Position numbers and translations under genes: made by a program | Source: Nitrososphaeria archaeon | GTDB taxonomy: Archaea; Thermoproteota; Nitrososphaeria; Geothermarchaeales; JDFR-13 | Direction of reading: 5' to 3' | NCBI GenBank assembly: GCA_027078545.1 | Contig: JALWXN010000004.1 | Coordinates: 416,001-480,000 of the forward strand | DNA length: 64,000 bases | The notes under the pieces: model-generated | What the model was told of the DNA's origin: nothing | Database searches by the model: none | Seen by the model: only the letters and a program-made list of their open reading frames with translations | Shown here: piece by piece, positions 1 through 64,000 of the stretch | How positions within the stretch are numbered: the stretch's first letter is position 1 | Layout of the letters: each line of letters begins with the position of its first letter

Positions 1-23
1 TTCGACGACCTGGCGGGTGCTAG

Positions 24-1601
24 GTGATGCTCTTCAGGGAGTTTGTCGAGGTGTGTAAGAGGATTAGGGCTGCTAAGGGTATAAACGAGAAGATCGGGCT
101 TATAGCCAGCTATCTCAAGAGGCTGGATAGGGAGGAGTGGATACCCTACATCCTCTTCCTCACGGGCAACCCTGTCCCCGACACTTTGGAGGGGGGCCTG
201 GGGGTGGGGCATAGGACCCTTGTAAAGGCTATGAAGAACCCGGTTAGGCCCCTGATAGGCGGTGGGCCACCCAGCCTCCTCGAGGTCTATGGGACGCTCC
301 TCGAGATAGCTGGTATGAGGGGTAGGGATAGCCAGGCCAGGAGGGAGGGCCTCCTGAGGAGCCTGATGGGTAGGCTTAGCAAGGAGGAGAGGGAGTGGCT
401 GGCCAGTATAATCATGGGGGAGCCTAGGATAGGGGTGATGACTGGGCATGTGCTGAGGGCCCTGGCCCATGCGCTACACATCTCTGAGGATAAGGTGCGT
501 AGGCTCTACATGCTGAGGGGGAGTATCCATGAGGTGGCGGAGCTACTGGCAAGGGGTGTGGATCCAGCTAGTGTGGGGCCGCGTCTATATAAGCCGCTTA
601 GGCCGATGCTAGGCACCCCAGCCACGACAGTCACCGAGGCCTTCAACATACTGGGCGTCTCCAGGGCCGCTGCGGAGGAGAAGTATGACGGCTTCAGGAT
701 ACAGATCCATATCGGGGATAGAGGGGTAAGGATCTTCAGTAGGAACCTCCTAGACGTGACGCAGAGCTTCCCGGAGCTGGTGGAGTACTCCTCCAGGATC
801 GAGGCTAGGGAGGCGATACTGGATGGTGAGGCTGTGGCCCTGGGTAGGGATGGTAGGCCCCTACCCTTCCAGTACCTCATGAGGCGCTTCAAGAGGGTGG
901 AGGATGTTGAGGACTATATGGACTCGATACCCGTTACTATGCGGCTCTTCGACGTGATCTACCTTGATGGTGAGCTCCTCATCGATAGGCCATACATATA
1001 TAGGAGGGAGAGGCTGGAGAGGATCGTCCCCGAGGAGTATCTAGCCAGGGTGGTGCTGGACGCATCGTTGTCCGAGGCGGAGGCGATGTATAGGGAGGCT
1101 ATCGAGGCTGGTCATGAGGGGATCATGCTGAAGAGGATGGACTCTCCCTACGTCCTTGGGAGTAGGGGGAGGTACTGGGCCAAGGTGAAGGAGAAGGAGA
1201 CCCTAGACCTGGTGATAGTTGGTGCAGAGTGGGGGCATGGTAGGCGTAGGGGGTGGCTCAGCGACTACTACCTCGCGGCCTATAACCCCAGGACTGGTGG
1301 CTACGAGATAGTGGGTAAGACGTTCAAGGGGCTCACCGATGAGGAGTTCCAATACATGACTAGGAGGCTTAAGGAGCTCGTGGTTAGGGATGAGGGGTAC
1401 AGGGTCTTCGTCAAGCCTGAGATAGTTGTCGAGGTCGACTTCAACGAGGTTCAGGAGAGCCCAAAGTATAGGAGCGGCTATGCGTTGAGGCTGGCCAGGA
1501 TAAGGAGGATCAGGGAGGATAAGAGCCCCGAGGAGGCCGCCACGATAGACGATATAAGGAGGATTTATGAGGAGCAGTTCCGGAGGAAGGCCCGCCTGTG
1601 A
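24..1601 (+). CDS. lig: ATP-dependent DNA ligase
   Basis: Motif I EEKYDGFR, ILDGEAV, LFDVIYLDG, EGIMLK, WAKVK, and C-terminal OB fold (LRLARIRRIREDK). Confidence 0.95.
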   Translation: MMLFREFVEVCKRIRAAKGINEKIGLIASYLKRLDREEWIPYILFLTGNPVPDTLEGGLGVGHRTLVKAMKNPVRPLIGGGPPSLLEVYGTLLEIAGMRGRDSQARREGLLRSLMGRLSKEEREWLASIIMGEPRIGVMTGHVLRALAHALHISEDKVRRLYMLRGSIHEVAELLARGVDPASVGPRLYKPLRPMLGTPATTVTEAFNILGVSRAAAEEKYDGFRIQIHIGDRGVRIFSRNLLDVTQSFPELVEYSSRIEAREAILDGEAVALGRDGRPLPFQYLMRRFKRVEDVEDYMDSIPVTMRLFDVIYLDGELLIDRPYIYRRERLERIVPEEYLARVVLDASLSEAEAMYREAIEAGHEGIMLKRMDSPYVLGSRGRYWAKVKEKETLDLVIVGAEWGHGRRRGWLSDYYLAAYNPRTGGYEIVGKTFKGLTDEEFQYMTRRLKELVVRDEGYRVFVKPEIVVEVDFNEVQESPKYRSGYALRLARIRRIREDKSPEEAATIDDIRRIYEEQFRRKARL

Positions 1602-1646
1602 CTATATAGGTGTGACCACCGTCCCATCCAAGATAATCACAGCATC

Positions 1647-1653
1647 TATAAAG
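1647..1653 (+). promoter_or_regulatory. Candidate TATA box for the structured element at 1678-2168
   Basis: TATAAAG ends about 25 nt upstream of the first paired base, matching archaeal TATA-to-start spacing; no credible + strand gene follows. Confidence 0.45.
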
Positions 1654-1677
1654 GGTTTAGACACTCCCAGTAGAGTG

Positions 1678-2168
1678 GCATCGGCCAGCCCGAGGGGCTG
1701 GCCCGGGAGGCCTAGGATGGGCCCCTGGATGAAGGGGTCCAGCCTATAAGGAGGTCTCCAAGGGGGTTCCCCATAGCCCCCTGGAGAACCCTCCGACCCA
1801 CCCCGTTCCATAGGGGATTTGGACCCCAAAGGGGGAGGGGGAGCACCCTGATTCCCCCTGAGGGGTATCACGCATTGGGCCGACCCCTATGGAGCGGGGT
1901 CATGGGCCACTCCGGGTTGGAGGGTTCTCCAAGGAGGGTTATGGGGAGTCCTCTAAGGAGGCCTCCGAAGTGGTTGGACCCTCTCATCCAAGGGCTCGTA
2001 TATAGGCTTGGTGTGCCTCCTAGGCCTCCAAGCCTCTGGGAACCCCCCTGGGGATGGGCAGGGGGGTGGCTGGCCACCACTTACCCCGGCAAGCCCTGAA
2101 CCAGGAGGGTTCCCGACGGGCCCGAGAGGCTTGGGGGTCGTGGGCCGGCCCCTCGGGCTGGCCGATGC
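1678..2168 (+). ncRNA. Candidate large rod-shaped structured RNA (or fold-back element), family unknown
   Basis: Nested complementary segments: 1678-1704/2142-2168, 1706-1717/2018-2029, 1718-1744/1972-1998, 1750-1799/1914-1966, 1800-1816/1884-1900, plus side arm 2030-2051/2101-2132. Non-canonical pairs are mostly G-U on the + strand. Confidence 0.65.
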
Positions 2169-2193
2169 ACCCCCGCTAGAGTCCTATCGATTC

Positions 2194-3273
2194 CTACTCC
2201 TTGACAGCCCTGCTTATCCTCTGTATAGCTAGGTGTATGACGATCTCCGTCTCCCTCTGGTATGGATTCCTCCTCCTCAAGGTCTTCCCATCTGTATAGA
2301 TCTCTATATACCCTGTCCTACCCGCTATGCTGGAGAGTATGGTCAGGGCCTCGTTATACATCCTTGTCTTGGCTAGGCTGTATGCGAGTAGGGATGCCTG
2401 TAGCGGGTCGTATATAGGGTGGTTCTCCCTGCCGGATGGGCTCTGGCATAGTGTCCTATCCTCTATATGTAGAGCCCTATACATATGTCCCATGTGGCTC
2501 CTGAGCCTCTCGTCCCCCCTATAGGCTAGGGGAAGCACTATCGCCCAGCCGTCTATATGTGTGGCTAGACTCCTGGCCGAGGTTGTGAGTATATGGGTTA
2601 TGAATCTCCTCCCGTCCCAGAAGCTGTCCTCTATCCTGCTTATCAGGTTGGTAAGGATCTTCTCATACTTCTCGGAGTCCCCACCCTCCAGCGCCGCGTT
2701 GTAGGCCTTCTCCAGGGCGGCTAGGTAGGCGAGGTTTGTGGATAGGAGATTCCCACCCCTACCCATGCCTAGCCAGTCCTCGTCGGCCTCCTGCTCGACG
2801 AGCCAGTTCCTATTGATGTCCCTCCTCCTTAGGTATTCAAGCCCCTCTATGGCTGTGGGTAGGAGGTCTTCGAGGCCCCCTGTGAAGAGTATGTATTCGA
2901 GTAGGGATGCCGTGGCTAGGGCTGTGGCTAGGGGTGATGGATACCTGGAGTAGGTGGTCTTCCTCCCCTGGGAGATTGTGTCTGGGAAGCTTCCCGCCGT
3001 GTAGTCATCGACCACCTCTACGCCCCGGGGGGATCTATACTCATCGCCCCTTCTGAGCTGGGCCTTCTCGAGCCTGGGTATCGCCTCGGAGGCTAGTGTG
3101 TAGTAGGCAACCTCATCCTCCTCCCTAAGTAGGAGTAGGACTAGGCTGTGTATCCTCGTGTCTAGCGCCTTGTCTAGGCTCCTCTCAAGGCTGGTTATGT
3201 TGTGTTTATACCTCTTGGATATCTCGGCTGTTGCGTCTAGTCCCCTCCTGTATAGGTCGACCCTGATCTCCAT
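2194..3273 (-). CDS. Six-hairpin glycosidase-like protein (divergent)
   Basis: Segment RDINRNWLVEQ..EDW...RGG....TNLAYLAAL and later FWDG resemble (alpha/alpha)6 glycoside hydrolase/debranching-enzyme domains. Confidence 0.5.
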   Translation of the reverse strand: MEIRVDLYRRGLDATAEISKRYKHNITSLERSLDKALDTRIHSLVLLLLREEDEVAYYTLASEAIPRLEKAQLRRGDEYRSPRGVEVVDDYTAGSFPDTISQGRKTTYSRYPSPLATALATASLLEYILFTGGLEDLLPTAIEGLEYLRRRDINRNWLVEQEADEDWLGMGRGGNLLSTNLAYLAALEKAYNAALEGGDSEKYEKILTNLISRIEDSFWDGRRFITHILTTSARSLATHIDGWAIVLPLAYRGDERLRSHMGHMYRALHIEDRTLCQSPSGRENHPIYDPLQASLLAYSLAKTRMYNEALTILSSIAGRTGYIEIYTDGKTLRRRNPYQRETEIVIHLAIQRISRAVKE

Positions 3274-3350
3274 GGCTACGCTCCTCCCAGGGCTTGAATA
3301 TATTTTCTACGTGTCCCCCAATATCTATATGCCACTCGGAGGGTGGGGCT

Positions 3351-4490
3351 ATGGATACGGAGAGGGTTGTGGAGCTCTTTATGAGGCCCCCTACGGCGGA
3401 GCTCTTGACGCCGGGTAGGCTGAGGGAGTATCTCGAGACTGGTGTAAGGCTTAGACACTATATTGGCTATGAGATCTCCGGCTATATGCATCTAGGCACT
3501 GGTGTAGTGCCTATACATAAGGTTGTGGATCTCCAGATGGCTGGTGTTGAGACCACGATATTCCTGGCCGACTATCATAGCTGGGTGAATAGGAAGCTGG
3601 GGGGCGACCTAGACGTTATTAAGAGGGTGGCAGCCGGCTACTACATGGACGTCTTTAAGAAGATGATCAAGGCCCTGGGGGGTGATCCTGGGAAGACCAG
3701 GTTTATACTCGCCTCTGACTTCTACGAGGAGCTTGGGAGGGACTATTTCGAGAACTTCTTGAAGGTCAGTCTAAACGTCACTCTCTCACGTGTCAGGAGG
3801 AGCATATCTATACTCGGTAGGAGGATGGGTGAGTCCGTAACCTTTGGACAGCTGGTCTATGTGCCTATGCAGGTGGCGGATATATTCAGCCTGGGCGTGA
3901 ACGTGGCCCATGGGGGTATGGATCAGAGGAAGGCCCACGTCATAGCTATAGACCTGGGGGATGAGTTTGGTTATAAGCCGCTAGCACTACACCACAGCCT
4001 CGTCCTGGGCGTGGGTATAGGTGAGAAGGAGGCTGAGGCCCTTAGGAGGGCTAGGATGAGTGGGGATCGTGACGCCTTCGTGGATACAGTGCTCGGCATG
4101 AAGATGTCCAAGTCCCTCCCTGAGACGGCTATCTTCCTCCATGATGATGAGGAGACGGTTATTAGGAAGGTTAGGAGGGCCTACTGCCCAAGGGATGACG
4201 TGGATATAAACCCTGTCTTCTCGATGCTGGAGGGGGTTGTGTATCCATACCTCCTCCGGGTGGGTGAGGAGGTTAGGATTGTGAATGAGAAGACTGGGGA
4301 GGAGCTTGTCTATAGCGATGTGGAGAGTGTTAAGAGGGACTATCTAGGCGGTAGGATACACCCACTCGACCTAAAAATGGCTGTGGCTAGGTATATATGG
4401 AGGATGATCTCACCCGTCTCCAAGTATCTCAATGAGGGGCCGGGTAGGAGGTATATGGAGGAGATGGCTGGCCTGGGGATAACGAGGTAG
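3351..4490 (+). CDS. tyrS: Tyrosine--tRNA ligase (archaeal type)
   Basis: YIGYEISGYMHLG (HIGH-like), MQVADI, GGMDQRK, KMSKS. Start moved to ATG 3351. Confidence 0.93.
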   Translation: MDTERVVELFMRPPTAELLTPGRLREYLETGVRLRHYIGYEISGYMHLGTGVVPIHKVVDLQMAGVETTIFLADYHSWVNRKLGGDLDVIKRVAAGYYMDVFKKMIKALGGDPGKTRFILASDFYEELGRDYFENFLKVSLNVTLSRVRRSISILGRRMGESVTFGQLVYVPMQVADIFSLGVNVAHGGMDQRKAHVIAIDLGDEFGYKPLALHHSLVLGVGIGEKEAEALRRARMSGDRDAFVDTVLGMKMSKSLPETAIFLHDDEETVIRKVRRAYCPRDDVDINPVFSMLEGVVYPYLLRVGEEVRIVNEKTGEELVYSDVESVKRDYLGGRIHPLDLKMAVARYIWRMISPVSKYLNEGPGRRYMEEMAGLGITR

Positions 4491-4496
4491 GTCTAG

Positions 4497-5318
4497 ATGG
4501 CCAGGGTACTACTAACCAATGACGATGGATACTTCTCACCCGGGATAAGGAGGATGATCGACGTCCTCTCCCAGTTCACCGACCTCGTGGTTGTATGCCC
4601 TGAGCAGCAGAGGAGTGCTGCTGGGCTCAGCGTGACCCTCCACAAGCCGCTCAGGATCAGGGTCGCCAACTATAGGAACCAGACCTGCTACCTCGTCAAC
4701 GGGACTACCGGTGACTGTGTGAGCCTAGGCCTGTTCCACATCCTTGAGAAGCCACCCGACATGGTTGTATCGGGGATAAACATAGGCGAGAATATAAGCC
4801 TGGTCGAGTTCTTCATGAGCGGTACCGTGGCGGGTGCACTCCTAGCCGCTATCCACAATATCCCCAGCATATCCTTCTCGAAGAGTGTGGAGAGCGCCGA
4901 CGTTATCGGTGGGCGTGTAAGGAGCGGGGGTTTCGAGGAGGCCGCCAGGATAGCTGGTGAGATAGTGAGGTACGTCCTTGACGAGGGCCTCCCAGAGGGA
5001 GTCGACATGTTCAACGTTAACTTCCCCAAGAAGATTACCCGTGAGACTAGGATAGTGGTAACCCGCCTAGCCAGGCTGAGCCTAGTAACCAAGGTCTATG
5101 TGAGGCACGACCCCAGAGGGAGGGAGTACTACTGGATATGGGGGGAGAAGTTCAAGAACTTCCCCAGGGGGACCGATGGATACGAGGTATTCATAAATGG
5201 GAACATATCCCTAACACCCGTCTCACTATCCAGCCTATCAACAACCCCAGACCTGAAGAAGGTGCAGAGAGTAGCAGACGCCGTTAACGAGATATTGGAA
5301 AGCTATTTCAGAAGCTAA
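4497..5318 (+). CDS. surE: 5'/3'-nucleotidase SurE
   Basis: LLTNDDG, GTTGDCV, DMVVSGINIGEN, SGTVAGA, DPRGREYYW. Confidence 0.95.
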   Translation: MARVLLTNDDGYFSPGIRRMIDVLSQFTDLVVVCPEQQRSAAGLSVTLHKPLRIRVANYRNQTCYLVNGTTGDCVSLGLFHILEKPPDMVVSGINIGENISLVEFFMSGTVAGALLAAIHNIPSISFSKSVESADVIGGRVRSGGFEEAARIAGEIVRYVLDEGLPEGVDMFNVNFPKKITRETRIVVTRLARLSLVTKVYVRHDPRGREYYWIWGEKFKNFPRGTDGYEVFINGNISLTPVSLSSLSTTPDLKKVQRVADAVNEILESYFRS

Positions 5319-5345
5319 TGTTACTTAAAGCAATCATAATTATTT

Positions 5346-5437
5346 AGGATTTTATCCTCCGCGATTTAATATTAAACGATAACCTGAAACTAATTATAAT
5401 TAGTTGAGTACTATTTTGAGATACCCCTGTCAAAATA
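5346..5437. repeat. Cluster of palindromes upstream of the peptide gene
   Basis: AGGAT-ttt-ATCCT 5346-5358; TTTAATATTAAA 5365-5376; perfect 18-bp AACTAATTATAATTAGTT 5388-5405; TATTTTGA-N10-TCAAAATA 5412-5437. Confidence 0.7.
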
Positions 5438-5522
5438 CAGCTTCTCAATATATACATCTCTGACTAAAGTAAATGTCACATATTATGTTGGTCAAAGATA
5501 GTGATTTTAAGTGGTGATTACC

Positions 5523-5642
5523 ATGAAGTATAATCCACCCGAAATAACATCAATGGACTTACTGTTAGCGCCATTATGCCTCTGTAATTGCAACTGTGGA
5601 CTGCTGTCAGGTTCGGGAGCTGGAGGAGGGAGTGCTAAGTAG
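5523..5642 (+). CDS. Putative RiPP precursor peptide, 39 aa (MKYNPPEITSMDLLLAPLCLCNCNCGLLSGSGAGGGSAK)
   Basis: Hand-translated; below the ORF-track cutoff. SD GGTGAT at 5513-5518; YxxP leader-like motif; CxCxCxC core; first gene of the ABC/rSAM/PqqD operon. Confidence 0.85.
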   Translation: MKYNPPEITSMDLLLAPLCLCNCNCGLLSGSGAGGGSAK

Positions 5643-5658
5643 CCGCTGGTGGCTAAGC

Positions 5659-6567
5659 GTGCACATAAGAGTCATCAGCATCACAAAGACATACGGTGCT
5701 AGTGTCAGAGCCGTAGAATCCCTATCCTTTTTTATAAACTCAGGAGAATCTGTAGCGCTAATAGGACCCAATGGGGCAGGAAAAACGACAACTATACATA
5801 TCATTCTTGGGCTATTGAAGCCTGATGAAGGAGAAGTTTATATAGACGGAGTCAACATGATGGATGAAAAGGAATCATCGGAAATACGTTCTAGAATAGG
5901 TTTTGCACCACAGAACATCGCGTTGGATTTTTTCCTTACTGTTGAGGATAACATCGAACTGTACCTGAAGTTAAATGGACTATCAAGAGCGAATAGGCGA
6001 GAAAGAACAAAAAGGATACTTGAGTTAATGGGTTTATATGAATATAGGAATAGGAGGGTGGAGACGCTTTCAGGAGGATTAGCCAGACGTGTTCACATAG
6101 CGAGGGCACTGGCTCTCGACCCTGAATTGATTATTTTGGATGAGCCTACTGTTGGATTGGACCCTGTTTCAAGGAGACTTTTCTGGGAAGCTCTCAAGGG
6201 ATACATTAAGGAGTCGGGTGCAACACTCCTGTGGAGTAGCCATTATTTGGAGGAGATCGAAAGAAATGCCGATCGAGTGATTCTACTAAATAGAGGCAGA
6301 AAGTTGATGGACGCTCCTCCTGGAGAGATTGTATCCAAGTTTTCGAGACCTGTACTCGAGCTAGAAATACCTAATGAAGAGGTTTTAAAGTCACTTACAT
6401 CGAGATTCGGCGGTAACTATGTAAATGGAAGGCTCATCATTGACGATGTCGACTGGGATGATCTGCCCAAGGTTATAGCAAGCCTGAGTAAGCTTGGTGC
6501 TGAGGTACGGCTGTTGAGGTGGGGTAGTAAGTCACTTGAGGAGGTGTATCTCGAGGTGATGTCATGA
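5659..6567 (+). CDS. ABC-2 type exporter ATP-binding subunit
   Basis: GPNGAGKTT, LSGG, ILDEPT. Start reassigned to GTG 5659 (GGTGG upstream) so it does not overlap the peptide gene. Confidence 0.92.
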   Translation: MHIRVISITKTYGASVRAVESLSFFINSGESVALIGPNGAGKTTTIHIILGLLKPDEGEVYIDGVNMMDEKESSEIRSRIGFAPQNIALDFFLTVEDNIELYLKLNGLSRANRRERTKRILELMGLYEYRNRRVETLSGGLARRVHIARALALDPELIILDEPTVGLDPVSRRLFWEALKGYIKESGATLLWSSHYLEEIERNADRVILLNRGRKLMDAPPGEIVSKFSRPVLELEIPNEEVLKSLTSRFGGNYVNGRLIIDDVDWDDLPKVIASLSKLGAEVRLLRWGSKSLEEVYLEVMS

Positions 6568-7316
6568 GTATTGTTATAACCCTTATCGAGAGGGAGTTCA
6601 AAATACTGTTTAGGAGTAAGTTGCTTATGCTTCTCATGATAGCTCAGCCAGTAATTTTGATATTCTTGTTCGTCCTGTCTATGGGTAATGTAGTCGGTGA
6701 GATAACTTATCGGGGTATCACTGTTAGCTATGTGGAGTTCATGGTTCCAAGCGTGGTTATTCTTACCCTTATGTTTGTTACTATGATGGTGAGCCAATCC
6801 GTTTTCAACGAGAAGTTTTCCAACATGCTGATAATCCTGTTATCTACGAGGATGACAGCTAGGGACTACATCGTAAGTAAATTGATAACCAACACTTTTA
6901 TATCATTAACACAGGCGATGCTTATGCTAACAGCTTATCTATTGATTATAGGAGGAACCAACATAATATCAATTATATATGCTCTTCCACCAATAATAAT
7001 TGCATCACTGACACTTTCGGGGATATATCTCTCTCTTCTAGGGTATCTCAAAACAATTTCAGCTTTCTCGAGTGCCGTAAACATACTTACATTGATAATG
7101 ATATATTCTGCACCTCTTTTCTACCCTTTGGAGGCGATGCCTTTCCCTCTAAATTTTGCTAGTAATGTTAATCCTTTAACATATATTGTTGAATCAACAA
7201 GGATAGGTTATTTATTAAAGAGTTTTGATGTATCAATATGGATATCCTCGATAATTTGTATAATCTTCATATTACTATCCATTCATACAATGAAAAATAT
7301 GCTTACGGAGGTTTAA
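6564..7316 (+). CDS. ABC-2 type exporter permease
   Basis: About 6 hydrophobic segments, FYPLEAMP...NPLTY motif; ATGA overlap with the ATPase gene. Confidence 0.9.
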   Translation: MSIVITLIEREFKILFRSKLLMLLMIAQPVILIFLFVLSMGNVVGEITYRGITVSYVEFMVPSVVILTLMFVTMMVSQSVFNEKFSNMLIILLSTRMTARDYIVSKLITNTFISLTQAMLMLTAYLLIIGGTNIISIIYALPPIIIASLTLSGIYLSLLGYLKTISAFSSAVNILTLIMIYSAPLFYPLEAMPFPLNFASNVNPLTYIVESTRIGYLLKSFDVSIWISSIICIIFILLSIHTMKNMLTEV

Positions 7317-7318
7317 AA

Positions 7319-8713
7319 ATGATAGAAAGAAGAATGATAATTCAGGATACTCCACTTGAAAAATTAAGGGAGAACTTGAAAAGATTAATATGCATCAAAT
7401 TTAAAAATCTCTATGTGCTTTTTGATCCAGAGACAGTCAGTTGGATCCCCATTAGTGACGATGATATCGCAATGCTTAGAGAATTTTATTGGGGTGGCTA
7501 TCTAAGAGAGAAAAAAGGATTTCATCTGATTGGTAGGATGATATCGTCCTTAATTGGAGTGTCTTATAGAATAATTTATAATAAATTACTTCCCTACCCA
7601 TCAGTGTATTATTTGGAAATCACAAAGGGTTGCAACCTTAGATGTGTTTACTGTTATATAGGTTCTGCGCCTGAATTGCTCAGTTATAAGGGAAAGATGA
7701 AAGTTGAGAACTGGCTTGAACTGATAAATCAAATAAATACCCTTGGGGGCAGAGAAGTAATTTTTACTGGAGGCGAACCATTACTAAAGTATGATGACAT
7801 TTTATCTATCGGAAAGTATGCAAAGGAACATGGTCTTATTACATCTCTCATTACCAATGGTGTTTTGCTGAATTCTAAGAGAGTTGAGGAGCTCTCTAGG
7901 ATTATAGATAACATCACTGTTAGCCTGGATAGTCATATAGGTTCAGTTAATGCGGTTACAAGAGGTTATAGAGAGACACATAGAATAATATATTACATTA
8001 AGAGCCTCCTCGAGAAGGGAGTAAATATTTATGTAAATTGTGTTGTAACAAGAAGTAACGTAAATAGCTTGACTAGTTTCTTGGATCATTTACAAAAGAT
8101 CGGAGTGACCCCTGATAAAATAAAATTTATTCTCATGGCACCAGCAGGAAGGGCTTTAACATTGGATCATTTCTCAGTCAACCCAATGGATTTAGTCAAA
8201 GAGTCATTTTTATATAACCTTAGGATGGGAGTCATTCCTAATCACAGTCGTACGGCTTTTAATAAATTTTCAAGAAAGTACATGTGTGGGGCTTCCGTAT
8301 CTGAATTATATATAGATTGTGATGGAAACGTTTATCCATGTAGAATGTTGGTGACAAAGTCTGGACATCTTGGAAATGTCCTTAAAAACTCATTGAAGGA
8401 CATACTTGACAGTTCCAATAGGTATAATTTTGTTGATTCGATATCCAAACCCAATTTAAAGGTATGTAAAGATTGTATTTATAGAAATGTATGTGCTGGG
8501 GGGTGCAGAGGCAATGTCATAGGTTCCCAAGGTAATTTGACGGATCCTGATCCCATTAATTGCATTATCGTTAAAAATACTTTTCCTCTGTATATGATAG
8601 TCGAATCCTACGGCTTAGAGGTTCTTAGAAATCTGAATGATAGAAATGTATTTCGACAAGTGGAGGTTGTTAGTTCATGGTTGGAAGAAGATTTAGACCT
8701 AAAGAAAGTGTGA
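7319..8713 (+). CDS. Radical SAM/SPASM-domain peptide maturase
   Basis: CNLRCVYC, FTGGEPLL, and SPASM cysteines C..DGNVYPC...CKDCIYRNVCAGGC...C. Start ATG 7319 follows GGAGGT. Confidence 0.92.
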   Translation: MIERRMIIQDTPLEKLRENLKRLICIKFKNLYVLFDPETVSWIPISDDDIAMLREFYWGGYLREKKGFHLIGRMISSLIGVSYRIIYNKLLPYPSVYYLEITKGCNLRCVYCYIGSAPELLSYKGKMKVENWLELINQINTLGGREVIFTGGEPLLKYDDILSIGKYAKEHGLITSLITNGVLLNSKRVEELSRIIDNITVSLDSHIGSVNAVTRGYRETHRIIYYIKSLLEKGVNIYVNCVVTRSNVNSLTSFLDHLQKIGVTPDKIKFILMAPAGRALTLDHFSVNPMDLVKESFLYNLRMGVIPNHSRTAFNKFSRKYMCGASVSELYIDCDGNVYPCRMLVTKSGHLGNVLKNSLKDILDSSNRYNFVDSISKPNLKVCKDCIYRNVCAGGCRGNVIGSQGNLTDPDPINCIIVKNTFPLYMIVESYGLEVLRNLNDRNVFRQVEVVSSWLEEDLDLKKV

Positions 8714-8949
8714 TTATAAATAGGTCTGAGTTCGATGACAGGTTTTTAATCTATGATCCAAGAAGTGGGAAAATGTTTTTCACTAATGAAATCGGTGTCT
8801 TAATTTGGTATTTGCTCAGATGTTATGAAGTGGATAGAATTGTAGAAGCTGTTTCCATACTTACAGGAGAGAAGATGGAGACTATTAATAAAGATCTAAA
8901 TAACTTTTTAGAAAGACTTAAGAAACTAGGGTTAGTTGAAATAGAGTAA
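8677..8949 (+). CDS. PqqD-family RiPP recognition element (RRE)
   Basis: 90 aa with FLIYDPRSGKMFFTNEIGVLIW...DLNNFLERLKKLGLV, a typical PqqD pattern; overlaps the rSAM gene. Confidence 0.88.
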   Translation: MVGRRFRPKESVIINRSEFDDRFLIYDPRSGKMFFTNEIGVLIWYLLRCYEVDRIVEAVSILTGEKMETINKDLNNFLERLKKLGLVEIE

Positions 8950-9018
8950 TTGCCAGTATCTGCATTGACACACGTTATAATCTTCTTAAAGCTAAATACC
9001 ATTGTTAGTGGTGTTCCT

Positions 9019-10209
9019 ATGGAGAAGTATGACGTGATCGTGATTGGTCTGGGGCCTGGTGGTGCCTCGGCTCTCTACAAGATTGCCTCCTATGGCTACA
9101 GGGTGATTGGATTCGATAAGAGGAGGGAGATCGGCGTCCCTATCCAGTGCGGCGAGTTCATCCCGCAGTACCATGAGTATAGGGGGATCTTGCCCGAGGT
9201 TACCGACGAGTATCTCGAGATATTTAGGAAGATGCCTATGAGCCTGGTGGATAACAGGACTGATAGGGTCAGGGTTGTGACCCCTGGTGGGGATGAGTAT
9301 GAGGTTGGTTTCGACGGCTTCGTCATCGATAGGGAGAGGTTTGACAAGTGGATCGTTAAGATGGCTGTTGATAGGGGTGCCGAGGTGAGGATAAGGGCTA
9401 ATGTCTATAAGCTAGAGGAGGACGGCACCGTCCACGTCAGGATAGGGGATAAGGCTGAGAAGTATAGGGCTGACGCCGTGGTCATAGCTGCTGGGACATC
9501 CTCGACCCTCCTTGACCAGGTGGGTCTGTATAGGGAGACTGATGAGCTGAACCTTGGACACGTCATCAACTACCAGATGGCAGGCGTCGACTCTGACCCA
9601 AGGGTTGTGGAGATGTATACTGGTAAGAAGTGGTCCCCAGGGGCATATGCATGGATCATCCCTAAGGGCGGCGGCGTAGCCAATGTCGGCCTCGGGATTA
9701 GGTATGACTATATCGAGGATGATGTGAGGGATATAAACGTCTATATGGAGCGTTTCTGGCATGAGCATCCAGTGGCGTCTAAGAAGCTTGGTAGGGCCCA
9801 GCCCCTGTCATATGTGGGTGGCCTAGTCCCCGTCGGCCCACCCCCGAAGAAGACGGTCTCGGGTAGGTATGTCTCGGTGGGTGACGCGGCTAACCAGAAC
9901 ATAGCCTCCCTAGGGGCTGGGATAGTCACCTCCTCGATAGGCGGTATAGCGGCTGGTGAGGCTATACATAAGTACCTCTCAGGCGAGGCCGGCCTCGAGT
10001 ATTATGAGGAGCTCTGGAAGCGTCTACTGGGTAGGGCCTTGGAGGATGGGTATAGGCTTAGACTGGTGATAGACATCATTACGAAGGAGGACCGCTATAC
10101 GGACGAGTTTATGAGGATCGTCGGTAGGGAGAGGATTAAGGACCTTGTCTATACGAGGGCGCCGAGCAACATGGATCTCCTGAAGATTGCGATGAGCATC
10201 ATGAAGTAG
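9019..10209 (+). CDS. Geranylgeranyl reductase family (DGGR-like) FAD oxidoreductase
   Basis: YDVIVIGLGPGG, PIQCGE, YAWIIPKG..ANVGLG, VGDAA. Start ATG 9019. Confidence 0.88.
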   Translation: MEKYDVIVIGLGPGGASALYKIASYGYRVIGFDKRREIGVPIQCGEFIPQYHEYRGILPEVTDEYLEIFRKMPMSLVDNRTDRVRVVTPGGDEYEVGFDGFVIDRERFDKWIVKMAVDRGAEVRIRANVYKLEEDGTVHVRIGDKAEKYRADAVVIAAGTSSTLLDQVGLYRETDELNLGHVINYQMAGVDSDPRVVEMYTGKKWSPGAYAWIIPKGGGVANVGLGIRYDYIEDDVRDINVYMERFWHEHPVASKKLGRAQPLSYVGGLVPVGPPPKKTVSGRYVSVGDAANQNIASLGAGIVTSSIGGIAAGEAIHKYLSGEAGLEYYEELWKRLLGRALEDGYRLRLVIDIITKEDRYTDEFMRIVGRERIKDLVYTRAPSNMDLLKIAMSIMK

Positions 10210-10735
10210 TGTCTACCTCCACCACCTCAGCCTCCATTTTTTCAAGGTCGAGCACTGCCACGGTCCTCTTCCCGGTTAGGTATCCACAGGCCTCCCCAGG
10301 GTTTAGGACGAGGGTGTCACCAACCCATCTCTGGTCCACCCTATGTGTATGGCCGTAGAGGACTATGTCGTATCTACCCGACTCTGCCAGGATGTTTGGG
10401 AGCTCCATATAGGTTCCATGTGTAATCGCTATCCTCCTACCCCCAAGCTCAACCTCGTTCACAAGGTCCTCTAGGGACCAGCCCCTCTCCTCATATCTCC
10501 TCCTGAGGAGCCTCGTCTCACCATCGTTGTTGCCCAGCACCCCGTACAGCATCCCTATACCGGCCTCACCCATCCACTCCACGGTGAATGGTGCTATGTG
10601 GTCACCGCAGTGTACAGCTGTGACCCCCTTTCCAAAGCCTAGCCTCTCTAGGAGGCCTGGTAGCATCTCGAAGAATGGCTTGTCGTCATGGGTGTCTGAG
10701 ATGACCAGGATCTTCATGTCGTATCCCTCCTCCAA
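10199..10735 (-). CDS. YfcE/MJ0936-family metallophosphoesterase
   Basis: ISDTH, HCGD, GNND, THG, GHTH, NPG. Start may be ATG 10717. Confidence 0.9.
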   Translation of the reverse strand: MEEGYDMKILVISDTHDDKPFFEMLPGLLERLGFGKGVTAVHCGDHIAPFTVEWMGEAGIGMLYGVLGNNDGETRLLRRRYEERGWSLEDLVNEVELGGRRIAITHGTYMELPNILAESGRYDIVLYGHTHRVDQRWVGDTLVLNPGEACGYLTGKRTVAVLDLEKMEAEVVEVDTTS

Positions 10736-10748
10736 GGGGCTTCTATGT

Positions 10749-10835
10749 TGGAGCCCCGGCCGGGATTTGAACCCGGGACCTGCGGCTATCCCTTGGCCGT
10801 ACGAGGCCGCCGCTCTACCGCTGAGCTACCGGGGC
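10749..10835 (-). tRNA. tRNA-Thr(CGT) with a 12-nt intron at 37/38 (intron 10788-10799)
   Basis: GCCCCGG acceptor, GCTC/GAGC D stem, GCGGC/GCCGC anticodon stem, loop CT-CGT-A[CGGCCAAGGGAT]A, T arm CCGGG-TTCAAAT-CCCGG, discriminator T, encoded CCA. Confidence 0.93.
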
Positions 10836-10866
10836 CCTATAACGATTCTATTCCGCTGCGGACTTA

Positions 10867-11187
10867 TTATAGGAGCCTCCTCGCGGCCGGTATGTTGACC
10901 TCCCTATTCTCGACTGGGTCTAGGAAGCGGATCCTGTTCTTCTCGTCTCTATAGGCTATGACGGGCTTAGCCCCGGTGTTCCTGACCATCTCGACCAGCC
11001 TCTCCCGGGACCTCTTCGTTATCCTACCCGTCTTACACTCGACTAGGTATACCTCCCCCATATACATCGCTATTAGGTCTAGTGGCTTTGACCCTGCTAG
11101 GCGGAATACTCGGTAGCCCAGCCTCTCCAGGTGCTTCTTCACCCTGATCTCGAATCTATAGCCCTTCCTATACCTCTGGTTAGGCAT
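10867..11187 (-). CDS. Holliday junction resolvase Hjc-like nuclease
   Basis: KGYRFE, GYRVFR.AGS, DLIA, LVECK (PD-(D/E)xK motif). Confidence 0.8.
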   Translation of the reverse strand: MPNQRYRKGYRFEIRVKKHLERLGYRVFRLAGSKPLDLIAMYMGEVYLVECKTGRITKRSRERLVEMVRNTGAKPVIAYRDEKNRIRFLDPVENREVNIPAARRLL

Positions 11188-11207
11188 CCCAATTAAGGCT
11201 TAACCCG

Positions 11208-11642
11208 GTGGGTGGGAAATATAGTGTGTGGCGGTGCATAGCCTTGAGGATCGTGTTTAGGCGTGGGGATCTAGAAGGGTTTAGGAGGCTGGCTATGGAG
11301 AGTGAAATTGAGGAGGCCGGCCTCCTCGTGGGTAGATGCCTAGGTGAGGAGTGCCGGGTGGAGCGTATCTTCGTGGCTGAGAATATCGACCGGAGCCCTG
11401 TGAGGTTCACTATAGATCCATACACCATGCTACGGGCCTATGAATATGCCGATGCAGAGGGGCTCGAGGTGATAGGGGTTATACATGGCCATCCAGCCCC
11501 GCCCCAGCCGAGTAGCCTCGACCTGGAGAATATGAGGAGGTGGCCGGTGATATGGGTCATCATAGATACGAGGACTGGTGAGGTGGGGGCCTGGCTCTGG
11601 AGGGACAGCCTCATAAAGGTTGAGTATAGTATTATGGATTAG
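11208..11642 (+). CDS. JAMM/MPN+ (M67) metalloprotease, desampylase-like
   Basis: EEAGLL...HGHP..PQPSSLD. True start may be slightly downstream. Confidence 0.88.
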   Translation: MGGKYSVWRCIALRIVFRRGDLEGFRRLAMESEIEEAGLLVGRCLGEECRVERIFVAENIDRSPVRFTIDPYTMLRAYEYADAEGLEVIGVIHGHPAPPQPSSLDLENMRRWPVIWVIIDTRTGEVGAWLWRDSLIKVEYSIMD

Positions 11643-11650
11643 TCCGGTGG

Positions 11651-13402
11651 TTGGGCGTGTCGAAGGCGGAGAAGGTCTTCAGCCTGGCTAGGAGGAGGGG
11701 ATTCTTCTGGCCCGCATACGAGATATATGGCGGTGTAGCCGGGTTCTACACCTGGGGCCCCCTTGGGGTCCTCCTGAAGAATAAGATCCGGAGCTTCTGG
11801 AGGGAGATGTTCGTATATAGACATGGCTTCGTGGAGATCGAGGGGCCGTCGATAGCCCCGGAGATAGTTTTCAAGGCCTCTGGGCATGTCGAGGGCTTCA
11901 AGGATGTGATGGTATCCTGTCTAAACTGTGGAGCTAAGTATAGAGCTGACAAGCTACTGGAGGAGCGTGGCGTGGAGGCGCCTGAAGGCCTGAGCCCAGA
12001 GGAGTATCTCGGCCTGATCAGGGAGAATAATGTTAGGTGTCCGAGCTGTGGGGGTGAGCTGGGCAACCCAGGCTACTTCATAACGATGTTCCAGACAACT
12101 ATTGGGCCATACTCCGACGCGGTTGGATATCTCAGGCCGGAGACGGCCCAGAACATGTTCACGGAGTTTAGGCGTGTGTATGAGGTTATGAGGAGGCGCT
12201 TCCCCCTAGGCGTTGCCCAGATAGGTAGGGGCTTCAGGAACGAGATCAGCCCTAGGCAGGGTGTTATAAGGCTTAGGGAGTTCGACATGATGGAGATAGA
12301 GTTCTTCTTCGACCCTGAGGATGAGGACTTCCCCTGGGCTGAGGAGGTGATGGATGAGGAGCTCAACATCCTCCATGAAGAGCTTATTAGGAGTGGGGGT
12401 AGGGACTATGAGACCATGACTGTTAGGGAGGCCCTGGAGAGGGGCATTATCCACTACAGGTCGATGGCCTACTTCATGGTACTGGCGAAGAGGTTCATCG
12501 CGGCGCTGGGCATACCCGAGGATAGGCAGAGGTTTAGGGAGAAGCTTGAGGGGGAGCGGGCCCACTATGCGAGGAAGGTCTTCGACCAGGAGGTCCTCCT
12601 GGACAGGTGGGGCTGGGTAGAGGTCTCCGGCCACGCCGATAGGACTGACTACGACCTATCCAGACACTCCAAGTATAGTGGTAGGGAGCTGGCTGTGGAG
12701 AAGAGGCTTGAGAAGCCTATAACCGTAACGGTTAGGGAGGCCTATCCAGAGCCTAGGCGTATAAGGGAGTCCTACCCCGAGAAGATCGGGGAGATCATGA
12801 GGAGCCTCTCAGGCATGGATCCCGAGGAGCTTTATAGACTGCTGGATAGCCAGGGCTATATTGAAGTCGCTGGGGTCAGGCTTGGGAAGGAGTTCTTCAG
12901 GCTGGAGGTGGGTGAGGAGAGGAGGAGTGTGAAGAAGATAATCCCCCATGTTGTGGAGCCCTCATTCGGGCTCGATAGGATTGTATACGCCACGCTTGAG
13001 TATGCCTATAGGGAGAAGGGTGACAGGGTGGTCCTCTCCCTCCCTGCCTATGTAGCTCCTATCGAGGCGGCTGTATACCCACTCCTCGATAGGGATGACC
13101 TGAGGGGGCTGGCTGAGGATATAGTCCTGGAGCTGGAGGAGAATGGGTTCAGGGTCTTCTACGACTATGGAGACAGTATCGGTAGGCTCTATGCTAGGGG
13201 TGACGAGATAGGTGTCCCTATAGCCTTCACCGTCGATATGAGGAGTCTGAGGGATGATACGGTTACGGCTAGGGATAGGGATACCTGGGTCCAGTATAGG
13301 GTTGAGCGTGGAAGGGTTGTCGAGATGGTGGAGCGCCTAGTCTCTGGGGAGCCATTCGAGGAGATAGCTAGGTCTATGGGGCTGGAGAAGGTATCTGTCT
13401 AG
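11651..13402 (+). CDS. glyS: Glycine--tRNA ligase (archaeal/eukaryal type)
   Basis: LRPETAQ, FRNEISPRQG.IRLREF, VEPSFGLDR, C-terminal anticodon-binding domain. Confidence 0.95.
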   Translation: MGVSKAEKVFSLARRRGFFWPAYEIYGGVAGFYTWGPLGVLLKNKIRSFWREMFVYRHGFVEIEGPSIAPEIVFKASGHVEGFKDVMVSCLNCGAKYRADKLLEERGVEAPEGLSPEEYLGLIRENNVRCPSCGGELGNPGYFITMFQTTIGPYSDAVGYLRPETAQNMFTEFRRVYEVMRRRFPLGVAQIGRGFRNEISPRQGVIRLREFDMMEIEFFFDPEDEDFPWAEEVMDEELNILHEELIRSGGRDYETMTVREALERGIIHYRSMAYFMVLAKRFIAALGIPEDRQRFREKLEGERAHYARKVFDQEVLLDRWGWVEVSGHADRTDYDLSRHSKYSGRELAVEKRLEKPITVTVREAYPEPRRIRESYPEKIGEIMRSLSGMDPEELYRLLDSQGYIEVAGVRLGKEFFRLEVGEERRSVKKIIPHVVEPSFGLDRIVYATLEYAYREKGDRVVLSLPAYVAPIEAAVYPLLDRDDLRGLAEDIVLELEENGFRVFYDYGDSIGRLYARGDEIGVPIAFTVDMRSLRDDTVTARDRDTWVQYRVERGRVVEMVERLVSGEPFEEIARSMGLEKVSV

Positions 13403-13704
13403 AACCTCTCGCCTAGATACTTGTCGTAGTCCTCTATATCGTTTATACTTATCCTCTCAAGGCTGCTGTGCCTCCTCTTCCTCCTTATCCTCCTCTCCAC
13501 GTATACTCCACACCTGCCGTCGGGTAGGAGCTTGTTTATCGAGCATGCTGGGAACTGGCATGGCTGTGGTACGCAGTCGTCGTTGACGAGTTTACATATC
13601 CTCTTGTCCCCAGCTATTAGGAGCGACCTGTTTGTACATCTGAAGTATCGGCAGAAGGGTGTGCAGTACTCCACGTCGCCAGGCTCGATGAACTTCGCCC
13701 TCAT
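13399..13704 (-). CDS. Small Cys-rich hypothetical protein (possible metal binder)
   Basis: 101 aa, 8 Cys (CTPFCRYFRC...C..C..C..C..LLPDGRC), basic C-terminal segment. Confidence 0.7.
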   Translation of the reverse strand: MRAKFIEPGDVEYCTPFCRYFRCTNRSLLIAGDKRICKLVNDDCVPQPCQFPACSINKLLPDGRCGVYVERRIRRKRRHSSLERISINDIEDYDKYLGERF

Positions 13705-13751
13705 GGCGGAGCATCCTCTTGGCCAGTGTCCTCCATATATCTACGGGGGGT

Positions 13752-14336
13752 CTATGGATTAATAAACTCTTTGTGACAGCTCCTCAGGAGCTCGGCCGCA
13801 GCATAGGCAGCCATGGATGCGATTGATATTGGCCTGGGTATCCTACCCTCTGGCGTCAACCTCTTGAGCAGCCTTATAGCTTCTCCCTCTGTTATGCCTA
13901 GTGTCCTGACATATATCCTGTGGCCGTTGAGGTATGCCTCCCTCCTGGGGCCGAGCCTTAGGTATAGGAGTAGCCTATCCTCCCACCTAGGCATCTGCAT
14001 TATATACCTGACTATGCCCTCGGTCTCCTCATAGGTTATTGCTATTAGTGGTAGACCGGTCTCGAGGTGTATCCTCTCCAGGTCGACTATGTTGTACCAG
14101 CTTATAACGACTCCTGAGAGGAGTATAGCGTTGATATCCTCCCTGCCCATCTCCCTGATAAGGCTGAGTATGTTCTCGGTGCTGTCCAGCCCACCCACTG
14201 TGTTGAGCCTGTACCATATCCCGTCGAATCCACGGTCTAGCCTATAGACCACCCCAGCTAGGACTGCGTATCGATCCCCCTTCCTATAGCTCTCGGCTAT
14301 GCCTAGGACTCGGGAGCCCGTCTTAAAATATGTCAT
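13752..14336 (-). CDS. DUF99 family endonuclease V-like protein
   Basis: RVLGIAES, VGGLDST, REDINAILLSG..ISWYNIVD, GRIPRPI. Confidence 0.85.
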   Translation of the reverse strand: MTYFKTGSRVLGIAESYRKGDRYAVLAGVVYRLDRGFDGIWYRLNTVGGLDSTENILSLIREMGREDINAILLSGVVISWYNIVDLERIHLETGLPLIAITYEETEGIVRYIMQMPRWEDRLLLYLRLGPRREAYLNGHRIYVRTLGITEGEAIRLLKRLTPEGRIPRPISIASMAAYAAAELLRSCHKEFINP

Positions 14337-14384
14337 CGGTGAAATGAATATTGTCTCCCTACACTGTATATAGGGTGTTGCGGC

Positions 14385-15356
14385 TTGGTAGAGGTCTGGC
14401 TCCCCTATAGAGAGGTCGAGATACCTGTCATGCTGCCCGACCCTATCAACCTGAAGATAATGCCTAAGACGGTCTATCCCCAGGTGATGGAGCGGGAGGC
14501 CCTCGAGAGGCTTAGGCTCCTCGTCGGTGAGAGGGCCACCCCCATCTATTCCCCCGTGGCCGATGAGGTGGAGAGGAGCTTTATCAGGCGCCTACTTAGG
14601 AGGGCCGGCGTGGAGGAGGGTGGGGATAGGAAGGTCTATATAGACATCTATAGGGAGGACCCCGTCCTCGGCTATAGGTCTAGCGTGTGGATACCCACGC
14701 TTATAGAGGGGGGTGTAGAGATCCTTAGGAGGGCCTTGGAGGGTGGGGTTGAGCCCAGCCCTCCCAGGGCGGTCTATATAGACCTTATACTAGACGGCGG
14801 CGCCCGGCTATATGACGTGGTAGGCTCTAGGGATGGTGGGCATCTAGGGGAGGCTAGGGAGAAGTATAGGTCTGGCTGGTGCCTCAGGTCGGAGCCTGGT
14901 AGGCTGATAGTGGCTAGTATGGGTGGGGAGCCCTGGGACTCGAGTCTCTACCTCTTCATGGTGGGCCTGGCAAAGCTGGCTAGGCTTATGGAGCCTGGCC
15001 AGACGACCTCCCTAGTCGTGGCCTCTACCAAGCAGATCGATCTGGACCCAACGATTCTTAGGGATGTAGTGCCTGAGGAGGCCTCTGATCCCAAGCTCTT
15101 CTACATAGCCTACTCCAAGAGGCTTATCAAGGATCTGAACATCGTCTATTACGGGGCCCTCCCCAGGACTATAACCAGTATACTGGGGATAAACAAGATT
15201 AGGAGTCCGGAGGCCTATATCCAGCGCCTCCCAGTGGCTCGGAAGAGGGATGTCCTCGTCATCGAGGATCTATACCTGATGAGTACCGAGCCCTGCCTAG
15301 ACTCCTATGGGGAGGGGGAGCATCAGGAAGCCGAGGATGAGGCTGAAGAAGTATAG
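14385..15356 (+). CDS. Hypothetical protein with remote LarA (lactate racemase)-like segments
   Basis: N-terminal VEVWLPY..VEIPV and IVASMGGEPWDSSLY resemble LarA-family motifs; otherwise shortened. Confidence 0.45.
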   Translation: MVEVWLPYREVEIPVMLPDPINLKIMPKTVYPQVMEREALERLRLLVGERATPIYSPVADEVERSFIRRLLRRAGVEEGGDRKVYIDIYREDPVLGYRSSVWIPTLIEGGVEILRRALEGGVEPSPPRAVYIDLILDGGARLYDVVGSRDGGHLGEAREKYRSGWCLRSEPGRLIVASMGGEPWDSSLYLFMVGLAKLARLMEPGQTTSLVVASTKQIDLDPTILRDVVPEEASDPKLFYIAYSKRLIKDLNIVYYGALPRTITSILGINKIRSPEAYIQRLPVARKRDVLVIEDLYLMSTEPCLDSYGEGEHQEAEDEAEEV

Positions 15357-16415
15357 TATCTTCCTCTTGGTGGATAGTGGCGTGATGTCGTTTAGGGGCC
15401 TGACTGTCCTCCCCCCGCTCAGCATGTAGAAGGCCAGTATCAGGATGGCGAATGCCACGAAGCCTATCAGTATCATGAATAGTATGGCTATGAAGGTTAT
15501 GGTGTTGTGCCTCTTCTCTCCGAAGAATGCCCTTGCGAGGTGGCCCCCGTCTAGCTGCCAGGCGGGTATCAGGTTTAGCCCGGTTATCAGCATGCCGAGC
15601 ACCGCTACGAAGGATATCGGGTCTAGGAGGACGACCGCGTCGGGGGGTATGTCCCTGAAGGTGTAGAGTATCTTGATGTATAGCCAGGGGACTGGGAAGG
15701 GTATCGGGTCCCTCCCCAGCCTCGCGAGGAACTCCTGATACTCCTCCTGTGTCAGGACGGGTGTATATGGTAGGGAGTAGAATAGGATGAGGAAGGTGGG
15801 TATGAGGCCCGCCAGTGGCCCGGCCAGTCCTATGTCGAAGAGGGCGTCCCTATTGTTTGGGGGCTCCCTCTGGGATATGACTGCTCCGAAGGTTGGTATG
15901 AAGCCTGGTACTGCGGGTATGCCGGGTATGAAGTAGGGCATCGAGGCGTCGACGCCGTATCTCCGGATCATTACTAGGTGGCCCAGCTCGTGTATCCCTA
16001 TGATGGATAGGAGCCCAACGGTGTAGAGGATCCCTGTCATAAGGGGTGTATAGGCTGGTATCAACTCGTATAGGAGTGGGGACTGGGTCTTGAAGTAGGC
16101 GTCTATTATGATCACTGCTAGGGTGGCTATGAAGAGTATTAGGGGCTTCCTACTTGGCTTAGACTCCATGAGGGGGTATTTACTGATGACTATCTCGACC
16201 TGGTCATCGGTATACTTCTTTGCGAAGGCTATGTAGCCCCTCTGCTTCAGCTCGTTGACATAGTCCATAAACTTCTCCTTGAAGTCCTTGTCGAGGCTGA
16301 CTAGGAATCTTGGGTGGCCGTGGAATATGTGTAGATCGACTACCACGAAGTATTTACTAGTGATCTCCTCGAGGAGGTCTATATCGAAGGGGCTATACTC
16401 GGTTCTCTCCTCCAT
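15297..16415 (-). CDS. Site-2 protease (peptidase M50)
   Basis: HELGH, AGPLAG, NLIPAWQLDGGH; multiple TM segments. Confidence 0.93.
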   Translation of the reverse strand: MEERTEYSPFDIDLLEEITSKYFVVVDLHIFHGHPRFLVSLDKDFKEKFMDYVNELKQRGYIAFAKKYTDDQVEIVISKYPLMESKPSRKPLILFIATLAVIIIDAYFKTQSPLLYELIPAYTPLMTGILYTVGLLSIIGIHELGHLVMIRRYGVDASMPYFIPGIPAVPGFIPTFGAVISQREPPNNRDALFDIGLAGPLAGLIPTFLILFYSLPYTPVLTQEEYQEFLARLGRDPIPFPVPWLYIKILYTFRDIPPDAVVLLDPISFVAVLGMLITGLNLIPAWQLDGGHLARAFFGEKRHNTITFIAILFMILIGFVAFAILILAFYMLSGGRTVRPLNDITPLSTKRKILYFFSLILGFLMLPLPIGV

Positions 16416-16496
16416 CCCCGGATCCCTACCCGTTCACCATGTATAATGGGGTCTCTGTAGGAATATAACGGTGACGAATAATCTATATTTTTCGAA

Positions 16497-16982
16497 GTGA
16501 GTAGGAGTGTCGAGTACCGTATAGAGAGGGTTAGGTATGAGGATCTAGGGGTGGTTAAGGCGCTTAACGAGATGCTCCTACCAGAGAACTACCCCTTCTA
16601 CTTCTACGAGACCCTCTATAGGGACTATGGCGACGCCTTCTACGTCGCCAAGGTGGGTGGGGAGATCGTCGGCTACGTTATGTGCAGGGTTGAGAAGGAG
16701 TTTAGGCTGGAGATACCCTTTAGGTTTGAGAAGGTTGGGCATATAGTCTCGATAGCTGTGAAGCCTGAGTACCGTGGGATGGGTATCGGTAGGAGCCTTA
16801 TGGAGGCGGCTATAAAGGCTCTTAGGGATAGGTATGGTGTGAAGTATGTCTATCTCGAGGTAAGGGTGTCGAACACTGGTGCCATAAGGTTCTATGAGAG
16901 GCTTGGCTTCAGGATCGTGAAGAGGGTGGGTGGATACTATAGGGATGGTGAGGATGCATATATTATGCGGCTAGACTTCTAA
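16497..16982 (+). CDS. N-terminal acetyltransferase, Ard1/RimI family
   Basis: LPENY, GHIVSIAV..YRGMGIG, LEVRVSN, YYRDGEDAY. Confidence 0.92.
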   Translation: MSRSVEYRIERVRYEDLGVVKALNEMLLPENYPFYFYETLYRDYGDAFYVAKVGGEIVGYVMCRVEKEFRLEIPFRFEKVGHIVSIAVKPEYRGMGIGRSLMEAAIKALRDRYGVKYVYLEVRVSNTGAIRFYERLGFRIVKRVGGYYRDGEDAYIMRLDF

Positions 16983-17001
16983 GGATATTTGTTGTGAGAC
17001 C

Positions 17002-17640
17002 GTGTTAGACCCCGAGGTCTTGACGCTCCTCATCGAGATACAGGTCTTGACAGCGTCGGGAGCGCTAGCCCCGGGCCCGTTATCCATGGCTACTCTGGGG
17101 GCTGGGCTTAGGAGGGGTTGGAAGGCGGGGATATACGCGGCTCTGGGCCATATGCTGGCTGAGATACCAGTATTCTACCTAGTCGCCCTCAGCGTATTGA
17201 CGCTAAACACGATCGGGTTCTTCAGGCCTATACTGGCCCTACTAGGCGGGGGATACATACTCTACCTGGGCTATCTACATGTACGGATGGATGAGGTGGA
17301 GTTTAGGGCTAGGGAGGAGGTGGCCCACCCGATACTTATCGGGGCGATCTTCTCCCTCTTCAACCCATACTTCATAATATGGTGGGTCTTGATTGGGGGC
17401 ATCTTCATAACCCATGGGATAGAGGTGCTCGGCTTCAACATGCTTCCACTGGTGTATGCTGCTCATGTATGGATGGACTATGCCTGGCTAGGCTTCCTAG
17501 CCCTCGTGGCAAGTATGGGAGTCAAGAGGTTTGGGGGTAGGCTGCTCAGGCTGGTGAATATAGTGCTCGGCCTCATACTGATATACCTCGGGGCCACCTT
17601 CATCTACGACGCCGTCTACATACTCTTCCTGACGGGCTAG
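17002..17640 (+). CDS. LysE-family transporter
   Basis: SGALAPGP, GH, NPYFIIWW; hydrophobic. Confidence 0.88.
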   Translation: MLDPEVLTLLIEIQVLTASGALAPGPLSMATLGAGLRRGWKAGIYAALGHMLAEIPVFYLVALSVLTLNTIGFFRPILALLGGGYILYLGYLHVRMDEVEFRAREEVAHPILIGAIFSLFNPYFIIWWVLIGGIFITHGIEVLGFNMLPLVYAAHVWMDYAWLGFLALVASMGVKRFGGRLLRLVNIVLGLILIYLGATFIYDAVYILFLTG

Positions 17641-18737
17641 ACATATCCCAGCTCCTCGGGGCTCGGCAAGGTGTATCTCGCTCCTCTCCATACTATCTCT
17701 CTTCCCCGTGAGAGGAGTAGGAGGGGTAGCTGGATGAGGAGTATGATGGGTGCATATACCCATATACCTGCCACGGAGCCGTCGCCCACCACTTTGCTGG
17801 CGACTATGCATCTACTCCTGAGCCTTAACATATATAGGAGGTGGAGTAGGAGGGTCAGGACCGCCTCGGCCAGGCCGAGGATGCTCGGGAATAGTAGGTT
17901 GTATATTCCTACCATGGTAGCAAGCCAGACATAGCCGTGGTAGGCGGCTCCCCTCCTCCATAGTGACCGGCTATATACGTAGACTATCCTCTGTTGCCTG
18001 ATGATGAAGGAGATGGCGTCTCTAAGCCTCTCGATACCTATGTTCCTCACTAGGCTGTATAGGCTGAAGCCTATCTCTACACCCCTCTCCCTGGCTAGGT
18101 AGGTGTAGGCCACGTCGTCCGAGACGGCTCCCCTCCACATCTCGAGTAGCCTATCCACGTCTAGGAAGTCCCTGGTGAAGCATGCCGAGCCTCCCCAGAC
18201 TATCCTCGTATCCCTCCCCAGCATCGTGTCCAGGCTGTATATGCTCCATAGACTTAGGAGTATGGGGGCCTCCCTGGGGCTGTATACCCTGTAGCCTGTC
18301 GATACACCCTCTCTACAGCTCTGGATTAGAGCCCTTATCCACTTCTCATGGGGGACTATATCGTCGTCTATGAATACTATGTATCTATACCTGTCGAGAT
18401 CGAGGTTCCTGAGGGCTGTGGCTAGGTTCCTATTCTTCCCCTGGTAGCCCTCCAGCTCCTCCGCCTCCATCAGGGTTATGGCTAGGTTCTCCACATCTGG
18501 TATCTCCGGCCTATCCCCCTCGTATATGATGGCTAGGTGGGAGCCTGGTGAGGCCTCCCCAAGCCTCTCAACCAGCTCCCCAAGCCCCCATCCCGGGTCC
18601 TTCACGGGTAGGATGAATAGTACCTCCTCCGGCCTATGGGTTGGAGGCTCTGGCCCGGGGTCTAGATGGATCCCCCTTGCAACGAAGTATATCGCGTATA
18701 TAAGGCTGGCTATGAGGAGGAGGTTAAGAATCTCCAG
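17637..18737 (-). CDS. Membrane glycosyltransferase, GT2/ceramide glucosyltransferase-like; probable non-canonical start
   Basis: GKNRNL, FIDDD, WGGS, SDD, and RQQR (QxxRW-like). The frame stays open upstream of GTG 18605 through a TM helix and VLFILPVK to CTG 18737. Confidence 0.8.
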   Translation of the reverse strand: MEILNLLLIASLIYAIYFVARGIHLDPGPEPPTHRPEEVLFILPVKDPGWGLGELVERLGEASPGSHLAIIYEGDRPEIPDVENLAITLMEAEELEGYQGKNRNLATALRNLDLDRYRYIVFIDDDIVPHEKWIRALIQSCREGVSTGYRVYSPREAPILLSLWSIYSLDTMLGRDTRIVWGGSACFTRDFLDVDRLLEMWRGAVSDDVAYTYLARERGVEIGFSLYSLVRNIGIERLRDAISFIIRQQRIVYVYSRSLWRRGAAYHGYVWLATMVGIYNLLFPSILGLAEAVLTLLLHLLYMLRLRSRCIVASKVVGDGSVAGIWVYAPIILLIQLPLLLLSRGREIVWRGARYTLPSPEELGYV

Positions 18738-18972
18738 CCTCCTCTACCTCCACCATCTCGGTGGCCACTGCCACTATGTTGTCTCCACGTATGAGTACTA
18801 GCCTGTCGTTGAAGCTCTCCTCGGGCCTCCCCCTGACCACCTCATAGTTCGAGAGGAGGAGGGAGCCGTTCCTACCGACCTCCTCCAACACCCCCTTGAC
18901 TATGCCGGTCCTAGTCTTGACGTATATCTCCCTCCCCACCAGCGACTCTAAATACTTAATCATGTCCAGCAT
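18724..18972 (-). CDS. Sm-like (LSm/SmAP) protein
   Basis: Sm1-like IYVK..G.VKGVL...GSLLL and Sm2 motif LIRGDNIV. Start ATG 18972. Confidence 0.82.
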   Translation of the reverse strand: MLDMIKYLESLVGREIYVKTRTGIVKGVLEEVGRNGSLLLSNYEVVRGRPEESFNDRLVLIRGDNIVAVATEMVEVEEAGDS

Positions 18973-19029
18973 CTCTATCAGTAGAGATAAGGATGGCTGG
19001 GCGATATAAGTGGCCCCCTGGCTTTTCAT

Positions 19030-19064
19030 ACTTTTCCCATGTTGAAAAGGGAAAAGTTTATAAA
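19030..19064 (+). promoter_or_regulatory. Thermosome promoter: BRE/TATA with overlapping inverted repeat
   Basis: GGAAAAG followed by TTTATAAA (19057-19064); ACTTTTCCC-N10-GGGAAAAGT at 19030-19057. Confidence 0.65.
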
Positions 19065-19115
19065 TGGGTTTCATACCTTCTATAGGGTGAAAAATAGGAT
19101 TTGAAGGGTGAGACT

Positions 19116-20768
19116 ATGAGCGCACCTGCATATCCGGTTGCAGCTGGTCAGCCGATCATAATCCTGAAGGAGGGTACGACTAGGAGCAAGGGCCGCGAGG
19201 CCATGAGGAAGAATATCCTGGCAGCGAAGACAGTGGCCGAGATCGTTAGGAGCAGCCTCGGCCCAAAGGGTATGGACAAGATGCTTGTAGACAGCCTGGG
19301 CGACGTCGTAATCACCAATGACGGTGCTACGATGCTTAAGGAGATGGAGATCGAGCATCCAGCCGCCAAGATGATGGTCGAGGTTGCCAAGGCCCAGGAC
19401 GCCGAGGTCGGTGACGGTACCACCTCAGTCGTGGTCCTCGCCGGTGAGCTACTAAACAATGCTGAGAAGCTGATCGACAGGGATGTACATCCAACGGTGA
19501 TCATCGAGGGCTATAAGAAGGCACTTGACAAGGCTATCGAGTCCCTCAAGGAGATAGCTGTTAAGGTCGACCCTAACGATGACGAGCTCCTGAAGAAGGT
19601 GGCCAAGACCTCTATGAACAGTAAGCTCGTCGCTGCTTACAAGGACTACCTAGCCGAGATCGCTGTACAGGCTGTGAAGCACATCATCCAGAAGACTGAT
19701 GGCGAGGTCAAGATCGACCTGGACGACATCAAGATCGAGAAGAAGCCTGGCGGTAGCATCAAGGACACGGTGTTTGTGAGGGGTATCGTCCTGGACAAGG
19801 AGGTTGTCCACAGCGGTATGCCTAAGAGGGTTGAGAATGCTAAGATAGCCCTGATCAACGCCCCACTAGAGATTGAGAAGACAGAGTTCGACGCCAGGAT
19901 AAACATAACCAGCCCTGAGCAGATCAGGCTCTTCCTAGAGGAGGAGCACAAGATGCTGAAGGAGATGGTTGACAAGATCGCCTCCACCGGCGCCAACGTC
20001 GTTATATGCCAGAAGGGTATCGACGACGTGGCTCAGCACTACCTGGCTAAGGCCGGCATCCTAGCCGTTAGGAGGGTGAAGCAGAGCGACATGGAGAAGC
20101 TGGCAAAGGCCACCGGCGCCAGGATTGTGAACAACATCGACGACCTGACACCTGAGGACCTCGGCTATGCTGAGGTGGTTGAGGAGAGGAAGATCGAGGA
20201 CGACAAGTTCATCTTCATCGAGGGCTGCAAGAACCCGAGGGCCGTCACGATCCTAGTGAGGGGCGGTAGCGAGAGGGTGGTGGACGAGGCTGAGAGGAGC
20301 CTTGTCGACGCCCTGAACGTGGTTAAGGACGTCATCATCAGGCCTGAGATAGTGGCTGGCGGCGGTGCTGTAGAGGCTGAGCTGGCCAGCAGGATCAGGA
20401 AGTGGGCAAACAAGCTTAGCGGTAGGGAGCAGCTAGCGGCCAACGCCTTCGCAGATGCCCTGGAGATCATCCCGCTGACACTGGCTGAGAACGCTGGTCT
20501 GGACACGATCGATATCGAGGTCAGGCTTAGGAGCGCCCACAGCAAGGGCAAGACCTGGTACGGCGTCGACGTCTTCGAGGGCAAGGTCAGGGACATGTGG
20601 GAGAAGGAGGTCTTCGAGCCAGCCCTAGTGAAGGAGCAGATGTACAAGGCAGCCACGGAGGTCGCTTCGATGATCCTGAGGATCGACGATGTGATCGCAG
20701 CCAGCAAGCTCAAGGAGGAGAAGGAGAGCAAGGGCCCATCAGAGTCTGAGGAGTTCGGCACCGACTAA
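19116..20768 (+). CDS. ths: Thermosome (group II chaperonin) subunit
   Basis: [28 protein letters not shown]; strongly biased codon usage. Confidence 0.97.
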
Positions 20769-20776
20769 AACCCCAA

Positions 20777-20800
20777 CTTTTTAAATCTATAAATTTTTTG
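20777..20800 (+). terminator. Oligo-T terminator after the thermosome gene
   Basis: Two T tracts (CTTTTT...ATTTTTTG) shortly after the stop codon. Confidence 0.55.
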
Positions 20801-20917
20801 TATATCCCCAGCTCTTCTACCTAGCTTTCTATATTCCTTCTAAATCCTTAGTACATGTACTTTGTTAGGTGTACTTGTCTAACCTGTTACAGGTATTTTG
20901 TCGGTTGGTTGCTAGGA

Positions 20918-21109
20918 CTACTCGTTGGTCTCCTGCTTCTTCTCCTCCTCTTCCTGGGCCTTCTGGAACTCCTTCTTGGCCTGGCCTAGTGCCCTAGCCA
21001 GCTTTGGGAGCTGGTTGGGGCCCCAGATGAGGAGTATGATTATCACCGCTATGACGAAGAGGATCTCGGAGCCTCCTAGTATTGCGTATACGAGGCTGGA
21101 TAGTGGCAT
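20918..21109 (-). CDS. tatA: Twin-arginine translocase TatA/E
   Basis: GGSEIL...LLIWGPNQLPKLARALGQAKKEFQK. Confidence 0.88.
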   Translation of the reverse strand: MPLSSLVYAILGGSEILFVIAVIIILLIWGPNQLPKLARALGQAKKEFQKAQEEEEKKQETNE

Positions 21110-21176
21110 ATTTGTTCCACACCTCCATTGAAATATAGACTGACTATACATTTAAAGTGTCTGGTAAAGAGAGTAT

Positions 21177-21776
21177 TTACTTCTCCCTCCCGAAGTCTCT
21201 CAGCCAGTACTCACTGAATACTCCCTCGACCTCCAGTATCCTCCTGATCACAGGTGATATGAGGGGCTCTCCCCCTATGATGGGGTATCTATAGGGGAGG
21301 TGGACCTCATGGTCATCACCCTTCACCGTGAGGCCATCTACATACATGATCTTATCCAGCTCCCTACCCATCTGTATCTGGCACGCGACGTATACAGCCC
21401 CGTCGATGCTGTACTGACCCTCCCCTATGCTCCTTGCCGGGAGTCCTAGCGGCTCTGTGAGGAGCTCCCTGGTCCGTCCCCTTGGTGGGTAGTCGCCGAG
21501 TATGCCTCCCACCACTAGGCTGTACCGCCTAGCCTCCATGGGTGTTAGGGCCTCCTCCGCCTTTGGGTCTAGGACTATGAGGCTGTCCCTCGGGAGTATT
21601 TCCCAGGCGTGTTGGCTGTAGACCTCGCCGTATCTAGAGAGTATCCGGGCTACCCTCCCATTCCTGATGTTTGTGTAGATGACTCTGCAGCTGGATATCT
21701 GTGCCGCGTGGATATATTCGTATAGTAGCCAGGGGCTGTAGTGCTCCTCTAGATGCTCTATGGCTATGGCCTTCAC
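21177..21776 (-). CDS. SPOUT-class methyltransferase, Sfm1/DUF431-like
   Basis: IEHLE, LDP.A, GGILGDYPPRGRT, QYSIDGA, LPYRY. Start GTG 21776. Confidence 0.8.
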   Translation of the reverse strand: MKAIAIEHLEEHYSPWLLYEYIHAAQISSCRVIYTNIRNGRVARILSRYGEVYSQHAWEILPRDSLIVLDPKAEEALTPMEARRYSLVVGGILGDYPPRGRTRELLTEPLGLPARSIGEGQYSIDGAVYVACQIQMGRELDKIMYVDGLTVKGDDHEVHLPYRYPIIGGEPLISPVIRRILEVEGVFSEYWLRDFGREK

Positions 21777-21861
21777 TATAATGCCCTCCGTGGGAGTATA
21801 GGAGTATATACATATACTAACCTCGACCCTATATACTCTAGGTGATCCGATACCTGTATAG

Positions 21862-23001
21862 GTGTGGATGGAGATGTCGGCCAAGCCAGGTATGTGGCCC
21901 ACACCATATGGCCCGATAACCCATAGGAAGATATTCGCCAACCTCTTGAAGGATATTATTAGGACGAATAAGTGTGTCTACTGTAGTGCCTGCGCCTCTG
22001 TCTGTCCTACCTATGCTATACAGATGCTGGATGACGTCCCCCGGCTACTAGGTGTATGTATAAAGTGTGGGTACTGCTACTACGCATGCCCCGGGACGGT
22101 TGAGGAGAAGTTCGACGGTTTTGGGGATAGGCTTAAGATTGATAGGATGGTTTTTGGGGAGGAGAGGAGTAGGGCCTTCGGCGTGTATAAGAAGGTCTTC
22201 GTCGTCAAGCCTATTGAGGATCCCGACGCCTTCCCTGAGGAGGCGGTTCTTAAGGAGATCCTGGCATATGGCATGGAGATGGGTTATTGGGACGCTGTGG
22301 CATATGGCGGTAGGGATGAGCCTGTGACGGAGGGCCTCCTCAGCTACCAGGTAGTGGGTTGGAAGTCTAGGCCTAGCTATAAGCTGAGCCCAGAGGAGGT
22401 TAGGTCTATCAAGCTCAAGGTGTTTAGCCAGCCCCCCACGATACTGGGGCTGAGGGGTGCTATAGACGAGTTGAAGGGTGGGTTCTTCCAGGGTGTTGAG
22501 AATCCACGTGTAGCTATCCTGGGCCCCCCGGAGCATATAAGGAGTATCTGGAGGGGCCGCTTCTCCTGGGCTGGCCACACCAAGCTGCTCAGGACCGTCG
22601 TCTTCATGGCGTCCTACTTCCATAGGAGGTTCTATATGCCGGGTAAGCTCACAGCTATACTGGCTAAGAAGGGTGTTAACTGGAATCAGATAGAGGATGT
22701 GGAGTATGTCGATGGTGGGCTCAGGATAAAGGCTGGTGATAAGTGGGTCGAGCTTAGTGGTGAGGAGCTCGAACCAGCTGTGAACAAGGCTATCGAGGAG
22801 GTTAACGACGTGACTGGTGAGTATGCTGATCTATCGGCTGGCAGGGTTGATGGTATCGAGGGGGTGGTCGTGATAGCTAGGACGGATAGGGCTGTCGAGG
22901 TTGTCTCCAGGGCCATAGAGGCCGGGAGGCTCGAGAAGATCGATGTTGATGAGGAGAGGGTTTTGTCTGCCTTGGAAGCCCTGTATGGAGGTGGTTCCTA
23001 G
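21862..23001 (+). CDS. FpoF/FqoF (FrhB-family)-like subunit with N-terminal 2x[4Fe-4S]; degenerate
   Basis: CVYCSACASVCP and CIKCGYCYYACP, FGVYK, ADLSAG, VIARTDRA; first gene of the complex I-like operon. Confidence 0.8.
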   Translation: MWMEMSAKPGMWPTPYGPITHRKIFANLLKDIIRTNKCVYCSACASVCPTYAIQMLDDVPRLLGVCIKCGYCYYACPGTVEEKFDGFGDRLKIDRMVFGEERSRAFGVYKKVFVVKPIEDPDAFPEEAVLKEILAYGMEMGYWDAVAYGGRDEPVTEGLLSYQVVGWKSRPSYKLSPEEVRSIKLKVFSQPPTILGLRGAIDELKGGFFQGVENPRVAILGPPEHIRSIWRGRFSWAGHTKLLRTVVFMASYFHRRFYMPGKLTAILAKKGVNWNQIEDVEYVDGGLRIKAGDKWVELSGEELEPAVNKAIEEVNDVTGEYADLSAGRVDGIEGVVVIARTDRAVEVVSRAIEAGRLEKIDVDEERVLSALEALYGGGS

Positions 23002-23373
23002 ATGACGATAGGTCCCTTCGAGGCCTTCTGGATATATGTGATACTATTCTTCCTAACATCGCTGGGGACTATCGAGGTTGCCTGGCTACTATCGAGCAAG
23101 AGGAAAGAGCCGGAGAAGTATAAGGCTTTCGAGGCTGGGCAGCCGATGGATGTCGTGCCTAACGAGGTGGGGCTCTTCGGGTCTATACGCTACTTCGCCT
23201 ATGCCATGGCCTTCTTCGTCCTAGACGCCTTTGTATGGATCCTCTTCGCCAGCCTGACCGCCCTGAGGATCCTCTCCTCCTTTGCTGCGATGGCCCTATT
23301 CATATATATATCGATACTCTTAGTCGGTCTCTGGTATTACATTATCCGTGTCTTGGAGGTGTATAGGGGATGA
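23002..23373 (+). CDS. nuoA: Complex I-like subunit A
   Basis: EKYKAFEAG, RYFAYAMAFFVLD; 3 TM segments. Confidence 0.85.
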   Translation: MTIGPFEAFWIYVILFFLTSLGTIEVAWLLSSKRKEPEKYKAFEAGQPMDVVPNEVGLFGSIRYFAYAMAFFVLDAFVWILFASLTALRILSSFAAMALFIYISILLVGLWYYIIRVLEVYRG

Positions 23374-23879
23374 GTGGTAACGGGGAGTATAAGGCTGGGC
23401 TCCTCGAGAAGATGCCTAAGACTATTAGGAAGATGTTTAACTGGGGGAGGAGCTTCAGCCTATGGCCTGTACACCTCGTGACGGGGTGCTGCAGCCCCGA
23501 GTATATGCAGCTCTTCGGGCCTAGGTATGACCTGGAGAGGTGGGGTGTCCTCCCACTAGCCTCTTCACGCCAGAGCGATGTCATGATATTCGTGGGTAAC
23601 GTGGCTAGGAAGATGATGCTCAGGGCTAAGAGGGTGTATGAGCAGATGCCCGAGCCTAAATGGGTATATGTCATAGGGGCCTGTGCATCTAGTAAGGGGC
23701 CATTCCCCGAGAGCTACAGCCTCGTAAGGGTTAAGGACTATATGAAGGTGGACATGTTCGTGGCTGGCTGTCCACCTAAGCCGGAGGCTATCCACTACGG
23801 CTTCCTCAAGCTTAGGGAGAAGGTCTTGAACGAGGTAGGTGGCGGTGGATCCGCAGAGACTGTCAAGCCTACTCAGTGA
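23370..23879 (+). CDS. nuoB: Complex I-like subunit B
   Basis: SLWP...GCC, RQSD, QMPEPKWV..GACA, GCPP.PEA. Confidence 0.93.
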   Translation: MSGNGEYKAGLLEKMPKTIRKMFNWGRSFSLWPVHLVTGCCSPEYMQLFGPRYDLERWGVLPLASSRQSDVMIFVGNVARKMMLRAKRVYEQMPEPKWVYVIGACASSKGPFPESYSLVRVKDYMKVDMFVAGCPPKPEAIHYGFLKLREKVLNEVGGGGSAETVKPTQ

Positions 23880-24327
23880 GAGGTTTGGGGATAAGCTACA
23901 GGTGGTGAGGGTAGAGCCCCGCCGCCTATACATCAAGGTGGACCACTCCATAGCCCATGATGTAGCTAGGATGTTGAAGGAGCAGGGCTTCGTCATGCCT
24001 ATAACGATGGGTGGGACGGACTTCCCGAAGAAGAATGTCATCGAGATCTTCTACGGCGTGTGGTCGCCGGATCATGACTTCGTAGTCGTGATGAAGTTTG
24101 ATATCGATAGGAATGAGCCTAGGTTCAAGACGTTTATAGATATCTGGCCAGGGGTCCATAACTATGAGAGGGAGACCTGGGAGCTCCTAGGAGTGGATAT
24201 CGAGGGGCATCCCAGGCTGAAGCTCCTCCTCCTACCGGATGACTGGAGCTTCGAGGAGGAGGGGCACCCGCTTAGGAAGGACTTCGACGCCACTAAATAT
24301 AGGAGTCCATGGGGTGACGAGAGATGA
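23839..24327 (+). CDS. nuoC: Complex I-like subunit C
   Basis: YERETWELLG..EGHP.L..LLLPDDW..GHPLRKDF. Confidence 0.93.
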   Translation: MAVDPQRLSSLLSERFGDKLQVVRVEPRRLYIKVDHSIAHDVARMLKEQGFVMPITMGGTDFPKKNVIEIFYGVWSPDHDFVVVMKFDIDRNEPRFKTFIDIWPGVHNYERETWELLGVDIEGHPRLKLLLLPDDWSFEEEGHPLRKDFDATKYRSPWGDER

Positions 24328-25472
24328 GCTATGACATGCATAGGTATTTGACAGACCCGTTCCAGGAGATCGAGGAGCTGGGTGGCGGCCTCTTCAAGCT
24401 TAATATTGGGCCGCAGCACCCGATAAGTGGCCAGGGCCGCTTCATAGTCCTCACCGACGGCGAGATCGTCTATGATATCGAGGTGGATATCGGGTATAGC
24501 CATAGGGGGATCGAGAAGATACTCGAGTATAAGAACTATATCCAGGCGGTCGTCCCCCTAGAGAGGATGGTTATGCTGGACACCTCCAACATCCTGATGG
24601 GCTTCGTCAGGGCTGTGGAGGATCTCTATGGAATCGAGCCCCCGCCCCGGGCCAAGTATATAAGGACGATCATAAACGAGCTCAACAGGATCTCTAGCCA
24701 TCTATATGCCCTGGGCCTATTCGCAGAGTCTGCCGGCTGGAACCCGGCGGTATTCATCTGGACGACTGTTGATCGTGAGCCCATACTAGACATCCTTGAG
24801 ATGATTACTGGAGCTAGGTGGAGCCACTCATTCTTCATACCAGGTGGGGTCAGGGCCGACCTACCCCGTGGGGTGAAGGAGAGGATCCTCGACACGATGG
24901 ACTATCTCGAGAGGAGGCTCGAGGTCTATGAGGATGCCTGGATATATAACGAGACCTTCAGGATGAGGACCGAGGGTGTTGGTATACTCCCCCGTGACAA
25001 GGCTCTTGAGTGGGGTGCCGCCGGCCCCAGCCTGAGGGCATCGGGCGTAAAGTATGATACACGCCTCAACGAGCCCTACTCCGCCTATCCCGAGCTGGAC
25101 TTCAGGATAGTGACCCATACCGCCGGGGACTCCTATGCCCGTGGATGGGTCAGGTTTGAGGAGATCAAGGTGAGTATAGACCTGGTTAGGCAGGCCATAG
25201 AGAATATTCCTGAGGGCCCTGTTAAGAAGGCCCTCCCACCCAGGCCTGTGAAGGAGGAGACCCTGGCCAGGGCTGAGACGGCTAGGGGTGAGATAAACTT
25301 TTATATCTATACCGAGGGGAGGGATAAGCCCTATAGGGTGAAGATAAGCCCAGCCAGCTTCCGCAACTTCTTCGTCATTGAGCAGATGCCCAAGATACAG
25401 GAGATCAAGCTAGCTGATGTGCCTCCACTCATATATAGCTTTGATCCCTGGTTCCTAGACGCCGATAGGTGA
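24324..25472 (+). CDS. nuoD: Complex I-like subunit D (no NiFe CxxC motifs)
   Basis: NIGPQHP, GYSHRGIEK, ELNRI.SHL, GGV..D; C-terminus DPWFLDADR. Confidence 0.92.
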   Translation: MSYDMHRYLTDPFQEIEELGGGLFKLNIGPQHPISGQGRFIVLTDGEIVYDIEVDIGYSHRGIEKILEYKNYIQAVVPLERMVMLDTSNILMGFVRAVEDLYGIEPPPRAKYIRTIINELNRISSHLYALGLFAESAGWNPAVFIWTTVDREPILDILEMITGARWSHSFFIPGGVRADLPRGVKERILDTMDYLERRLEVYEDAWIYNETFRMRTEGVGILPRDKALEWGAAGPSLRASGVKYDTRLNEPYSAYPELDFRIVTHTAGDSYARGWVRFEEIKVSIDLVRQAIENIPEGPVKKALPPRPVKEETLARAETARGEINFYIYTEGRDKPYRVKISPASFRNFFVIEQMPKIQEIKLADVPPLIYSFDPWFLDADR

Positions 25473-26497
25473 TCACTATGATAGACCCGATCCTAGACTT
25501 CATATTCACGAATCTCGACCCCCTTATCAGGATCATCATCTACCCCGGGATCACCTTCATAATGCTCTTCACGATCTTCGCCGTCTGGTATCAGAGGAAG
25601 TTCCTGGCCAGGCTTATGCTTAGGATGGGCCCTGTCCATGCTGGTAAGTTCGCTGGCTGGCTACAGCTGATAGCCGACTCCCTGAAGCTCCTCACCAAGG
25701 AGATCATCTTCCCAGAGCATTCATACAAGAAGCTCTTCCTAATCTCTGCTATAACCCTCCCGGTAATACCTGCTGCAGCCATCGCACTGGTCCCCTTCGC
25801 ACCGGGCTACGCCATATTCAATGTGAGGGGCTATACCGGGATCCTCTTCCTAGCGATCATGAGTCTATACCCTATCTTCATAGTCCTTATGGGCTGGGCC
25901 TCGAACAACAAGTTCACATTGATCGGTGCGTTTAGGACTATCTACCTCGACGTGGCGGGTGAGATCCCCCTATTCCTAGCGGCTCTAGGCGTATTTGTAT
26001 GGGCCGGGACCTATGATCTCCAGGACATTGTTGCTCAGCAGGCCACTATGTGGTTCGTGATCCCCCAGTTCCTAGGGTTCCTAGTCTTCTTCATAAGCTA
26101 CTTCGCCATGATCGAGAAGGCCCCCCTAGACATACCTGAGGCGGAGACGGAGCTGGTCTTCGGCTATAGGACCGAGTATACCGGTGCGCTATTCCTAGAC
26201 ACTATGCTAGGCGACTATATCAATGTTCTGGCCTGGGGCCTCATGATGATAACCCTGTACTTCGGCGGTTATAACGGCCCAGCCATATTTGCTGATCCGG
26301 TGCTTAACGGTGCCTTCTGGATCCTGTTTAAACTTATTATACTACTGGCTATTACCTATACGGTCATAATATCCTACGCTAGGCTTAGGATCGACCAGGC
26401 TATCAGGCTGGGGTGGTACTATTTAATACCCCTGGCCCTGCTTAATCTAATCATAACCGTGATATTGAAGTATGTAGTGTTGGAGGGAGGAGTATGA
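25469..26497 (+). CDS. nuoH: Complex I-like subunit H
   Basis: RMGP, LQLIADSLKLLTKE, PLDIPEAETELV.G..TEY, R.RIDQ. Confidence 0.93.
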   Translation: MITMIDPILDFIFTNLDPLIRIIIYPGITFIMLFTIFAVWYQRKFLARLMLRMGPVHAGKFAGWLQLIADSLKLLTKEIIFPEHSYKKLFLISAITLPVIPAAAIALVPFAPGYAIFNVRGYTGILFLAIMSLYPIFIVLMGWASNNKFTLIGAFRTIYLDVAGEIPLFLAALGVFVWAGTYDLQDIVAQQATMWFVIPQFLGFLVFFISYFAMIEKAPLDIPEAETELVFGYRTEYTGALFLDTMLGDYINVLAWGLMMITLYFGGYNGPAIFADPVLNGAFWILFKLIILLAITYTVIISYARLRIDQAIRLGWYYLIPLALLNLIITVILKYVVLEGGV

Positions 26498-26970
26498 AGA
26501 AGAGGGGGTTTGTATCGAGGGTTGTGAAGCCCTTCCTAACCGTGCTTAGGCACGCGGCGTATAGCCCCGCTACCCATAAATATCCATATGAGAGGCTTGA
26601 GGGCTTCCCCCGTACACGTGGCAGGATAGTTCTGAAGATGGATGAGTGTATAGGGTGTGGCGCCTGTGGATACATATGTCCAGACCTAGCCATCATGATG
26701 AAGCCTGTCGAGGGTAGGGATCTCACCTACCCGGCTATAGACTTCCTGAAGTGTAGCTTCTGCGGCCTATGCGTAGAGATATGTCCCAGGGACGCCCTGG
26801 AGATGCAGCCGGTCGTTGAGCTGGGTAGTAGTGAGTATAGGGATCTGACCTACTACCCAGAGAGGATGACCCAGCCAGAGGACATTAAGAAGCTCCTCCC
26901 AGAGCTGAAGTATATGCTGACCCCCGTCGCCTCTAAGGATGGCCTTAAGTATATCAGGAGGAGGGTCTAG
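26494..26970 (+). CDS. nuoI: Complex I-like subunit I
   Basis: T.KYP.E, CIGCGACGYICP, CSFCGLCVEICP. Confidence 0.93.
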   Translation: MKKRGFVSRVVKPFLTVLRHAAYSPATHKYPYERLEGFPRTRGRIVLKMDECIGCGACGYICPDLAIMMKPVEGRDLTYPAIDFLKCSFCGLCVEICPRDALEMQPVVELGSSEYRDLTYYPERMTQPEDIKKLLPELKYMLTPVASKDGLKYIRRRV

Positions 26971-27237
26971 TTGCAGGACCCCTTTATACTCACCCTCCTA
27001 GCTCTCGAGGCATTGATCATACTGCTCTCACTCTATGCGGCGGAGTCTAAGAACCTAGCCTACAGTATACTGTCCCTCCTGGCTGTCAGCGTAGTGGCTG
27101 CCGTGATATTCTTCATGCTGGGCGGGATCTTCCCGGCGGTGGTCCAGATAGCAGTCTTCTCCGGTGCTGTGATAATCATGTTCATCTTCGTCTTCATAAT
27201 GACGAGGGGAGGTGTGCCGGTAGATGCAAAGGATTGA
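26971..27237 (+). CDS. nuoJ: Complex I-like subunit J, N-terminal half
   Basis: AVVQIAVFSGAV; 3 TM segments; position between I and K. Confidence 0.8.
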   Translation: MQDPFILTLLALEALIILLSLYAAESKNLAYSILSLLAVSVVAAVIFFMLGGIFPAVVQIAVFSGAVIIMFIFVFIMTRGGVPVDAKD

Positions 27238-27478
27238 CCCGGTTGTCAAGGCTGTCGGGATACTGGCGGGCATCATACTCGTGCTATGGTTCCTAGAGAT
27301 ACCTGTGGATGTCTTCGGCGGCTTGGTCACGATCTCTGTCGATCCTGGGGCGGCTGTCCAGGAGGCCACCCTCTACCTGTGGAGGGAGCGTCTGATAGAC
27401 ACTATTGTCCAGGGCGTCGTCATCGTGGCCGGCCTCCTAGGGGTATTGGCATATGTCCTATGGGGTGATAGGGAGTGA
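27224..27478 (+). CDS. Complex I-like subunit J, C-terminal half (split J)
   Basis: 2 TM segments, LW.ER.IDT..Q; position between J and K. Confidence 0.65.
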   Translation: MQRIDPVVKAVGILAGIILVLWFLEIPVDVFGGLVTISVDPGAAVQEATLYLWRERLIDTIVQGVVIVAGLLGVLAYVLWGDRE

Positions 27479-27786
27479 TCATGGAGAGCCTACTATTCAC
27501 ATCCGCGGCGCTGGTGGCTATAGGCCTCTACATGGTCTCGACGAAGAGGAACCTCATGAAGATAGTTATTGGCCTAGAGATCCTAGCAACGGGTGTGAAC
27601 CTAAGCTTCATAGCCATGGGGTTCATCAGGACTGGTGGCCTGACGGACCCCCTTCCCCAGGCCATCGTGGTTACAGCTATCGTCCTTGACGGTGTCTTGG
27701 TTGGTGTAGCCCTAGCCCTTACCCTCGTGGTCTTCCGCCGTTTCAAGACGCTCGATGTTGATAGGCTTCGTAACCTGAGGTGGTAG
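27475..27786 (+). CDS. nuoK: Complex I-like subunit K
   Basis: IGLY...KRNLMKIVIGLEI, TLDVDRLRNLRW. Confidence 0.88.
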   Translation: MIMESLLFTSAALVAIGLYMVSTKRNLMKIVIGLEILATGVNLSFIAMGFIRTGGLTDPLPQAIVVTAIVLDGVLVGVALALTLVVFRRFKTLDVDRLRNLRW

Positions 27787-27789
27787 GCG

Positions 27790-29838
27790 ATGGCGCTCCT
27801 GGCGCTCCTCCCATGGGTATTCCCATTTATCGTGGCGGCCACACTCCCCCTGGTCGCGAAGCTGGGTGGGAAGGCTAGGGACTGGTACGCAGTATCTGGT
27901 GGCCTGGTATCTGGGCTATCATCACTATTGATAGGTATAGACTCCTTCGACGGTAGGCTGGACTACCTCGGCGGGGCTAAGATGCCCTACGACCTTGTCC
28001 TGGCGGAGTGGATACCTGTAGATGGGTACCGCGTCACCTTCGGAGTCCTACTCGATAGTCTAAGCATATTCATGGCGAACGTCGTGGCACTGATAGGGAC
28101 GCTCATACTGATCTACTCAGTAGAGTATATGCATGGGGACGAGGGGATACTCCGTTACTGGATGCTTATGAATATCTTCATAGGCTCTATGCAGGTCCTC
28201 GTCCTAGGCGACTCCCTCCTCGCCATGTTCTTCGGCTGGGAGGGCGTGGGCTTCGCTAGCTATGGCTTGATAGGCTACTACTATAGGGATGAGAAGGAGT
28301 ATTGGATCGGCCCCTACCCCCCTACCCACGCCGGTATGAAGGCCTTCATAACCACTAGGATTGGTGATGTAGGCCTCCTAGTAGCCACTATAGTCATATT
28401 CCTAACCTCTGGGACGATGAACTTCCTAGACCTGGCTAGTGAGCCTGGATGGGCCGCTGAGCTGGCTAGGTCCGGTGTACTGGCAGCTACACTCCTCCTA
28501 GCACTTCTAGGGCCTATAGGGAAGTCTGCCCAGTTCCCCCTACACGAGTGGCTCCCCGAGGCTATGGCTGGACCCACGCCTGTAAGTGCATTGATACATG
28601 CTGCCACGATGGTTAAGGCCGGTGTATACTTCCTAGCCAGGTTCACCGGGATCCTCTACGAGGTCTACTGGGCCCTCGAGGAGGTCGGTGTGAGTATATG
28701 GGGTGAGCTCAGCCTATTCTACACAGCAGTGGCGTTTGTAGGTGCCTTCACAGCCTTCCTCGCCGCGAGCCAGGGTATGGTGTCGGACCAGATTAAGAAG
28801 GTTCTGGCATACTCCACTGTGAGCCAGCTGGGCTATATGTTCGCCGCCTTCGGGATGGCTGGGCTGCTTATAGAGCATCCGAAGGCCTTCGCCGATGTAT
28901 ATGCAACTGGTATCTACCACCTGAGTAGCCACGCCATATTCAAGGCCCTACTATTCCTCTCGGCCGGTGTGGTTGGACACGCTGTCCATAGCTACCTCTT
29001 CAGGGATATGGGTGGGCTTAGGAGGTATATGCCCTTCACATACTCGGTAATGATGGTCGGCTCCCTCGCCCTTGCAGGTGTCCCGCCCTTCAACGGCTTC
29101 TGGAGTAAGGACGCGATTCTCCACGCTGCGTATGTGGAGGGCTTTGGATATGTATACCTAGTCCTCGCGGTATCGGCTATACTCACGGGTTTCTACACTT
29201 TCAGGATGATGGGCCTGGCCTTCCATGGGGAGGAGAGTAGCCATGTTAGGCATATGGTTGAGGAGGGCCACCCACCCCATGACCCTGGCCTATTGATGAA
29301 GGCTCCCCTAGCCATACTGGCTATTGCCACCGTTGTCTCGGGCTTCCTCCTACCGATGCTTGGGAGCTACTTCAAACCGCTATTCAAGTTTATGGGTGTC
29401 CCTGAGGAGGAGCTTCTAGGTATAAAGATATTCAAGTCTCCAGACTTCTTCATAGCAACCGTCTCCAGCCCACTCTTCCTAGTGGCTATGGGTATAGTGG
29501 CTATGGGCGTAATACCCTCATACATGATCTACCTAGCCGGTAGGTATGACCCTGCCAAGCTGGTCTCTGGGCCGCTCAAGCCTATATGGAGCTTCCTCTA
29601 CAACAGGTGGTATATCAACGCCCTCTACTACAAGGTCTTCGTCGATGGTGTCTATGCCCTTTCACGTGGCCTGTTTAACTACTTCGAGGTGACGGGTGGG
29701 GGTGAGGCGTTTAAACAGCTATACGTCTCCCTCTCAGAGGCTGCGAGGAAGATCCAGACCGGTTATCTGAGGATGAACATGTCGTATATGCTGCTCGCAC
29801 TGGTGCTGATGACTATTCTCTACATGGTGGTGGTGTAG
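27790..29838 (+). CDS. nuoL: Complex I-like antiporter subunit L
   Basis: GWEGVG..SY.LIG, KSAQFPLHEWLPEAMAGPTPVSALIHAATMVKAG. Confidence 0.95.
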   Translation: MALLALLPWVFPFIVAATLPLVAKLGGKARDWYAVSGGLVSGLSSLLIGIDSFDGRLDYLGGAKMPYDLVLAEWIPVDGYRVTFGVLLDSLSIFMANVVALIGTLILIYSVEYMHGDEGILRYWMLMNIFIGSMQVLVLGDSLLAMFFGWEGVGFASYGLIGYYYRDEKEYWIGPYPPTHAGMKAFITTRIGDVGLLVATIVIFLTSGTMNFLDLASEPGWAAELARSGVLAATLLLALLGPIGKSAQFPLHEWLPEAMAGPTPVSALIHAATMVKAGVYFLARFTGILYEVYWALEEVGVSIWGELSLFYTAVAFVGAFTAFLAASQGMVSDQIKKVLAYSTVSQLGYMFAAFGMAGLLIEHPKAFADVYATGIYHLSSHAIFKALLFLSAGVVGHAVHSYLFRDMGGLRRYMPFTYSVMMVGSLALAGVPPFNGFWSKDAILHAAYVEGFGYVYLVLAVSAILTGFYTFRMMGLAFHGEESSHVRHMVEEGHPPHDPGLLMKAPLAILAIATVVSGFLLPMLGSYFKPLFKFMGVPEEELLGIKIFKSPDFFIATVSSPLFLVAMGIVAMGVIPSYMIYLAGRYDPAKLVSGPLKPIWSFLYNRWYINALYYKVFVDGVYALSRGLFNYFEVTGGGEAFKQLYVSLSEAARKIQTGYLRMNMSYMLLALVLMTILYMVVV

Positions 29839-29839
29839 G

Positions 29840-31336
29840 ATGCTGGTCTCACTATCACTCTATATACTCGTTATCGGGGCACTGGTTGCCTATCTAGCCG
29901 CTGAGAAGATGGGTGCGAAGACTGGCTACCTAGTCTTCGCGTTTATAGCGGCTGCACAGGGGATTACGCACTACGCATATGTCTATAGCAGGCCGTACAT
30001 AGAGAGGATCTCCTGGGTCGATATACCGGGCTTCATGGAGATGACCCTATTCTTCAAGGTCGATGGCATCGGCTTCGTCTTCGTCACGATAATAATGACG
30101 GTTACGGCCCTAGCCGCGATATACAGCGTGGGCTACATGGATCACGCCGAGAATATTAGGGTCTACTACCTAGCCTACCTGGTGTACGTGGCGGGGATGT
30201 ATGGAGCCATCGTCAGCTACAACCTGATCCAGTTCTTCTTCTTCTGGGAGCTGATGCTGATACCTAGCTACTACATGATCGCTGAGTGGGGCTATGGGGA
30301 TAGGAGGAGGGTCGCCTTTAAATACTTCCTCTATACCCAGCTGGGCAGTATCCTCCTGATCATAGCTATAGCTATACTGGGTGTCCTGAGTACTGAGAAG
30401 ATAGGTGTGCTCACCTTCGACCTAGACGCTCTCTACAGTATGGTGGGGAGTATAGACCTCGCTACCCAGAGGCTCCTCCTCTTCCTCATGCTCATAGGCT
30501 TCGGTGTCAAGATGGCTCTGGTCCCGCTGCATGGCTGGCTCCCGGAGGCCCATGCAGAGGCGCCTACACCTATAAGTGTCATATTGAGTGGTGTCATGAT
30601 AGAGATAGGTCTATACGGCCTGATCAGGTATACGATACCCTTCACTCTCGACGTCTGGGGCTCCGAGTTCTTCACTAACCTCCTCTTGGGCCTGGCACTC
30701 CTAACCCTGTTCTATGGTGGGTTGAACGCGTTGGTTCAGAGGGATGTTAAGAGGCTCCTGGCCTACAGTAGTATCAGCCAGATGGGCTATATGTTCCTCG
30801 GAGTAGCAGCCCTGAACTTCGTCTCGCTGGAGGGGGGTATCTACCATGTGTTTAGCCATGGACTCTTGAAGGCCCTCCTCTTCATGGTCGCGGGTGTAAT
30901 GATCCATGTAGTGGGTGTGAGGAGTCTTGACCAGCTGGGTGGCCTGGCCGGTAAGATGCCCTTGACAGCCTCACTAGCCATTATAGGGGCTATGGGTATT
31001 GCTGGGCTACCCGGTATAGCCGCCTTCATCAGCGAGTTCATGATCTTCGGGGGTGTCTGGGAGGCGAATACACCCTATAGACTAGCCTTCCTCTTCATAG
31101 CTGTCCTAGGCTCCGCCCTCTCCGCTGCATATATGACGGTCTTCATTAGGGAGATATTCTTCAGAGAGTTGCCGGAGGAGTTGGAGGGGGTTGGTGAGGC
31201 CCCGCTCACCATGCTTATACCCATGGCCGGCCTAGCATTACTCGCCATCGTCTTCGGGGTATATCCCAAGCCTCTACTAGACATCCTGGTGGCTGGTCTC
31301 GAGGAGTTCTTCGCCGCTATAGGGGGTGTAGCATAG
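29840..31336 (+). CDS. nuoM: Complex I-like antiporter subunit M
   Basis: FFFWE.MLIP, KYFLYT, PLHGWLPEAHAEAP, LAYSS.S.MG. Confidence 0.92.
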   Translation: MLVSLSLYILVIGALVAYLAAEKMGAKTGYLVFAFIAAAQGITHYAYVYSRPYIERISWVDIPGFMEMTLFFKVDGIGFVFVTIIMTVTALAAIYSVGYMDHAENIRVYYLAYLVYVAGMYGAIVSYNLIQFFFFWELMLIPSYYMIAEWGYGDRRRVAFKYFLYTQLGSILLIIAIAILGVLSTEKIGVLTFDLDALYSMVGSIDLATQRLLLFLMLIGFGVKMALVPLHGWLPEAHAEAPTPISVILSGVMIEIGLYGLIRYTIPFTLDVWGSEFFTNLLLGLALLTLFYGGLNALVQRDVKRLLAYSSISQMGYMFLGVAALNFVSLEGGIYHVFSHGLLKALLFMVAGVMIHVVGVRSLDQLGGLAGKMPLTASLAIIGAMGIAGLPGIAAFISEFMIFGGVWEANTPYRLAFLFIAVLGSALSAAYMTVFIREIFFRELPEELEGVGEAPLTMLIPMAGLALLAIVFGVYPKPLLDILVAGLEEFFAAIGGVA

Positions 31337-32821
31337 ATGATAATGGTTAACCCCGTCGTGGATATACTCTTGATATCGGGCTTGGCGGCCGTGATCGTCC
31401 CCCTGCTGGGTGGGCTGGTCAGGGCTGAGAAGAGGTTCCTAGGCCTGATAGGCGTCTTGGCGTATATAGCGTTGCTCGCCTATCTCCTACAGCCAGATGT
31501 CTGGGGCTCGGTCCATAGGTATGAGCCTTTCCAGGGCCTCTTCAGCAGCTCCCTCACCCTCGACGGGTTCAGCAAGTTCTTCATCCTGGTATTCACACTC
31601 CTGGCTATCCCGGTCTATCTACACTCCATAGACTATATGGCTAGGGATAGGAACCTAGTCCTATACTACACCCTGACAGGTATAATGATGTTTGGCCTCA
31701 TAGGCCTATCGATGGCTGACGACCTCTTCACATTCTTCGTCTTCTGGGAGGCCATGGCTATAAGTAGCTATGTCCTGGTCGGCTTCAGGTATCATCTGGA
31801 CGAGCCTGTGGAGGCGGCTGTGAAGTATCTCGTGATGAGTGGTGTGGCTAGCCTCCTAATGCTCTACGGCATAAGCATTATCTATGGCTTGGTGGGGAGT
31901 CTACGTATATCCGCCGTCGTGGCCTATCTACAGGGAGGTGTGGCTGGCCAGGCTATATATCCCGTCCTCCTCGCCGCTACACTACTATTCATAGGCTTCG
32001 GTGTGAAGGCTGCATACTTCCCGTTCTGGACCTGGCTACCAGATGCCCATCCCGCAGCTCCGAGCCCCATATCCGCCCTCCTATCAGGCATAGTTATCAA
32101 GGCTGGTATAGTGGGTCTCGCCAAGTTCGCCCTCCCCTTCATAGACCTGCTCGACGATGTCTTCTACCCAGCCCTAGTCATAGTCACTGTTGTTACTATA
32201 ACTCTGGCCAATCTAATGGCACTTATGCAGAGTGATGTGAAGCGTCTATTGGCTTATAGTAGCATAGCCAACATTGGCTTCGTATTGATAGGCTATGTCT
32301 CCGCCCTCTACGGAGCTGGTGTAGTGGGGCTGGCCGCAGCCTTCTCCCACGTCTTGAGCCACGCCCTGGGGAAGGGCCTGGCATTCCTGGCTGTGGGCGG
32401 CATACTCTATGTGCTCCACTCTAGGGCGATAGTGGATCTGGAGGGGTTTGGGAAGAGGTATCCGGGCCTCTCGATAGCCCTCATGATCGCCCTACTAAGC
32501 CTGAGTGGCCTACCGCCCCTCCCAGGCTTCTGGAGTAAGTGGCTCCTAATACTCTCCGCCTGGGAGGCTGGTGAGTACCTAATCGCCGGTGTAGGTGTGT
32601 TCAACAGTGTTTTGGCGGCTATCTACTATCTATGGCTCTTCCAGAGGATATTCTTCTCCGAGCCGCGTGTGGAGAGCCGTGTAGAGGTGCCTGGCTACCT
32701 ATTGACCTCCCTAACTATCCTGATCTTCATAATGGTGGCTATCGGGGTATATCCAGAGCTGATGTATAGCTATGCCTTCGAGGCTGCAAGGGCGTTGGCA
32801 CCCCTCCTAGCAACGCCTTAA
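31337..32821 (+). CDS. nuoN: Complex I-like antiporter subunit N (MrpD-like)
   Basis: EAAVKYL, W.PD, KRLLAYSSIA, GLPPLPGF.SK; last antiporter gene of the operon. Confidence 0.85.
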   Translation: MIMVNPVVDILLISGLAAVIVPLLGGLVRAEKRFLGLIGVLAYIALLAYLLQPDVWGSVHRYEPFQGLFSSSLTLDGFSKFFILVFTLLAIPVYLHSIDYMARDRNLVLYYTLTGIMMFGLIGLSMADDLFTFFVFWEAMAISSYVLVGFRYHLDEPVEAAVKYLVMSGVASLLMLYGISIIYGLVGSLRISAVVAYLQGGVAGQAIYPVLLAATLLFIGFGVKAAYFPFWTWLPDAHPAAPSPISALLSGIVIKAGIVGLAKFALPFIDLLDDVFYPALVIVTVVTITLANLMALMQSDVKRLLAYSSIANIGFVLIGYVSALYGAGVVGLAAAFSHVLSHALGKGLAFLAVGGILYVLHSRAIVDLEGFGKRYPGLSIALMIALLSLSGLPPLPGFWSKWLLILSAWEAGEYLIAGVGVFNSVLAAIYYLWLFQRIFFSEPRVESRVEVPGYLLTSLTILIFIMVAIGVYPELMYSYAFEAARALAPLLATP

Positions 32822-32855
32822 ATCCTCTCCACAACATTTTTTCCCTGGGGATCTG

Positions 32856-33716
32856 ATGCTGTGGAGTGGTGAGGCTAGGCACTACCTCCTCAACCAGGAG
32901 GCTGGCTATGGAGTTCTCCAGGCGGTTGTGGAGAGCCTTGTGAATAGGTGTCTGGGGGAGAGGCTCTCAGAACCTATAGTTGTGACCCACTCTATAGAGG
33001 AGCCCATAAAAATCCTCGGCTTCTACAGCCCCGGGGTATATGGAGCCAATACATATAGACGCTTCACCGGTGGCCGGGAGTACCTGGGTGACGACCTCCT
33101 ATATATTGGGATACTACTCCCCGGGGGCATCGGCCTGAGAGAGGTTTACTCCCGCTTGGTGGAGATGCTCATGGATCTTGGGCTTAGGCCTGGTAAGGGC
33201 TGGATAGAGGGTGGAGGTGTCTATGGAGCCACCAGGTTTGGGGATGTGGGGCTGGCTGAGATCCTGGTGCCCAGGGGTATGGATATAGGGGGGCAGGTGC
33301 TGGATCTATTCACCCGTGTCTCGAGGCATGTCTATAGTGTGAGGGGGCTCGAGAAGTATAGGGGGTTGCAGTATAGGTCCCGGTCCTGGGTCGGGTACTC
33401 GGCTGGCGAGGGGGATATTGAGGAGGTTATAGGTGATAGGGAGGGGTTCTGGATGAGGCTTGTCCTCTATATGCATGAGATATATATTAGGGAGGCGAGG
33501 GTGGAGGGCTCCTTCTACGCGGCTCCCCCAGCAGCTCCATACAACATCATGGCCTTCCTGAGGGGTGCACATGTGGATGAGCTCATCTTCTACCAGGCCG
33601 AGCTCTCCTGGAGGAAGATGGAGTTCCTAGGCCTGGATATGGAGGAGGTGGTAGGCCTCCTTAGGAGGGCATATATATCCGCCGAGAAGTATATATCGAG
33701 TGTGGAGGAGGGTTAG
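32856..33716 (+). CDS. Divergent lipoate-protein ligase-like protein
   Basis: RRFTGG (cf. RRxxGGG) and C-terminal EARVEGSFYAAP (cf. LplA C-domain GDFF). Confidence 0.5.
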   Translation: MLWSGEARHYLLNQEAGYGVLQAVVESLVNRCLGERLSEPIVVTHSIEEPIKILGFYSPGVYGANTYRRFTGGREYLGDDLLYIGILLPGGIGLREVYSRLVEMLMDLGLRPGKGWIEGGGVYGATRFGDVGLAEILVPRGMDIGGQVLDLFTRVSRHVYSVRGLEKYRGLQYRSRSWVGYSAGEGDIEEVIGDREGFWMRLVLYMHEIYIREARVEGSFYAAPPAAPYNIMAFLRGAHVDELIFYQAELSWRKMEFLGLDMEEVVGLLRRAYISAEKYISSVEEG

Positions 33717-33756
33717 AGGGGTTTTATCACGGTAGTGGCTGGAAAATCCTTTTGGT

Positions 33757-34041
33757 ATGAGGGTGAAGGCGGTCTTCATACAGGAGTTTTATAGGGAGAT
33801 GGGTGGCCACTCAATGGATCTCGAGGTGCCTGACGGGATAACTGTCAGGGAGTTGATAGACTATATAGATAGGAGGGTGAAGCCCGGCTTCAAGGAGATG
33901 TTGATGGAGGGGGATAGCCTTAGATACCCCGTGGAGATAGCGGTGAATGGGAGGAGGATCGACTTCCTAGACGGGCTAGACACTGTTTTGAAGGATGGTG
34001 ATAGAGTGCTTTTTTCGCCGAGGGCTCTATTCGTATTATAG
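33757..34041 (+). CDS. MoaD/ThiS-family ubiquitin-like protein lacking the C-terminal GG
   Basis: TVRELI, VNGRRIDFLDGLDTVLKDGD; ends SPRALFVL. Confidence 0.85.
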   Translation: MRVKAVFIQEFYREMGGHSMDLEVPDGITVRELIDYIDRRVKPGFKEMLMEGDSLRYPVEIAVNGRRIDFLDGLDTVLKDGDRVLFSPRALFVL

Positions 34042-34050
34042 TGGATAGCG

Positions 34051-34335
34051 ATGCCCGTGGTCCGGGTGAAGACCCTAGGAAGCCTCTATACCCTGCTCGG
34101 TAGGATGGAGCATGAGGTGGAGGTTGGGGACGGGGCTGATGTATGGGCTGTGCTGGGGAAGCTTATGGAGATGTATCCAGTCCTTAGGAGGGAGATCCTA
34201 GACGAGGAGGGTAGGCTACGTGAGGATCACAGGGTACTCCTCAATGGGAGGGACATCACACACCTCAACGGTGTAAAAAGTAGGGTGGTGGATGGGGATC
34301 GTATCGCGATCATCCCGCCCGTTGGCGGCGGCTAG
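34051..34335 (+). CDS. MoaD/SAMP-family ubiquitin-like sulfur carrier
   Basis: LNGRDI.HL.G...DGD.IAIIPPVGGG. Confidence 0.9.
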   Translation: MPVVRVKTLGSLYTLLGRMEHEVEVGDGADVWAVLGKLMEMYPVLRREILDEEGRLREDHRVLLNGRDITHLNGVKSRVVDGDRIAIIPPVGGG

Positions 34336-36203
34336 GCGACGATACCCTTGAACTCATCTAGGCCCAGCCTCTCCAAGGTCTCTGGGAGTGGCTTCCCATC
34401 TACCCAGCCCCTGAGCCTATAGTACTCTGGTAGGTACTTCTCCAAGGCCTCCTTCGCCGTCTTACCCTTGGCTGGTCCGTCGGGCAGCGGCTCCTCCATC
34501 AGCCTCTTGGGTAGGCCGTCCCTATAGTTTATACCCTCCCTCACAGCGAATAGCCTCTCAGTATTGTATATCCTCTCACCGGTGATGAGCATCTCCTCTA
34601 CCGTGTAGTCCTCCCAGCCAGTGGCTGCCTTCATGACGCCTAGATAGTCCTCCGGCCCTGTGGAGAAGGTGTTGAACTTACATACAATCATGGAGTCGAT
34701 GTAGGCGAAGTAGTCCTGCTGGAGCTTGACGTACTCCACCTTCTTCATGTCTATGGAGAGTGGGTCGAACTTCTCGGGGACTCCTAGGACGTCGAAGCTC
34801 ACCGCGTATGCCCTTAGGTGGCAGCCTCCCCTGTTGCTGGTGGCGTATGCTAGGGCCATACTGTTTATACCCCTCGGGTCGTAGGCCGGCATCTCCATAC
34901 CCCTTACATGTACAGCTATGTCCGGGGCTCCGAAGTACTCCGCCAGCCTCTTGGCCCCCTCGGCAACGTAGTCGCCTATCCTGTTCCTATAGGCGGCCAT
35001 CCATATCAGGTTTAGGAGTGCCTCCTCATTACCCCATACCGGGTTGACGTCTCCCGCCAGCTCGATGAGCTCCTTCGCCTTATCCTCGGGGAGCTCACCC
35101 TTCTGGGCCTTCTCATAAAGCTCCATCAGGGTTGCAACGGTGGCGCCGAAGCTTATTGTGTCGAAGCCCATGTCGTTCATGAGGTAGTTGGCCTTTATCA
35201 GGGACTCCAGGTTGCCTATCATTGTGTCGGCGCCGCTGGCCCATATCGTCTCGTACTCGGGCCCCTCGCTGAGTGGTGTCCTGTAGGGACCCTCCTCCAC
35301 CTCGGAGACCCTGCTACACTGTATGGCGCATCCCCAGCAGCCCTTCCTAGCCTTCAGGTATACCTCTGCCAGCCTCTCACCACTGATGTCTGGGGCCTTC
35401 TCGAAGGTTCCTCTCTGCCAGTTCTTCGTCGGTAGGGCTCCATGCTCATTTATTATATTGACTAGGACGGAGGTCCCGAACTGATAGAGGCTCTGGCTGA
35501 TCGGGTGGTCCATAATCTTCTTGATCAGGGTCTTGGCCTCCTCGAAGAACCTCTTCTTGTCGTATAGCTCATTTGTCGGCTTCCTCTTCCCATATGCCCA
35601 TATAGCCTTTACACCCTTGGAGGCTATGACGGAGGCCAGGCCCGCGCGCCCGGCTGCCCTATACTTGTCGTTCATGACCGCGGCTATCCTACTCAGGTTC
35701 TCGGCGGCCGGGCCTACTGACAATATGCTGCCGACACTCTCATCGGTTATCCCTACCTCCTCCCTGATAACCTTCTCGGTGTGGAATACCCCCTTCCCCC
35801 AGAGCTTCTTCGCGTCGTGGAACTCCACCTCCCCGTCGACTATGCTTATCCATACGGGCTCGTCCGACTTCCCCTCTAGGACGACTCCGTCATAGCCCGC
35901 GAATCTGAGCCAGGGGCCGAACTGGCCTCCGCTGTTGGCGTCTCCAAGGATCCCGGTCAGGGGGCTCTTGGCGACTACGTGGTACCTACCGCTCTCTATA
36001 GATGCTGTCCCAACTATTGGGCCGGTGAGTATGTAGACCTTGTTCTCCGGGCCGAAGGGGTCTGCCCCCTTCGGTATCTCCTTGAGGGCTAGATATGCTC
36101 CGAGCCCCCTGCCGCCTATGAACTTCCTGATCACGCCGCCGTTGAGGACGTCGACCCTGGTCTTCATACTGCTTAGGTCTATCCTGAGGAGTTTGAACTC
36201 CAT
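34332..36203 (-). CDS. aor: Tungsten aldehyde:ferredoxin oxidoreductase family
   Basis: LRIDLS, IGGRGL, KSPLTG, AAGR.G, CWGCAIQC, GPEYET, DTIS.G, YATSNRGGCH. Confidence 0.93.
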   Translation of the reverse strand: MEFKLLRIDLSSMKTRVDVLNGGVIRKFIGGRGLGAYLALKEIPKGADPFGPENKVYILTGPIVGTASIESGRYHVVAKSPLTGILGDANSGGQFGPWLRFAGYDGVVLEGKSDEPVWISIVDGEVEFHDAKKLWGKGVFHTEKVIREEVGITDESVGSILSVGPAAENLSRIAAVMNDKYRAAGRAGLASVIASKGVKAIWAYGKRKPTNELYDKKRFFEEAKTLIKKIMDHPISQSLYQFGTSVLVNIINEHGALPTKNWQRGTFEKAPDISGERLAEVYLKARKGCWGCAIQCSRVSEVEEGPYRTPLSEGPEYETIWASGADTMIGNLESLIKANYLMNDMGFDTISFGATVATLMELYEKAQKGELPEDKAKELIELAGDVNPVWGNEEALLNLIWMAAYRNRIGDYVAEGAKRLAEYFGAPDIAVHVRGMEMPAYDPRGINSMALAYATSNRGGCHLRAYAVSFDVLGVPEKFDPLSIDMKKVEYVKLQQDYFAYIDSMIVCKFNTFSTGPEDYLGVMKAATGWEDYTVEEMLITGERIYNTERLFAVREGINYRDGLPKRLMEEPLPDGPAKGKTAKEALEKYLPEYYRLRGWVDGKPLPETLERLGLDEFKGIVA

Positions 36204-36367
36204 GGTACCACCCTTGAACTAATATCACTAGTAAATATCCCCAGTTGGAGATTTAAAGGGGTTTATGCCTAAGCATCATCTTAGGTGATATCCCCCACGC
36301 TATTCAACGGGGCCCAGCTAGAATAGACCCTGGAATAAATAGGCTACCCCCCTTAACTATTCTGGGG

Positions 36368-37123
36368 ATGGGGATGGAGTTCCGGATCGAGCTGGAGCTT
36401 GAGAAGGGGCTTGAGAATGTCTACCTAGTGGCTGGGCTACCCGGTATGGGGCTCTCAGGTAAGCAGGCTGTGGACCACCTGATAAAGGTGCTCGACGTTG
36501 AGAAGGTGAGCCGTATAGAGACCCCCTTCCTCAACCCTCCAGGGATAACCACTGTGAACGGTGTCGTGGAGGATATGCTTACAGAGGTCTTCAACTTCTT
36601 CCATGCGGAGAAGGATGGTAAGAACCTTATAATCTTTACCGGTGAGGTCCAGCCCATGAGCCCTGAGTGGCAGCACATAATGTCTAGGGCCGTGGTTGAG
36701 AGTGTTAAGGAGTTTGATGTGAAGGCTGTCTTCACCCTTGCAGCCACGCCTATAGAGAGCTATAAGTATGATGTCGATGTCTATGGTGTGGCCACCTCTA
36801 AACAGTTCCTCAGTGAGCTGGTGACGTATGGCGTTGTCCCTATGGCTGGGCAGGGCGCTATAAGTGGGATGAACGGCCTGATAATAGGCTATGCGAAGAT
36901 GTATGGGTTGAGGGGGGCCTCGCTACTGGCAGAGACCTATCTAAAGTCTGCCCAGGACTTTATAGCGCCCTATGCACTCCTTAGGATGCTCTCCAAGATC
37001 CTCAAGATAGATGTTGATCTGAAGGAGCTGGAGGAGAGGAGGCAGATGTTCCACCAGGAGTATCTGAGGCATCTACGCGAGGCGGAGAGGGAGGATAAGT
37101 CTGGGCTCGGCTACATATCCTAG
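36368..37123 (+). CDS. PAC2-family proteasome assembly chaperone homolog
   Basis: AGLPGMG..GK.A.DHL, ISGMNGL; C-terminal LGYIS. Confidence 0.85.
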   Translation: MGMEFRIELELEKGLENVYLVAGLPGMGLSGKQAVDHLIKVLDVEKVSRIETPFLNPPGITTVNGVVEDMLTEVFNFFHAEKDGKNLIIFTGEVQPMSPEWQHIMSRAVVESVKEFDVKAVFTLAATPIESYKYDVDVYGVATSKQFLSELVTYGVVPMAGQGAISGMNGLIIGYAKMYGLRGASLLAETYLKSAQDFIAPYALLRMLSKILKIDVDLKELEERRQMFHQEYLRHLREAEREDKSGLGYIS

Positions 37124-37136
37124 TTGGGTGGGCCCC

Positions 37137-38075
37137 ATGCTGAGGGTAGGTGTACATACCTCGATATCGGGTGGTATTGATAAGAGTGTCGACCGTGCCT
37201 ATGAGCTTGGATGCACAGCTTTCCAGATCTTCACCAGGAATCCACGTGGATGGAAGGGTGCCCAGCTGAGGCCTGAGGAGGTCGCCCTCTACAGGGCTAA
37301 GGTTGAGAGGTATGGCTTCCTAGGATATAACGTGGCCCACATGCCCTACCTACCAAACCTCTCCTCACCTGACGAGGGGATCTACAGTAGGAGCCTAGAC
37401 GTGCTGATAGAGGAGGTTAGGCGGTGTGGGGAGCTGGGTATACCATACCTAGTCATCCACCTTGGTAGCCATATGGGGAAGGGGTTTGAGAAGGGTCTGG
37501 AGAAGCTTGTAGCCGCTGTCGAGACCGGGGTTACTAAGGTTCGCAACAGGGTGATGATCCTCCTGGAGAACATGGCTGGACAGAGGAATAACATGGGGAG
37601 CCTATTCGAGGATCTAGGCAGGCTCTACGAGAGGGTCTCCCACCTAGGAGACAGGGTAGGGATATGCTTCGACACTGCCCACGCGTTCTCCGCGGGCTAT
37701 GACCTATCAACCCCGGAGGGTGTGGATAAGGCTTTTGAGGAGTTCGACTCCCTAGTGGGTTGGAAGAATGTCTATGTGATACATCTCAACGATAGTAAGC
37801 ATCCCGTTGGGAGTGGGAGGGATCATCATGAGCATATAGGGCTGGGATACATTGGTGAGGAGGGATTCAGGGCTATCCTCTCGAAGCCCTATATAAGGTC
37901 GAAGCCCCTCATCCTCGAGACGCCTGTCGACGAGGTTAGGGGTGATGTGGGTAATATAGCTACTGTCTGGAGACTGGCTGGTGAGGAGCCTCCAAGGGAG
38001 ATTATCGAGAGATGGGTTAAGTATACTGAGAAGGATGTGGTCGATAGAAAAATAGTGGAGGAGTGGATCAGATAG
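37137..38075 (+). CDS. nfo: Endonuclease IV
   Basis: GVHTSISGG, QIF..NPR.W, H.PYL.NL, LENMAG, CFDTAH, HLNDSK, DHHEHIG, LETP. Confidence 0.95.
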   Translation: MLRVGVHTSISGGIDKSVDRAYELGCTAFQIFTRNPRGWKGAQLRPEEVALYRAKVERYGFLGYNVAHMPYLPNLSSPDEGIYSRSLDVLIEEVRRCGELGIPYLVIHLGSHMGKGFEKGLEKLVAAVETGVTKVRNRVMILLENMAGQRNNMGSLFEDLGRLYERVSHLGDRVGICFDTAHAFSAGYDLSTPEGVDKAFEEFDSLVGWKNVYVIHLNDSKHPVGSGRDHHEHIGLGYIGEEGFRAILSKPYIRSKPLILETPVDEVRGDVGNIATVWRLAGEEPPREIIERWVKYTEKDVVDRKIVEEWIR

Positions 38076-38408
<333 letters not shown>

Positions 38409-38480
38409 CTAGTTTCGCCCATAGGTTATATAAATAACTCTCTATATGGCTCTGGCCGTATGTAGTGTCCTATCCCTGGG

Positions 38481-38933
38481 CTATGGCACTACTTCGGGGG
38501 TTATGAACCACTCTATCCTCCATCCCCCCTCACTCTTCACCATCTTGGCTACCCCGGAGTATCTGAACCTGATTGGTGGCTCCTCCGTGCCGAGTAGGGC
38601 GGCGACAAGTCTTTCTAGGAAGGGGAGGTGGCCAACGATCATTAATGACCCCTCCTCCCTGTTCAGCCTCTCTGCCCAGGGCTTGGGGTCGTCCCTGGGG
38701 TTTAGCCCCTCGGCCTTCTCAACAGGTGATTCTAGATATTTAGCTAGTATCTCTGCGGTCTCCCTCGCCCTGGTCTTCCCACTATGGAGTATCTTCCCCG
38801 GCTTGGCTCCTATGGAGTAGAGGTATCTAGCGATCCTCTCTGTCTCCATCCTCCCCCTGTCGGTGAGCCTCCTCTCCGGGTCTAGGTCCTCTGGGTATGC
38901 CTCTCCATGCTGGACTAGGTATAGCTCCATCAC
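38481..38933 (-). CDS. sixA: SixA-like phosphohistidine phosphatase
   Basis: LVQHGEA, R.LT, S.KTRA.ETA, VGHLP. Confidence 0.85.
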   Translation of the reverse strand: MMELYLVQHGEAYPEDLDPERRLTDRGRMETERIARYLYSIGAKPGKILHSGKTRARETAEILAKYLESPVEKAEGLNPRDDPKPWAERLNREEGSLMIVGHLPFLERLVAALLGTEEPPIRFRYSGVAKMVKSEGGWRIEWFITPEVVP

Positions 38934-39433
38934 TCCTCACCCAGTATATTACTGATCTTCTCCACGGCCTCTTCAAAGTTTCTGATGTCTCTCCCATACA
39001 TTAGGAAGTTTACCTCGCCAATCCTCCTCCTGATCTCCTCTATGTGGATATCCCTATCGTCTATGTATATGATCCTCTCTGGGGTTATCTCTACGCCCTG
39101 TCTCCCGAGGGTTTGGAGTAGCTTCTCGAGCATCAGGTCTTTACGCGGGGTGTCCTCGGCGGTTATGTAGTGGAATAGCCTGTCTATCCCGAAGGCTCTT
39201 AGAACCTCTACTGCCCTCTCTAGCCTGTTCCAGGATAGTGTGCTTGTGATGGCGCCTCTCCCTAGGGCCCACTCGACTAGGCGTACCATGTCCTGGTTAA
39301 GCCTTATCTCGACGCCATCTGCATCGACCACTATGCCTGGGCCTGTCCTCCTGAAGGGTGGTCTCAGGCTTGATATGTCGTGGTGGTCCCACATAGTCCT
39401 GTCGAGATCCATTAGGAGTAGCCATCTCCTCAT
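38930..39433 (-). CDS. Magnesium-dependent phosphatase-1 (HAD)
   Basis: DLDRTMWDH, SWN, K, YIDDR. Confidence 0.85.
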   Translation of the reverse strand: MRRWLLLMDLDRTMWDHHDISSLRPPFRRTGPGIVVDADGVEIRLNQDMVRLVEWALGRGAITSTLSWNRLERAVEVLRAFGIDRLFHYITAEDTPRKDLMLEKLLQTLGRQGVEITPERIIYIDDRDIHIEEIRRRIGEVNFLMYGRDIRNFEEAVEKISNILGEE

Positions 39434-40173
39434 TCCCTTATCCTCCTATAGTAGAGTATGCTGCTTACTAGTAGGAATACTGTGGAGAATATGGTTAGGC
39501 TCACTATCTTCATGGGGTCTAGTACGCCCTGCTGGAGCACCTCCCTCATGAGGTCTGCACCGTGGCTGACGGGGTTGTAGAGGGCTAGTAGGTATATGGG
39601 TGTAGGGAGGTTTTTCAGGACGTCTATGGGGTAGAAGACGGTGCTGCTGAACATTAGTACGAAGTACATCAGCCCCCTTATCGATATATATGCGTCGAAG
39701 TTCCTCACAACTGTTGCTAGGAATATTGCCAGTGCGCTTATCCCCATCCCGAGCATGAATAGGACTGGTGGTATGTAGATGAGGAGCTCCGGCCTGGGCG
39801 TCGGGCTAAGGGCTATGGCTAGGCCTAGCATGGGGGCTGCGTAGATGAGGCCTCTTATCCCCCCAGCCAGGGGCCTCCCAATTATGATCTCCCACTCCTT
39901 GACTGGTAGGCTTAGTAGGTAGTGGTGGAGCATTCTCCTGATCTCCGCGGAGACCTCCCTGCCTATGGTGAATGCTGAGGCGAATAGGGCTAGTATGGCT
40001 ATCCCTGGTAGGACGAACTTGAAGTACTCGAGCCTCGTGACCATCCGGGAGAATACTATTGCGAGTATGAATAGGTCGGCTAGGTTCATGCTTATGAGGC
40101 CGGCCATCCACCAGCGGTACTTGAAGAAGTTCCTCACGTCCCTCTCGACTATTAGGTGGAGCTTCGTGTTCAT
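39430..40173 (-). CDS. ABC-2 type permease
   Basis: FSSTVFYP, NPVSH. Start ATG 40173 overlaps the upstream stop. Confidence 0.88.
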   Translation of the reverse strand: MNTKLHLIVERDVRNFFKYRWWMAGLISMNLADLFILAIVFSRMVTRLEYFKFVLPGIAILALFASAFTIGREVSAEIRRMLHHYLLSLPVKEWEIIIGRPLAGGIRGLIYAAPMLGLAIALSPTPRPELLIYIPPVLFMLGMGISALAIFLATVVRNFDAYISIRGLMYFVLMFSSTVFYPIDVLKNLPTPIYLLALYNPVSHGADLMREVLQQGVLDPMKIVSLTIFSTVFLLVSSILYYRRIRE

Positions 40174-40928
40174 GATGTCCAGCCCCCACCCTCCATCCTC
40201 TTCTCGTAGAGGTATATCCCTATGCTGGTCATGGAGACCATGAAGGCTAGGAGCATGACCATGGAGAAGGTTGGGTCTCCCTCGTATGGTAGGCCGAGTG
40301 CCCATCTAAACACTTCTGATGCGTGGGTCAACGGGTTTACCGCGGCTGCTGCTGAGTAGGCCTCGGGCATGAATTCGCGGGGGTAGAACACTGTGCTGAG
40401 CCGTATGACGAAGGCGTCTAGCGCTCCTAGGAGTATGTCTGTCTTCGCCCCGCTCTTCAGTAGGCTGACTATGGTTATGGCTAGGCCTGCCACTCCGAAG
40501 GATAGTAGTGCCAATCCTGCTACTGCGCTTATCAATGTATAGGGGTTCCTCACCCCTACGTAGAGGAGGGTTATGACTAGTGGGGGTGCAGTTGCTGCTA
40601 GGCTCCTCAGCCCCCCTCCTATAGCTCTCCCGATTATCAGTATGTTCCTATTTATGGGGAGGCTTAGTAGGTAGTCCACCACGCCGTGCTCGGCCTCCTC
40701 TGATATGTCTACCGCCACGAACATCGCTGCTGAGTATAGTGTCGCCACGTATATCCCGGCTGCGTAGTAGTTTATATAGCCCTCGAGGACGACTAGCTGG
40801 GAGATCGCTAGGCCGAATATCGCTATCTGTATCCCGAACCATAGCCAGCGTATGATGAGGAATAGTCTATACTCTATCAGGAGGCGGAAGTCCCTCTCCA
40901 CAACTAGGAGTAGGTGGCGCAGGATCAC
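40170..40928 (-). CDS. ABC-2 type permease
   Basis: LSTVFYP..MP, NPLTH; hydrophobic. Confidence 0.88.
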   Translation of the reverse strand: MILRHLLLVVERDFRLLIEYRLFLIIRWLWFGIQIAIFGLAISQLVVLEGYINYYAAGIYVATLYSAAMFVAVDISEEAEHGVVDYLLSLPINRNILIIGRAIGGGLRSLAATAPPLVITLLYVGVRNPYTLISAVAGLALLSFGVAGLAITIVSLLKSGAKTDILLGALDAFVIRLSTVFYPREFMPEAYSAAAAVNPLTHASEVFRWALGLPYEGDPTFSMVMLLAFMVSMTSIGIYLYEKRMEGGGWTS

Positions 40929-41884
40929 TCCTCCTTCACCAGCTTCACGCCCGTATAGTGTAGGAAGACGTCGTCTAGGGTCGGCTCCCTCATATCGACC
41001 CTCTTGACCCTGTATCCGCTCTCCATGAGCATTGCCAGTATACGTGGCAGGACCTCCTCCACCCTGTTTAGATACATCCTTATCCTCTGGTTCATACGTC
41101 TAACCTCGACTATCTCCGGCTCCGCCTCTATCCTCCTGATTATCTCGTTGCTGGGGGGCCTGTCGAGATCTATCTCTAGGACGTCTCCACCGGGTATCGT
41201 GTCCTTGAGCTCCTGTGGCGTCCCGAGGGCGGCTATCCTCCCCCTATATATGATTCCAACCCTGTCTGAGAGGACGTCCGCCTCGTATAGCTCGTTCGTC
41301 GCCAGGATTATGGTTGATCCCTCGTCCCTCAGCTCCTTTATCATCTCCCATATCATGTGCTTGCCAGAGACGTCTATCTGGGCGGTGGGCTCGTCGAAGA
41401 TCGCTAGTCTGGGCCTCTGGATGAAGACCTTGGCTATCTCAACTCTCTTCCTCATCCCCCCGCTTAGCTCGAAGGCCCTCTTCCTCCTGGCCTCCCACAT
41501 GTCGAACCTGGTGAGGACCTCCTTCACAACGTTCCTAGCCTCGCTGCTTGAGTATCCACATACCCTTGCGTGCCAGTATAGGATCTCGTAGGGTGTGTGT
41601 ACCCAGTAGAGCTTTGGGTCTTGGAAGGCTATCCCGACCATCTGCCTTACACGGTCGGGATCCTTTCTTATATCGACTCCATATACATAGGCTGTGCCCT
41701 CGCTCGGCCTTAGGACGGTGGTTATCATGAGGAGTGTCGTCGACTTCCCAGCCCCGTTGGGGCCTAGGAAGCCGAATATCTCCCTATCATATATCTCTAG
41801 GTTTAGATGATCCACAGCTAGGAACTTACCATAATACTTTGTCAGGTTGACCAGTTTTACGGCTACACCCCCATTTATGCTCAT
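40925..41884 (-). CDS. ABC exporter ATP-binding subunit (DrrA-like)
   Basis: GPNGAGKST, LSGGM, FDEPT, EPTLDDVFL..TG. Confidence 0.92.
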   Translation of the reverse strand: MSINGGVAVKLVNLTKYYGKFLAVDHLNLEIYDREIFGFLGPNGAGKSTTLLMITTVLRPSEGTAYVYGVDIRKDPDRVRQMVGIAFQDPKLYWVHTPYEILYWHARVCGYSSSEARNVVKEVLTRFDMWEARRKRAFELSGGMRKRVEIAKVFIQRPRLAIFDEPTAQIDVSGKHMIWEMIKELRDEGSTIILATNELYEADVLSDRVGIIYRGRIAALGTPQELKDTIPGGDVLEIDLDRPPSNEIIRRIEAEPEIVEVRRMNQRIRMYLNRVEEVLPRILAMLMESGYRVKRVDMREPTLDDVFLHYTGVKLVKEE

Positions 41885-41944
41885 CCCTACCCGCCAAAGA
41901 AAATTGATGGGGGGTGGTGTAACTATATATAGTTCTCCCCATCA

Positions 41945-42460
41945 CTAGGTCAGCTCCCCCTTCACTGGGACGGGGTTGGATACGCAGTATACTCCGGGGC
42001 ATCTATACATGGCCTCGTCCAGTATCTCCTGGAGGACCTCCCTGGGGGCGCCCTCCGCCTCAACCTTGATCGTCACGCCTTCCGAGATCGGGTCGTCACC
42101 TAGGCCTAGTGGCCTACGCAGGTTTATCCTCGACTCGGCCCTTATCCGTAGCTTGGTCAGCCTGACACCCTTCTCCACGGCTATGCCTACATAGGTCTGG
42201 GCGAAGCATGCTATTAGGCCTGATAGGCAGTACTGTACCGGGTCTGGAGCGAGGCCTGACCCACCCATCTTTGTTGGGCTGTCCGCTATGAGTGTGGTCT
42301 CCCCCTTCTCATACTTGGCGTAGATCCTGAACTGTGGCTCGCCATCCCTGAATATCCACTCACCCTCCACCGCCTTGGTAACCCTCGGGTCGGCGGCGCC
42401 GCTCCCTATCTCCTCCACCAGCTTCTTGACGGCCTCTACATCCACGTTGTTGAGCCTCAT
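41945..42460 (-). CDS. OsmC-family protein
   Basis: AD.P..MGG.G.APDP....GLIAC and second Cys in RCP. Confidence 0.85.
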   Translation of the reverse strand: MRLNNVDVEAVKKLVEEIGSGAADPRVTKAVEGEWIFRDGEPQFRIYAKYEKGETTLIADSPTKMGGSGLAPDPVQYCLSGLIACFAQTYVGIAVEKGVRLTKLRIRAESRINLRRPLGLGDDPISEGVTIKVEAEGAPREVLQEILDEAMYRCPGVYCVSNPVPVKGELT

Positions 42461-42569
42461 GTTCTGATAAGGGATGCATGTAGATTCTAAACTAGGTATA
42501 TATCTACCCCCCGAGCTATAGGGCTATGGATAGGTGGGTAGTCTGTATAGTCCCGGGTGATCGATAGTT

Positions 42570-43667
42570 ATGTCGAGTCTAAAGGCTCTAGGTGAGGCCC
42601 TGAAGTTCTGCAATACATCTGTGGATCTGGGTAGGGTTAATCCTGTGGTTCGCTTCCTGGTATCGGCCAGGATATGTGTGGTCTTCATGACGATATATGC
42701 GGTCTCTATAGGTGGTCTCCTAGCGTATCTAGCTGGTTCCTTCGACCCACTCCTGTTTACGGTGATACTTATCCTATTCGTCCTCCTACACCTCGCGGAT
42801 AACCTCCTCAACGACCTGAGCGACTATGGCAAGGGTATTGATACCGCTGGATATGTAAGGGTCTCCTATGCTCCCCACCCCGTTATGCAGGGCCTCCTCT
42901 CGACGGGGGTGATCAAGGGCTATGTTGCGGCCTCACTCCTGGCATCTGCCCTACTAGCTCTCTACCTAGGTCTTACGAGGTCTCCACTCGTCCCAATATT
43001 GGCTGGGATAGGCGGCTTCATAATGCTTGGGTATAGCGGTATACCAATCGACCTTAAGAGGCTGGGCCTGGGTGAGGTCGGGGTATTCATAGTATGGGGC
43101 GTGGTGATGGCTGGAGGTACGTATACGGCTCTGACTGGTATGCCCCCAATCATCGAGGCGCTTGTATACACCCCCTATGGTATTGTGGTCTCCCTTGTCC
43201 TGATAGGTAAGCATCTCGATAAGTATGAGATGGATCGTGAGAAGGGTGTTAAGACCCTACCGGTCAGGCTGGGTATGGATAGGACACTCTTCATGGCTAG
43301 GGTGATGAGTATTTCCGCACCCCTCCTAGCCGCGGCCGGGATCTACCTATACACTGGTAATCCCCTGGCACTGCTGAGCCTACTTGCATACCCAGCCTCC
43401 TATACTGCGTATAGGGCCTTCACCCTGGGTAGGCCGAGGGAGAGGCTGGCTGAGTGGAGGATATGGCCCCTCTGGTTCGCGGCCTGGAGCTATCTCGCCC
43501 TCGACGCACTGGGGAGGTATATAGTGGCGAGCCTATTATCGATAGCCCTATACCTCTCAATGGGTGCACTGGCATCTGGCATATTGGCGGGGCTCACAGT
43601 CCTGATGGGGTATAAGGATCTTAAGGCGTCTAGGTGGTATATCGAGAGGTTCCTAAGTGGCTGGTGA
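42570..43667 (+). CDS. UbiA-superfamily prenyltransferase (MenA-like)
   Basis: NLLNDLSDY.KGID, LGLGE, D.EKGVKTLPVRLG. Confidence 0.85.
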   Translation: MSSLKALGEALKFCNTSVDLGRVNPVVRFLVSARICVVFMTIYAVSIGGLLAYLAGSFDPLLFTVILILFVLLHLADNLLNDLSDYGKGIDTAGYVRVSYAPHPVMQGLLSTGVIKGYVAASLLASALLALYLGLTRSPLVPILAGIGGFIMLGYSGIPIDLKRLGLGEVGVFIVWGVVMAGGTYTALTGMPPIIEALVYTPYGIVVSLVLIGKHLDKYEMDREKGVKTLPVRLGMDRTLFMARVMSISAPLLAAAGIYLYTGNPLALLSLLAYPASYTAYRAFTLGRPRERLAEWRIWPLWFAAWSYLALDALGRYIVASLLSIALYLSMGALASGILAGLTVLMGYKDLKASRWYIERFLSGW

Positions 43668-44293
43668 TGGGCTTCACAACCTATCTCCGCCAGAACCTGG
43701 GGGGCATCCTTCTATACATCTCCCTAGCTATACTCACGTGGAGGATACATGACTATCTACACCTCCTCCTGGGTATGGAGGTCGTGGGCTTCGAGTCGTA
43801 TATAGGGGCTGGGGATCCGATCCCATCTATACTCCCTTTGGTCTTCACAGCCATGGTGGCACTTGTGGGCGCCGTCCTGGTGGCTAGGGCGTCGGGTCTC
43901 CTAATGGTTGCGGGGTACTACCTCATACTCTTCAACTCAACGGTTAACCTACTAGTCCTGCCACGGTATCTAGTCCCCCTCGGTGGGCCCTATGGATTGG
44001 AGGCTCTGGCTAGGCTGGGCGTCTCACTCCCCCTTATCCCCCTATTGATCCTTGTCTCTAGGATGCCTAGGCTCGGCCTCAAGCCTAGCTGTGCATTCTG
44101 GCTCTCCGTATTGACCCTGGCTACGGTGGCTGGTGGCGTCTTCCTGGGCATCGCTACGTGGATCCTCTATGAGACGGGTTTCTGCGAACCGTTGGCAGGG
44201 ATGCTTAGCTGTGGCGTCGCCTTCGACATTGGGGCATTGTTGATACTCCCGCCAGCCACTCGGTGGGCCCTGGCCAGGTGGCTATCGGACTAG
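43664..44293 (+). CDS. Hypothetical membrane protein
   Basis: Multiple hydrophobic segments; GTGA overlap with the upstream stop. Confidence 0.6.
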   Translation: MMGFTTYLRQNLGGILLYISLAILTWRIHDYLHLLLGMEVVGFESYIGAGDPIPSILPLVFTAMVALVGAVLVARASGLLMVAGYYLILFNSTVNLLVLPRYLVPLGGPYGLEALARLGVSLPLIPLLILVSRMPRLGLKPSCAFWLSVLTLATVAGGVFLGIATWILYETGFCEPLAGMLSCGVAFDIGALLILPPATRWALARWLSD

Positions 44294-45033
44294 CGCCTCT
44301 TCTCTATAAACCGCTTCATAAGTTCCTGGGCCTCACTGGTGGCCATTAGCCTGGCCAGCTCCTCCTCTGCCTCGGGGTCTATCAACATGGCCTTATACCT
44401 ATTGACTATCCTCTTTATACTCCTAAGGGTCTCCAGGGGTATCCCCAGCGTCTCCCTAGCAATCTCCACCGCCCTGGCCACTGGGTCCTCGCTTATCTCG
44501 TCGATCAGCCCTATGGATAGTGCCTCCTCGCTCGTGAGCCTCCTACCGGTCAGGCTGAGGTAGATGCTCCTCCTAAGCCCTATGACGGATGGCCCGGCCG
44601 ATAGCATCAAGGGTGGTGAGAGGCCTATATATGCCTCTGGCACGGAGAATGTTGATCTCGGTGAGGCTACCACGCCGTCCATCAGGAGGAGTATCTCACA
44701 TCCAGCCCCGAATGCATAGCCGTCAACGGCTGCGAATATCGGTGTCTCGTAGCTGGCCACCGCCTCCAGTAGGGGCTTTATCAGGCCCATGACGATGTAT
44801 CGGGTGTCCCTGATGTCTCTGGCCTCGGCCATCATGTAGATATCGTCTCCAGCCGAGAATGCCCTCCCGCTCCCCGTCACGACTGCTGGGTACTTCCCAC
44901 TATACCTCCTAAGTATCCTTGTAAGCTCTATCCACATCTCCTCGTCCAATGCGTTGAGCTTCTCCGGCCTGTTGAGGGTTATCCTGAGCACCCCATCCTC
45001 GACACTGTGTAGGACCTTCCCGGTCATACACAT
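44290..45033 (-). CDS. Enoyl-CoA hydratase/isomerase family
   Basis: LNRPEKLNAL, AFSAGDDI, GYAFGAGCE, PEA.IG. Confidence 0.9.
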   Translation of the reverse strand: MCMTGKVLHSVEDGVLRITLNRPEKLNALDEEMWIELTRILRRYSGKYPAVVTGSGRAFSAGDDIYMMAEARDIRDTRYIVMGLIKPLLEAVASYETPIFAAVDGYAFGAGCEILLLMDGVVASPRSTFSVPEAYIGLSPPLMLSAGPSVIGLRRSIYLSLTGRRLTSEEALSIGLIDEISEDPVARAVEIARETLGIPLETLRSIKRIVNRYKAMLIDPEAEEELARLMATSEAQELMKRFIEKRR

Positions 45034-45114
45034 ATATTCAGGAGCCAGCTGGGATAAGCTCTAGCCCCAGCGTTATAGCTACGGGGCCATATTATGGTGT
45101 AGGGGGTGTAGAGG

Positions 45115-45531
45115 GTGGCCAGGTTCCCCTCGATGGAGTGGGCCGAGGAGTTCTGCCGCGAGGTCAACGGATCGGAGGAGTATCGGCGGGCTGCGAAGGG
45201 ATGGGTATGGCCGATACTATTCATAGTCGAGGATATCCCCGAGGACGTCCTCCCTGAGGGGCCTAGGAGGCTAGGCCTATACGTGGATCTTGAGGATGGG
45301 GCCTGTAAAGGTGTCTCGCTGGTGGAGGATCCTGACTCTGTGGATGCTCCCTTCGTGATAGCGGCTCCGTATAGGGAGTGGGTAGAGCTTATCAGGGGTG
45401 GCCTAGACCCTATCAAGGCCCTAGTCACTAGGAGGCTCCGCCTCGTCAAGGGGAGCTTCTCCACCGTTCTTAGATATCCCAAGGCAGCTATCGAGCTTGT
45501 ACGCCTTGCCCAGGAGGTGGGTCTGGAGTGA
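45115..45531 (+). CDS. SCP2 sterol/lipid-binding domain protein
   Basis: FPS.EW, W..LI.G.LDPIKAL...L.L.KG. Confidence 0.8.
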   Translation: MARFPSMEWAEEFCREVNGSEEYRRAAKGWVWPILFIVEDIPEDVLPEGPRRLGLYVDLEDGACKGVSLVEDPDSVDAPFVIAAPYREWVELIRGGLDPIKALVTRRLRLVKGSFSTVLRYPKAAIELVRLAQEVGLE

Positions 45532-46589
45532 AGGCAGCAGTCCTCCATGGATATGGGGAGGAGCTAGTAATTGAGGAGGTAGATGTCCCTAGGCCCCGTG
45601 GGGAGGAGGTCTTGATAAGGGTTAGGGGTGCAGGGGTATGCCACAGCGACCTACACCTGATGGATGGGGAGTTTGGGGATGAGCTCCCAGCGACCTTTCC
45701 ACTTGTCCTTGGCCATGAGGTCTCAGGCGTTGTCGAGGAGGCTGGTGAGGCGGCCTCTCTCCAGGTGTCGCCGGGTGACGAGGTCCTTGTATACAGCTTC
45801 TACTGTATGGGTGAGGATAGATACTCGGTGAAGGGGCTGCACCAGATCTGTGGCCTTAGGACGCCGGCAGGGGTTGTAATGTTCAATGGGGGCTTCGCCG
45901 AGTATATGCTGGTCCCCAGCTATAGATATCTCGTCCGTGTCAACGGCATCAAGGATTTGGAGTCCGCGGCTATACTTGCTGATGCTGGGCTGACCGCCTA
46001 TAGGGCTGTTAAGAAGGCGGCTAGGTATCTCGACCCAGACGAGCCGATACTGATAGTCGGTCTTGGAGGGACCGGCCTATTTGGACTAGCAGTAGCTAGG
46101 CTCCTCCTCCCGAACCCCGTAGTGGCTGTGGATATTAATCCGAGGAAGGTTGAGCAGGCCGCCGAGATAGTTGGGCTTAGGGAGGGGATCGACCACCTTA
46201 TAGACGGGTCCAGCACCGATCCTAGGAGGGAGGTTCTGACCCTGCTAGACGGCTCGTCTCCCAAGGCTGTTATAGACTTCGTGGGGCTGGAGAAGACTAT
46301 TGAGGACTATCTACCCCTAGTGGCTCCTGAGGGGGTCTATGTACTGGTGGGCCTTGGGAGTAGGTATGGACCCCGGATACCTAGCCACCACATGATTATT
46401 AACGAGGTGACCCTCACGACGGTGCTCTACGGGAGCCTCCCCGACCTACATGAGCTTGCCTCCCTGGGCCTGAAGGGATTGATACCCTATTGGAGGATGA
46501 CTGAGAAGGTTGGGTTAGACGAGATTAACGAGGCCTTCAGAAGGCTTAGGGAGGGGAGGGCGATGAAGAGGCAGATAGTCGTCCCCTAG
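45528..46589 (+). CDS. Zn-dependent alcohol dehydrogenase (MDR)
   Basis: GVCHSDLH, GHE, DAGLT.Y, GLGGTG. The structural Zn site appears only partly conserved. Confidence 0.9.
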   Translation: MKAAVLHGYGEELVIEEVDVPRPRGEEVLIRVRGAGVCHSDLHLMDGEFGDELPATFPLVLGHEVSGVVEEAGEAASLQVSPGDEVLVYSFYCMGEDRYSVKGLHQICGLRTPAGVVMFNGGFAEYMLVPSYRYLVRVNGIKDLESAAILADAGLTAYRAVKKAARYLDPDEPILIVGLGGTGLFGLAVARLLLPNPVVAVDINPRKVEQAAEIVGLREGIDHLIDGSSTDPRREVLTLLDGSSPKAVIDFVGLEKTIEDYLPLVAPEGVYVLVGLGSRYGPRIPSHHMIINEVTLTTVLYGSLPDLHELASLGLKGLIPYWRMTEKVGLDEINEAFRRLREGRAMKRQIVVP

Positions 46590-46595
46590 CCCCTC

Positions 46596-47150
46596 CTACT
46601 CCTTCTCCGCCTCCCTATGTAGCTCGCCCAGTAGCTTGGAGACCTCCTCCATCTTGAGGGCCTTGCCCACAGCACCCTTGAACGTCTCGAGTATGACGTG
46701 CTCGATGAAGTGCTGGGTGTAGCAGTAGGGACATGGCTTTAGGCTCTTAGCAACGCTTATAAGCTCGTCCCTCCTCCTATCCACAAGCTTCTTAATAGCC
46801 TTGACGACCTCTGGGGACACCTCATCTATCAGGGGCTGGATAAGCTCAGATATGTCCTCTGGCTCCTCATATAGATAGACGTTCTTGGAAGGCGCGTAGT
46901 ACTTCAGTACGCCTCCCCTAACCTCCTCCACCTTGACCAGCCTGATCAGCCCACTATCCCTGAGGACCTTCAGGTGATACCTGATCGCGTTTATACTCTT
47001 GTTGATCCCCCTCCTCCTCAGCTCCTCCTGGATGTCCTGTACACTCATGGGTCTCTCGCTGAGCATGTCGAGGATAGCGACCCTCACGTGGTCTGAGAGG
47101 GCCTTCACCTCGTCCAGCCTGAATACGTGGGGTATACTCATCCTATGCAC
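46596..47150 (-). CDS. ArsR-like winged-helix regulator with C-terminal CPYC
   Basis: KALS..VR..IL..L, YHLKVL..SGLI, LKPCPYC..QH; divergent from copA. Confidence 0.82.
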   Translation of the reverse strand: MHRMSIPHVFRLDEVKALSDHVRVAILDMLSERPMSVQDIQEELRRRGINKSINAIRYHLKVLRDSGLIRLVKVEEVRGGVLKYYAPSKNVYLYEEPEDISELIQPLIDEVSPEVVKAIKKLVDRRRDELISVAKSLKPCPYCYTQHFIEHVILETFKGAVGKALKMEEVSKLLGELHREAEKE

Positions 47151-47181
47151 CTCGCCACTAAATCTGTGTCCCGTGAAAAAA

Positions 47182-47214
47182 TTTATATACCACTACAAAC
47201 CTATTTGTAGTGGT
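47182..47214 (+). promoter_or_regulatory. copA promoter TATA box plus 11-4-11 operator palindrome
   Basis: TTTATATA 47182-47189 then ACCACTACAAA-ccta-TTTGTAGTGGT 47189-47214. Confidence 0.75.
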
Positions 47215-47223
47215 TGTCCAGAG

Positions 47224-49659
47224 ATGACGGAGAACCAGGAGCAGAGGACCAAGGTCCGTGAGAGGATCAAGATCATAGGTATGCACTGCGCAACCTGTGC
47301 AGTAACTATTGAGAAGACATCTAAGCAGCTCCCAGGGGTTGAGAATGTAAGTGTGAGCCTGGCCCAGGAGGAGGCCGTGGTTGAGTATGACCCCTATAGC
47401 GTCTCCCTGAAGGACTTGGTGAAGGCCGTCAGGAAGGTTGGCTACGACGTATATAAGGAGGAGGCTAGGCTGATAGTTGAGAACCTCTCCTCCCCGGACG
47501 ACGAGTCCCTGATCGAGAGTACACTATCTAGGATGCCCGGGGTGATAGACGTCAAGTCTTCCCACATATCCAAGGTTGTCTATGTAACGATAAACCCCTT
47601 CACCACGAGCTTCGAGGATGTTAAGGCGAAGCTGGAGGAGCTGGGCTATAGGGTGAAGGAGGTCGATACAAAGGCGGATGTGGAGGATATTGAGCGTAAG
47701 ATTATTGAGGAGGAGCTCAGGACCCTCAAGAGGCATGTCATCCTGAGCCTAGGCCTAGGCATCCCCCTAATGATCTACGTATTACTACCCGTCTTCGGGA
47801 TAGAGCAGCCGCTGAAGGAGTTCAGCGGTTGGATAGGCTTCCTGCTCAGTACACCTGTGGTCTTCATAGCTGGTAGGCGGTTCTATCTCGGGGCATATAG
47901 GGCACTTAGGAATGGCGTTGCGAATATGGATACCCTTGTAGCCCTTGGCACGGGGGCTGCATACGTCTTCAGCACAGCGGCCCTACTAGGCCTCGTCGAG
48001 GCTGAGGAGGTCTTCTTCGAGGCCGCAGCTGTGGTGATAGGCTTCATACTCCTTGGCAGATACCTAGAGGTCAAGATGAAGCTGAGGACTGGCGAGGCTG
48101 TCAGGAAGCTTATGGAGCTGCAGGCTGGTAAGGCCAGGGTTATCAGGGATGGGGAGGAGGTGGAGCTCCCCATTGATGAGGTGAGGGTTAAGGACGTAGT
48201 CGTTGTCAGGCCTGGGGAGAAGATCCCTGTAGATGGTATCATTGTGGAGGGCTCCGGATACGTGAATGAGTCCATGCTTACTGGGGAGAGTATACCCGTC
48301 TATAAGAAGGAGAGGGACCCCGTCTACGCGGGGACGATCCTGGAGAACGGCTATATAAAAGTTATAGCAACCCGGGTAGGTAGGGAGACCGTCCTATCCC
48401 AGATAATTAAGCTGGTTAGGTATGCTCAGTCGGCGAAGCCACCTATACAGAAGACGGTGGATAGGATATCAGGGATATTCACCTGGCTCGTGATCGGGAT
48501 AGCTATAACGACGTTCTCCATATGGTACTTCTACCTTGGCGTGGGACTCAGCAAGGCACTCCTATTCACGGCATCTGTACTACTCATCTCATGCCCATGT
48601 GCCCTCGGCCTCGCTGCCCCGACAGCAATCATAGTAGGTGTGGGAAAGGCCGCTGAGAAGGGTATCATCATAAGAAACATAGATGTCCTGGAGAAGGTGG
48701 ATGAGCTGACTGTCTTCGTATTCGACAAGACAGGTACCCTAACCATAGGTAAGCCCCAGGTGACGAGTATAAGGGCCTATAACGGATTCGAGGAGGAGTC
48801 TGTACTTAGGCTCGCAGCTATAGCAGAGAAGGGGAGTGAACATCCGATTGGAAAAGCCATTATAGAGGCCGCTGAGAAGCGTGGCCTCGAGCTGGGTGAG
48901 CCCGAGTCCTTCGACTACATCCCTGGACAGGGGATCTACGCTGTGATCGATGGCAAGACGGTGGTGGTTGGTAACGAGAAGCTGATGAAGGGATTCGAGA
49001 TCGATGTAGAGGCGTCTCAGGAGGACGTCTCGAGGCTTAGGGACGAGGGGATGACCGTTGTATATGTAGCCGTCGACGGCGTCCTAGCGGGAATCGTGGC
49101 GGTGGCTGATGTCTTGAAGGATGATAGTGTAGAGACTATTAACAGGCTTAGGGAGATGGGATACAGGATAGTCATGCTAACTGGTGACCATAGGAGGACG
49201 GCTGAAGCAATAGCCAGGAAGCTGGGTATAGACGAGGTCTACGCAGAGGTGAGCCCCGAGGATAAGGCGGATAAGGTAAGGGAACTTCAGAGGCGTGGTG
49301 AAAAGGTGGCCATGGTTGGTGATGGCGTAAATGATGCCCCCAGCCTTACACAGGCGGATGTAGGCTTCGCCATGGGTAGTGGGAGCGACATAGCTAAGGA
49401 GGCTGGAGACGTCATCATAGTGGGCAGCCGTATAATGGCTGTTGTACAGTCGATAAGGATAAGCAGGATGATCAAGAGGAAGATAAAGTTCAACCTCTTC
49501 TGGGCATTCATATACAACACGCTCTTGATACCAGTGGCCGCTGGAATACTATATCCACTAGGGATCATACTGCGCCCCGAGCACGCGGGCTTCGCCATGG
49601 CTATGAGCTCGATATCAGTGACTAGCAACAGCCTAAGGATGAATATTCCCGAGGAGTAG
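47224..49659 (+). CDS. copA: Cu(I)-translocating P1B-type ATPase
   Basis: GMHCATC, TGES, CPC, DKTGT, SEHP, GDGVND, YN, MAMSS. The second HMA-like domain lacks CxxC. Start ATG 47224. Confidence 0.95.
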   Translation: MTENQEQRTKVRERIKIIGMHCATCAVTIEKTSKQLPGVENVSVSLAQEEAVVEYDPYSVSLKDLVKAVRKVGYDVYKEEARLIVENLSSPDDESLIESTLSRMPGVIDVKSSHISKVVYVTINPFTTSFEDVKAKLEELGYRVKEVDTKADVEDIERKIIEEELRTLKRHVILSLGLGIPLMIYVLLPVFGIEQPLKEFSGWIGFLLSTPVVFIAGRRFYLGAYRALRNGVANMDTLVALGTGAAYVFSTAALLGLVEAEEVFFEAAAVVIGFILLGRYLEVKMKLRTGEAVRKLMELQAGKARVIRDGEEVELPIDEVRVKDVVVVRPGEKIPVDGIIVEGSGYVNESMLTGESIPVYKKERDPVYAGTILENGYIKVIATRVGRETVLSQIIKLVRYAQSAKPPIQKTVDRISGIFTWLVIGIAITTFSIWYFYLGVGLSKALLFTASVLLISCPCALGLAAPTAIIVGVGKAAEKGIIIRNIDVLEKVDELTVFVFDKTGTLTIGKPQVTSIRAYNGFEEESVLRLAAIAEKGSEHPIGKAIIEAAEKRGLELGEPESFDYIPGQGIYAVIDGKTVVVGNEKLMKGFEIDVEASQEDVSRLRDEGMTVVYVAVDGVLAGIVAVADVLKDDSVETINRLREMGYRIVMLTGDHRRTAEAIARKLGIDEVYAEVSPEDKADKVRELQRRGEKVAMVGDGVNDAPSLTQADVGFAMGSGSDIAKEAGDVIIVGSRIMAVVQSIRISRMIKRKIKFNLFWAFIYNTLLIPVAAGILYPLGIILRPEHAGFAMAMSSISVTSNSLRMNIPEE

Positions 49660-49732
49660 GGCTAAGCACGACAAAAACATTTTTATCGGTTTAAATCTTT
49701 TTGTAGCCAGTTGAATATGTGAGGTGTTCAAT

Positions 49733-50014
49733 ATGCCTATCGACCCTGTCTGTGGGATGGAGGTAGAGCCTTCTACAGCAGCTGCGAAGACTGTCTACAA
49801 GGGTACGATCTACTACTTCTGTAGCCCAATGTGTAAGAAGGCCTTCGAGGAGAGGCCTGACTACTACCTTGAGCATGGTCCCCAGGGTATGCCAGGTATG
49901 GAGGGTCATGGTGGGCATGGCCATCATGGACAGCATGGCCATCATCATGGGCATCATGGGCATCACCATGAGGAGGAGCATAAGGGCGGCGGTGGCTGTG
50001 GCTGCTGCTCCTAG
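49733..50014 (+). CDS. YHS/TRASH metallochaperone with His-rich tail
   Basis: DPVCGM...YYFCS..C, then GHGGHGHHGQHGHHHGHHGHHH and terminal CGCCS. Confidence 0.88.
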   Translation: MPIDPVCGMEVEPSTAAAKTVYKGTIYYFCSPMCKKAFEERPDYYLEHGPQGMPGMEGHGGHGHHGQHGHHHGHHGHHHEEEHKGGGGCGCCS

Positions 50015-50019
50015 GCTGG

Positions 50020-50763
50020 TCAGTAGCTCTCCTCTGGCCCTGGGTAGCGCCCGGTCAGTATGTCTCTAACCAGGCTCTCCACCCCCTTTCTACCAATCTC
50101 TATAAGGTCTACATACCTCTTCACAAACTTGGGTGTGAATCCTGGGTAGAGGCCTAGGAAGTCGTAGATTACTAGTATATGGCCGTCTACATTTGGGCCG
50201 GCGCCCACCCCGATGACTGGTATCTCGAGCTCCTCAGCTATCCTCCCAGCTATACCTGTCTCGACGAGCTCCAGCTTAACCATCTCAGCCCCTCTATACT
50301 CGGCCTCCCTAGCCATCTCCAGGAGCTTCGCACCCTCGTCGCCCCTCACGACTCTGGGTCTATCCATGTATTTCGGTGTGTAGCCTAGGTGTACTATGTA
50401 GGGTATCCCGGCCCTGGCAAGAGCATCCCAGGTTCTGGGCCAGTAACCCTCCACGACTACTCCGTAGCCCCCTTCCTCGACGACTCTTCTACTGTTCTCG
50501 ACGGCCCTCCCGGGCTCCTCATATGTCCCTATTGGTAGGTCGACGTATATGGGCTTATCCCTTATTACGCTCAGCACTGCCCTGAGGTGGTATAGAGAGT
50601 CCCCGAGCCTAGTGTCCCTAACACTTCCACGTTTAAACACCATCCCTAGGCTGTCGCCTATGACTATGAAGTCCACCTCATCGATATCCCTGACCATCTC
50701 CGCCGTGAAGGGGTCGTATAGGGAGAACCCTATCAATGGCCTCTTACCACTGGCTATAGGCAT
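50020..50763 (-). CDS. panB: 3-methyl-2-oxobutanoate hydroxymethyltransferase
   Basis: YD, IGDSLGMV, HLGYTP, IP.IG.GAG...DG.ILV..D.LG, PKFVKRY. Confidence 0.9.
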   Translation of the reverse strand: MPIASGKRPLIGFSLYDPFTAEMVRDIDEVDFIVIGDSLGMVFKRGSVRDTRLGDSLYHLRAVLSVIRDKPIYVDLPIGTYEEPGRAVENSRRVVEEGGYGVVVEGYWPRTWDALARAGIPYIVHLGYTPKYMDRPRVVRGDEGAKLLEMAREAEYRGAEMVKLELVETGIAGRIAEELEIPVIGVGAGPNVDGHILVIYDFLGLYPGFTPKFVKRYVDLIEIGRKGVESLVRDILTGRYPGPEESY

Positions 50764-50815
50764 CTCTATACACCGCCTATCCGGATTAAAATTGCATTAG
50801 GGGGATTATTTCCCT

Positions 50816-51910
50816 ATGCAGGATCTCTTGAGGTGGGACATCGCCTCGGGCATACTCACTCTCGCTGGTGTGTTGACGCTGATAAATGTTCCCAACCCCT
50901 TCGTCGGGTATGGCCTGATCATCCCCGCCATGATAATCTCCTCGCTACACCCAGTGAGGGGGAGGGGTGGCCTGATCTTCGCTGCTGTCCACCTCCTCGG
51001 GGCGGCTATACTTATCTATACGGCCTCGATGTTCGCGCTGGTCGTGGTTCTAAGCCTCGTATTCAGGTCTGCCACAGTCTTCCTCGTGAATAGGTATGGC
51101 GGCCTAGGCTTCCTGACAACCTCTCTACTGATAGTCCTTCTCGATACGCTCATCGCGCTCTCACTAGGCCTCGCCTATTTTGGTAGGGACGCTATAGACG
51201 TTGGACTGGATATCCATAGCGCCTTCCTCATACCCTTCACACACCTCATCTATAAGGGGCTTAGGGATGGGAAGAACAGCCTTGTATATATAGGCTCCAT
51301 ATCCATGGCTGGCTACTTCCTCGGGATCTCTTATTTCCCAGCCCTCCTACTTGTTGCGGCTTCACTAGTCGGCCTGGGGATCGGCTACTTCTCACAGATG
51401 GATAGGGCCTCCACAGTCCTGGCAACACTCCTAGTCATTGGGGGAGCCCTAGCCTCTACCCCTACGCTACTATATACTCTCCAGGTGGTGGCCTACCCCT
51501 TGCAGCCAGCCTCATGGACTGGTGAGCAGTGGATGAACCCCGGTGCGGAGGAGCCTTGTAAGGAGTTTGTTATGGATGGTGTCTGGGGCCCTGAGAGGCT
51601 ACGGATAGTAGATGGCTGCGTAACTGTCGAGGGTGTAGTGGTTAGCCATCCCAACACGGTGGAGGATGGGGATATAGTCTTCGATATAGAGCTTGACCCT
51701 GAGTATAGATACATGCTTAGCACCGGGTCATACGTATTGAGGAAGGGGTATATCCATGTAGAGATAGTCCCTCTGGATAGGGATGAGGTCTACGTCCCTA
51801 AGAAGGGTGAACGGGTAAGGATAACCGGTGCATGGGTAGTGGACACTGATCATGGGTCCTGGGCGGAGATACACCCTGCATGGAGGATAGAGGTCATCGA
51901 GGAGGCCTAG
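50816..51910 (+). CDS. Polytopic membrane protein with C-terminal OB-fold-like domain
   Basis: About 8 TM segments followed by a soluble domain EDGD..FDI.LD...HVEIVP...G.WVVD.DHG.W.EIHP. Confidence 0.65.
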   Translation: MQDLLRWDIASGILTLAGVLTLINVPNPFVGYGLIIPAMIISSLHPVRGRGGLIFAAVHLLGAAILIYTASMFALVVVLSLVFRSATVFLVNRYGGLGFLTTSLLIVLLDTLIALSLGLAYFGRDAIDVGLDIHSAFLIPFTHLIYKGLRDGKNSLVYIGSISMAGYFLGISYFPALLLVAASLVGLGIGYFSQMDRASTVLATLLVIGGALASTPTLLYTLQVVAYPLQPASWTGEQWMNPGAEEPCKEFVMDGVWGPERLRIVDGCVTVEGVVVSHPNTVEDGDIVFDIELDPEYRYMLSTGSYVLRKGYIHVEIVPLDRDEVYVPKKGERVRITGAWVVDTDHGSWAEIHPAWRIEVIEEA

Positions 51911-51955
51911 CCTTATTTCCACCTACACAAAATATCTTTATCTGGTTGTCGGGAG

Positions 51956-52528
51956 ATGACTGACGACGCCGTGAGGCTTGTATTGGCAATCGTGTTGATC
52001 CTACTCATAGGCATATTCCTCATACCACTTTTGATGATGCTCTTCATGGGCTTCCAGTTCTCCATGCCCATGATGCAGGGCATGATGGGGGACGGTGCAC
52101 ATATGTTCGGGATGTTCATACCCTTCTGGTCCGTCTTCCTGATCCTATTGGTCCTCCTGGCCGGGGTGATATACCTCCTCTCGACGGATAGGGGGAGGGG
52201 CCTATATACTCGTGAGGGTGGAAGGGTGGTTGTAGAGCCCGTGGCTAGGGAGGAGGCTAGGGATGATGCTGTGGAGCGGGGTGATGAGGAGCCTGAGATA
52301 ATGAGGGTCTTGAAGCCTGATGAGCGCCGTGTAGTTGAGCTCCTGATCGAGAATGGGGGTGTGATGCTCCAGAAGGATCTCAGGTGGGAGCTGGGCATGA
52401 ATAGGGTGCAGATACATAGGATCCTTGAGAGGCTGGAGGAGCGTAACATCATTGTCAGACGGTCTGTAGGGAATACTAATGAGGTTCGCCTGGCGGACTG
52501 GTTGATGAAGCGTTACAAACGGGAGTAG
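51956..52528 (+). CDS. Membrane-anchored winged-helix regulator with Met-rich loop
   Basis: 2 TM helices flanking MPMMQGMMGDGAHM; C-terminal L.PDERRVV..L...GG...Q..L......R.L..LE wHTH. Confidence 0.8.
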   Translation: MTDDAVRLVLAIVLILLIGIFLIPLLMMLFMGFQFSMPMMQGMMGDGAHMFGMFIPFWSVFLILLVLLAGVIYLLSTDRGRGLYTREGGRVVVEPVAREEARDDAVERGDEEPEIMRVLKPDERRVVELLIENGGVMLQKDLRWELGMNRVQIHRILERLEERNIIVRRSVGNTNEVRLADWLMKRYKRE

Positions 52529-52572
52529 GGGGTCGTTACAGGCGTTACACGTAACTACTATATAACGTTTCA
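52511..52572 (+). repeat. CGTTACA repeats upstream of the Met-rich gene (candidate operator)
   Basis: CGTTACA at 52511, 52534, 52543; GTTAC-ac-GTAAC palindrome 52544-52555; variant CGTTTCA at 52566; TATATAA at 52558-52565. Confidence 0.65.
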
Positions 52573-52599
52573 GCAGATGGACTACCCGGTGAAAGCGGT

Positions 52600-53028
52600 A
52601 TGAGGACTGGATACCTCGTGTTGATACTGGCTGGACTACTCGGACTGGGGATAGCGGCTGCCTACACTACGCAGCAGGTCTGGATGTGGTGGCCGATGCC
52701 TATGCAGATGGGCGTGCCTATGCAGGGCATGGGCGGTATGCCCGGTGGTATGCAGGGTGGCATGATGAACGGTATGCAGGGCGGTATGATGAATGGTATG
52801 CCTGGAGGGATGATGGGCGGCATGGGCCAGCCCATGGCTGGGGATCACGGTGGTATGATGGGTGGCATGAACGGCATGGGTGGAATGGGTGGTATGGGCC
52901 AGATGGATTGTGAGTCGATGATGGCTCAGCACCAGGCCATGATGGAGTCGATGATGGCTAATATGGAGCAGTGCATGTCGATGATGGAGAGCCACATGGC
53001 TGGCCATGGAGAGGGCGGGTCCCACTAG
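52600..53028 (+). CDS. Exported or membrane-anchored Met/Gly-rich protein
   Basis: N-terminal hydrophobic helix; about 37 Met in 142 aa; 24-bp GMQGGMMN-type repeats at 52747-52818; T tract downstream. Confidence 0.75.
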   Translation: MRTGYLVLILAGLLGLGIAAAYTTQQVWMWWPMPMQMGVPMQGMGGMPGGMQGGMMNGMQGGMMNGMPGGMMGGMGQPMAGDHGGMMGGMNGMGGMGGMGQMDCESMMAQHQAMMESMMANMEQCMSMMESHMAGHGEGGSH

Positions 53029-53075
53029 GGATACATCCCCTGACTCCTAGCCTCAATTTTTTATTTATATCGTCC

Positions 53076-53615
53076 TTATCTAGCTAGTCTGGCCCCGAAT
53101 CCTATGAGCCATACTAATACTGGGTAGACTATCATCCTCTCCATCCCGCCTCTGCCTAGGCCTAGATATGTGTCTGTGGCGAAGAGTATCAGGGCTATTA
53201 GGGATATTATCCCCATTACTCCCCATAGGATGGATATCGGCTTCTCGTCGAGCCTATAGCTGTAGAGAGCCGCCAGGCCTGAGAATAGGAAGGCTGTGAA
53301 GGCCGAGACGGCGTGTGGGAGGGGGTTGTCCATGGGGAATAGTCCGACCCCTACAGCCCCGGCACTGGATAGTCCTAGGAGTATGCTGAATAGCCTCCAC
53401 TCCTTGCTGAGTAGGTATGATGCCCATAGCCCAAGTAGGCCTAGGATTATCACTCCGATGTTGAATATCCACGCATTCTCTCCCACGCCCAGTGCGCTGA
53501 TCACGTCTTGTGAGACGCTGTAGCCAGGCCTGAGGAACTCCGCGGTCTTCCAGGTTAGGAGGAAGAGTGTAGAGCCTATTACCATGAGTATTCCAGCTCT
53601 TGATCTCTCATCCAT
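53076..53615 (-). CDS. DUF998-family membrane protein
   Basis: PGYS....IS.LG, GVGLFP, H, LG.GGMER...YP...W. Confidence 0.8.
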   Translation of the reverse strand: MDERSRAGILMVIGSTLFLLTWKTAEFLRPGYSVSQDVISALGVGENAWIFNIGVIILGLLGLWASYLLSKEWRLFSILLGLSSAGAVGVGLFPMDNPLPHAVSAFTAFLFSGLAALYSYRLDEKPISILWGVMGIISLIALILFATDTYLGLGRGGMERMIVYPVLVWLIGFGARLAR

Positions 53616-53756
53616 GTCAGGCCATATACCACTTAAACCATTATTAAAGAAGATCTTTGGCTTACCCCCTCATCAGGTGTCGGCCGTCTATAATCCTCTG
53701 TTGGGTAAGGAATCCTACCAGTTAGGTAACTCTTAAATCTGACCCCGACAATTTTT

Positions 53757-55130
53757 TTGGTATATTACAGGGGTGTCTCTTTGAGCGGTGGTGGGGATTC
53801 TAGGAGGGAGTTTGTGAAGATTGCTGGTGCTGGTGTGGCTGGCCTGGCTGTGGGCTATGGTCTAGGCATGTTCTCCGCGCCCGGTCCTGCCGAGGAGCCT
53901 GTGGAGGAGCCTGTTGAGAAGCCGGTGGAGGGTCTTCCAGGGATTCCGGACGAGCCTCTCAAGATAGGGTATATCTACTTCATGACTGGTGCCCTGGGTA
54001 CTTATGGCACTAATGCGGCTGCTGCTATCGAGCTGGCTGTCGAGGAGATTAATGAGATGGGTGGGATACTGGGTAGGAGGATCGAGCTTACAAACGCTGA
54101 TGAGGCGGATAGGGAGCGTGTCCTAGACAATATTGCGAGGATGGTTCAGGACGAGGGTGCGGAGATAATTATTGGGCTGGATAGTAGTGGGGATGCGCTC
54201 AAGGCTATACCGCTGATCGAGGAGGAGCTCCAGGTCCCCCTGATAGTCACCCATGCGGCTACCCCGAAGCTCACGGAGTGTGGGAGGAGGAAGTATATCT
54301 TCAGGGTCAGTATGTATGAGGAGCCTATAGACATCCTGGGGGCTGAGATAGTTAAGCAGCTCTATGAGGGAGAGGTGACTAGGGTAGCCAATATAGGGCC
54401 TGACTATGCATATGGATACGACTCATGGACGATATTCTCTGGTAAGCTCCAGGAGCTCATGCCTGACCTAGAGTTCCTAGACCCTATCTATACACCGCTC
54501 TTCACAACAGACTTCGGCACGTATATCGACCAGATAAAGAATAGTGGGGCCGACCTACTCTTCTCCAGCCTATGGGGAGGTGACGCCGCCACCTTCTTCA
54601 AACAGGCTGTCGCGAAGGGGCTCTTCGACAGTGTGAAGGTCTATATGAATGCGATGCTGGGTGCTACGGATACCCTCGAGGCTATAGGCGATGAGAATGT
54701 CCCTGACGGTGTCGATGTATGGGGTAGTGGGCGTTACTGGTTCCTCTACCCGCCACACGACGTATATCCATTGAACAAGGAGTTTGTGGAGAAGTTCCTC
54801 GACAAGACTGGTAACTATCCACCGTACGTGGCGGCAACTAGCTATGTTGCTGTCTACGCCGTGAAGGCGGCTATAGAGAGGGCATACCTATCCCTAGAGA
54901 AGTGGCCAGAGGTCGATGACTTTGTGGAGGCTCTCGAGGGCTTAACCGTCCCTGGACCGATGGGGCCTGTATACATAAGGCCTGAGGATCACCAGGGGCT
55001 CTACGACGTGTATTGGGGCCGTCTCCGCAGGGGTGGGCCTGAATACCCGATACCTATACTGGACGACCTCGTGGTGGTCCCACCCGCCAAGGTGGTTCCG
55101 AAGCCCTTCGAGACTATGGTGAGCTGTTGA
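53757..55130 (+). CDS. Branched-chain amino acid-type ABC substrate-binding protein with Tat signal
   Basis: SRREFVK twin-arginine signal, EEIN..GGILGR, PDYAYG. Start may be TTG 53781. Confidence 0.9.
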   Translation: MVYYRGVSLSGGGDSRREFVKIAGAGVAGLAVGYGLGMFSAPGPAEEPVEEPVEKPVEGLPGIPDEPLKIGYIYFMTGALGTYGTNAAAAIELAVEEINEMGGILGRRIELTNADEADRERVLDNIARMVQDEGAEIIIGLDSSGDALKAIPLIEEELQVPLIVTHAATPKLTECGRRKYIFRVSMYEEPIDILGAEIVKQLYEGEVTRVANIGPDYAYGYDSWTIFSGKLQELMPDLEFLDPIYTPLFTTDFGTYIDQIKNSGADLLFSSLWGGDAATFFKQAVAKGLFDSVKVYMNAMLGATDTLEAIGDENVPDGVDVWGSGRYWFLYPPHDVYPLNKEFVEKFLDKTGNYPPYVAATSYVAVYAVKAAIERAYLSLEKWPEVDDFVEALEGLTVPGPMGPVYIRPEDHQGLYDVYWGRLRRGGPEYPIPILDDLVVVPPAKVVPKPFETMVSC

Positions 55131-55185
55131 TCACCCATAACCCCACAACTTTTTATAATGTGCTCTATGTAGATGGGGTGGGTAG

Positions 55186-56073
55186 ATGGATATAAGCCTT
55201 ATAGTGGTGCAGGCCTTCAACGCATTGTTCTATGCCTCCATCCTATTCCTAATATCCTCTGGGCTAAGCCTGATCTATGGGATTATGAGGATCCTGAACC
55301 TTAGCCATGGAGCCCTATACATGGTGGGTGCATATGTAACCTATACAGTCGTCATACTCTGGCTTGGTCTAGACTGGTTCTCAATGATCCTGGGATACCT
55401 AGCCTCTATACTGGTCGTCGGCGGCCTGGGAATCTTGGTCGAGAGGATCCTCCTCAAGCCACTCTATGGGAAGAGTCATGACCTCCAGCTCCTACTGACC
55501 TTCGCCCTGATCCTAATACTTGATGACGTGGTTAAGATGATATGGGGGCCTGAGTATAGGGCCTTCCCAAAGCTCCCCGGATTCTCTATTCCTGTGGGCG
55601 ACTTCCAGGTCCCGATATACTTCATATTCACAGTACTACTAGGCTTCTCTGTGGCTATAGTTCTACACCTATTCTTCACACGTACCACGGTGGGTAAGAT
55701 GATCCGGGCGATGACCTATAGCCCGGAGGTAGCCTCGGCCCTAGGGATAAATACCGATAGGCTCTTCGCCCTTTCATTCGGCTTGGGAGCGGCGTTGGCC
55801 GGCTTGGCTGGGGGTGTAGCCGTCCCCCTCTATACAGCGTCTCCAGGCATGGGTACGGAGGTAATCGTCCTGAGCTTCGCGGTCATAGTCATCGGGGGTA
55901 TGGGTAGTATCAAGGGTGCCCTCCTAGGCTCATTGATAGTTGGCTTCAGCAGGGTCTTCATGGTCATGCTGTTCCCGGTCATGGAGATCGCCCTCATCTA
56001 CATCATAATGGCGCTAATCCTCCTCGTCAAGCCTACTGGACTATTCGGGATGGAGATGAGGGAGAGGAGATGA
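55186..56073 (+). CDS. livH: Branched-chain ABC permease, LivH-like
   Basis: GLSLIYGIM.ILNLSHG, VIGGMGS..G, KPTGLFG. Confidence 0.88.
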   Translation: MDISLIVVQAFNALFYASILFLISSGLSLIYGIMRILNLSHGALYMVGAYVTYTVVILWLGLDWFSMILGYLASILVVGGLGILVERILLKPLYGKSHDLQLLLTFALILILDDVVKMIWGPEYRAFPKLPGFSIPVGDFQVPIYFIFTVLLGFSVAIVLHLFFTRTTVGKMIRAMTYSPEVASALGINTDRLFALSFGLGAALAGLAGGVAVPLYTASPGMGTEVIVLSFAVIVIGGMGSIKGALLGSLIVGFSRVFMVMLFPVMEIALIYIIMALILLVKPTGLFGMEMRERR

Positions 56074-56987
56074 GGAGGGATGCGGAGCTATACTCGTTGA
56101 TACTCCTCCTAGGTGTACTGGCTGTCGCACCACTCTTCTCCACCCAGTATACTGTGAGGCTTCTAACCGTCGGCCTCCTATATGGACTCGCCGCGGTTGG
56201 GTTCAACCTCCTATATGGCTACACAGGGCTCCTCAGCTTTGGCCACGCGATGTTCTGGAGCGCGGGTGCCTATGGACTATCAATCGGTCTTGTCAGGCTA
56301 GGCCTCGACCCTCTCCAGAGTATAGGCCTTGCCTTCCTACTAACCCTCGTAGTGGCTCTGGCCACGGGATATCTGAGCCTGAGGCATACCGAGATATACT
56401 TCGCGATGCTCACCCTAGCCTTCGCCCAGCTCATCTACGCCTTAATAATAAAGCTGAGGGACGTTACAGGTGGGGATGAGGGTATCTATGGTATACCCCG
56501 CCCCATGGGGCTGGGCGAGTATTACTACCTAGTCCTGGCCATAGTCGCCTCCCTAGTCCTACTCGCCTGGTGGATAGTCAGGACGCCCCTGGGCCTCGGG
56601 TTCCAGGCGGTGCGGGACAACTCGTCCAGGGCTGCGTCTGTGGGCCTAGACGTCTCGAGGGTTAGGCTGGTGAGCTATGTGATTAGTGCCCTATACCTAT
56701 CCGTGGCCGGGATGCTATATGCACCTCTGAATAGGGCGATCACACCTGATATCGCCTTCTGGACCTTCAGCGCCATTATAGTGATTATGACGATCATAGG
56801 TGGTGTGAGGAGGGTTGCAGGGGCCTTCATAGGCGGCCTGATATTCATATTCATCAATATCAATGCTATGAGGTTTACCGAGTTCTGGCAGCTCATCCTT
56901 GGACTTATACTCGCGATACTCGTCTACCTAGCCCCTGAGGGGGTCTCGGGTATCGTCGAGAAGGTGGTGAGACGTGTCAGGGGCTGA
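56070..56987 (+). CDS. livM: Branched-chain ABC permease, LivM-like
   Basis: GYTGLLSFGH, YFAMLTLAF, TGG.EG, P.G. Confidence 0.88.
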   Translation: MRRDAELYSLILLLGVLAVAPLFSTQYTVRLLTVGLLYGLAAVGFNLLYGYTGLLSFGHAMFWSAGAYGLSIGLVRLGLDPLQSIGLAFLLTLVVALATGYLSLRHTEIYFAMLTLAFAQLIYALIIKLRDVTGGDEGIYGIPRPMGLGEYYYLVLAIVASLVLLAWWIVRTPLGLGFQAVRDNSSRAASVGLDVSRVRLVSYVISALYLSVAGMLYAPLNRAITPDIAFWTFSAIIVIMTIIGGVRRVAGAFIGGLIFIFININAMRFTEFWQLILGLILAILVYLAPEGVSGIVEKVVRRVRG

Positions 56988-57756
56988 AGAGGTATTGGTT
57001 GCTGAGGATCTCCATAAATGGTTCGGTAAGCTCCACGCCGTTGATGGGGTTTCCTTCAGGCTTAGGAGGGGTGAGGTCCTATCCATCGTGGGTCCCAACG
57101 GCGCGGGTAAGACGACTCTTCTCAACCTGATAAGCGGGGTTGTGAAGCCCGATGCTGGTAGGGTCTTCCTTAGGAGGAGTGGTGAGCTGGTCGATATCAC
57201 TGGGAGGCCTCCCCATGAGGTGACTAGGCTTGGCCTCGGGAGATCATTTCAAATACCAAACATATTTGATGGGCTGACGGTGGAGGAGAATATATTAATA
57301 TCCCTCCTCACAAGGACGGGTAGGACAGGGGTCGTGAGGAGGGGCTATAGGGACTTCCCAGAGCTTGAGGAGGAGCTTAGCGAGATTATAGAGACCTTCG
57401 GCCTGGGGGAGGTTCGTGGGAGGCTCGGCTCCGAGCTCAGCCATGGGATGAGGAAGAAGCTGGATATAGCCGTATCCTTCGCGTTGAGGCCGATGGTCCT
57501 CCTCCTTGATGAGCCTACCTCCGGCCTGACACAGGGGGAGAAGAGGGATATGGTTGGCCTCATAAAGGGGCTTAGGGGTGGGGAGTACTCATTCATCATA
57601 GTTGAGCATGACCTGGATGTTGTGAGGGAGGTCTCGGACAGCCTAATAGTGATGCATGAGGGCCGTGTACTGGCTCATGACGAGCCGGAGAAGGTTCTAC
57701 AGATGTCCGAGGTCATATCCGCATATCTAGGGGGTTATCATGAGGCTATACGCTAG
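56974..57756 (+). CDS. livG: Branched-chain ABC ATPase, LivG-like
   Basis: GPNGAGKTT, RSFQ, LSHG, LLDEPT.G, EHD. Confidence 0.88.
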   Translation: MSGAEEVLVAEDLHKWFGKLHAVDGVSFRLRRGEVLSIVGPNGAGKTTLLNLISGVVKPDAGRVFLRRSGELVDITGRPPHEVTRLGLGRSFQIPNIFDGLTVEENILISLLTRTGRTGVVRRGYRDFPELEEELSEIIETFGLGEVRGRLGSELSHGMRKKLDIAVSFALRPMVLLLDEPTSGLTQGEKRDMVGLIKGLRGGEYSFIIVEHDLDVVREVSDSLIVMHEGRVLAHDEPEKVLQMSEVISAYLGGYHEAIR

Positions 57757-58450
57757 GGATCTAGAGGTATGGATAGGTGGGGTAAAGGTATTGTCAGGGG
57801 TCTCCCTAGACGTCTCCGAGGGTGAGGTCGTGGGCCTAATAGGTAGGAACGGGGCGGGCAAGACGACGACCCTACATACATTGATGGGGCTGGTCAGGCC
57901 CAGGTCGGGCAAGGTATACCTGGAGAGGGACGGTGTAGAGCTTGAGGTGACTGGTAGTAAGCCGTATAGGATAGCAGGGATGGGTGTCTCCCTAGTCCCA
58001 CAGGGTAGGTACATCTTCCCAGACCTCACCGTGATGGAGAATCTAGAGGTTGCCTATGGAGGTAGGGTCCCAGAAGGCCTCCTCAATGAGGTGTTCCAAT
58101 ACTTCCCGGAGCTTGGACGTATACGGGATCGTCTGGGTATACACCTGAGCGGTGGGGAGCAGCAGATGCTCGCTATAGCCAGGGCCCTTGTGAGGAGGCC
58201 CAGGATAATATTGATGGATGAGCCGCTGGAGGGCCTCGCACCTAAGATAGTGGCCAGCCTCAGGGAGGTCATCAAGAGGCTGAGGGGTGAGGGGATAGGC
58301 ATCCTCATGACTGAGGCTGGGAACATCAAGCGTGTAAGGGATCTCGTGGATAGGGTATATGGTATCGACAGGGGTGAGATAGTATTCTCAGGCGGGATAG
58401 AGGATATGCTTAGGGACGAGGCTGTACGTAGACGTATATGGGGGGTATAA
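57740..58450 (+). CDS. livF: Branched-chain ABC ATPase, LivF-like
   Basis: GRNGAGKTT, LSGGEQQMLAIARAL, DEP.EGLAP. Confidence 0.88.
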   Translation: MRLYARDLEVWIGGVKVLSGVSLDVSEGEVVGLIGRNGAGKTTTLHTLMGLVRPRSGKVYLERDGVELEVTGSKPYRIAGMGVSLVPQGRYIFPDLTVMENLEVAYGGRVPEGLLNEVFQYFPELGRIRDRLGIHLSGGEQQMLAIARALVRRPRIILMDEPLEGLAPKIVASLREVIKRLRGEGIGILMTEAGNIKRVRDLVDRVYGIDRGEIVFSGGIEDMLRDEAVRRRIWGV

Positions 58451-58476
58451 AAAAGAGGGGTGGGGGTGCCTACCAA

Positions 58477-58647
58477 CTAGTCCTTGATAGCCTTCTTAAC
58501 CTGCTCTACAAGCTCCGGCGGGATCTCCTCCATCCCATGGTCATGCTTGGCATGCTCAGCTATCTTCTCCATCAGCTCCTCGACGGTTGGTGCTTCGGCC
58601 TCCCAGCCACAATCCATGCCTAGGTCTCTACAGGCGAACTTGGGCAT
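58477..58647 (-). CDS. DUF1059-family small metal-binding protein, 56 aa (absent from the ORF track)
   Basis: Hand translation: MPKFACRDLGMDCGWEAEAPTVEELMEKIAEHAKHDHGMEEIPPELVEQVKKAIKD (C-x6-C...H-x4-H). Confidence 0.88.
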   Translation of the reverse strand: MPKFACRDLGMDCGWEAEAPTVEELMEKIAEHAKHDHGMEEIPPELVEQVKKAIKD

Positions 58648-58722
58648 AGTACATCGACAATTGATTTCTAACCGGTACTAATAAATTTGTATCGATATAG
58701 CCCAGCACTCATAGGTGATGAC

Positions 58723-59748
58723 CTATCCACTATACATCTTCTCGAGTAGTTCTATCCCCCTCTCTATGCTGGTGTCTCTGCTGATGACTATGCTTATCAG
58801 CCTCGCTATTGCAGGGGCTGCAGTCAGGCCTGGGCTGTCTATACCGTATAGGATTATATCCCTCCCTACTCTCCGTATTACGTAGTCATCCCTCGGCATG
58901 TTTATCGGTCTCACCCCCTTGTCTATAGATATTGGCTCTGGCCTCTCCCGTAGGAGGGGTTGGAACCTATGGTATATCCTCCTGGCCTCCGTCTCTGGGT
59001 CTGGATCTTCGTCGAGCCATGCGAAGCCTGGGCCCATTATGCTGTAGCCCCTATGGGGGATTATGGCGCCCCCCTTGGTATACTTCTTTCCCAGGCTCGG
59101 GAGTGGGGCTATAATGTTCTCGGTCTCGAGGTCTATCCTGAGCATGACCCCTAGGCTCAGCCTATGCCTAGGTGGGTCGTCCCCTATCATCCTCCCTATC
59201 CTGTAGCTCTCCGGCCCGGCGGCGTAGATATGTATGGCTTCTCCACATCCCAGGTGCTCCTCCCCCATCCTTATCTGGGCCCCACTCTCCCTCGCCTCCC
59301 TAGCCAGCTGGCCAAGTAGTTCCCTGGGCTCGACTACTCCGTAGCCCTCCACGACTATCGCCTTCTCAAAGATCGGGTTTAGGGACGGCTCGATCCTATG
59401 GGGCTGCCTAATTATCTCCGCATCGATACTATTCCTCCTCAGTATCCAGGCTATCGCCCTGGCCTCCGCCCCGCCTATCAATCCCCTATAGGGGATGAGT
59501 AGTCTTGTCCACCTGGGCTCTACCCAGTCTATCTCCTCTCTATAGATGTGGTGTCCTATCCTCATCAGCCTGGTCTTTAGGCTGTTGAAGGGTGTCTGTA
59601 TCCTGTGTAGGACCCCCGCGTTGTGGCCTGATGCCCCGCATCCCAGCTCCCTACACTTCTCATAGAGTGTCACTCCGTATCCCATTCCCGCCATTGTATA
59701 GGCTGTGAATAGCCCTACCACTCCCCCGCCGACTACATGTATCTCCAA
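58723..59748 (-). CDS. FAD-dependent oxidoreductase (glycerol-3-phosphate dehydrogenase/L-2-hydroxyglutarate oxidase family)
   Basis: GGGVVG, GASGHNAGVLH, G.RP, GIDSPGLTAAPAIA. Confidence 0.82.
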   Translation of the reverse strand: MEIHVVGGGVVGLFTAYTMAGMGYGVTLYEKCRELGCGASGHNAGVLHRIQTPFNSLKTRLMRIGHHIYREEIDWVEPRWTRLLIPYRGLIGGAEARAIAWILRRNSIDAEIIRQPHRIEPSLNPIFEKAIVVEGYGVVEPRELLGQLAREARESGAQIRMGEEHLGCGEAIHIYAAGPESYRIGRMIGDDPPRHRLSLGVMLRIDLETENIIAPLPSLGKKYTKGGAIIPHRGYSIMGPGFAWLDEDPDPETEARRIYHRFQPLLRERPEPISIDKGVRPINMPRDDYVIRRVGRDIILYGIDSPGLTAAPAIARLISIVISRDTSIERGIELLEKMYSG

Positions 59749-59773
59749 CTCCCCGGCACCCTAGGGGTAAATA

Positions 59774-61039
59774 TTGTCTAGCCGTGATATGATATGTGTG
59801 GAGCCGGGCCTATGTATTCTGGACATAGGTACATCCTCGGTGAAGGCGTGGATCGATGGCGAGGTCAGGATAGTTAGGCTTGTGCAGCTGGATAGTGGTG
59901 TCCTCGACCCAGGGCCTATAGACTCCTTGATAGACCTGATCGATAGGCGTGGATACAGGGTTGTGGTGACCGGGCAGAGGGCGTCGGCCATGGGCTGGGG
60001 TGATGAGGGGCGTAGCCCCATCTATACCTGGAGATCAGGCCTTGGTAGGGAGGTGCTTAGGGAGGTATATGCAACGGGTGATCCGCTGGCCAGCCTATTC
60101 CTCAGACCCGCGTCGTCAGGGCCTAGGCTCAAGCTCCTCCTAGACATGGGGTATAGGTACGTCGGTGGTGTGGAGACCTATATCTCATGGAGGCTCGACG
60201 GGAGATACGTGGTGGACTATGCCTATGCCCATACCTATGGCTTGTTAGACCCATTCTCAAGGACCTATGTGGAGCATCTCCTCAACACCCTAGGTATAGA
60301 TGGTGATAGGCTGCCCCAGCCAGTGGATAGCTACGAGGAGGGTGGTAGGCTCGTCCTACAGATACCTGATCAGTCGGCGGCCTACTATGGGGAGGATCCC
60401 ACACTATCCTCTGCCAAGCTGACCCTGGGTACAGGGTGCTTCGCCGGGATATATACTGGTGACTCCCCCCTGGGCGATCTTGAGAAGGGGATTGTGCCGA
60501 TGATGCTGGATGGACTCGGTGGCTTCATGGCCGAGGCCTATCTATCCAGCTGGGGCGACCTCCTCGACGAGTACCTGGCTAGGAAGGGACTTGGATATGA
60601 TTATCTAGAGGATTTGGATCTCGGGAGGCGTGTATTCAGGGTGCCTAGCAAGATATTGTCTGGGAGCATGCCATCAGGGGGAGCTGGTGATGATGACCCC
60701 GATATAGTTGATCTGGTCCACGCCTTGGTGGCGGGGGCGGGCTATGTCGCCCGGCTCATCCATGGTGTGAAGAGTTTCGAACGGATATACCTGGGTGGTG
60801 GAGGGGCGTTGTCAAGGGTTGTTAGGCAGGGACTGGCCGATATACTTGGGCTGGAGGTGGTTGTTAGGGGTAGTCCGAGGCTATCAACGATCCATGGAGC
60901 CTATGCATATCTACTCAAGAGGCGTGGCGATGACCCTGTCGGGTATATAGAGGGGGCTAGGCCTGTCGAGGAGGTCTTGACCCCTAAGAGAGACCTCTCA
61001 TGGATGGTCGACGCCTTCGGTGGGAGGCTAGGGTCTTAG
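59774..61039 (+). CDS. FGGY-family carbohydrate kinase (glycerol kinase-like, divergent)
   Basis: LDIGTSSVKA, TGQR, PDQSAA, KLTLGTGCF, GGG. Confidence 0.8.
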   Translation: MSSRDMICVEPGLCILDIGTSSVKAWIDGEVRIVRLVQLDSGVLDPGPIDSLIDLIDRRGYRVVVTGQRASAMGWGDEGRSPIYTWRSGLGREVLREVYATGDPLASLFLRPASSGPRLKLLLDMGYRYVGGVETYISWRLDGRYVVDYAYAHTYGLLDPFSRTYVEHLLNTLGIDGDRLPQPVDSYEEGGRLVLQIPDQSAAYYGEDPTLSSAKLTLGTGCFAGIYTGDSPLGDLEKGIVPMMLDGLGGFMAEAYLSSWGDLLDEYLARKGLGYDYLEDLDLGRRVFRVPSKILSGSMPSGGAGDDDPDIVDLVHALVAGAGYVARLIHGVKSFERIYLGGGGALSRVVRQGLADILGLEVVVRGSPRLSTIHGAYAYLLKRRGDDPVGYIEGARPVEEVLTPKRDLSWMVDAFGGRLGS

Positions 61040-62374
61040 TAGGCCGTCAGGATCCAGTGCTGTGGCTACCCTCTCTACTGCCTCTACCCAGCCGTCATAC
61101 TCCAACTCGAGATATGGCTTCCTAACCATGCCCACTCCGTGGTGGTGGGATATCCCTCCATATCTTGCTGCCAGTGTTACCGCTCTCCTCCACATGTGGT
61201 GGTAGATATCTCCCAGCCTATCCCTCTCGATCAGGACTGTGAAGTATATTCCACAGCCCGCCGGGTGTATATGCCCGATATGTGCGGATACCCCAATCAC
61301 ACCATCCATTTCTAGGAGCGCCTCCCTCATCCCCCTGTAGAGCTTTGTGGCTCCGCTCCATAGTGGGGAGAACTCCATAGTCTCCACGGCTATCCCGGCT
61401 CTGTATAGCCTCTTGAGGTGGGCCATATATCTATACCTCTCCTCGAACCATCTCTCTACACCCTCTATCTCACTGGCCCTGCCGACTAGCCTCTCCAGTG
61501 CCTCGGCCCTAGCCTCTACATAATCCTCCATCTCTGCTGGGCCGTGGATCTCGTAGATTAGGGCGGCCCCATCCACGCCAAAGGTTACCTGTGTCTCCAC
61601 CTCGTCCAGAAGGCGTATCATGTCTGGCCTAGCCCTGTAGTGGGCTATCCTCCTAAGCCTCTCCACACCCTCCTCGAAGCTCTGTAGGAGTAGTCCTCTC
61701 CGGATACGTGTCTCGGGTGCTGGATAGGCCTGGAGATATGCCTTTGTGACTATGCCTATCAAGCCCTCCGATGATGTGAAGAGCCTCTCGGGGGGTAGGG
61801 GGAGGTTCCTCCTAGGGCTGGGCCCTATCCTTACATGGCCTACGGCGGGGATTACGGCCTCTAGACCAAGTAGGATGTCCTCGACTCCTCCATAGCCGGA
61901 GGAGTACATCCCGATGCCGCCCATTGCTATCAGGCCTCCCACCGTGGCAACTGATATTGACTGGGGTATCAAACCTGTTGTCCATCCCCTCCTGTTTAGC
62001 CAGTCCTCCAGCTCCCCAATTATGGCTCCAGCACCTACAGCGACTATCCCGCTCTCCTCGTCGTGCCACTCTATGCTGCATAGTCTCGAGAGGTCTATAA
62101 CAATCCTCTTTCTAGGCATGTATCTACCGACCACGTTTGAGCCTCCCGCATATATCGCTACGCCGAGCCCCTCCTCCCTGGCTATCCTGAGTATCCCCAT
62201 TATCTCCTCCTCGTCACCCGGTATGGCCACGATGAATCCGTCGTCCACCTCCTCATCCAGCTCGCTATGGATCCGGGTGACTATATAGTCCCTGGTGTAG
62301 GGTAGGATGTCTGGCCACCCGGTTATGACGTAGTCGTCGCCTAGGAGCTTCCTAAGCTTATCAGCGGGTCTCAC
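61028..62374 (-). CDS. FAD-binding oxidoreductase, alkyl-DHAP synthase-like
   Basis: GGSNV, PQS...ATVGG, S.GYG..ED, SEG.IGI.T, RLLDE.E, ISHHHGVG, DP..L.P. Confidence 0.8.
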   Translation of the reverse strand: MRPADKLRKLLGDDYVITGWPDILPYTRDYIVTRIHSELDEEVDDGFIVAIPGDEEEIMGILRIAREEGLGVAIYAGGSNVVGRYMPRKRIVIDLSRLCSIEWHDEESGIVAVGAGAIIGELEDWLNRRGWTTGLIPQSISVATVGGLIAMGGIGMYSSGYGGVEDILLGLEAVIPAVGHVRIGPSPRRNLPLPPERLFTSSEGLIGIVTKAYLQAYPAPETRIRRGLLLQSFEEGVERLRRIAHYRARPDMIRLLDEVETQVTFGVDGAALIYEIHGPAEMEDYVEARAEALERLVGRASEIEGVERWFEERYRYMAHLKRLYRAGIAVETMEFSPLWSGATKLYRGMREALLEMDGVIGVSAHIGHIHPAGCGIYFTVLIERDRLGDIYHHMWRRAVTLAARYGGISHHHGVGMVRKPYLELEYDGWVEAVERVATALDPDGLLRP

Positions 62375-63131
62375 CGAGATACACCTCCAGCGGGGTGTAT
62401 GCCTCTAGCCCCATACTCCTCATCCTTATGGCGGCTCTCCCACACTGTGTCAATATTGGTATATCTGTACCGGGCCTAGGGATCATTCTAAGTAGCTTCG
62501 GGGCTATGAGGTCTAGCCCACCGCTCCCCATGCACCTCTCCAGTATCCCCTTCTCCCGTCCGAAGACCCTTCTAAACCTCTCGATATACCCCCTATCCAA
62601 TTTGCAGGGTAGGTGTAGAATGTATCTCCCTATAGGGATCTTGATGTCGAGCTTCTCGAGGAGCTCTATGGTGTATGGCCCGGTATGGACGTCTATATCC
62701 TCGCTGTAGCCAGCTGGGAGTCTATACCTCTCCATCCAGCCATAGGAGACCGCCCTATACATGCTCCACGTATCTATTATCTCCAGCCTCATACCGGGTA
62801 GGACGGCCTCCCCAGCCTCGGGGCTAGGCATGTATATGGCCTCTTTCTCCATCCTCCTGGTTCTCGCGTCTCCCAGCCTACGCCTAGCGATCCTTATTAT
62901 GCTTGGGAGGTCGTTCTTCACTGGGCATGCCTCTCTACACCTATCGCATAGGCTGCAGTATCCACTGGCTAGGAGGAACTCCTCCCCACCCTTCACGAGC
63001 CCCCTGTATAGTGCCCTTGCTATATTCACTGGCCTGCTGGGTGTATACCTCGTGCCTAGGTAGACTGGGCAGCTGGGTGTACATGCCCCGGGGCAGAGGA
63101 GGCACTGTAGGAGTATCTCCTCGATATCCAT
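62361..63131 (-). CDS. Fe-S protein, GlpC/GlcF-like (shortened)
   Basis: CLLCPGACTPSCP, CSLCDRCREACP, HLPC, and a degenerate CCG-type domain. Confidence 0.75.
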   Translation of the reverse strand: MDIEEILLQCLLCPGACTPSCPVYLGTRYTPSRPVNIARALYRGLVKGGEEFLLASGYCSLCDRCREACPVKNDLPSIIRIARRRLGDARTRRMEKEAIYMPSPEAGEAVLPGMRLEIIDTWSMYRAVSYGWMERYRLPAGYSEDIDVHTGPYTIELLEKLDIKIPIGRYILHLPCKLDRGYIERFRRVFGREKGILERCMGSGGLDLIAPKLLRMIPRPGTDIPILTQCGRAAIRMRSMGLEAYTPLEVYLGETR

Positions 63132-63198
63132 GGGAAGTATATCACGTCTACCTGGATATATCGGGTAAATATTTAGGGCCTCCCGGAATACTGGTTAC

Positions 63199-64000
63199 AT
63201 GGAGGCTCCTGAGAAGATACTTGTGGTGGAGTTTGGTAGCCAGTATAGCCACCTCATCGTGAAGCGTATCAGGCAGATGGGTGTCTATGCTGAGCTGATA
63301 TATCCTGAGGAGATTGGGGAGCGGCTGGGGCCAGAGGTGAGGGGTGTAGTCTTATCAGGGGGCCCCATGAGTGTATACGACCCCGGTAGCCCTAGGATTA
63401 GTAGGGATGACCTACTTAGTCTTGGCGTCCCAGTCCTCGGTATATGCTATGGACATCAGCTGGTAGCCCACCTGATGGGCGGGACGGTGGAGAGGAGTGA
63501 TGCTGGTGAGTATGGTGGTGTAGAGCTCACCTTGGTGGGTAGGCATAGGCTTGTCGAGGGTGTGCCCGACAAATCCGTTGTCTGGATGAGCCATAGGGAT
63601 GTGGTGGTCGAGCCGCCCCCAGGCTTCAGGAACCTAGGCTCTACTAGGTATGACAAGTACTCTATACTCGTCTCGGATGAGTATAGGATCTATACGACAC
63701 AGTTCCACCCGGAGGTGGTTCATACCGAGTATGGCGAGAGGATACTGAGGAACTTTGTATATGGGATCTGTGGCTGCAGGGGTGGCTACGACCCCTTCGA
63801 CATTGTGACCAAGTATATAGAGGAGAATAGGTGGCGTAGCGGGGAGAAAACTCTGGTGGCTGTGAGTGGGGGTGTCGACTCCACCGTCACTGCCTTTATC
63901 CTGAGGGAGATATTCGGGGATAACCTCCACCTAGTCTTCCTAGAGACGGGGTTCAACAGGGTTGGGGAGTCAGAGTTCGTCTCCCGGTTCTTCCCTGAGA
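63199..64000 (+). CDS. guaA: GMP synthase (fused glutaminase + synthase), truncated by window end
   Basis: Hand translation: MEAPEKILVVEFGSQYSHLI, LSGGP.SVY, LGICYGHQL, WMSH.D, QFHPEV.HT, AVSGGVDS. Confidence 0.95.
   Translation, partial: MEAPEKILVVEFGSQYSHLIVKRIRQMGVYAELIYPEEIGERLGPEVRGVVLSGGPMSVYDPGSPRISRDDLLSLGVPVLGICYGHQLVAHLMGGTVERSDAGEYGGVELTLVGRHRLVEGVPDKSVVWMSHRDVVVEPPPGFRNLGSTRYDKYSILVSDEYRIYTTQFHPEVVHTEYGERILRNFVYGICGCRGGYDPFDIVTKYIEENRWRSGEKTLVAVSGGVDSTVTAFILREIFGDNLHLVFLETGFNRVGESEFVSRFFPE

What the first reader, a model, noticed from the sequence alone, without database searches (positions are those of the whole stretch)
1678..2168. About 490-nt rod-shaped structured element: candidate novel archaeal large ncRNA
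Seen: the intergenic gap between two convergent genes folds back on itself. A 27-bp terminal stem (1678-1704/2142-2168) closes a junction with a ~320-nt rod (1706-1717/2018-2029; 1718-1744/1972-1998; 1750-1799/1914-1966; 1800-1816/1884-1900; apical 1836-1843/1852-1859) and a ~100-nt side arm (2030-2132). In the helices I traced there are about 12 G-U pairs versus 3 A-C mismatches on the + strand, the asymmetry expected from selection on a + strand RNA rather than on a DNA inverted repeat. TATAAAG sits about 25 nt upstream. I found no SRP helix-8 motif, no RNase P P4 motifs and no hammerhead core on either strand. Inference: an undescribed thermostable RNA, for example a DNA-mimic/6S-like regulator, a scaffold or a viroid-like relic.
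Basis: partly seen in the sequence, partly recalled or inferred. Interest (0 to 1): 0.85.

Follow-up and report, generated by a model that had tools for sequence, protein, structure and literature searches.

The report
New Y-shaped archaeal noncoding RNA gene
The gap after the DNA ligase gene holds a single-copy gene for a large, very stable, Y-shaped RNA that matches no described RNA family and is conserved, with many compensating base changes, across one family of uncultivated heat-vent archaea; what it does is unknown.

Summary
Window 1677-2168 (+) folds into a 28-bp closing stem, a ~300-nt rod and a ~125-nt side arm (MFE -371.6 kcal/mol, z = -15). It occurs once in this genome. It is not a MITE, SRP RNA or RNase P RNA; the last two lie elsewhere. 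No Rfam family reaches threshold.

Homologues of 334-492 nt occur once per genome in 12 of 13 other genomes of the same family (NCBI label Ca. Geothermarchaeota/Geothermarchaeales). More come from independent metagenome contigs. None was found in about 290 other genomes of the class and phylum, nor in phage or plasmid collections.

Every copy keeps the same Y shape while the sequence diverges. Both-sided compensatory changes occur at 30 of 35 side-arm pairs and 14 of 17 closing-stem pairs.

A TATA box at -30 to -25, a G-U excess, and lower energy on + in 12 of 13 copies point to a + strand transcript. The element has 55-67% GC against 33-42% in most flanks.

The side-arm loop always carries a six-base palindrome (UGGCCA or GCCGGC), and a bulge always carries GGGCCC. 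My guess, at low confidence, is a stable RNP scaffold that pairs with itself through kissing loops. Expression could not be tested.

The parts
1641..1676 (+). Archaeal-type promoter. The TATA box TATAAA lies at 1647-1652 (-30 to -25), and T(-1)/G(+1) form the initiator.
   Evidence: Positions -30 to -25 are A/T in 15 of 15 homologues, T at -1 is invariant and G is at +1. The sequence was read.
1677..2168 (+). Predicted mature RNA, 492 nt, running 5' GGCAUC... to ...GAUGC 3'.
   Evidence: MFE is -371.6 kcal/mol with z = -15.3. Homologues of 334-492 nt begin and end in the same way.
1678..1705 (+). Closing stem, 5' strand. It pairs with 2141-2168.
   Evidence: Across 14 sequences the first 17 bp are 97% paired, 14 of 17 columns carry changes on both sides, and 0 of 500 shuffles do as well.
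2141..2168 (+). Closing stem, 3' strand.
1708..2009 (+). Long rod of about 135 bp with few small internal loops. Its sequence is not conserved, but its pairing is.
   Evidence: Drawn from the MFE. In the other genomes the rods differ in sequence and length yet stay 71-81% paired, with z scores of -11 to -22.
1823..1880 (+). Rod apex module. It consists of helix ACCCC/GGGGU, a small purine-rich internal loop, a capped hairpin and a 3' bulge that ends in GGGCC.
   Evidence: The layout is conserved, with compensatory variants ACUCC/GGAGU, GCCCU/AGGGC and GCUCC/GGAGC.
2015..2138 (+). Side arm, the most sequence-conserved part of the RNA.
   Evidence: Covariance models R1 and R2 were built on it. 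Across 19 distinct sequences it is 91.6% paired and 30 of 35 pairs carry changes on both sides.
2056..2096 (+). Side-arm core: GGC-A-(C)GG, a hairpin, then CCG-GGCAA-GCC. The internal loop GGCAA is invariant.
   Evidence: Invariant columns. A compensatory AGC/GCU variant occurs in L164.
2071..2076 (+). Six-base palindrome UGGCCA in the apical loop of the side arm.
   Evidence: UGGCCA occurs in all sequences of this genus and GCCGGC in all other genera, extended to 8 nt in two of them.
2118..2123 (+). Invariant palindrome GGGCCC inside a 9-12-nt bulge on the 3' strand of the side arm.
   Evidence: Present in 15 of 15 elements and in the new contigs. The flanking helix covaries, GCCUC/GAGGC against ACCCC/GGGGU.

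Best explanation
This is a gene for a previously undescribed, independently transcribed, stable structured RNA on the + strand. It is 492 nt here and 334-458 nt in relatives. It is vertically inherited and occurs once per genome in one family of uncultivated Nitrososphaeria (NCBI label Ca. Geothermarchaeota/Geothermarchaeales).

Shown by the data: the Y-shaped fold, which has a fully paired closing stem joining the 5' and 3' ends, a three-way junction, a long rod and a side arm; its conservation through compensatory changes; an archaeal promoter at a fixed distance; and the strand.

Inferred at low confidence (about 0.3): the RNA works as an RNP or RNA-only scaffold. The conserved single-stranded elements of the side arm are the GGCAA loop, the GGGCCC bulge and the palindromic apical loop. 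Together with the rod apex they would be the functional sites. The rod, whose sequence varies freely and whose length varies, would be a rigid spacer. The palindromic loop would mediate symmetric kissing-loop self-association into a homodimer or larger assembly, as solved for the bacterial OLE and GOLLD RNAs.
For: Fold: z = -15.3 here and -11 to -22 in nine homologues.

Distribution: one strong hit per genome in 12 of 13 other family genomes, covering 7 genera. There were no hits in 3 genomes of sister families, 134 other genomes of the class, or 150 genomes of the phylum. Independent assemblies from JGI, ENA and NCBI carry it too.

Covariation: the side arm is 91.6% paired, 30 of 35 pairs have changes on both sides, 0 of 500 shuffles do as well, and slid controls reach at most 50%. 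The closing stem is 97% paired with 14 of 17 columns changed on both sides. The apex helices also covary.

Strand: a TATA box lies at -30 to -25 with T/G at -1/+1 in 15 of 15 sequences. The + fold is better in 12 of 13 copies. Summed over the copies, + has 160 G-U pairs and 24 A/C mismatches, against 90 and 64 on -. In the aligned helices there are 23 G-U and 7 A-C.

Stable-RNA signature: the element has 55-62% GC inside flanks of 33-42% (67% against 56% here). This is the known mark of structural RNAs in AT-rich hyperthermophiles (Klein, Misulovin and Eddy 2002, from my own knowledge).

Independence from neighbours: the element follows lig in 5 genera but sits elsewhere in 2.

Not coding: no ORF is conserved.

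Self-association idea: the loop palindrome switches from UGGCCA to GCCGGC with all three symmetric pairs changed, and GGGCCC is invariant. The same kind of palindrome switching was used as evidence for intermolecular kissing loops in OLE L9.3 and GOLLD L21a (bioRxiv 10.1101/2024.12.08.627333, read).
Against: In one genome (G006) the - strand folds slightly better. The genus of this window has no T-rich terminator after the 3' end. The alignments behind the covariation counts were fitted to the model structure, and the sequences are related, so the shuffle counts are not probabilities.

Near-perfect rods could be maintained partly by DNA-level palindrome correction rather than by selection on RNA. 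The palindromic loop has only two states, which amounts to one evolutionary switch. No protein partner was identified. The convergent neighbour gene has a wider distribution than the RNA and resembles a glycoside hydrolase.
Confidence: 0.72

Rival explanations
1. The element acts in cis. It is a giant bidirectional terminator, insulator or 3'-UTR stabiliser between the convergent lig gene and the GH116-like gene, and it is transcribed only as the tail of a neighbouring mRNA.
For: It lies between convergent genes in 5 of 7 genera. Its 3' end abuts the stop codon of the convergent gene.
Against: In G009, G007 and M046 it has left the lig context but keeps its full architecture. A TATA box at a fixed -30 to -25 with a T/G initiator is conserved in 15 of 15 sequences. 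A terminator would not need 340-490 nt, invariant loops and bulges, or a three-way junction.
Confidence: 0.08
2. The element works at the DNA level. It is a long imperfect palindrome or cruciform that serves as a protein-binding, recombination or replication-related site next to the PolB-DHH-ligase operon. RNA structure would then be incidental.
For: It is adjacent to replication genes. The arms are near-perfect and many 6-bp palindromes are present (GGGCCC, GCCGGC, CAGCTG). In several genera the strands of the closing stem are themselves palindromic.
Against: G-U pairs would be G-T mismatches in DNA, and they are enriched on one strand: 160 against 90 in total, and 23 G-U against 7 A-C in aligned helices. 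The + fold is better in 12 of 13 copies. The promoter is conserved. The GC enrichment is typical of stable RNAs. The element is not linked to lig in two genera.
Confidence: 0.06
3. The element is a hairpin precursor RNA. The long, near-perfect, fast-evolving duplex would be cut into small guide RNAs, or it is a domesticated remnant of a mobile hairpin element such as a MITE or a retron-like msr/msd.
For: The rod sequence evolves fast while pairing stays near-perfect, with runs of up to about 20 bp. Read on the - strand, the order closing stem, short arm, long hairpin resembles a retron ncRNA.
Against: There is a single copy per genome and no other similar or complementary locus in the genome. 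No target-site duplications were seen. No reverse transcriptase or transposase lies nearby. The strand evidence points to +, which is the wrong order for a retron. There are no hits in phage, plasmid or viral collections.
Confidence: 0.05
4. The element is a highly divergent or permuted copy of a universal RNA such as SRP RNA or RNase P RNA that Rfam models cannot recognise.
For: The order closing stem, rod, side arm, closing stem is the topology expected for an SRP RNA permuted in helix 8. A permuted SRP RNA gene is known in Thermoproteus (Plagens et al. 2015, from my own knowledge).
Against: Full-length canonical SRP RNA (143 bits) and RNase P RNA (132 bits) are present elsewhere in the same genome. 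The closing stem is perfectly paired and lacks the helix-8 loops. There is no BHB motif at the ends. No Rfam signal appears even at E <= 10, apart from chance hits.
Confidence: 0.03

Closest known systems
OLE, ROOL and GOLLD: large 'ornate' bacterial or phage ncRNAs of unknown function that self-assemble (bioRxiv 10.1101/2024.12.08.627333; PMC9723947)
   Same: These are also large RNAs (several hundred nt) with narrow distribution, strong covariation and no known biochemical function. They carry conserved exposed loops. For OLE L9.3 and GOLLD L21a, switching between palindromic loop sequences was the evidence for symmetric intermolecular kissing loops. Here the side-arm loop switches from UGGCCA to GCCGGC.
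   Different: There is no sequence or structural homology, and none of the Rfam models hits. This RNA is archaeal, far simpler (three helical arms, about 75-80% of nucleotides paired) and dominated by one long rod. Self-association is only inferred here.
Archaeal SRP (7S) RNA, Rfam RF01857, including the permuted circular form of Thermoproteus
   Same: It is also an elongated rod of about 300 nt with paired ends, functional modules at both ends of a long helix, and a three-way junction. It is GC-rich and stable in thermophiles.
   Different: A canonical SRP RNA is present elsewhere in this genome. The helix-8 and helix-6 motifs are absent here, and so are the Alu-domain hairpins and a BHB or circularisation signal. 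The element occurs in one family only.
6S RNA (bacterial RNA polymerase regulator)
   Same: It has a closing stem that joins the 5' and 3' ends, a largely double-stranded rod shape, and it is a stand-alone stable RNA.
   Different: 6S RNA is defined by a large central bubble that mimics an open promoter and by binding to the sigma70 holoenzyme. This RNA has no conserved bubble, archaea have no sigma70, and there is no Rfam hit.
GC-rich ncRNA genes of AT-rich hyperthermophiles (Hgc RNAs; Klein, Misulovin and Eddy 2002, from my own knowledge)
   Same: They were detected by the same signature: a GC-rich island in an AT-rich genome, here 55-62% against 33-42%. They are stand-alone archaeal RNAs of unknown function.
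   Different: No Hgc family in Rfam matches. This RNA is larger, has a different fold, and comes from a different lineage (Nitrososphaeria rather than Methanococcales or Thermococcales).

Membership tests
Any Rfam 15 family | A covariance-model score at or above the family's gathering threshold | tested here: not met
   Across the whole window only a tRNA at 10752-10835 passes. At E <= 10 over 1550-2300 the best hit is DUF1874 RNA at 27.9 bits, against a gathering score of 42, and it lies on the - strand. Eleven homologous loci give no DUF1874 hit and no other relevant hit.
Archaeal SRP RNA (RF01857) | It is the genome's SRP RNA, with helix-8 and helix-6 motifs | tested here: not met
   A canonical full-length SRP RNA lies at G000:C4:109171-109486 with 143.3 bits. 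The element does not hit the model.
Archaeal RNase P RNA (RF00373) | P4 and conserved-region motifs, and a model score above threshold | tested here: not met
   The canonical RNase P RNA lies at G000:C4:111970-112231 with 131.8 bits. The element does not hit the model.
MITE or other dispersed repeat | Many near-identical copies per genome, with terminal inverted repeats and target-site duplications | tested here: not met
   There is one copy in the 1.24-Mb genome, and the only other matches are its own arms. The other 12 genomes also have one strong hit each. The position is syntenic.
Retron ncRNA (msr/msd) | An adjacent reverse-transcriptase gene downstream of the ncRNA | tested here: not met
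   The neighbours are an ATP-dependent DNA ligase and a GH116/GH100-like protein. No RT appears in 10 further loci.
6S RNA | A conserved large central bubble flanked by helices | tested here: not met
   The rods have only small internal loops of 1-5 nt, and their positions are not conserved. No Rfam 6S hit was found.
BHB-processed circular archaeal RNA | A bulge-helix-bulge motif formed by the sequences flanking the mature ends | tested here: not met
   The first 12-28 bp from the termini are continuous helix without 3-nt bulges. The outer flanks are not complementary. Circularity itself was not testable.
Self-assembling large ncRNAs (works like OLE or GOLLD) | Self-complementary loop sequences that covary while keeping palindromy | tested here: inconclusive
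   The loop is UGGCCA in one genus and GCCGGC in six others, and GGGCCC is invariant. Only two states were seen. No structural or biochemical test was possible.
Independently transcribed archaeal RNA gene | A TATA box about 25-30 nt upstream of a purine start, conserved among homologues | tested here: met
   A/T occupies -30 to -25 in 15 of 15 sequences, T is at -1 and G at +1.
Independently transcribed archaeal RNA gene | A detectable transcript with defined ends | not testable with these tools

The most novel reading that the evidence does not exclude
This would be the first archaeal large ncRNA that forms an RNA-only quaternary assembly. Symmetric kissing would occur between the palindromic side-arm loops (UGGCCA or GCCGGC). 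A second contact could form through the invariant GGGCCC bulge, which recurs in the 3' tail or the rod apex in several genera. These contacts would join the Y-shaped monomers into dimers or a lattice, and the length-variable rods would set the geometry. It would be an archaeal counterpart of the OLE, ROOL and GOLLD architectures.
Probability: 0.18. Interest if true: 0.88.

Novelty: categorically new. Interest (0 to 1): 0.74.

Why it matters
Few large structured RNAs of unknown function are known, and the ones cited here (OLE, ROOL, GOLLD) are bacterial or phage-borne. I found no archaeal example in the literature searches. Historically, each such class has revealed new biochemistry.

This RNA has unusually clean comparative support, a simple architecture suited to structure determination (the shortest natural form is 334 nt), and a concrete, testable hypothesis of palindromic kissing loops. 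It is also invisible to current annotation. Public records leave the gap empty or call spurious ORFs inside it, so a covariance model would improve annotation of this lineage.

Two limits apply. The RNA is confined to one uncultivated family, and expression is unproven.

Tried and rejected
- **Rfam:** Searches at gathering and at E-value thresholds on the window and on 11 homologous loci found nothing. The DUF1874 RNA hit (27.9 bits, - strand) is not reproduced in any homologue, so I treat it as chance.
- **tRNA, tmRNA, bacterial signals:** The tRNA/tmRNA scan and the bacterial promoter and terminator scans found nothing.
- **SRP RNA and RNase P RNA:** Rejected, because canonical copies lie elsewhere in the genome.
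- **MITE:** Rejected, because the element is single-copy.
- **Coding potential:** No ORF is conserved in position or frame.
- **Virus or plasmid origin:** There are no blastn hits in the phage or plasmid collections. Two pattern hits in viral contigs failed the covariance model.
- **Wider distribution:** Models R1 and R2 found nothing in the sister families, in 134 other genomes of the class, or in 150 genomes of the phylum.
- **Missing family member:** G005 is only 74% complete, and its relevant contig ends 650 nt past the neighbour gene. Its lack of a hit is therefore uninformative.
- **Metagenome scan:** Of 120 pattern matches, 5 were real and 2 of those were new.
- **Neighbour protein as partner:** Rejected. 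It is order-wide, has no Pfam, NCBIfam or PDB match on its own, and its relatives match GH116/GH100 hydrolases.
- **Intramolecular loop-bulge pseudoknot:** Pairing GCCGGC with GGGCCC gives only 3-4 bp, and the two sites lie about 30 bp apart along the helix, so I judged it implausible.
- **K-turn:** K-turn readings of the GGCAA loop and of the rod's UAUAA/GAAGU loop do not fit the consensus. This was checked by eye only.
- **Closing stem and loop link:** The same hexamer recurs in the closing stem and the loop in some genera but not all, so I dropped this idea.
- **Literature:** The searches found no description of this RNA.
- **Full-length alignment:** No full-length covariance model was built, because the alignment (555 columns) exceeds the tool's 400-column limit. 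MAFFT also aligns the rods poorly.

Full report
**1. What is there**

Folded as RNA, 1678-2168 (+) gives -371.6 kcal/mol. One hundred dinucleotide shuffles give -255.5 +/- 7.6, so z = -15.3. The reverse strand gives -329.3, z = -11.9.

The fold has three parts:
- a 28-bp closing stem (1678-1705 with 2141-2168);
- a three-way junction leading to a rod of about 300 nt (1708-2009);
- a side arm of about 125 nt (2015-2138).

Segment 2018-2029 more likely belongs to the base of the side arm, as it does in the other species.

**2. What it is not**

- No Rfam 15 family reaches its gathering score. The best sub-threshold hit is DUF1874 RNA at 27.9 bits against a gathering score of 42, on the minus strand. 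It does not recur in any of 11 homologous loci, so it is chance.
- The genome has canonical SRP RNA (143 bits) and RNase P RNA (132 bits) elsewhere.
- The element occurs once in the 1.24-Mb assembly, so it is not a MITE.
- It is not in the phage, plasmid or viral-contig collections.
- ARAGORN finds no tRNA or tmRNA in the region.
- No ORF is conserved.

**3. Homologues**

blastn against relatives first showed a near-identical copy in a sister genome. It also showed short colinear matches in other species of the genus and in one other genus, always in the gap after lig.

I built a covariance model of the side arm (R1). It finds exactly one strong + strand hit in 12 of the 13 other genomes of the family, which span 7 genera. 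The one genome without a hit is 74% complete, and its relevant contig ends too early.

The search found nothing in these sets:
- 3 genomes of the two sister families;
- 134 other genomes of the class;
- 150 genomes sampled across the phylum with the improved model R2.

A metagenome pattern scan filtered with R2 gave two further sequences. Contigs fetched through ligase homologues gave five more. These come from independent JGI, ENA and NCBI assemblies, so the element is not an assembly artefact.

NCBI titles and protein names place the lineage in Ca. Geothermarchaeota/Geothermarchaeales within Nitrososphaerota.

In five genera the element follows the PolB-DHH-ligase operon. In G009, G007 and M046 it sits in another context with its architecture intact. 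The element is therefore a unit of its own.

**4. Conservation of structure**

All full-length elements (334-492 nt) fold into the same Y shape. They start 5' (G/A)GCAU(C/U) and end 3' (G/A)AUGC; one lineage has GGCGCC...GACGCC.

Their z scores range from -11 to -22.

- **Side arm:** Across 19 distinct sequences, 91.6% of cells are paired and 30 of 35 pairs show changes on both sides. Zero of 500 column shuffles reach the observed values, and sliding the 3' partners drops pairing to 35-50%.
- **Closing stem:** 97% of cells are paired over the first 17 bp, 14 of 17 columns show changes on both sides, and 0 of 500 shuffles do as well.
- **Rods:** Sequence and length are unconserved, and MAFFT cannot align them. 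In every genome 71-81% of the nucleotides of the whole element are paired, and the rod is drawn as a long duplex.
- **Apex helices:** These covary as ACCCC/GGGGU, ACUCC/GGAGU, GCCCU/AGGGC and GCUCC/GGAGC.

Two caveats apply. The alignments were fitted to the model structure, and the sequences are related, so the shuffle counts are not P values.

**5. Strand and transcription signals**

- Positions -30 to -25 relative to the first G are A/T in 15 of 15 sequences (TATAAA or TTAAAT). T at -1 and G at +1 are conserved. This is the standard archaeal TATA-to-start geometry (established knowledge).
- The + strand fold is more stable than the - strand fold in 12 of 13 genomes, by 10-46 kcal/mol.
- Summed over the MFE structures, + has 160 G-U pairs and 24 A/C 1x1 mismatches, against 90 and 64 on -.
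- In the aligned side-arm helices there are 23 G-U and 7 A-C cells.
- The element is a GC island: 55-62% GC in flanks of 33-42%, and 67% against 56% here. This is the classical mark of stable RNAs in AT-rich hyperthermophiles (Klein et al. 2002, from my own knowledge).
- T-rich tracts follow the 3' end within 0-30 nt in most genera, but not in the genus of this window.
- No BHB motif flanks the ends, so I expect a linear RNA.
- Expression could not be tested.

**6. Conserved single-stranded features and the mechanism I favour**

The invariant or near-invariant unpaired nucleotides lie in the side arm. They are the internal loop GGCAA opposite a single A, a 9-12-nt bulge that contains GGGCCC, and the apical loop.

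The apical loop always holds a six-base palindrome. It is UGGCCA in the genus of this window and GCCGGC in all other genera, and it extends to UGCCGGCA or GGCCGGCC in two of them. A palindrome inside a 7-9-nt hairpin loop cannot pair with itself within one molecule. The switch changes all three symmetric pairs and keeps complementarity.

The same argument supported the symmetric intermolecular kissing loops of OLE (L9.3) and GOLLD (L21a) that were seen by cryo-EM (bioRxiv 10.1101/2024.12.08.627333).

GGGCCC or GGGCC also recurs in the 3' tail in three genera, and in the apex bulge or apex loop in several.

From this I infer that the RNA is a stable scaffold. Its side arm and apex would be the interaction sites, its rod a spacer, and it would probably self-associate.

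This step is inference. Only two palindrome states exist, which is one switch. A mutational process that perfects hairpins could also produce loop palindromes, although the rod apex loops (GAGCA, GAACA, AUAAA) are not palindromic.

The convergent neighbour gene is not a likely partner. It occurs throughout the order, beyond the range of the RNA, and its relatives match GH116/GH100 glycoside hydrolases.

**7. Rivals**

The rivals, with their evidence and refuting tests, are set out under Rival explanations. They are:
- a cis-acting terminator or 3' UTR element;
- a DNA-level palindrome;
- a hairpin precursor or a domesticated mobile element;
- a divergent SRP or RNase P paralogue.

Together I give them about 0.2-0.25.

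**8. Verdict**

This is a previously undescribed, family-restricted, large structured RNA gene. Its function is unknown.

My confidence is about 0.85 that it is a functional + strand RNA and about 0.3 for the scaffold and self-association mechanism. The confidence of 0.72 given for the best explanation is a blend of these two.

Noticed in passing
window 2194-3273 (-): The convergent 359-aa ORF has no Pfam, NCBIfam or PDB match on its own. Two of its six aligned relatives match Pfam DUF608 (GH116 catalytic region, best E = 1.2e-6) and one matches GH100, with motifs such as EGGFPD and LLEQ..EDW. It is probably a divergent (alpha/alpha)6 glycoside hydrolase. It is present throughout the order.
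   Followed up: partly
L159-L167, upstream of lig; window 1-1601 and the sequence before it: The gene order PolB, DHH-like protein, DNA ligase is conserved in all nine ligase-bearing contigs of this lineage. In several of them the exonuclease domain of PolB gives only faint or weak Pfam hits.
   Followed up: no
G000:C4:109171-109486 and 111970-112231 (outside the window): The SRP RNA and RNase P RNA genes lie within 3 kb of each other, both on the minus strand.
   Followed up: no
window 10752-10835 (-): The only Rfam hit in the window is a tRNA that spans 84 nt against a 71-position model. It may carry an intron or a long variable arm.
   Followed up: no
L023:1700-1814 (-), L024:1301-1416 (+), L163:4261-4378 (+): In one genus (G011, G013, N163) the distal rod itself matches the side-arm model at 31-38 bits and carries a GGGCAAGGC motif like the side-arm GGGCAAGCC. 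This suggests an internal duplication of the side-arm module.
   Followed up: partly
L159:4350-4661 (-), L167:4076-4342 (-): Public gene calls place hypothetical ORFs of 103 and 88 aa in the gap after lig. In L159 the ORF lies inside the RNA gene. In L167 the contig ends after 260 nt and no RNA hit was obtained, so overlap with the RNA there is only presumed from position. These are probably annotation artefacts.
   Followed up: no
window 1683-1703 and 2143-2163: Each strand of the closing stem is itself a near-palindrome (GGCCAGCCCGAGGGGCUGGCC and GGCCGGCCCCUCGGGCUGGCC). This also holds in the rest of the genus and in genus g7. Terminal 5' and 3' hairpins could therefore form as an alternative to the long-range stem.
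   Followed up: partly
window 1677-2168 compared with congeners: This genome and its sister genome carry the longest (about 490 nt) and most GC-rich (67%) version. The extra 70-110 nt all lie in the rod.
   Followed up: no

What the first reader, a model, noticed from the sequence alone, without database searches (positions are those of the whole stretch)
5523..8949. Putative archaeal RiPP operon: peptide + ABC exporter + rSAM/SPASM + PqqD
Seen: five tightly coupled co-directional genes (39-aa Cys-rich peptide, ABC ATPase, permease, radical SAM with a full SPASM cysteine set, stand-alone PqqD protein). Established: RRE-dependent rSAM/SPASM enzymes such as AlbA, ThnB and CteB install thioether cross-links in sactipeptides and ranthipeptides. 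Inference: this is a self-contained make-and-export pathway for a thioether-stapled peptide (antimicrobial, signal or metal binder) in a thermophilic archaeon, a group with very few characterised RiPPs.
Basis: partly seen in the sequence, partly recalled or inferred. Interest (0 to 1): 0.9.

Follow-up and report, generated by a model that had tools for sequence, protein, structure and literature searches.

The report
Four-bridge hairpin sactipeptide cassette, vent archaeon
A heat-loving vent archaeon carries a foreign-looking five-gene set that most likely staples a small peptide into a hairpin with four sulfur-to-glycine bridges and exports it; this peptide type was described in bacteria in 2023, and I found no report of it in archaea.

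Summary
The five genes are real and intact. They form a low-GC insertion (37% vs 52%) between surE and a geranylgeranyl reductase in a reverse-gyrase-bearing vent archaeon. The system is a divergent StsA/StsB-type hairpin sactipeptide pathway, not an AlbA, ThnB or CteB type. The peptide core (CxCxCxC-x4-GxGxGxG) extends the proven StsA register by one rung, predicting C19-G36, C21-G34, C23-G32 and C25-G30 bridges (-8 Da). The enzyme's best family is StsB (below cut-off), and its six active-site-facing residues (Y,T,I,S,R,M) match StsB's (Y,T,I,S,K,L), not MftC's. All 8 homologous loci examined carry a CxC peptide. The closest relative is a same-order, frameshifted cassette in Thermococcus sp. 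101 C5 with a matching four-rung peptide. Among close relatives the site is full, biosynthetically broken, reduced to the transporter, or empty, which suggests a patchily spreading antagonism cassette; function is untested. No leader peptidase is encoded. Four-rung cores also occur in bacteria, and the scan noted an StsA-like cassette in a bacterium before. Verdict: new archaeal variant of a known kind; moderate interest.

The parts
5319..9000 (.). Low-GC inserted island between surE and geranylgeranyl reductase
   Evidence: GC 0.373 vs genome mean 0.52 (sd 0.03); 0.13% of equal windows are as low. surE directly adjoins the reductase in three same-genus genomes.
5513..5518 (+). Shine-Dalgarno GGTGAT of the precursor gene
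   Evidence: Sequence; complementary to the 16S 3' end found in the genome.
5523..5642 (+). Precursor peptide, 39 aa: Y3-x-x-P6 recognition motif; core C19, C21, C23, C25 - 4-residue loop - G30, G32, G34, G36
   Evidence: Weak hits to StsA models NF045558 (E 0.047) and NF045559 (E 0.06); register and Y-to-first-Cys spacing of 16 match StsA (PMC10288494, PMC12710340); same pattern in Thermococcus sp. 101 C5; alignment A3.
5659..6567 (+). ABC-2 exporter ATPase (DrrA-like), 302 aa; start inferred
   Evidence: PF00005 and TIGR01188 215 bits, below cut-off; 45% to Thermococcus orthologue; 68% to L067.
6564..7316 (+). ABC-2 permease (DrrB-like), 250 aa
   Evidence: PF01061 E 1.6e-17; orthologues in L067, L001 and Thermococcus.
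7319..8713 (+). Radical SAM/SPASM maturase, 464 aa, StsB-like, with an N-terminal RRE-like domain (about residues 5-86)
   Evidence: Best NCBIfam hit NF045574 StsB 174 bits, next 112, cut-off 625; active-site-facing residues Y113, T150, I178, S202, R342, M343; AF2 model pLDDT 81, best fold match CteB over about 450 columns.
8677..8949 (+). Stand-alone RRE (PqqD family, StsC-like), 90 aa
   Evidence: PF05402 over cut-off; only close relative is Thermococcus sp. 101 C5 PqqD at 40%.
4497..5318 (+). Left flank: surE (host gene, not part of the system)
   Evidence: TIGR00087 over cut-off; GC3 0.70 vs 0.29-0.42 in the cassette.
9019..10209 (+). Right flank: geranylgeranyl reductase family protein (host gene, not part of the system)
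   Evidence: TIGR02032 over cut-off; present at the empty site in relatives.

Best explanation
A horizontally acquired StsA/StsB-type sactipeptide cassette. (1) The 39-aa precursor is translated [ORF and SD shown; expression not shown]. (2) The stand-alone RRE binds the YxxP leader and presents the peptide to the maturase [inferred from StsC/StsA]. (3) The maturase cleaves SAM, abstracts an alpha-hydrogen from Gly, and joins a Cys thiol held at the auxiliary Fe-S cluster to that carbon. This gives a hairpin with up to four rungs, C25-G30, C23-G32, C21-G34 and C19-G36, probably built from the inner rung outward, with a loss of 8.06 Da from 3897.83 Da [inferred from StsA; the fourth rung is an extrapolation]. 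(4) The leader is removed by a host protease in trans, or is kept [unresolved]. (5) The ABC-2 pair exports the product and probably protects the cell [inferred]. Most likely role: an exported antagonistic peptide (about 50%), ahead of a signal (about 25%) or a metal binder (about 15%).
For: Register: StsA's proven bridges are Cys2-Gly15, Cys4-Gly13 and Cys6-Gly11; every Cys here has a Gly at the mirrored position. Leader: StsC needs StsA's WxxP; YxxP here lies the same 16 residues before the first Cys, also in Thermococcus. Enzyme: StsB is the top family. [quoted passage not shown] Context: 8 of 8 top-hit loci with enough flank carry a short CxC peptide, 5 of them with CxCxC-x4-GxGxG. Tree: sister to Thermococcus (SH-aLRT 98), among peptide-linked bacterial enzymes and apart from MftC and Ahb (quick tree, deep nodes unstarred). 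RRE-peptide model: weak support only, score 0.46 vs best control 0.01, runs agree in at least 89% of contacts, partner pLDDT at least 53. That mark was reached by 58 of 80 solved and 2 of 110 mismatched pairs, but at 0.60 or under by only 7 solved pairs and both mismatches, and the pass may reflect likeness to solved RRE-leader complexes. For export/self-protection: relatives that lost or broke the biosynthetic genes keep an intact transporter.
Against: Far below the curated cut-offs (174 vs 625 bits; 13.6 vs 42 bits), and no characterised enzyme was compared directly; the best uncharacterised homologues are only about 35% identical. Positions 1-4 (Y,T,I/L,S) are common among the top hits, so they are not diagnostic alone. 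No peptidase in the cassette. Copies in Thermococcus and in the sister species G002 are broken, so the cassette may be short-lived cargo. The StsA paper reports no bioactivity, so the role is a guess from gene-loss patterns.
Confidence: 0.78

Rival explanations
1. Same pathway but different product: fewer than four rings (an StsA-like three-ring core with one free Cys), or thioethers to non-alpha carbons of Asn, Ser or Leu (ranthipeptide), or SbtM-type thiooxazole chemistry.
For: CteB, a ranthisynthase, is the top solved fold match. The outer StsA ring forms least readily. L072's peptide has four Cys but only three in-register Gly.
Against: The CteB match reflects which structures exist: StsB has none among the hits. 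CteB's six residues (F,F,T,S,H,Q) differ at five positions. Gly has only an alpha carbon. The fourth Cys/Gly pair is also present in Thermococcus and in L131. SbtM (TIGR04082) is not among the enzyme's 25 best families.
Confidence: 0.12
2. Selfish or decaying cargo: the cassette arrived recently, is rarely or never expressed, and is being lost; only the transporter has a use.
For: Low GC and unameliorated codon third positions. Broken copies in G002 (precursor ATG to ACG, PqqD frameshift, rSAM deletion in a vent contig) and in Thermococcus (frameshifts in four records). Not found in the other Thermoproteota genomes searched.
Against: All five window ORFs are intact with good SD sites. pN/pS-based omega is below 1 against sister alleles (0.23 permease, 0.31 ATPase, 0.49 PqqD, on few changes). 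An intact PqqD allele exists in the sister lineage. Gene order and the four-rung core are kept across 34-45% protein identity with Thermococcus, which needs long selection somewhere.
Confidence: 0.15
3. The Cys-rich peptide is a metal-binding or stress peptide, modified or not, and the ABC pair exports it or a metal complex; antagonism plays no part.
For: Metal-rich vent habitat. In L067 a different 36-codon CxxC-x7-CxxCC ORF sits where the precursor would be, with the transporter but no maturase.
Against: If all four Cys become thioethers no free thiol is left. No metal regulator or metal-homeostasis gene lies in or beside the cassette. The L067 ORF has a poorly spaced SD and is unverified.
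Confidence: 0.12
4. The enzyme is a cofactor or protein maturase (MftC, PqqE, AhbC/D, anSME) and the short ORF is incidental.
For: These families all score in NCBIfam (88-112 bits).
Against: StsB scores higher (174). The peptide has no C-terminal Val-Tyr (MftA) and no PqqA-type Glu/Tyr core. No pqq, mft, ahb or sulfatase genes are nearby. The tree and the active-site residues separate it.
Confidence: 0.02

Closest known systems
StsA/StsB/StsC sactipeptide system of Streptomyces sparsogenes (Precord et al. 2023, PMC10288494; NCBIfam NF045558, NF045574)
   Same: CxCxC-x4-GxGxG hairpin register; aromatic-x-x-P leader 16 residues before the first Cys; stand-alone RRE; SPASM enzyme with nearly the same six active-site-facing residues.
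   Different: Four Cys/Gly pairs instead of three; YxxP instead of WxxP; R,M instead of K,L; far below the curated cut-offs; hyperthermophilic archaeal host; ABC-2 exporter placed between precursor and maturase.
BlaA/BlaB two-ring Cys-Gly sactipeptide (as described in PMC10288494)
   Same: Cys-to-Gly hairpin with the same 4-residue loop (Cys15-Gly20, Cys13-Gly22), shown by NMR.
   Different: Two rings, bacterial; not compared directly here.
Uncharacterised cassette of Thermococcus sp. 101 C5 (WP_152880027.1, WP_152880025.1; loci L228-L231)
   Same: Same order peptide-ATPase-permease-rSAM-PqqD; four-rung core; YxxP leader; R,M at positions 5-6; 34-46% protein identity.
   Different: Adds an S24/S26 peptidase gene; ATPase, permease and rSAM are frameshifted; precursor is not annotated; different archaeal phylum.
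Subtilosin A-like clusters (sboA, albA, albC) in Thermococcus celer and T. nautili (bioRxiv 10.64898/2026.07.27.741052)
   Same: Predicted minimal sactipeptide pathway in hyperthermophilic archaea, proposed to come from bacteria, with a transporter but no dedicated peptidase.
   Different: Different precursor family (Cys to Phe/Tyr acceptors) and AlbA-type enzyme; also untested.
CteB/SCIFF ranthipeptides, SkfB, and the archaeal CrpC protein thioether enzyme (PMC13692751)
   Same: RRE-rSAM-SPASM architecture and C-S bond formation; best solved-structure matches.
   Different: Different substrates and linkage; different active-site-facing residues (CteB).

Membership tests
StsA/StsB hairpin sactipeptides | Precursor core CxCxC-x4-GxGxG | tested here: met
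   C21/C23/C25 with G30/G32/G34, plus C19/G36.
StsA/StsB hairpin sactipeptides | W/Y-x-x-P recognition sequence in the leader | tested here: met
   Y3-N-P-P6; Y and P invariant in alignment A3; StsA motif from PMC12710340.
StsA/StsB hairpin sactipeptides | Stand-alone RRE next to an rSAM/SPASM enzyme | tested here: met
   PF05402 overlapping the rSAM 3' end.
StsA/StsB hairpin sactipeptides | Catalytic-site-proximity residues like StsB (Y,T,I,S,K,L) | tested here: met
   Y113, T150, I178, S202, R342, M343: four identical, two conservative. Read from motifs and alignment, not by the paper's scoring matrix.
NCBIfam NF045574 (StsB) and NF045558 (StsA), strict models | Score over the curated cut-off | tested here: not met
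   174 vs 625 and 13.6 vs 42 bits. Other clear CxCxC-x4-GxGxG loci also fail (193-364 and 16-35 bits or no hit), so the models are narrow. Filed as StsB-like, not as a member of these models.
Sactipeptides | Sulfur-to-alpha-carbon thioether formed on the peptide | not testable with these tools
   Needs co-expression, MS and desulfurization.
Mycofactocin (MftA/MftC) | C-terminal Val-Tyr precursor and MftC active-site residues | tested here: not met
   Peptide ends Ser-Ala-Lys; MftC-named hits read L,G,S,S,A,F and form a separate clade.
SCIFF/CteB ranthipeptides | Six-Cys SCIFF precursor and CteB residues F,F,T,S,H,Q | tested here: not met
   Four Cys only; TIGR03974 77 vs 425 bits; five of six residues differ.
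Subtilosin/AlbA-type sactipeptides | SboA-like precursor and AlbA family score | tested here: not met
   No SboA model hit the peptide; AlbA is not among the enzyme's 25 best families.
Bacteriocin / archaeocin | Growth inhibition of other strains with producer immunity | not testable with these tools
   Only indirect: transporter kept where biosynthetic genes are lost.

The most novel reading that the evidence does not exclude
An archaeal lineage of four-rung hairpin sactipeptides, passed between a Thermoproteota vent archaeon and Thermococcus, acts as an archaeocin. Vent populations then hold producers, immune non-producers that keep only the exporter, and sensitive strains with an empty site. 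This would be a radical-SAM-made antagonistic peptide from a hyperthermophilic archaeon with bacteriocin-like population dynamics.
Probability: 0.3. Interest if true: 0.75.

Novelty: new variant of a known kind. Interest (0 to 1): 0.48.

Why it matters
Characterised archaeal RiPPs are mostly haloarchaeal lanthipeptides, and rSAM-type clusters are predicted but little tested (PMC12144867). This locus gives a complete three-protein test with an exact prediction (-8 Da, four named bridges). It may also yield a heat-stable sactisynthase for peptide stapling. The same site in four states among close relatives offers a handle on what StsA-type peptides do, which the defining paper did not report.

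Tried and rejected
No RNA holder listed for the stretch. The search for related loci in metagenome contigs with the single rSAM found only one distant hit; viral contigs gave only generic rSAM hits, E 4e-16 or weaker. The three-rung DNA pattern across 401 Thermoproteota genomes matched 38 genomes, about as often as the reversed control; of the 30 loci fetched only the window's own was a hairpin-type short ORF beside a maturase. Thermococcales could not be surveyed because the Thermococcus genome has no handle. No promoter, terminator, terminal repeat, integrase or Rfam RNA marks the island (the promoter scan is bacterial-type). The run X4 joint skipping 5290-8991 has only 30 letters on one side at 85% likeness, so I do not count it; uncovered rSAM bins in X4 are not evidence alone. 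Run X1 may be the source of this DNA. Host order could not be named. The careful tree did not finish; the quick tree was used and no one-clade test was run, so no donor is claimed. My regex for active-site positions 5-6 missed many proteins, so those tallies are partial. The StsA paper's supplement is not held, and StsB itself was not aligned. Literature searches found no archaeal StsA-type report, but most subscription journals are not covered.
Full report
Observation. Pfam confirms the four larger products. The enzyme has the three SAM-cluster cysteines and all seven SPASM cysteines. An AF2 model (pLDDT 81) shows an N-terminal three-strand, helix-capped RRE-like domain, and CteB is the best solved fold over about 450 columns. 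The host is an archaeon with reverse gyrase, held by hydrothermal-vent metagenomes of two studies. Class Nitrososphaeria is inferred only indirectly: a protein of a same-class genome is sister to one named from a Nitrososphaeria archaeon.

What it is. The best NCBIfam model for the enzyme is StsB (174 bits, next 112), and the only two models touching the peptide are StsA-type. Both are well under their cut-offs. StsA of Streptomyces sparsogenes has a CxCxC-x4-GxGxG core in which StsB and the RRE StsC build three Cys-to-Gly alpha-carbon thioethers as a hairpin (PMC10288494). The window's core is CLCNCNC-GLLS-GSGAGGG. Each of C19, C21, C23 and C25 has a Gly at the mirrored position (G36, G34, G32, G30), which is one rung more than StsA. 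The pattern occurs once in the genome and never in 200,000 shuffles. The leader has YxxP 16 residues before the first Cys, the spacing of the WxxP that StsC needs in StsA. The six residues that the paper uses to predict chemistry read Y,T,I,S,R,M here and Y,T,I,S,K,L in StsB. MftC-named homologues read L,G,S,S,A,F, and CteB reads F,F,T,S,H,Q.

Homologous loci. I fetched DNA around the best enzyme homologues. All eight with enough flank encode a short CxC peptide: five with the StsA register (L001, L003, L071, L072, L228) and three with a shorter CxC-x3-G core (L070, L192, L193). Seven have a PqqD gene beside the enzyme. The closest enzyme (231 bits, next 166) belongs to Thermococcus sp. 101 C5. 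That locus has the same gene order, an unannotated precursor with YxxP at the same spacing and the core CACSCGC-GLAA-GGGGGGG, and 34-46% identity in the four proteins. It is also the only close relative of the PqqD protein. Its ATPase, permease and rSAM genes are frameshifted in all four records seen. In a quick tree the two archaeal enzymes are sisters (SH-aLRT 98), lie among peptide-linked bacterial enzymes, and are apart from MftC, Ahb and the widespread archaeal SPASM proteins; deep nodes are weak. The four-rung core is not confined to archaea: a Candidatus Multivoradales genome has one next to an rSAM gene, and an earlier scan note describes a CxCxCxC version in a Bipolaricaulota bacterium (unchecked).

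An inserted, variable cassette. The block is 37% GC against 52% for the genome. In three other genomes of the genus, surE runs straight into the reductase gene. The sister genome G002 has the cassette, and its synonymous divergence (pS 0.009 ATPase, 0.058 permease) is far below that of the flanks (0.27). This points to transfer between the two species after they split, although mis-binning is not excluded. In G002 the precursor start is ACG (two in-frame GTGs remain upstream) and PqqD is frameshifted. One G002 contig ends at 7449, next to the left end of a 1,079-bp rSAM deletion (7445 to 8525) that a contig of run X4 spans; the transporter is intact. An intact sister-type PqqD allele also exists. 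A more distant vent strain (L067, L068, L318) has only the ATPase and permease at this site, 67% identical, intact, with saturated synonymous sites, and with an unrelated 36-codon Cys-rich ORF upstream. The cassette was not found in the other Thermoproteota genomes searched.

Mechanism. Shown: intact genes, motifs, register, conserved context. Inferred from StsABC: the RRE binds the leader (model gives weak support only, 0.46 vs 0.01 for the best control); the enzyme forms up to four Cys-Gly alpha-thioethers; the ABC-2 pair exports the product. Open: leader removal, because the S24/S26 peptidase beside five homologous loci is absent here and only host S24/S26-like genes elsewhere in the genome match it. 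On role, losing the biosynthetic genes while keeping the exporter is what a producer/immune/sensitive polymorphism would give, so antagonism is my first choice. Simple decay of foreign DNA, signalling and metal binding remain possible.

Novelty. The class and its chemistry are known since 2023. Archaeal sactipeptide and ranthipeptide clusters have been predicted by genome mining, and subtilosin-like clusters were reported in Thermococcus. I found no report of an StsA-type system in archaea, nor of a four-ring member, within the library searched. It works like StsABC but fails the strict family cut-offs, so I file it as a new variant of a known kind. Interest 0.48: predictable chemistry, but an intact, directly testable hyperthermophile example with an informative gain-and-loss pattern.

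Noticed in passing
L225:7400-7545 (minus strand; G074) and L226:6330-6470 (G175): A different, apparently uncharacterised archaeal RiPP cassette in two genomes of one Thermoproteota genus: a short ORF with a YEAPKV leader motif and a conserved His/Tyr/Asp-rich core (HAHLKY...DYDTSP, no Cys pattern), directly before a 454-aa rSAM/SPASM enzyme with a long N-terminal extension, an ABC ATPase and a permease; low GC (0.39). No NCBIfam cut-off is reached.
   Followed up: partly
L067:8182-8292: A 36-codon ORF with CxxC-x7-CxxCC sits at the precursor position in the strain that has the transporter but no maturase; not alignable to the window's precursor; SD spacing poor.
   Followed up: partly
L070:6600-7000, L192:1940-2040, L193:2259-2363: Related bacterial clusters (one from Hungatella) with YxxP leaders and a shorter CxC-x3-G(xG) core, up to three precursor copies, and an S24/S26 peptidase; a possible separate sactipeptide subgroup.
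   Followed up: no
L072:91-270 and L003:969-8383: L072's precursor has two tandem Cys/Gly cores. L003 combines the hairpin precursor with YcaO, an AMP-binding enzyme and a second rSAM, suggesting further tailoring.
   Followed up: no
G000:C4:178000-184500 (outside the window): A second low-GC island (down to 0.35), the lowest in the genome.
   Followed up: no
window:10749-10835 (minus strand): tRNA-Arg(TCG), 84-87 nt, long enough to hold a short intron.
   Followed up: no
window:1602-2190: About 590 bp between the DNA ligase gene and the convergent 359-aa ORF hold no convincing gene; G/C-run-rich, no Rfam hit.
   Followed up: no

What the first reader, a model, noticed from the sequence alone, without database searches (positions are those of the whole stretch)
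5523..5642. Unannotated precursor with a lasso-like YxxP leader and a CxCxCxC / GSGAGGG core
Seen: MKYNPPEITSMDLLLAPL-CLCNCNC-GLLSGSGAGGGSAK, with SD GGTGAT 4 nt before the ATG. It is absent from the ORF track and partly overlapped by an over-extended ABC ORF. Established: YxxP is the RRE-binding motif of lasso peptide leaders. Inference: the motif is reused here with an rSAM enzyme. Alternating Cys19/21/23/25 mirror alternating small residues (Ser29, Ser31, Ala33, Gly35), which fits a nested hairpin with up to four sulfur-to-carbon links, more tightly spaced than in subtilosin or thurincin H.
Basis: partly seen in the sequence, partly recalled or inferred. Interest (0 to 1): 0.85.

Follow-up and report, generated by a model that had tools for sequence, protein, structure and literature searches.

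The report
Archaeal StsA-type sactipeptide precursor gene
The small unannotated gene is real and encodes a precursor of a known kind of sulfur-bridged peptide (the StsA sactipeptides), here in a hydrothermal-vent archaeon on a horizontally acquired islet, with one extra cysteine/glycine pair that predicts a fourth ring.

Summary
A 39-aa ORF (5523-5642) sits behind a GGTGAT Shine-Dalgarno sequence. It heads a five-gene set: ABC ATPase, ABC-2 permease, rSAM/SPASM enzyme and a stand-alone PqqD/RRE.

The peptide belongs to a published family, StsA of Streptomyces sparsogenes (PMC10288494). That family has a CxCxCx4GxGxG core. StsB and the RRE StsC give it three nested Cys-to-Gly sactionines.

- In an alignment of 24 relatives, P6, C21, C23, C25, G30, G32 and G34 are invariant, and Y3 is nearly so.
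- The "lasso-like" YxxP is the family's RRE recognition motif. It reads WxxP in StsA, where binding to StsC was shown experimentally (PMC12710340).
The acceptors should be Gly30/32/34/36, not Ser29/Ser31/Ala33/Gly35.

Three things differ here:
- Cys19 and Gly36 extend the ladder to CxCxCxCx4GxGxGxG, unique among the 24 peptides aligned.
- The host is a Thermoproteota archaeon.
- The cluster is a 3.6-kb low-GC insertion between surE and a geranylgeranyl reductase gene, absent from three congeners.

The enzymes are very diverged (StsB model 173 bits, cut-off 625). Expression and chemistry are untested, and some strains carry a broken copy. The scan's earlier notes on this genome describe the same cluster.

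The parts
5513..5518 (+). Shine-Dalgarno-like GGTGAT, 4 nt before ATG 5523
   Evidence: Read directly. The host GGR gene has the same layout. The motif is unchanged in the same-genus genome G002.
5523..5642 (+). Precursor peptide gene, 39 aa plus stop. A possible alternative start is GTG 5511/5514.
   Evidence: It is a StsA-family relative by alignment A6, by the profile search and by weak hits to NF045558/NF045559. Relatives P0197, P0199 and P0217 also start MKY..P.
5529..5540 (+). Leader recognition motif Y3-N-P-P6 (YxxP), 16 residues before Cys19 and 18 before Cys21
   Evidence: P is invariant and Y is nearly invariant (W in P0211) in 24 relatives. Streptomyces relatives have WSRP 16 residues before their first Cys. 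WxxP of StsA binds StsC (PMC12710340).
5577..5639 (+). Core: C19-L-C21-N-C23-N-C25-GLLS-G30-S-G32-A-G34-G-G36-SAK
   Evidence: C21, C23, C25, G30, G32 and G34 are invariant in A6. This is the published CxCxCx4GxGxG motif. Cys19 and Gly36 extend the register by one pair.
5659..6567 (+). ABC transporter ATPase (DrrA-like), 302 aa; likely start GTG 5659 behind GGTGG
   Evidence: PF00005 E 7e-35. The gene call on the identical contig L106 starts here. It is 34% identical to the ATPase of the nearest homologous cluster, L008.
6564..7316 (+). ABC-2 type permease (DrrB-like), 250 aa
   Evidence: PF01061 E 1.6e-17. It is 30% identical to the L008 permease.
7319..8713 (+). Radical SAM/SPASM maturase, 464 aa (predicted sactisynthase)
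   Evidence: PF04055 and PF13186. The best NCBIfam hit is the StsB model NF045574, 173.5 bits, with the next family at 112. CX3CX2C and seven SPASM Cys are invariant in A3. The StsB active-site residues map to Y/T/I/S/R/M. It falls in a clade with StsB-type enzymes.
8677..8949 (+). Stand-alone PqqD-family RRE, 90 aa (StsC analogue)
   Evidence: PF05402 E 1.6e-9. The order rSAM then PqqD is the same as in the Streptomyces StsB loci. The co-fold with the peptide gave weak support.
5319..9018 (.). Low-GC islet (GC 0.37 against 0.535 for the window) inserted between surE and the geranylgeranyl reductase gene
   Evidence: Composition is. surE and GGR lie 81-121 nt apart in three same-genus genomes without the cluster.

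Best explanation
The ORF at 5523-5642 encodes the precursor of a StsA-type (hairpin, type 1) sactipeptide.

Proposed mechanism:
- The leader's Y3xxP6 motif docks on the stand-alone PqqD-family RRE (8677-8949).
- The RRE presents the core to the rSAM/SPASM enzyme (7319-8713).
- The enzyme links each Cys sulfur to the alpha-carbon of a Gly on the opposite strand of a hairpin around the GLLS turn: C25-G30, C23-G32 and C21-G34.
- Because the register is extended by one pair, a fourth, outermost C19-G36 ring probably forms too.
- The DrrAB-like ABC-2 pair (5659-7316) exports the product and/or gives self-protection.
- No leader peptidase is encoded in the islet.

What is shown: the gene content, the motifs and their conservation, homology to the StsA/B/C system, and the islet's insertion.

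What is inferred: translation, RRE binding, the thioether chemistry, the number of rings, export and any bioactivity.
For: **Core motif**
- The core matches the published StsA motif CxCxCx4GxGxG (PMC10288494).
- In 24 aligned relatives, C21, C23, C25, G30, G32, G34 and P6 are invariant. Y3 and G26 are at least 90% conserved.
- All 24 hit NCBIfam StsA NF045558 at E up to 0.1, best E 6.5e-12.

**Characterised homologue**
- In StsA, mass spectrometry, deuterium labelling and variants showed nested links C2-G15, C4-G13 and C6-G11, made by StsB and helped by the discrete RRE StsC.
- Double-Ala variants of StsA's WxxP lost binding to StsC (PMC12710340).

**Enzymes and gene set**
- The rSAM's best NCBIfam family is StsB: 173.5 bits, against 112 for the next family and 88 for MftC.
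- The six StsB active-site-proximal residues Y113/T147/I174/S199/K338/L339 map to Y/T/I/S/R/M here. P0004 and P0007, whose clusters encode CACACG...G.GSG peptides, have Y/T/L/S/R/M.
- In a quick ML tree, ours sits in a 97% SH-aLRT clade made only of enzymes with StsA-like or CxC-type precursors next to them. MftC-, AhbC/D- and NirJ-named proteins fall outside.
- The nearest cluster (L008) has all five components at 30-34% identity and two 39-aa precursors.

**Specificity and binding**
- The motif is unique in the genome.
- The co-fold of PqqD with the peptide gave weak support: ipSAE 0.45 against a best control of 0.00. The mark was reached by 58 of 80 solved complexes and 2 of 110 mismatched pairs. 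At 0.60 or under, only 7 of those 80 solved complexes and both passing mismatches reached it.
- The three runs agree in at least 90% of contacts, and the partner's pLDDT is at least 51. My own alignments were used, and similar RRE-leader complexes are solved, so the pass may reflect memory of those structures.
Against: - The peptide scores only 13.6 bits on NF045558 (cut-off 42). The rSAM scores 173.5 bits on NF045574 (cut-off 625). These are distant relatives, not members of the curated equivalogs.
- The rSAM is a long branch (2.12) with atypical composition, so its place in the tree is unsure. The tree is also the quick version.
- A regular four-Cys ladder with Gly acceptors has no characterised precedent. 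In StsA the outermost ring already forms least efficiently.
- There is no expression evidence.
- The start codon is lost in a sister genome.
- Contigs from two vent metagenomes carry a 1079-nt deletion inside the rSAM gene. The islet may be decaying in part of the population.
- No leader peptidase is present.
Confidence: 0.7

Rival explanations
1. It is a StsA-type sactipeptide with only the three family-conserved rings (C21-G34, C23-G32, C25-G30). Cys19 stays free, forms a disulfide or metal site, or lies in the part removed with the leader.
For: Only C21, C23, C25 and G30, G32, G34 are invariant. Cys19 and Gly36 are unique to this peptide among the 24 aligned. The StsA cleavage site is unknown, and its outermost ring forms least efficiently. 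Gly35 and Gly36 could simply be part of a Gly-rich tail, as in P0207 and P0215.
Against: Cys19 and Gly36 fall exactly on the next step of the two-residue register on both strands. That coincidence needs both changes together.
Confidence: 0.25
2. One reading: four links from Cys19/21/23/25 to Ser29, Ser31, Ala33 and Gly35.
For: These residues also alternate, and sactisynthases in general accept non-Gly residues such as Ser, Thr, Phe and Ala (review PMC8172795).
Against: Positions 29, 31, 33 and 35 vary freely among relatives, while 30, 32 and 34 are invariant Gly. In StsA the acceptors were mapped to the corresponding Gly residues. A C25-S29 link would leave a three-residue turn, out of register with the family's four.
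Confidence: 0.05
3. The rSAM enzyme carries out different chemistry on this peptide. Options are ranthionine (beta/gamma-carbon) links, an MftC-like decarboxylation/cyclisation, or a non-nested topology as in streptosactin.
For: The enzyme is only about 25-29% identical to any StsB-type protein and far below the curated cut-off. rSAM/SPASM function is notoriously hard to predict from overall similarity (PMC10288494).
Against: Gly acceptors can only give alpha-carbon links. There is no C-terminal Val-Tyr, which mycofactocin chemistry needs. The active-site-proximal residues match the StsB pattern at four of six positions, with K to R and L to M at the other two.
Confidence: 0.08
4. The islet is a silent or decaying horizontal acquisition, and the peptide is not made in this organism.
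For: The GC content is foreign, 0.37 against 0.535. The islet is absent from three congeners. ATG is ACG in G002. Some strains carry a 1079-nt deletion in the rSAM gene. No leader peptidase is present.
Against: In this genome all five ORFs are intact, tightly packed and carry host-like SD sequences. In the deepest other vent contig (X3) no difference is listed between 5501 and 5861, while eight are listed in the 156 nt upstream. That table is truncated, so this is only indicative.
Confidence: 0.15

Closest known systems
StsA/StsB/StsC sactipeptide system of Streptomyces sparsogenes (Precord et al. 2023, PMC10288494; NCBIfam NF045558 and NF045574)
   Same: - It has a short precursor with an aromatic-xx-Pro leader motif 16-18 residues before a CxCxC ladder, a four-residue turn and a GxGxG ladder.
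- It has an MftC-like rSAM/SPASM enzyme followed by a stand-alone PqqD-type RRE.
- A nested Cys-to-Gly hairpin is the characterised product.
   Different: - This peptide has four Cys and four Gly in register (StsA has three of each), and Tyr instead of Trp in the motif.
- The enzyme and peptide score far below the curated cut-offs: 173.5 against 625 bits, and 13.6 against 42.
- The host is an archaeon.
- A DrrAB-like ABC-2 exporter is part of the set.
Two-ring relatives: BlaA/BlaB and the 'StsA-related CxC' precursors (NF045559), as found next to StsB-family enzymes in five actinomycete genomes (L112-L116)
   Same: They have WxxP 16 residues before the first Cys, a CxC ladder, a four-residue turn (GAWS), GSGSG, and rSAM followed by PqqD. 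BlaA has nested C13-G22 and C15-G20 links.
   Different: They have two Cys only, and a much longer leader (profile of about 87 aa). Their enzymes score above 900 bits on NF045574.
Uncharacterised metagenomic cluster L008/L009 (rSAM P0002, precursors P0122/P0123)
   Same: It has the same five components: two 39-aa precursors, rSAM/SPASM, PqqD, an ABC ATPase and an ABC-2 permease. Each is 30-34% identical to ours. The precursors have YESP, CxCxCG and GSGSG.
   Different: The gene order differs (precursors last) and the ladder has three Cys. The context looks bacterial, with a GerE regulator and transposases. Its rSAM is much closer to StsB (364 bits).
Lasso peptide leaders (YxxP bound by the B1/PqqD-like RRE)
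   Same: The aromatic-xx-Pro recognition motif is read by a PqqD-fold RRE. The literature already groups lasso, PQQ and StsC RREs as binders of a W/Y/LxxP/L/I motif (PMC12710340).
   Different: No lasso cyclase or leader protease is present in the cluster. The core has no macrolactam-forming residues. The tailoring enzyme is an rSAM/SPASM protein.
Classical hairpin sactipeptides (subtilosin A, thurincin H) and type 2 streptosactin
   Same: They have sulfur-to-alpha-carbon thioethers made by rSAM/SPASM enzymes. Subtilosin and thurincin H have a nested hairpin.
   Different: Their donors and acceptors are spaced three to four residues apart, and their acceptors are mostly not Gly. Streptosactin's two rings are unnested (CxxS...CxxG).

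Membership tests
StsA-type sactipeptide precursors (Precord et al. 2023) | Core motif CxCxCx4GxGxG | tested here: met
   C21xC23xC25-GLLS-G30xG32xG34. These six positions are invariant in 24 relatives. The motif is unique in the genome.
StsA-type sactipeptide precursors (Precord et al. 2023) | Score at or above the curated cut-off of NCBIfam NF045558 (42 bits) | tested here: not met
   The score is 13.6 bits, E 0.047, and only the core region aligns. Relative P0124 reaches 34.9 bits, and the best E among the 24 aligned is 6.5e-12.
StsA-type sactipeptide precursors (Precord et al. 2023) | Aromatic-xx-Pro recognition sequence in the leader, bound by the discrete RRE | tested here: inconclusive
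   The motif Y3xxP6 is present and conserved. Binding was only modelled: weak support, ipSAE 0.45 against a best control of 0.00. The mark was reached by 58 of 80 solved complexes and 2 of 110 mismatched pairs, but at 0.60 or under by only 7 of the 80 and by both mismatches that passed. Experimental proof exists for StsA/StsC only.
StsB-family sactisynthase (NCBIfam NF045574) | Score at or above the curated cut-off (625 bits) | tested here: not met
   The score is 173.5 bits. StsB is still the best family, with the next at 112 bits. True members score 909-920 bits.
StsB-family sactisynthase (NCBIfam NF045574) | Catalytic-site-proximity residues Y113, T147, I174, S199, K338, L339 (each needed for activity in StsB) | tested here: inconclusive
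   They map to Y113, T150, I178, S202, R342 and M343: four identical and two conservative. The mapping was checked on five StsB-family proteins that show 5-6 of the 6 residues at a single offset.
StsB-family sactisynthase (NCBIfam NF045574) | rSAM CX3CX2C plus a full SPASM domain with two auxiliary clusters | tested here: met
   C105, C109 and C112, plus C323, C341, C383, C386, C392, C396 and C415, are invariant in A3. PF04055 and PF13186 hit.
StsA/B/C system | Stand-alone PqqD-family RRE encoded next to the rSAM gene | tested here: met
   PF05402 E 1.6e-9, 90 aa, and its start overlaps the end of the rSAM gene. Streptomyces loci have the same order.
Sactipeptides in general | Cys sulfur to alpha-carbon thioether bonds in the mature peptide | not testable with these tools
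   This needs mass spectrometry or NMR of the modified peptide.
Lasso peptides | Lasso cyclase (asparagine-synthetase-like) and leader protease (transglutaminase-like B2) in the cluster | tested here: not met
   Pfam scans of all ORFs between surE and GGR show only an ABC ATPase, ABC-2 permease, rSAM/SPASM and PqqD.
Mycofactocin (MftA/B/C) | Precursor ends in Val-Tyr; rSAM matches TIGR03962 above its cut-off | tested here: not met
   The peptide ends in SAK. TIGR03962 scores 88 bits against a cut-off of 265.

The most novel reading that the evidence does not exclude
This is a functional StsA-type sactipeptide system in an archaeon, captured from bacteria by a hydrothermal-vent Thermoproteota lineage. 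Its product carries four nested Cys-to-Gly sactionines around a four-residue turn. That would be the densest thioether ladder known, in an 18-residue fully cross-braced hairpin. It would serve as a heat-stable secreted antimicrobial or signal.
Probability: 0.35. Interest if true: 0.55.

Novelty: new variant of a known kind. Interest (0 to 1): 0.4.

Why it matters
The finding shows that a small RiPP gene missed by standard gene calling sits in an archaeal genome. It also shows that the recently defined StsA sactipeptide family reaches hydrothermal-vent Thermoproteota by horizontal transfer.

If the fourth ring forms, the ladder would extend from 2 rings (BlaA) and 3 (StsA) to 4. That would test how far one sactisynthase can zip a hairpin, and it would yield a very compact, probably heat-stable scaffold.

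The 24 aligned relatives also give independent comparative support for the aromatic-xx-Pro RRE code outside lasso peptides. It is not a new mechanism: the chemistry, the recognition motif and the gene set are all published.

Tried and rejected
- **Peptide profile in the 5.8-billion-protein index.** Only 6 candidates came back and nothing new. Small ORFs are rarely called or indexed.
- **Peptide profile over 400 genomes of the same phylum.** There were only two weak partial hits (E about 1e-3, 16-17 residues). The family was not found in those genomes searched.
- **rSAM search among 40 relatives.** Only the same-genus genome G002 has the cluster, cut at a contig end. The other hits are generic SPASM proteins at 27-31% identity.
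- **rSAM-profile scan of genome contigs.** It returned 80 loci, but none held a StsA-like peptide. Some held other Cys-ladder substrates.
- **Degenerate DNA pattern for CxCxCxCx4GxGxGxG in metagenome contigs.** The scan was swamped by TG/GC simple repeats and gave no usable hit.
- **Public sequencing runs.** No RNA holder is listed, so nothing can be said on expression.
- **Supplementary files of PMC10288494.** They are not held, so I could not check whether archaeal or four-Cys members are already in that dataset.
- **BLASTP of our PqqD against the Streptomyces StsC-like protein.** No alignment was found. Both hit PF05402.
- **Naming by cluster look-ups.** Relatives of the peptide carry no organism names. 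Only the host genus could be placed, as Thermoprotei or 'Ca. Geothermarchaeota' archaeon.
- **Streptosactin (GggA/GggB).** I first took it for the 'StsA' of NCBIfam and then rejected it. Its rings are unnested and its motif is CxxS..CxxG.
- **CrpA/CrpC protein thioethers of Methanococcus.** I read only the abstract. It is a different substrate class.

Full report
**1. What is in the sequence**

GGTGAT lies at 5513-5518, four bases before the ATG. The host's own geranylgeranyl reductase (GGR) gene downstream has the same layout, GGTGTT then three bases then ATG 9019.

The ORF list gives an ABC ORF from GTG 5596 that overlaps the peptide's end. An in-frame GTG at 5659, behind GGTGG, gives the normal ABC N-terminus. 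An independent gene call on an identical metagenomic contig starts the 302-aa ATPase there. So the over-extension claim is right.

Downstream, tightly packed and on the same strand, lie:
- a DrrA-like ABC ATPase (5659-6567);
- an ABC-2 permease (6564-7316);
- a radical SAM/SPASM protein (7319-8713);
- a 90-aa PqqD-family protein (8677-8949).

The flanks are surE (4497-5318) and the GGR gene.

**2. More than chance**

The motif CxCxCx4GxGxG occurs exactly once in all six frames of the 1.24-Mb genome, at this ORF. A profile search of the genome finds no second copy.

**3. What it is**

NCBIfam gave the lead. The rSAM's best family is 'StsB sactipeptide maturase' NF045574, at 173.5 bits. The next families score 112 (AhbD), 105 (PqqE and PapB) and 88 (MftC). 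The peptide weakly touches 'StsA' NF045558 and 'StsA-related CxC' NF045559.

StsA/B/C is a published system from Streptomyces sparsogenes (PMC10288494).
- Its precursor group has a conserved CxCxCx4GxGxG core.
- StsB is an MftC-like rSAM/SPASM enzyme, and StsC is a discrete RRE.
- Together they install three sactionines, mapped as a nested hairpin: Cys2-Gly15, Cys4-Gly13 and Cys6-Gly11.
- A two-ring relative, BlaA, has the same nested wiring.

Our core reads C19-L-C21-N-C23-N-C25-GLLS-G30-S-G32-A-G34-G-G36. This contains the StsA motif (C21/23/25, a four-residue turn, G30/32/34). It adds one more Cys two residues upstream and one more Gly two residues downstream.

**4. Relatives**

Going through the nearest rSAM homologues (28-34% identity) and their contigs, I found small neighbouring ORFs of the same design:
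- two 39-aa peptides in L008/L009 with YESP...CxCxCG...GSGSG;
- a 35-aa peptide in L011/L012 with YEAP...CACACG...GSGSG;
- a 35-aa peptide in L099, a Mobilitalea contig, starting MKYEAP.

A profile of these, searched against 1.84 billion representatives, found 20 more short peptides of the family.

In the alignment of 24, P6, C21, C23, C25, G30, G32 and G34 (our numbering) are invariant. Y3 and G26 are at least 90% conserved. All 24 hit NF045558 at E up to 0.1.

Five true StsB-family loci from actinomycete genomes (909-920 bits) carry CxC-type precursors with WSRP 16 residues before the first Cys. In L112 a PqqD gene follows the rSAM gene directly.

**5. The YxxP motif**

PMC12710340 groups the RREs of lasso peptides (FusE, McjB), PqqD and StsC as binders of a W/Y/LxxP/L/I motif. 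It also shows that StsA leaders with W(-15)A/V(-14)A or K(-13)A/P(-12)A no longer bind StsC.

In our peptide Y3 lies 16 residues before Cys19 and 18 before Cys21. StsA and the Streptomyces peptides have 16.

A co-fold of our PqqD protein with the peptide gave only weak support.
- The ipSAE was 0.45 against a best control of 0.00.
- The mark was reached by 58 of 80 solved complexes and 2 of 110 mismatched pairs. At 0.60 or under, only 7 of those 80 and both passing mismatches reached it.
- The runs agree in at least 90% of contacts, and the partner's pLDDT is at least 51.
- My own alignments were used, and like complexes are solved, so the pass may come from memory of those structures.

**6. 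The enzyme**

The rSAM has CX3CX2C and the seven SPASM cysteines.

The six StsB residues whose mutation abolished or nearly abolished activity are Y113, T147, I174, S199, K338 and L339. I located them in five StsB-family proteins by a single offset, with 5-6 of 6 matching. I then mapped them onto ours: Y113, T150, I178, S202, R342 and M343. P0004 and P0007, whose clusters encode bona fide CxCxCx4GxGxG peptides, also have R and M at the last two positions.

In a quick ML tree, ours falls in a 97% SH-aLRT clade that holds only the enzymes with StsA-like or CxC precursors beside them. Proteins named MftC, AhbC/D or NirJ2 fall elsewhere. Ours is a long branch with odd composition, and the careful search did not finish, so this is supporting evidence rather than proof.

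**7. Mechanism proposed**

- Leader Y3xxP6 binds the RRE.
- The rSAM/SPASM enzyme abstracts the alpha-hydrogen of each acceptor Gly and joins it to the facing Cys sulfur.
- This zips a hairpin around GLLS: C25-G30, C23-G32 and C21-G34 by homology, and probably C19-G36 by register.
- The ABC-2 pair exports the product or protects the host. It is conserved with the cluster in L008 at 30-34% identity.
- There is no peptidase in the islet. The StsA cleavage site is also unknown.

Those columns vary among relatives, while 30, 32 and 34 are invariant Gly.

**8. What differs from the known family**

(a) The four-plus-four ladder. None of the other 23 peptides has a regular CxCxCxC. A few have a fourth Gly in register, and ten end in a Cys at the column of our Gly36.

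(b) The host. Same-genus SurE proteins are named Thermoprotei or 'Candidatus Geothermarchaeota' archaeon. The DNA is held by hydrothermal-vent metagenomes from two studies.

(c) Horizontal origin. The 3.6-kb block has GC 0.37, against 0.535 for the window. In three other species of the genus, surE and GGR are 81-121 nt apart with nothing between them. The closest full cluster (L008) has a GerE regulator, which suggests a bacterial context.

(d) Divergence. Both the peptide and the enzyme fail the curated NCBIfam cut-offs.

**9. Doubts**

- There are no RNA data (this blank says nothing either way).
- In the same-genus genome G002 (98.3% identical here) the ATG is ACG and Ser10 is Pro, while residues 11-39 are unchanged. 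Either GTG 5511/5514 serves as the start, or that copy is silent.
- Family members that begin MKY..P favour the ATG start in the window's genome.
- Contigs of two vent runs join 7445 to 8525, deleting 1079 nt of the rSAM gene. So part of the population carries a dead cluster.
- In the deepest other contig (run X3) no difference is listed between 5501 and 5861, although eight are listed in the 156 nt before it. That table is truncated, so I treat this only as a hint of constraint.

**10. Verdict**

- It is a distant, archaeal, four-pair variant of the published StsA sactipeptide family.
- Archaeal sactipeptide candidates of another type (subtilosin-like, in Thermococcales) have been proposed in a 2026 preprint.
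- I found no report of an StsA-type cluster in archaea in the papers I could search, but I could not see the supplementary dataset of the 2023 paper.

Noticed in passing
window 7445-8525: Contigs from two hydrothermal-vent runs (X4 at depth 8.6, X6 at depth 2) join 7445 directly to 8525, with 4 nt of shared letters. This deletes 1079 nt, which is not a multiple of 3, inside the rSAM gene. Some strains therefore carry an inactivated cluster.
   Followed up: partly
L007:4790-4792 (equivalent to window 5523-5525): The same-genus genome G002 has ACG in place of the peptide's ATG, plus an S10P change. Residues 11-39 and the upstream GTG GTG are unchanged. Its contig ends 44 codons into the rSAM gene.
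   Followed up: partly
window 5319-9018; L103, L104, L105: The RiPP cluster is a clean insertion. surE and the geranylgeranyl reductase gene are adjacent (81-121 nt apart) in three congeners. I saw no integrase, tRNA or obvious target duplication at the borders.
   Followed up: partly
window 8950-9018: The mechanical GGR ORF (TTG 8950) is over-extended. ATG 9019 behind AGTGGTG aligns with the start used in the three congeners.
   Followed up: yes
L014:5123-5990 and L015:3950-4820: Three tandem precursors lie upstream of rSAM P0008. They have the leader MFNFNPLGFASL and a CxCxCxC ladder followed by an alternating VTVTVTI/PITISII stretch. This is a four-Cys ladder with non-Gly partners and looks like a different, uncharacterised group.
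   Followed up: no
L028:4069-5709, L050:1237-2844, L080:4067-5668, L044:6972-7970, L077:7527-9449: Large proteins (333-641 aa open frames) end in or contain SCVCACVSCACACACVSCACACAGGGG-type tails. They lie within the 6-kb flanks fetched around rSAM/SPASM genes in Theionarchaea, Thermococci, Methanomicrobia, Berkelbacteria and Bacillota MAGs. They may be protein substrates for thioether ladders.
   Followed up: no
L011:969-10445 and L099:2115-11326: StsA-like precursors (CACACG...G.GSG, ending in Cys) sit in larger clusters. L011 has an AMP-binding enzyme, YcaO, an S24 peptidase, a second rSAM/SPASM and a BtrH_N protein. L099 has an AMP-binding enzyme, two further rSAM/SPASM genes, a PP-binding protein, a BtrH_N protein and a B12-rSAM. 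This suggests hybrid, more heavily tailored relatives.
   Followed up: no
alignment A6, column of Gly36: Ten of the 24 family peptides end in Cys exactly at the column where ours has Gly36, and where ours alone has the extra Cys19 on the other strand. The role of that C-terminal Cys is unknown.
   Followed up: no
window 2194-3273 (- strand): A 359-aa ORF has no Pfam or NCBIfam match at the thresholds used.
   Followed up: no
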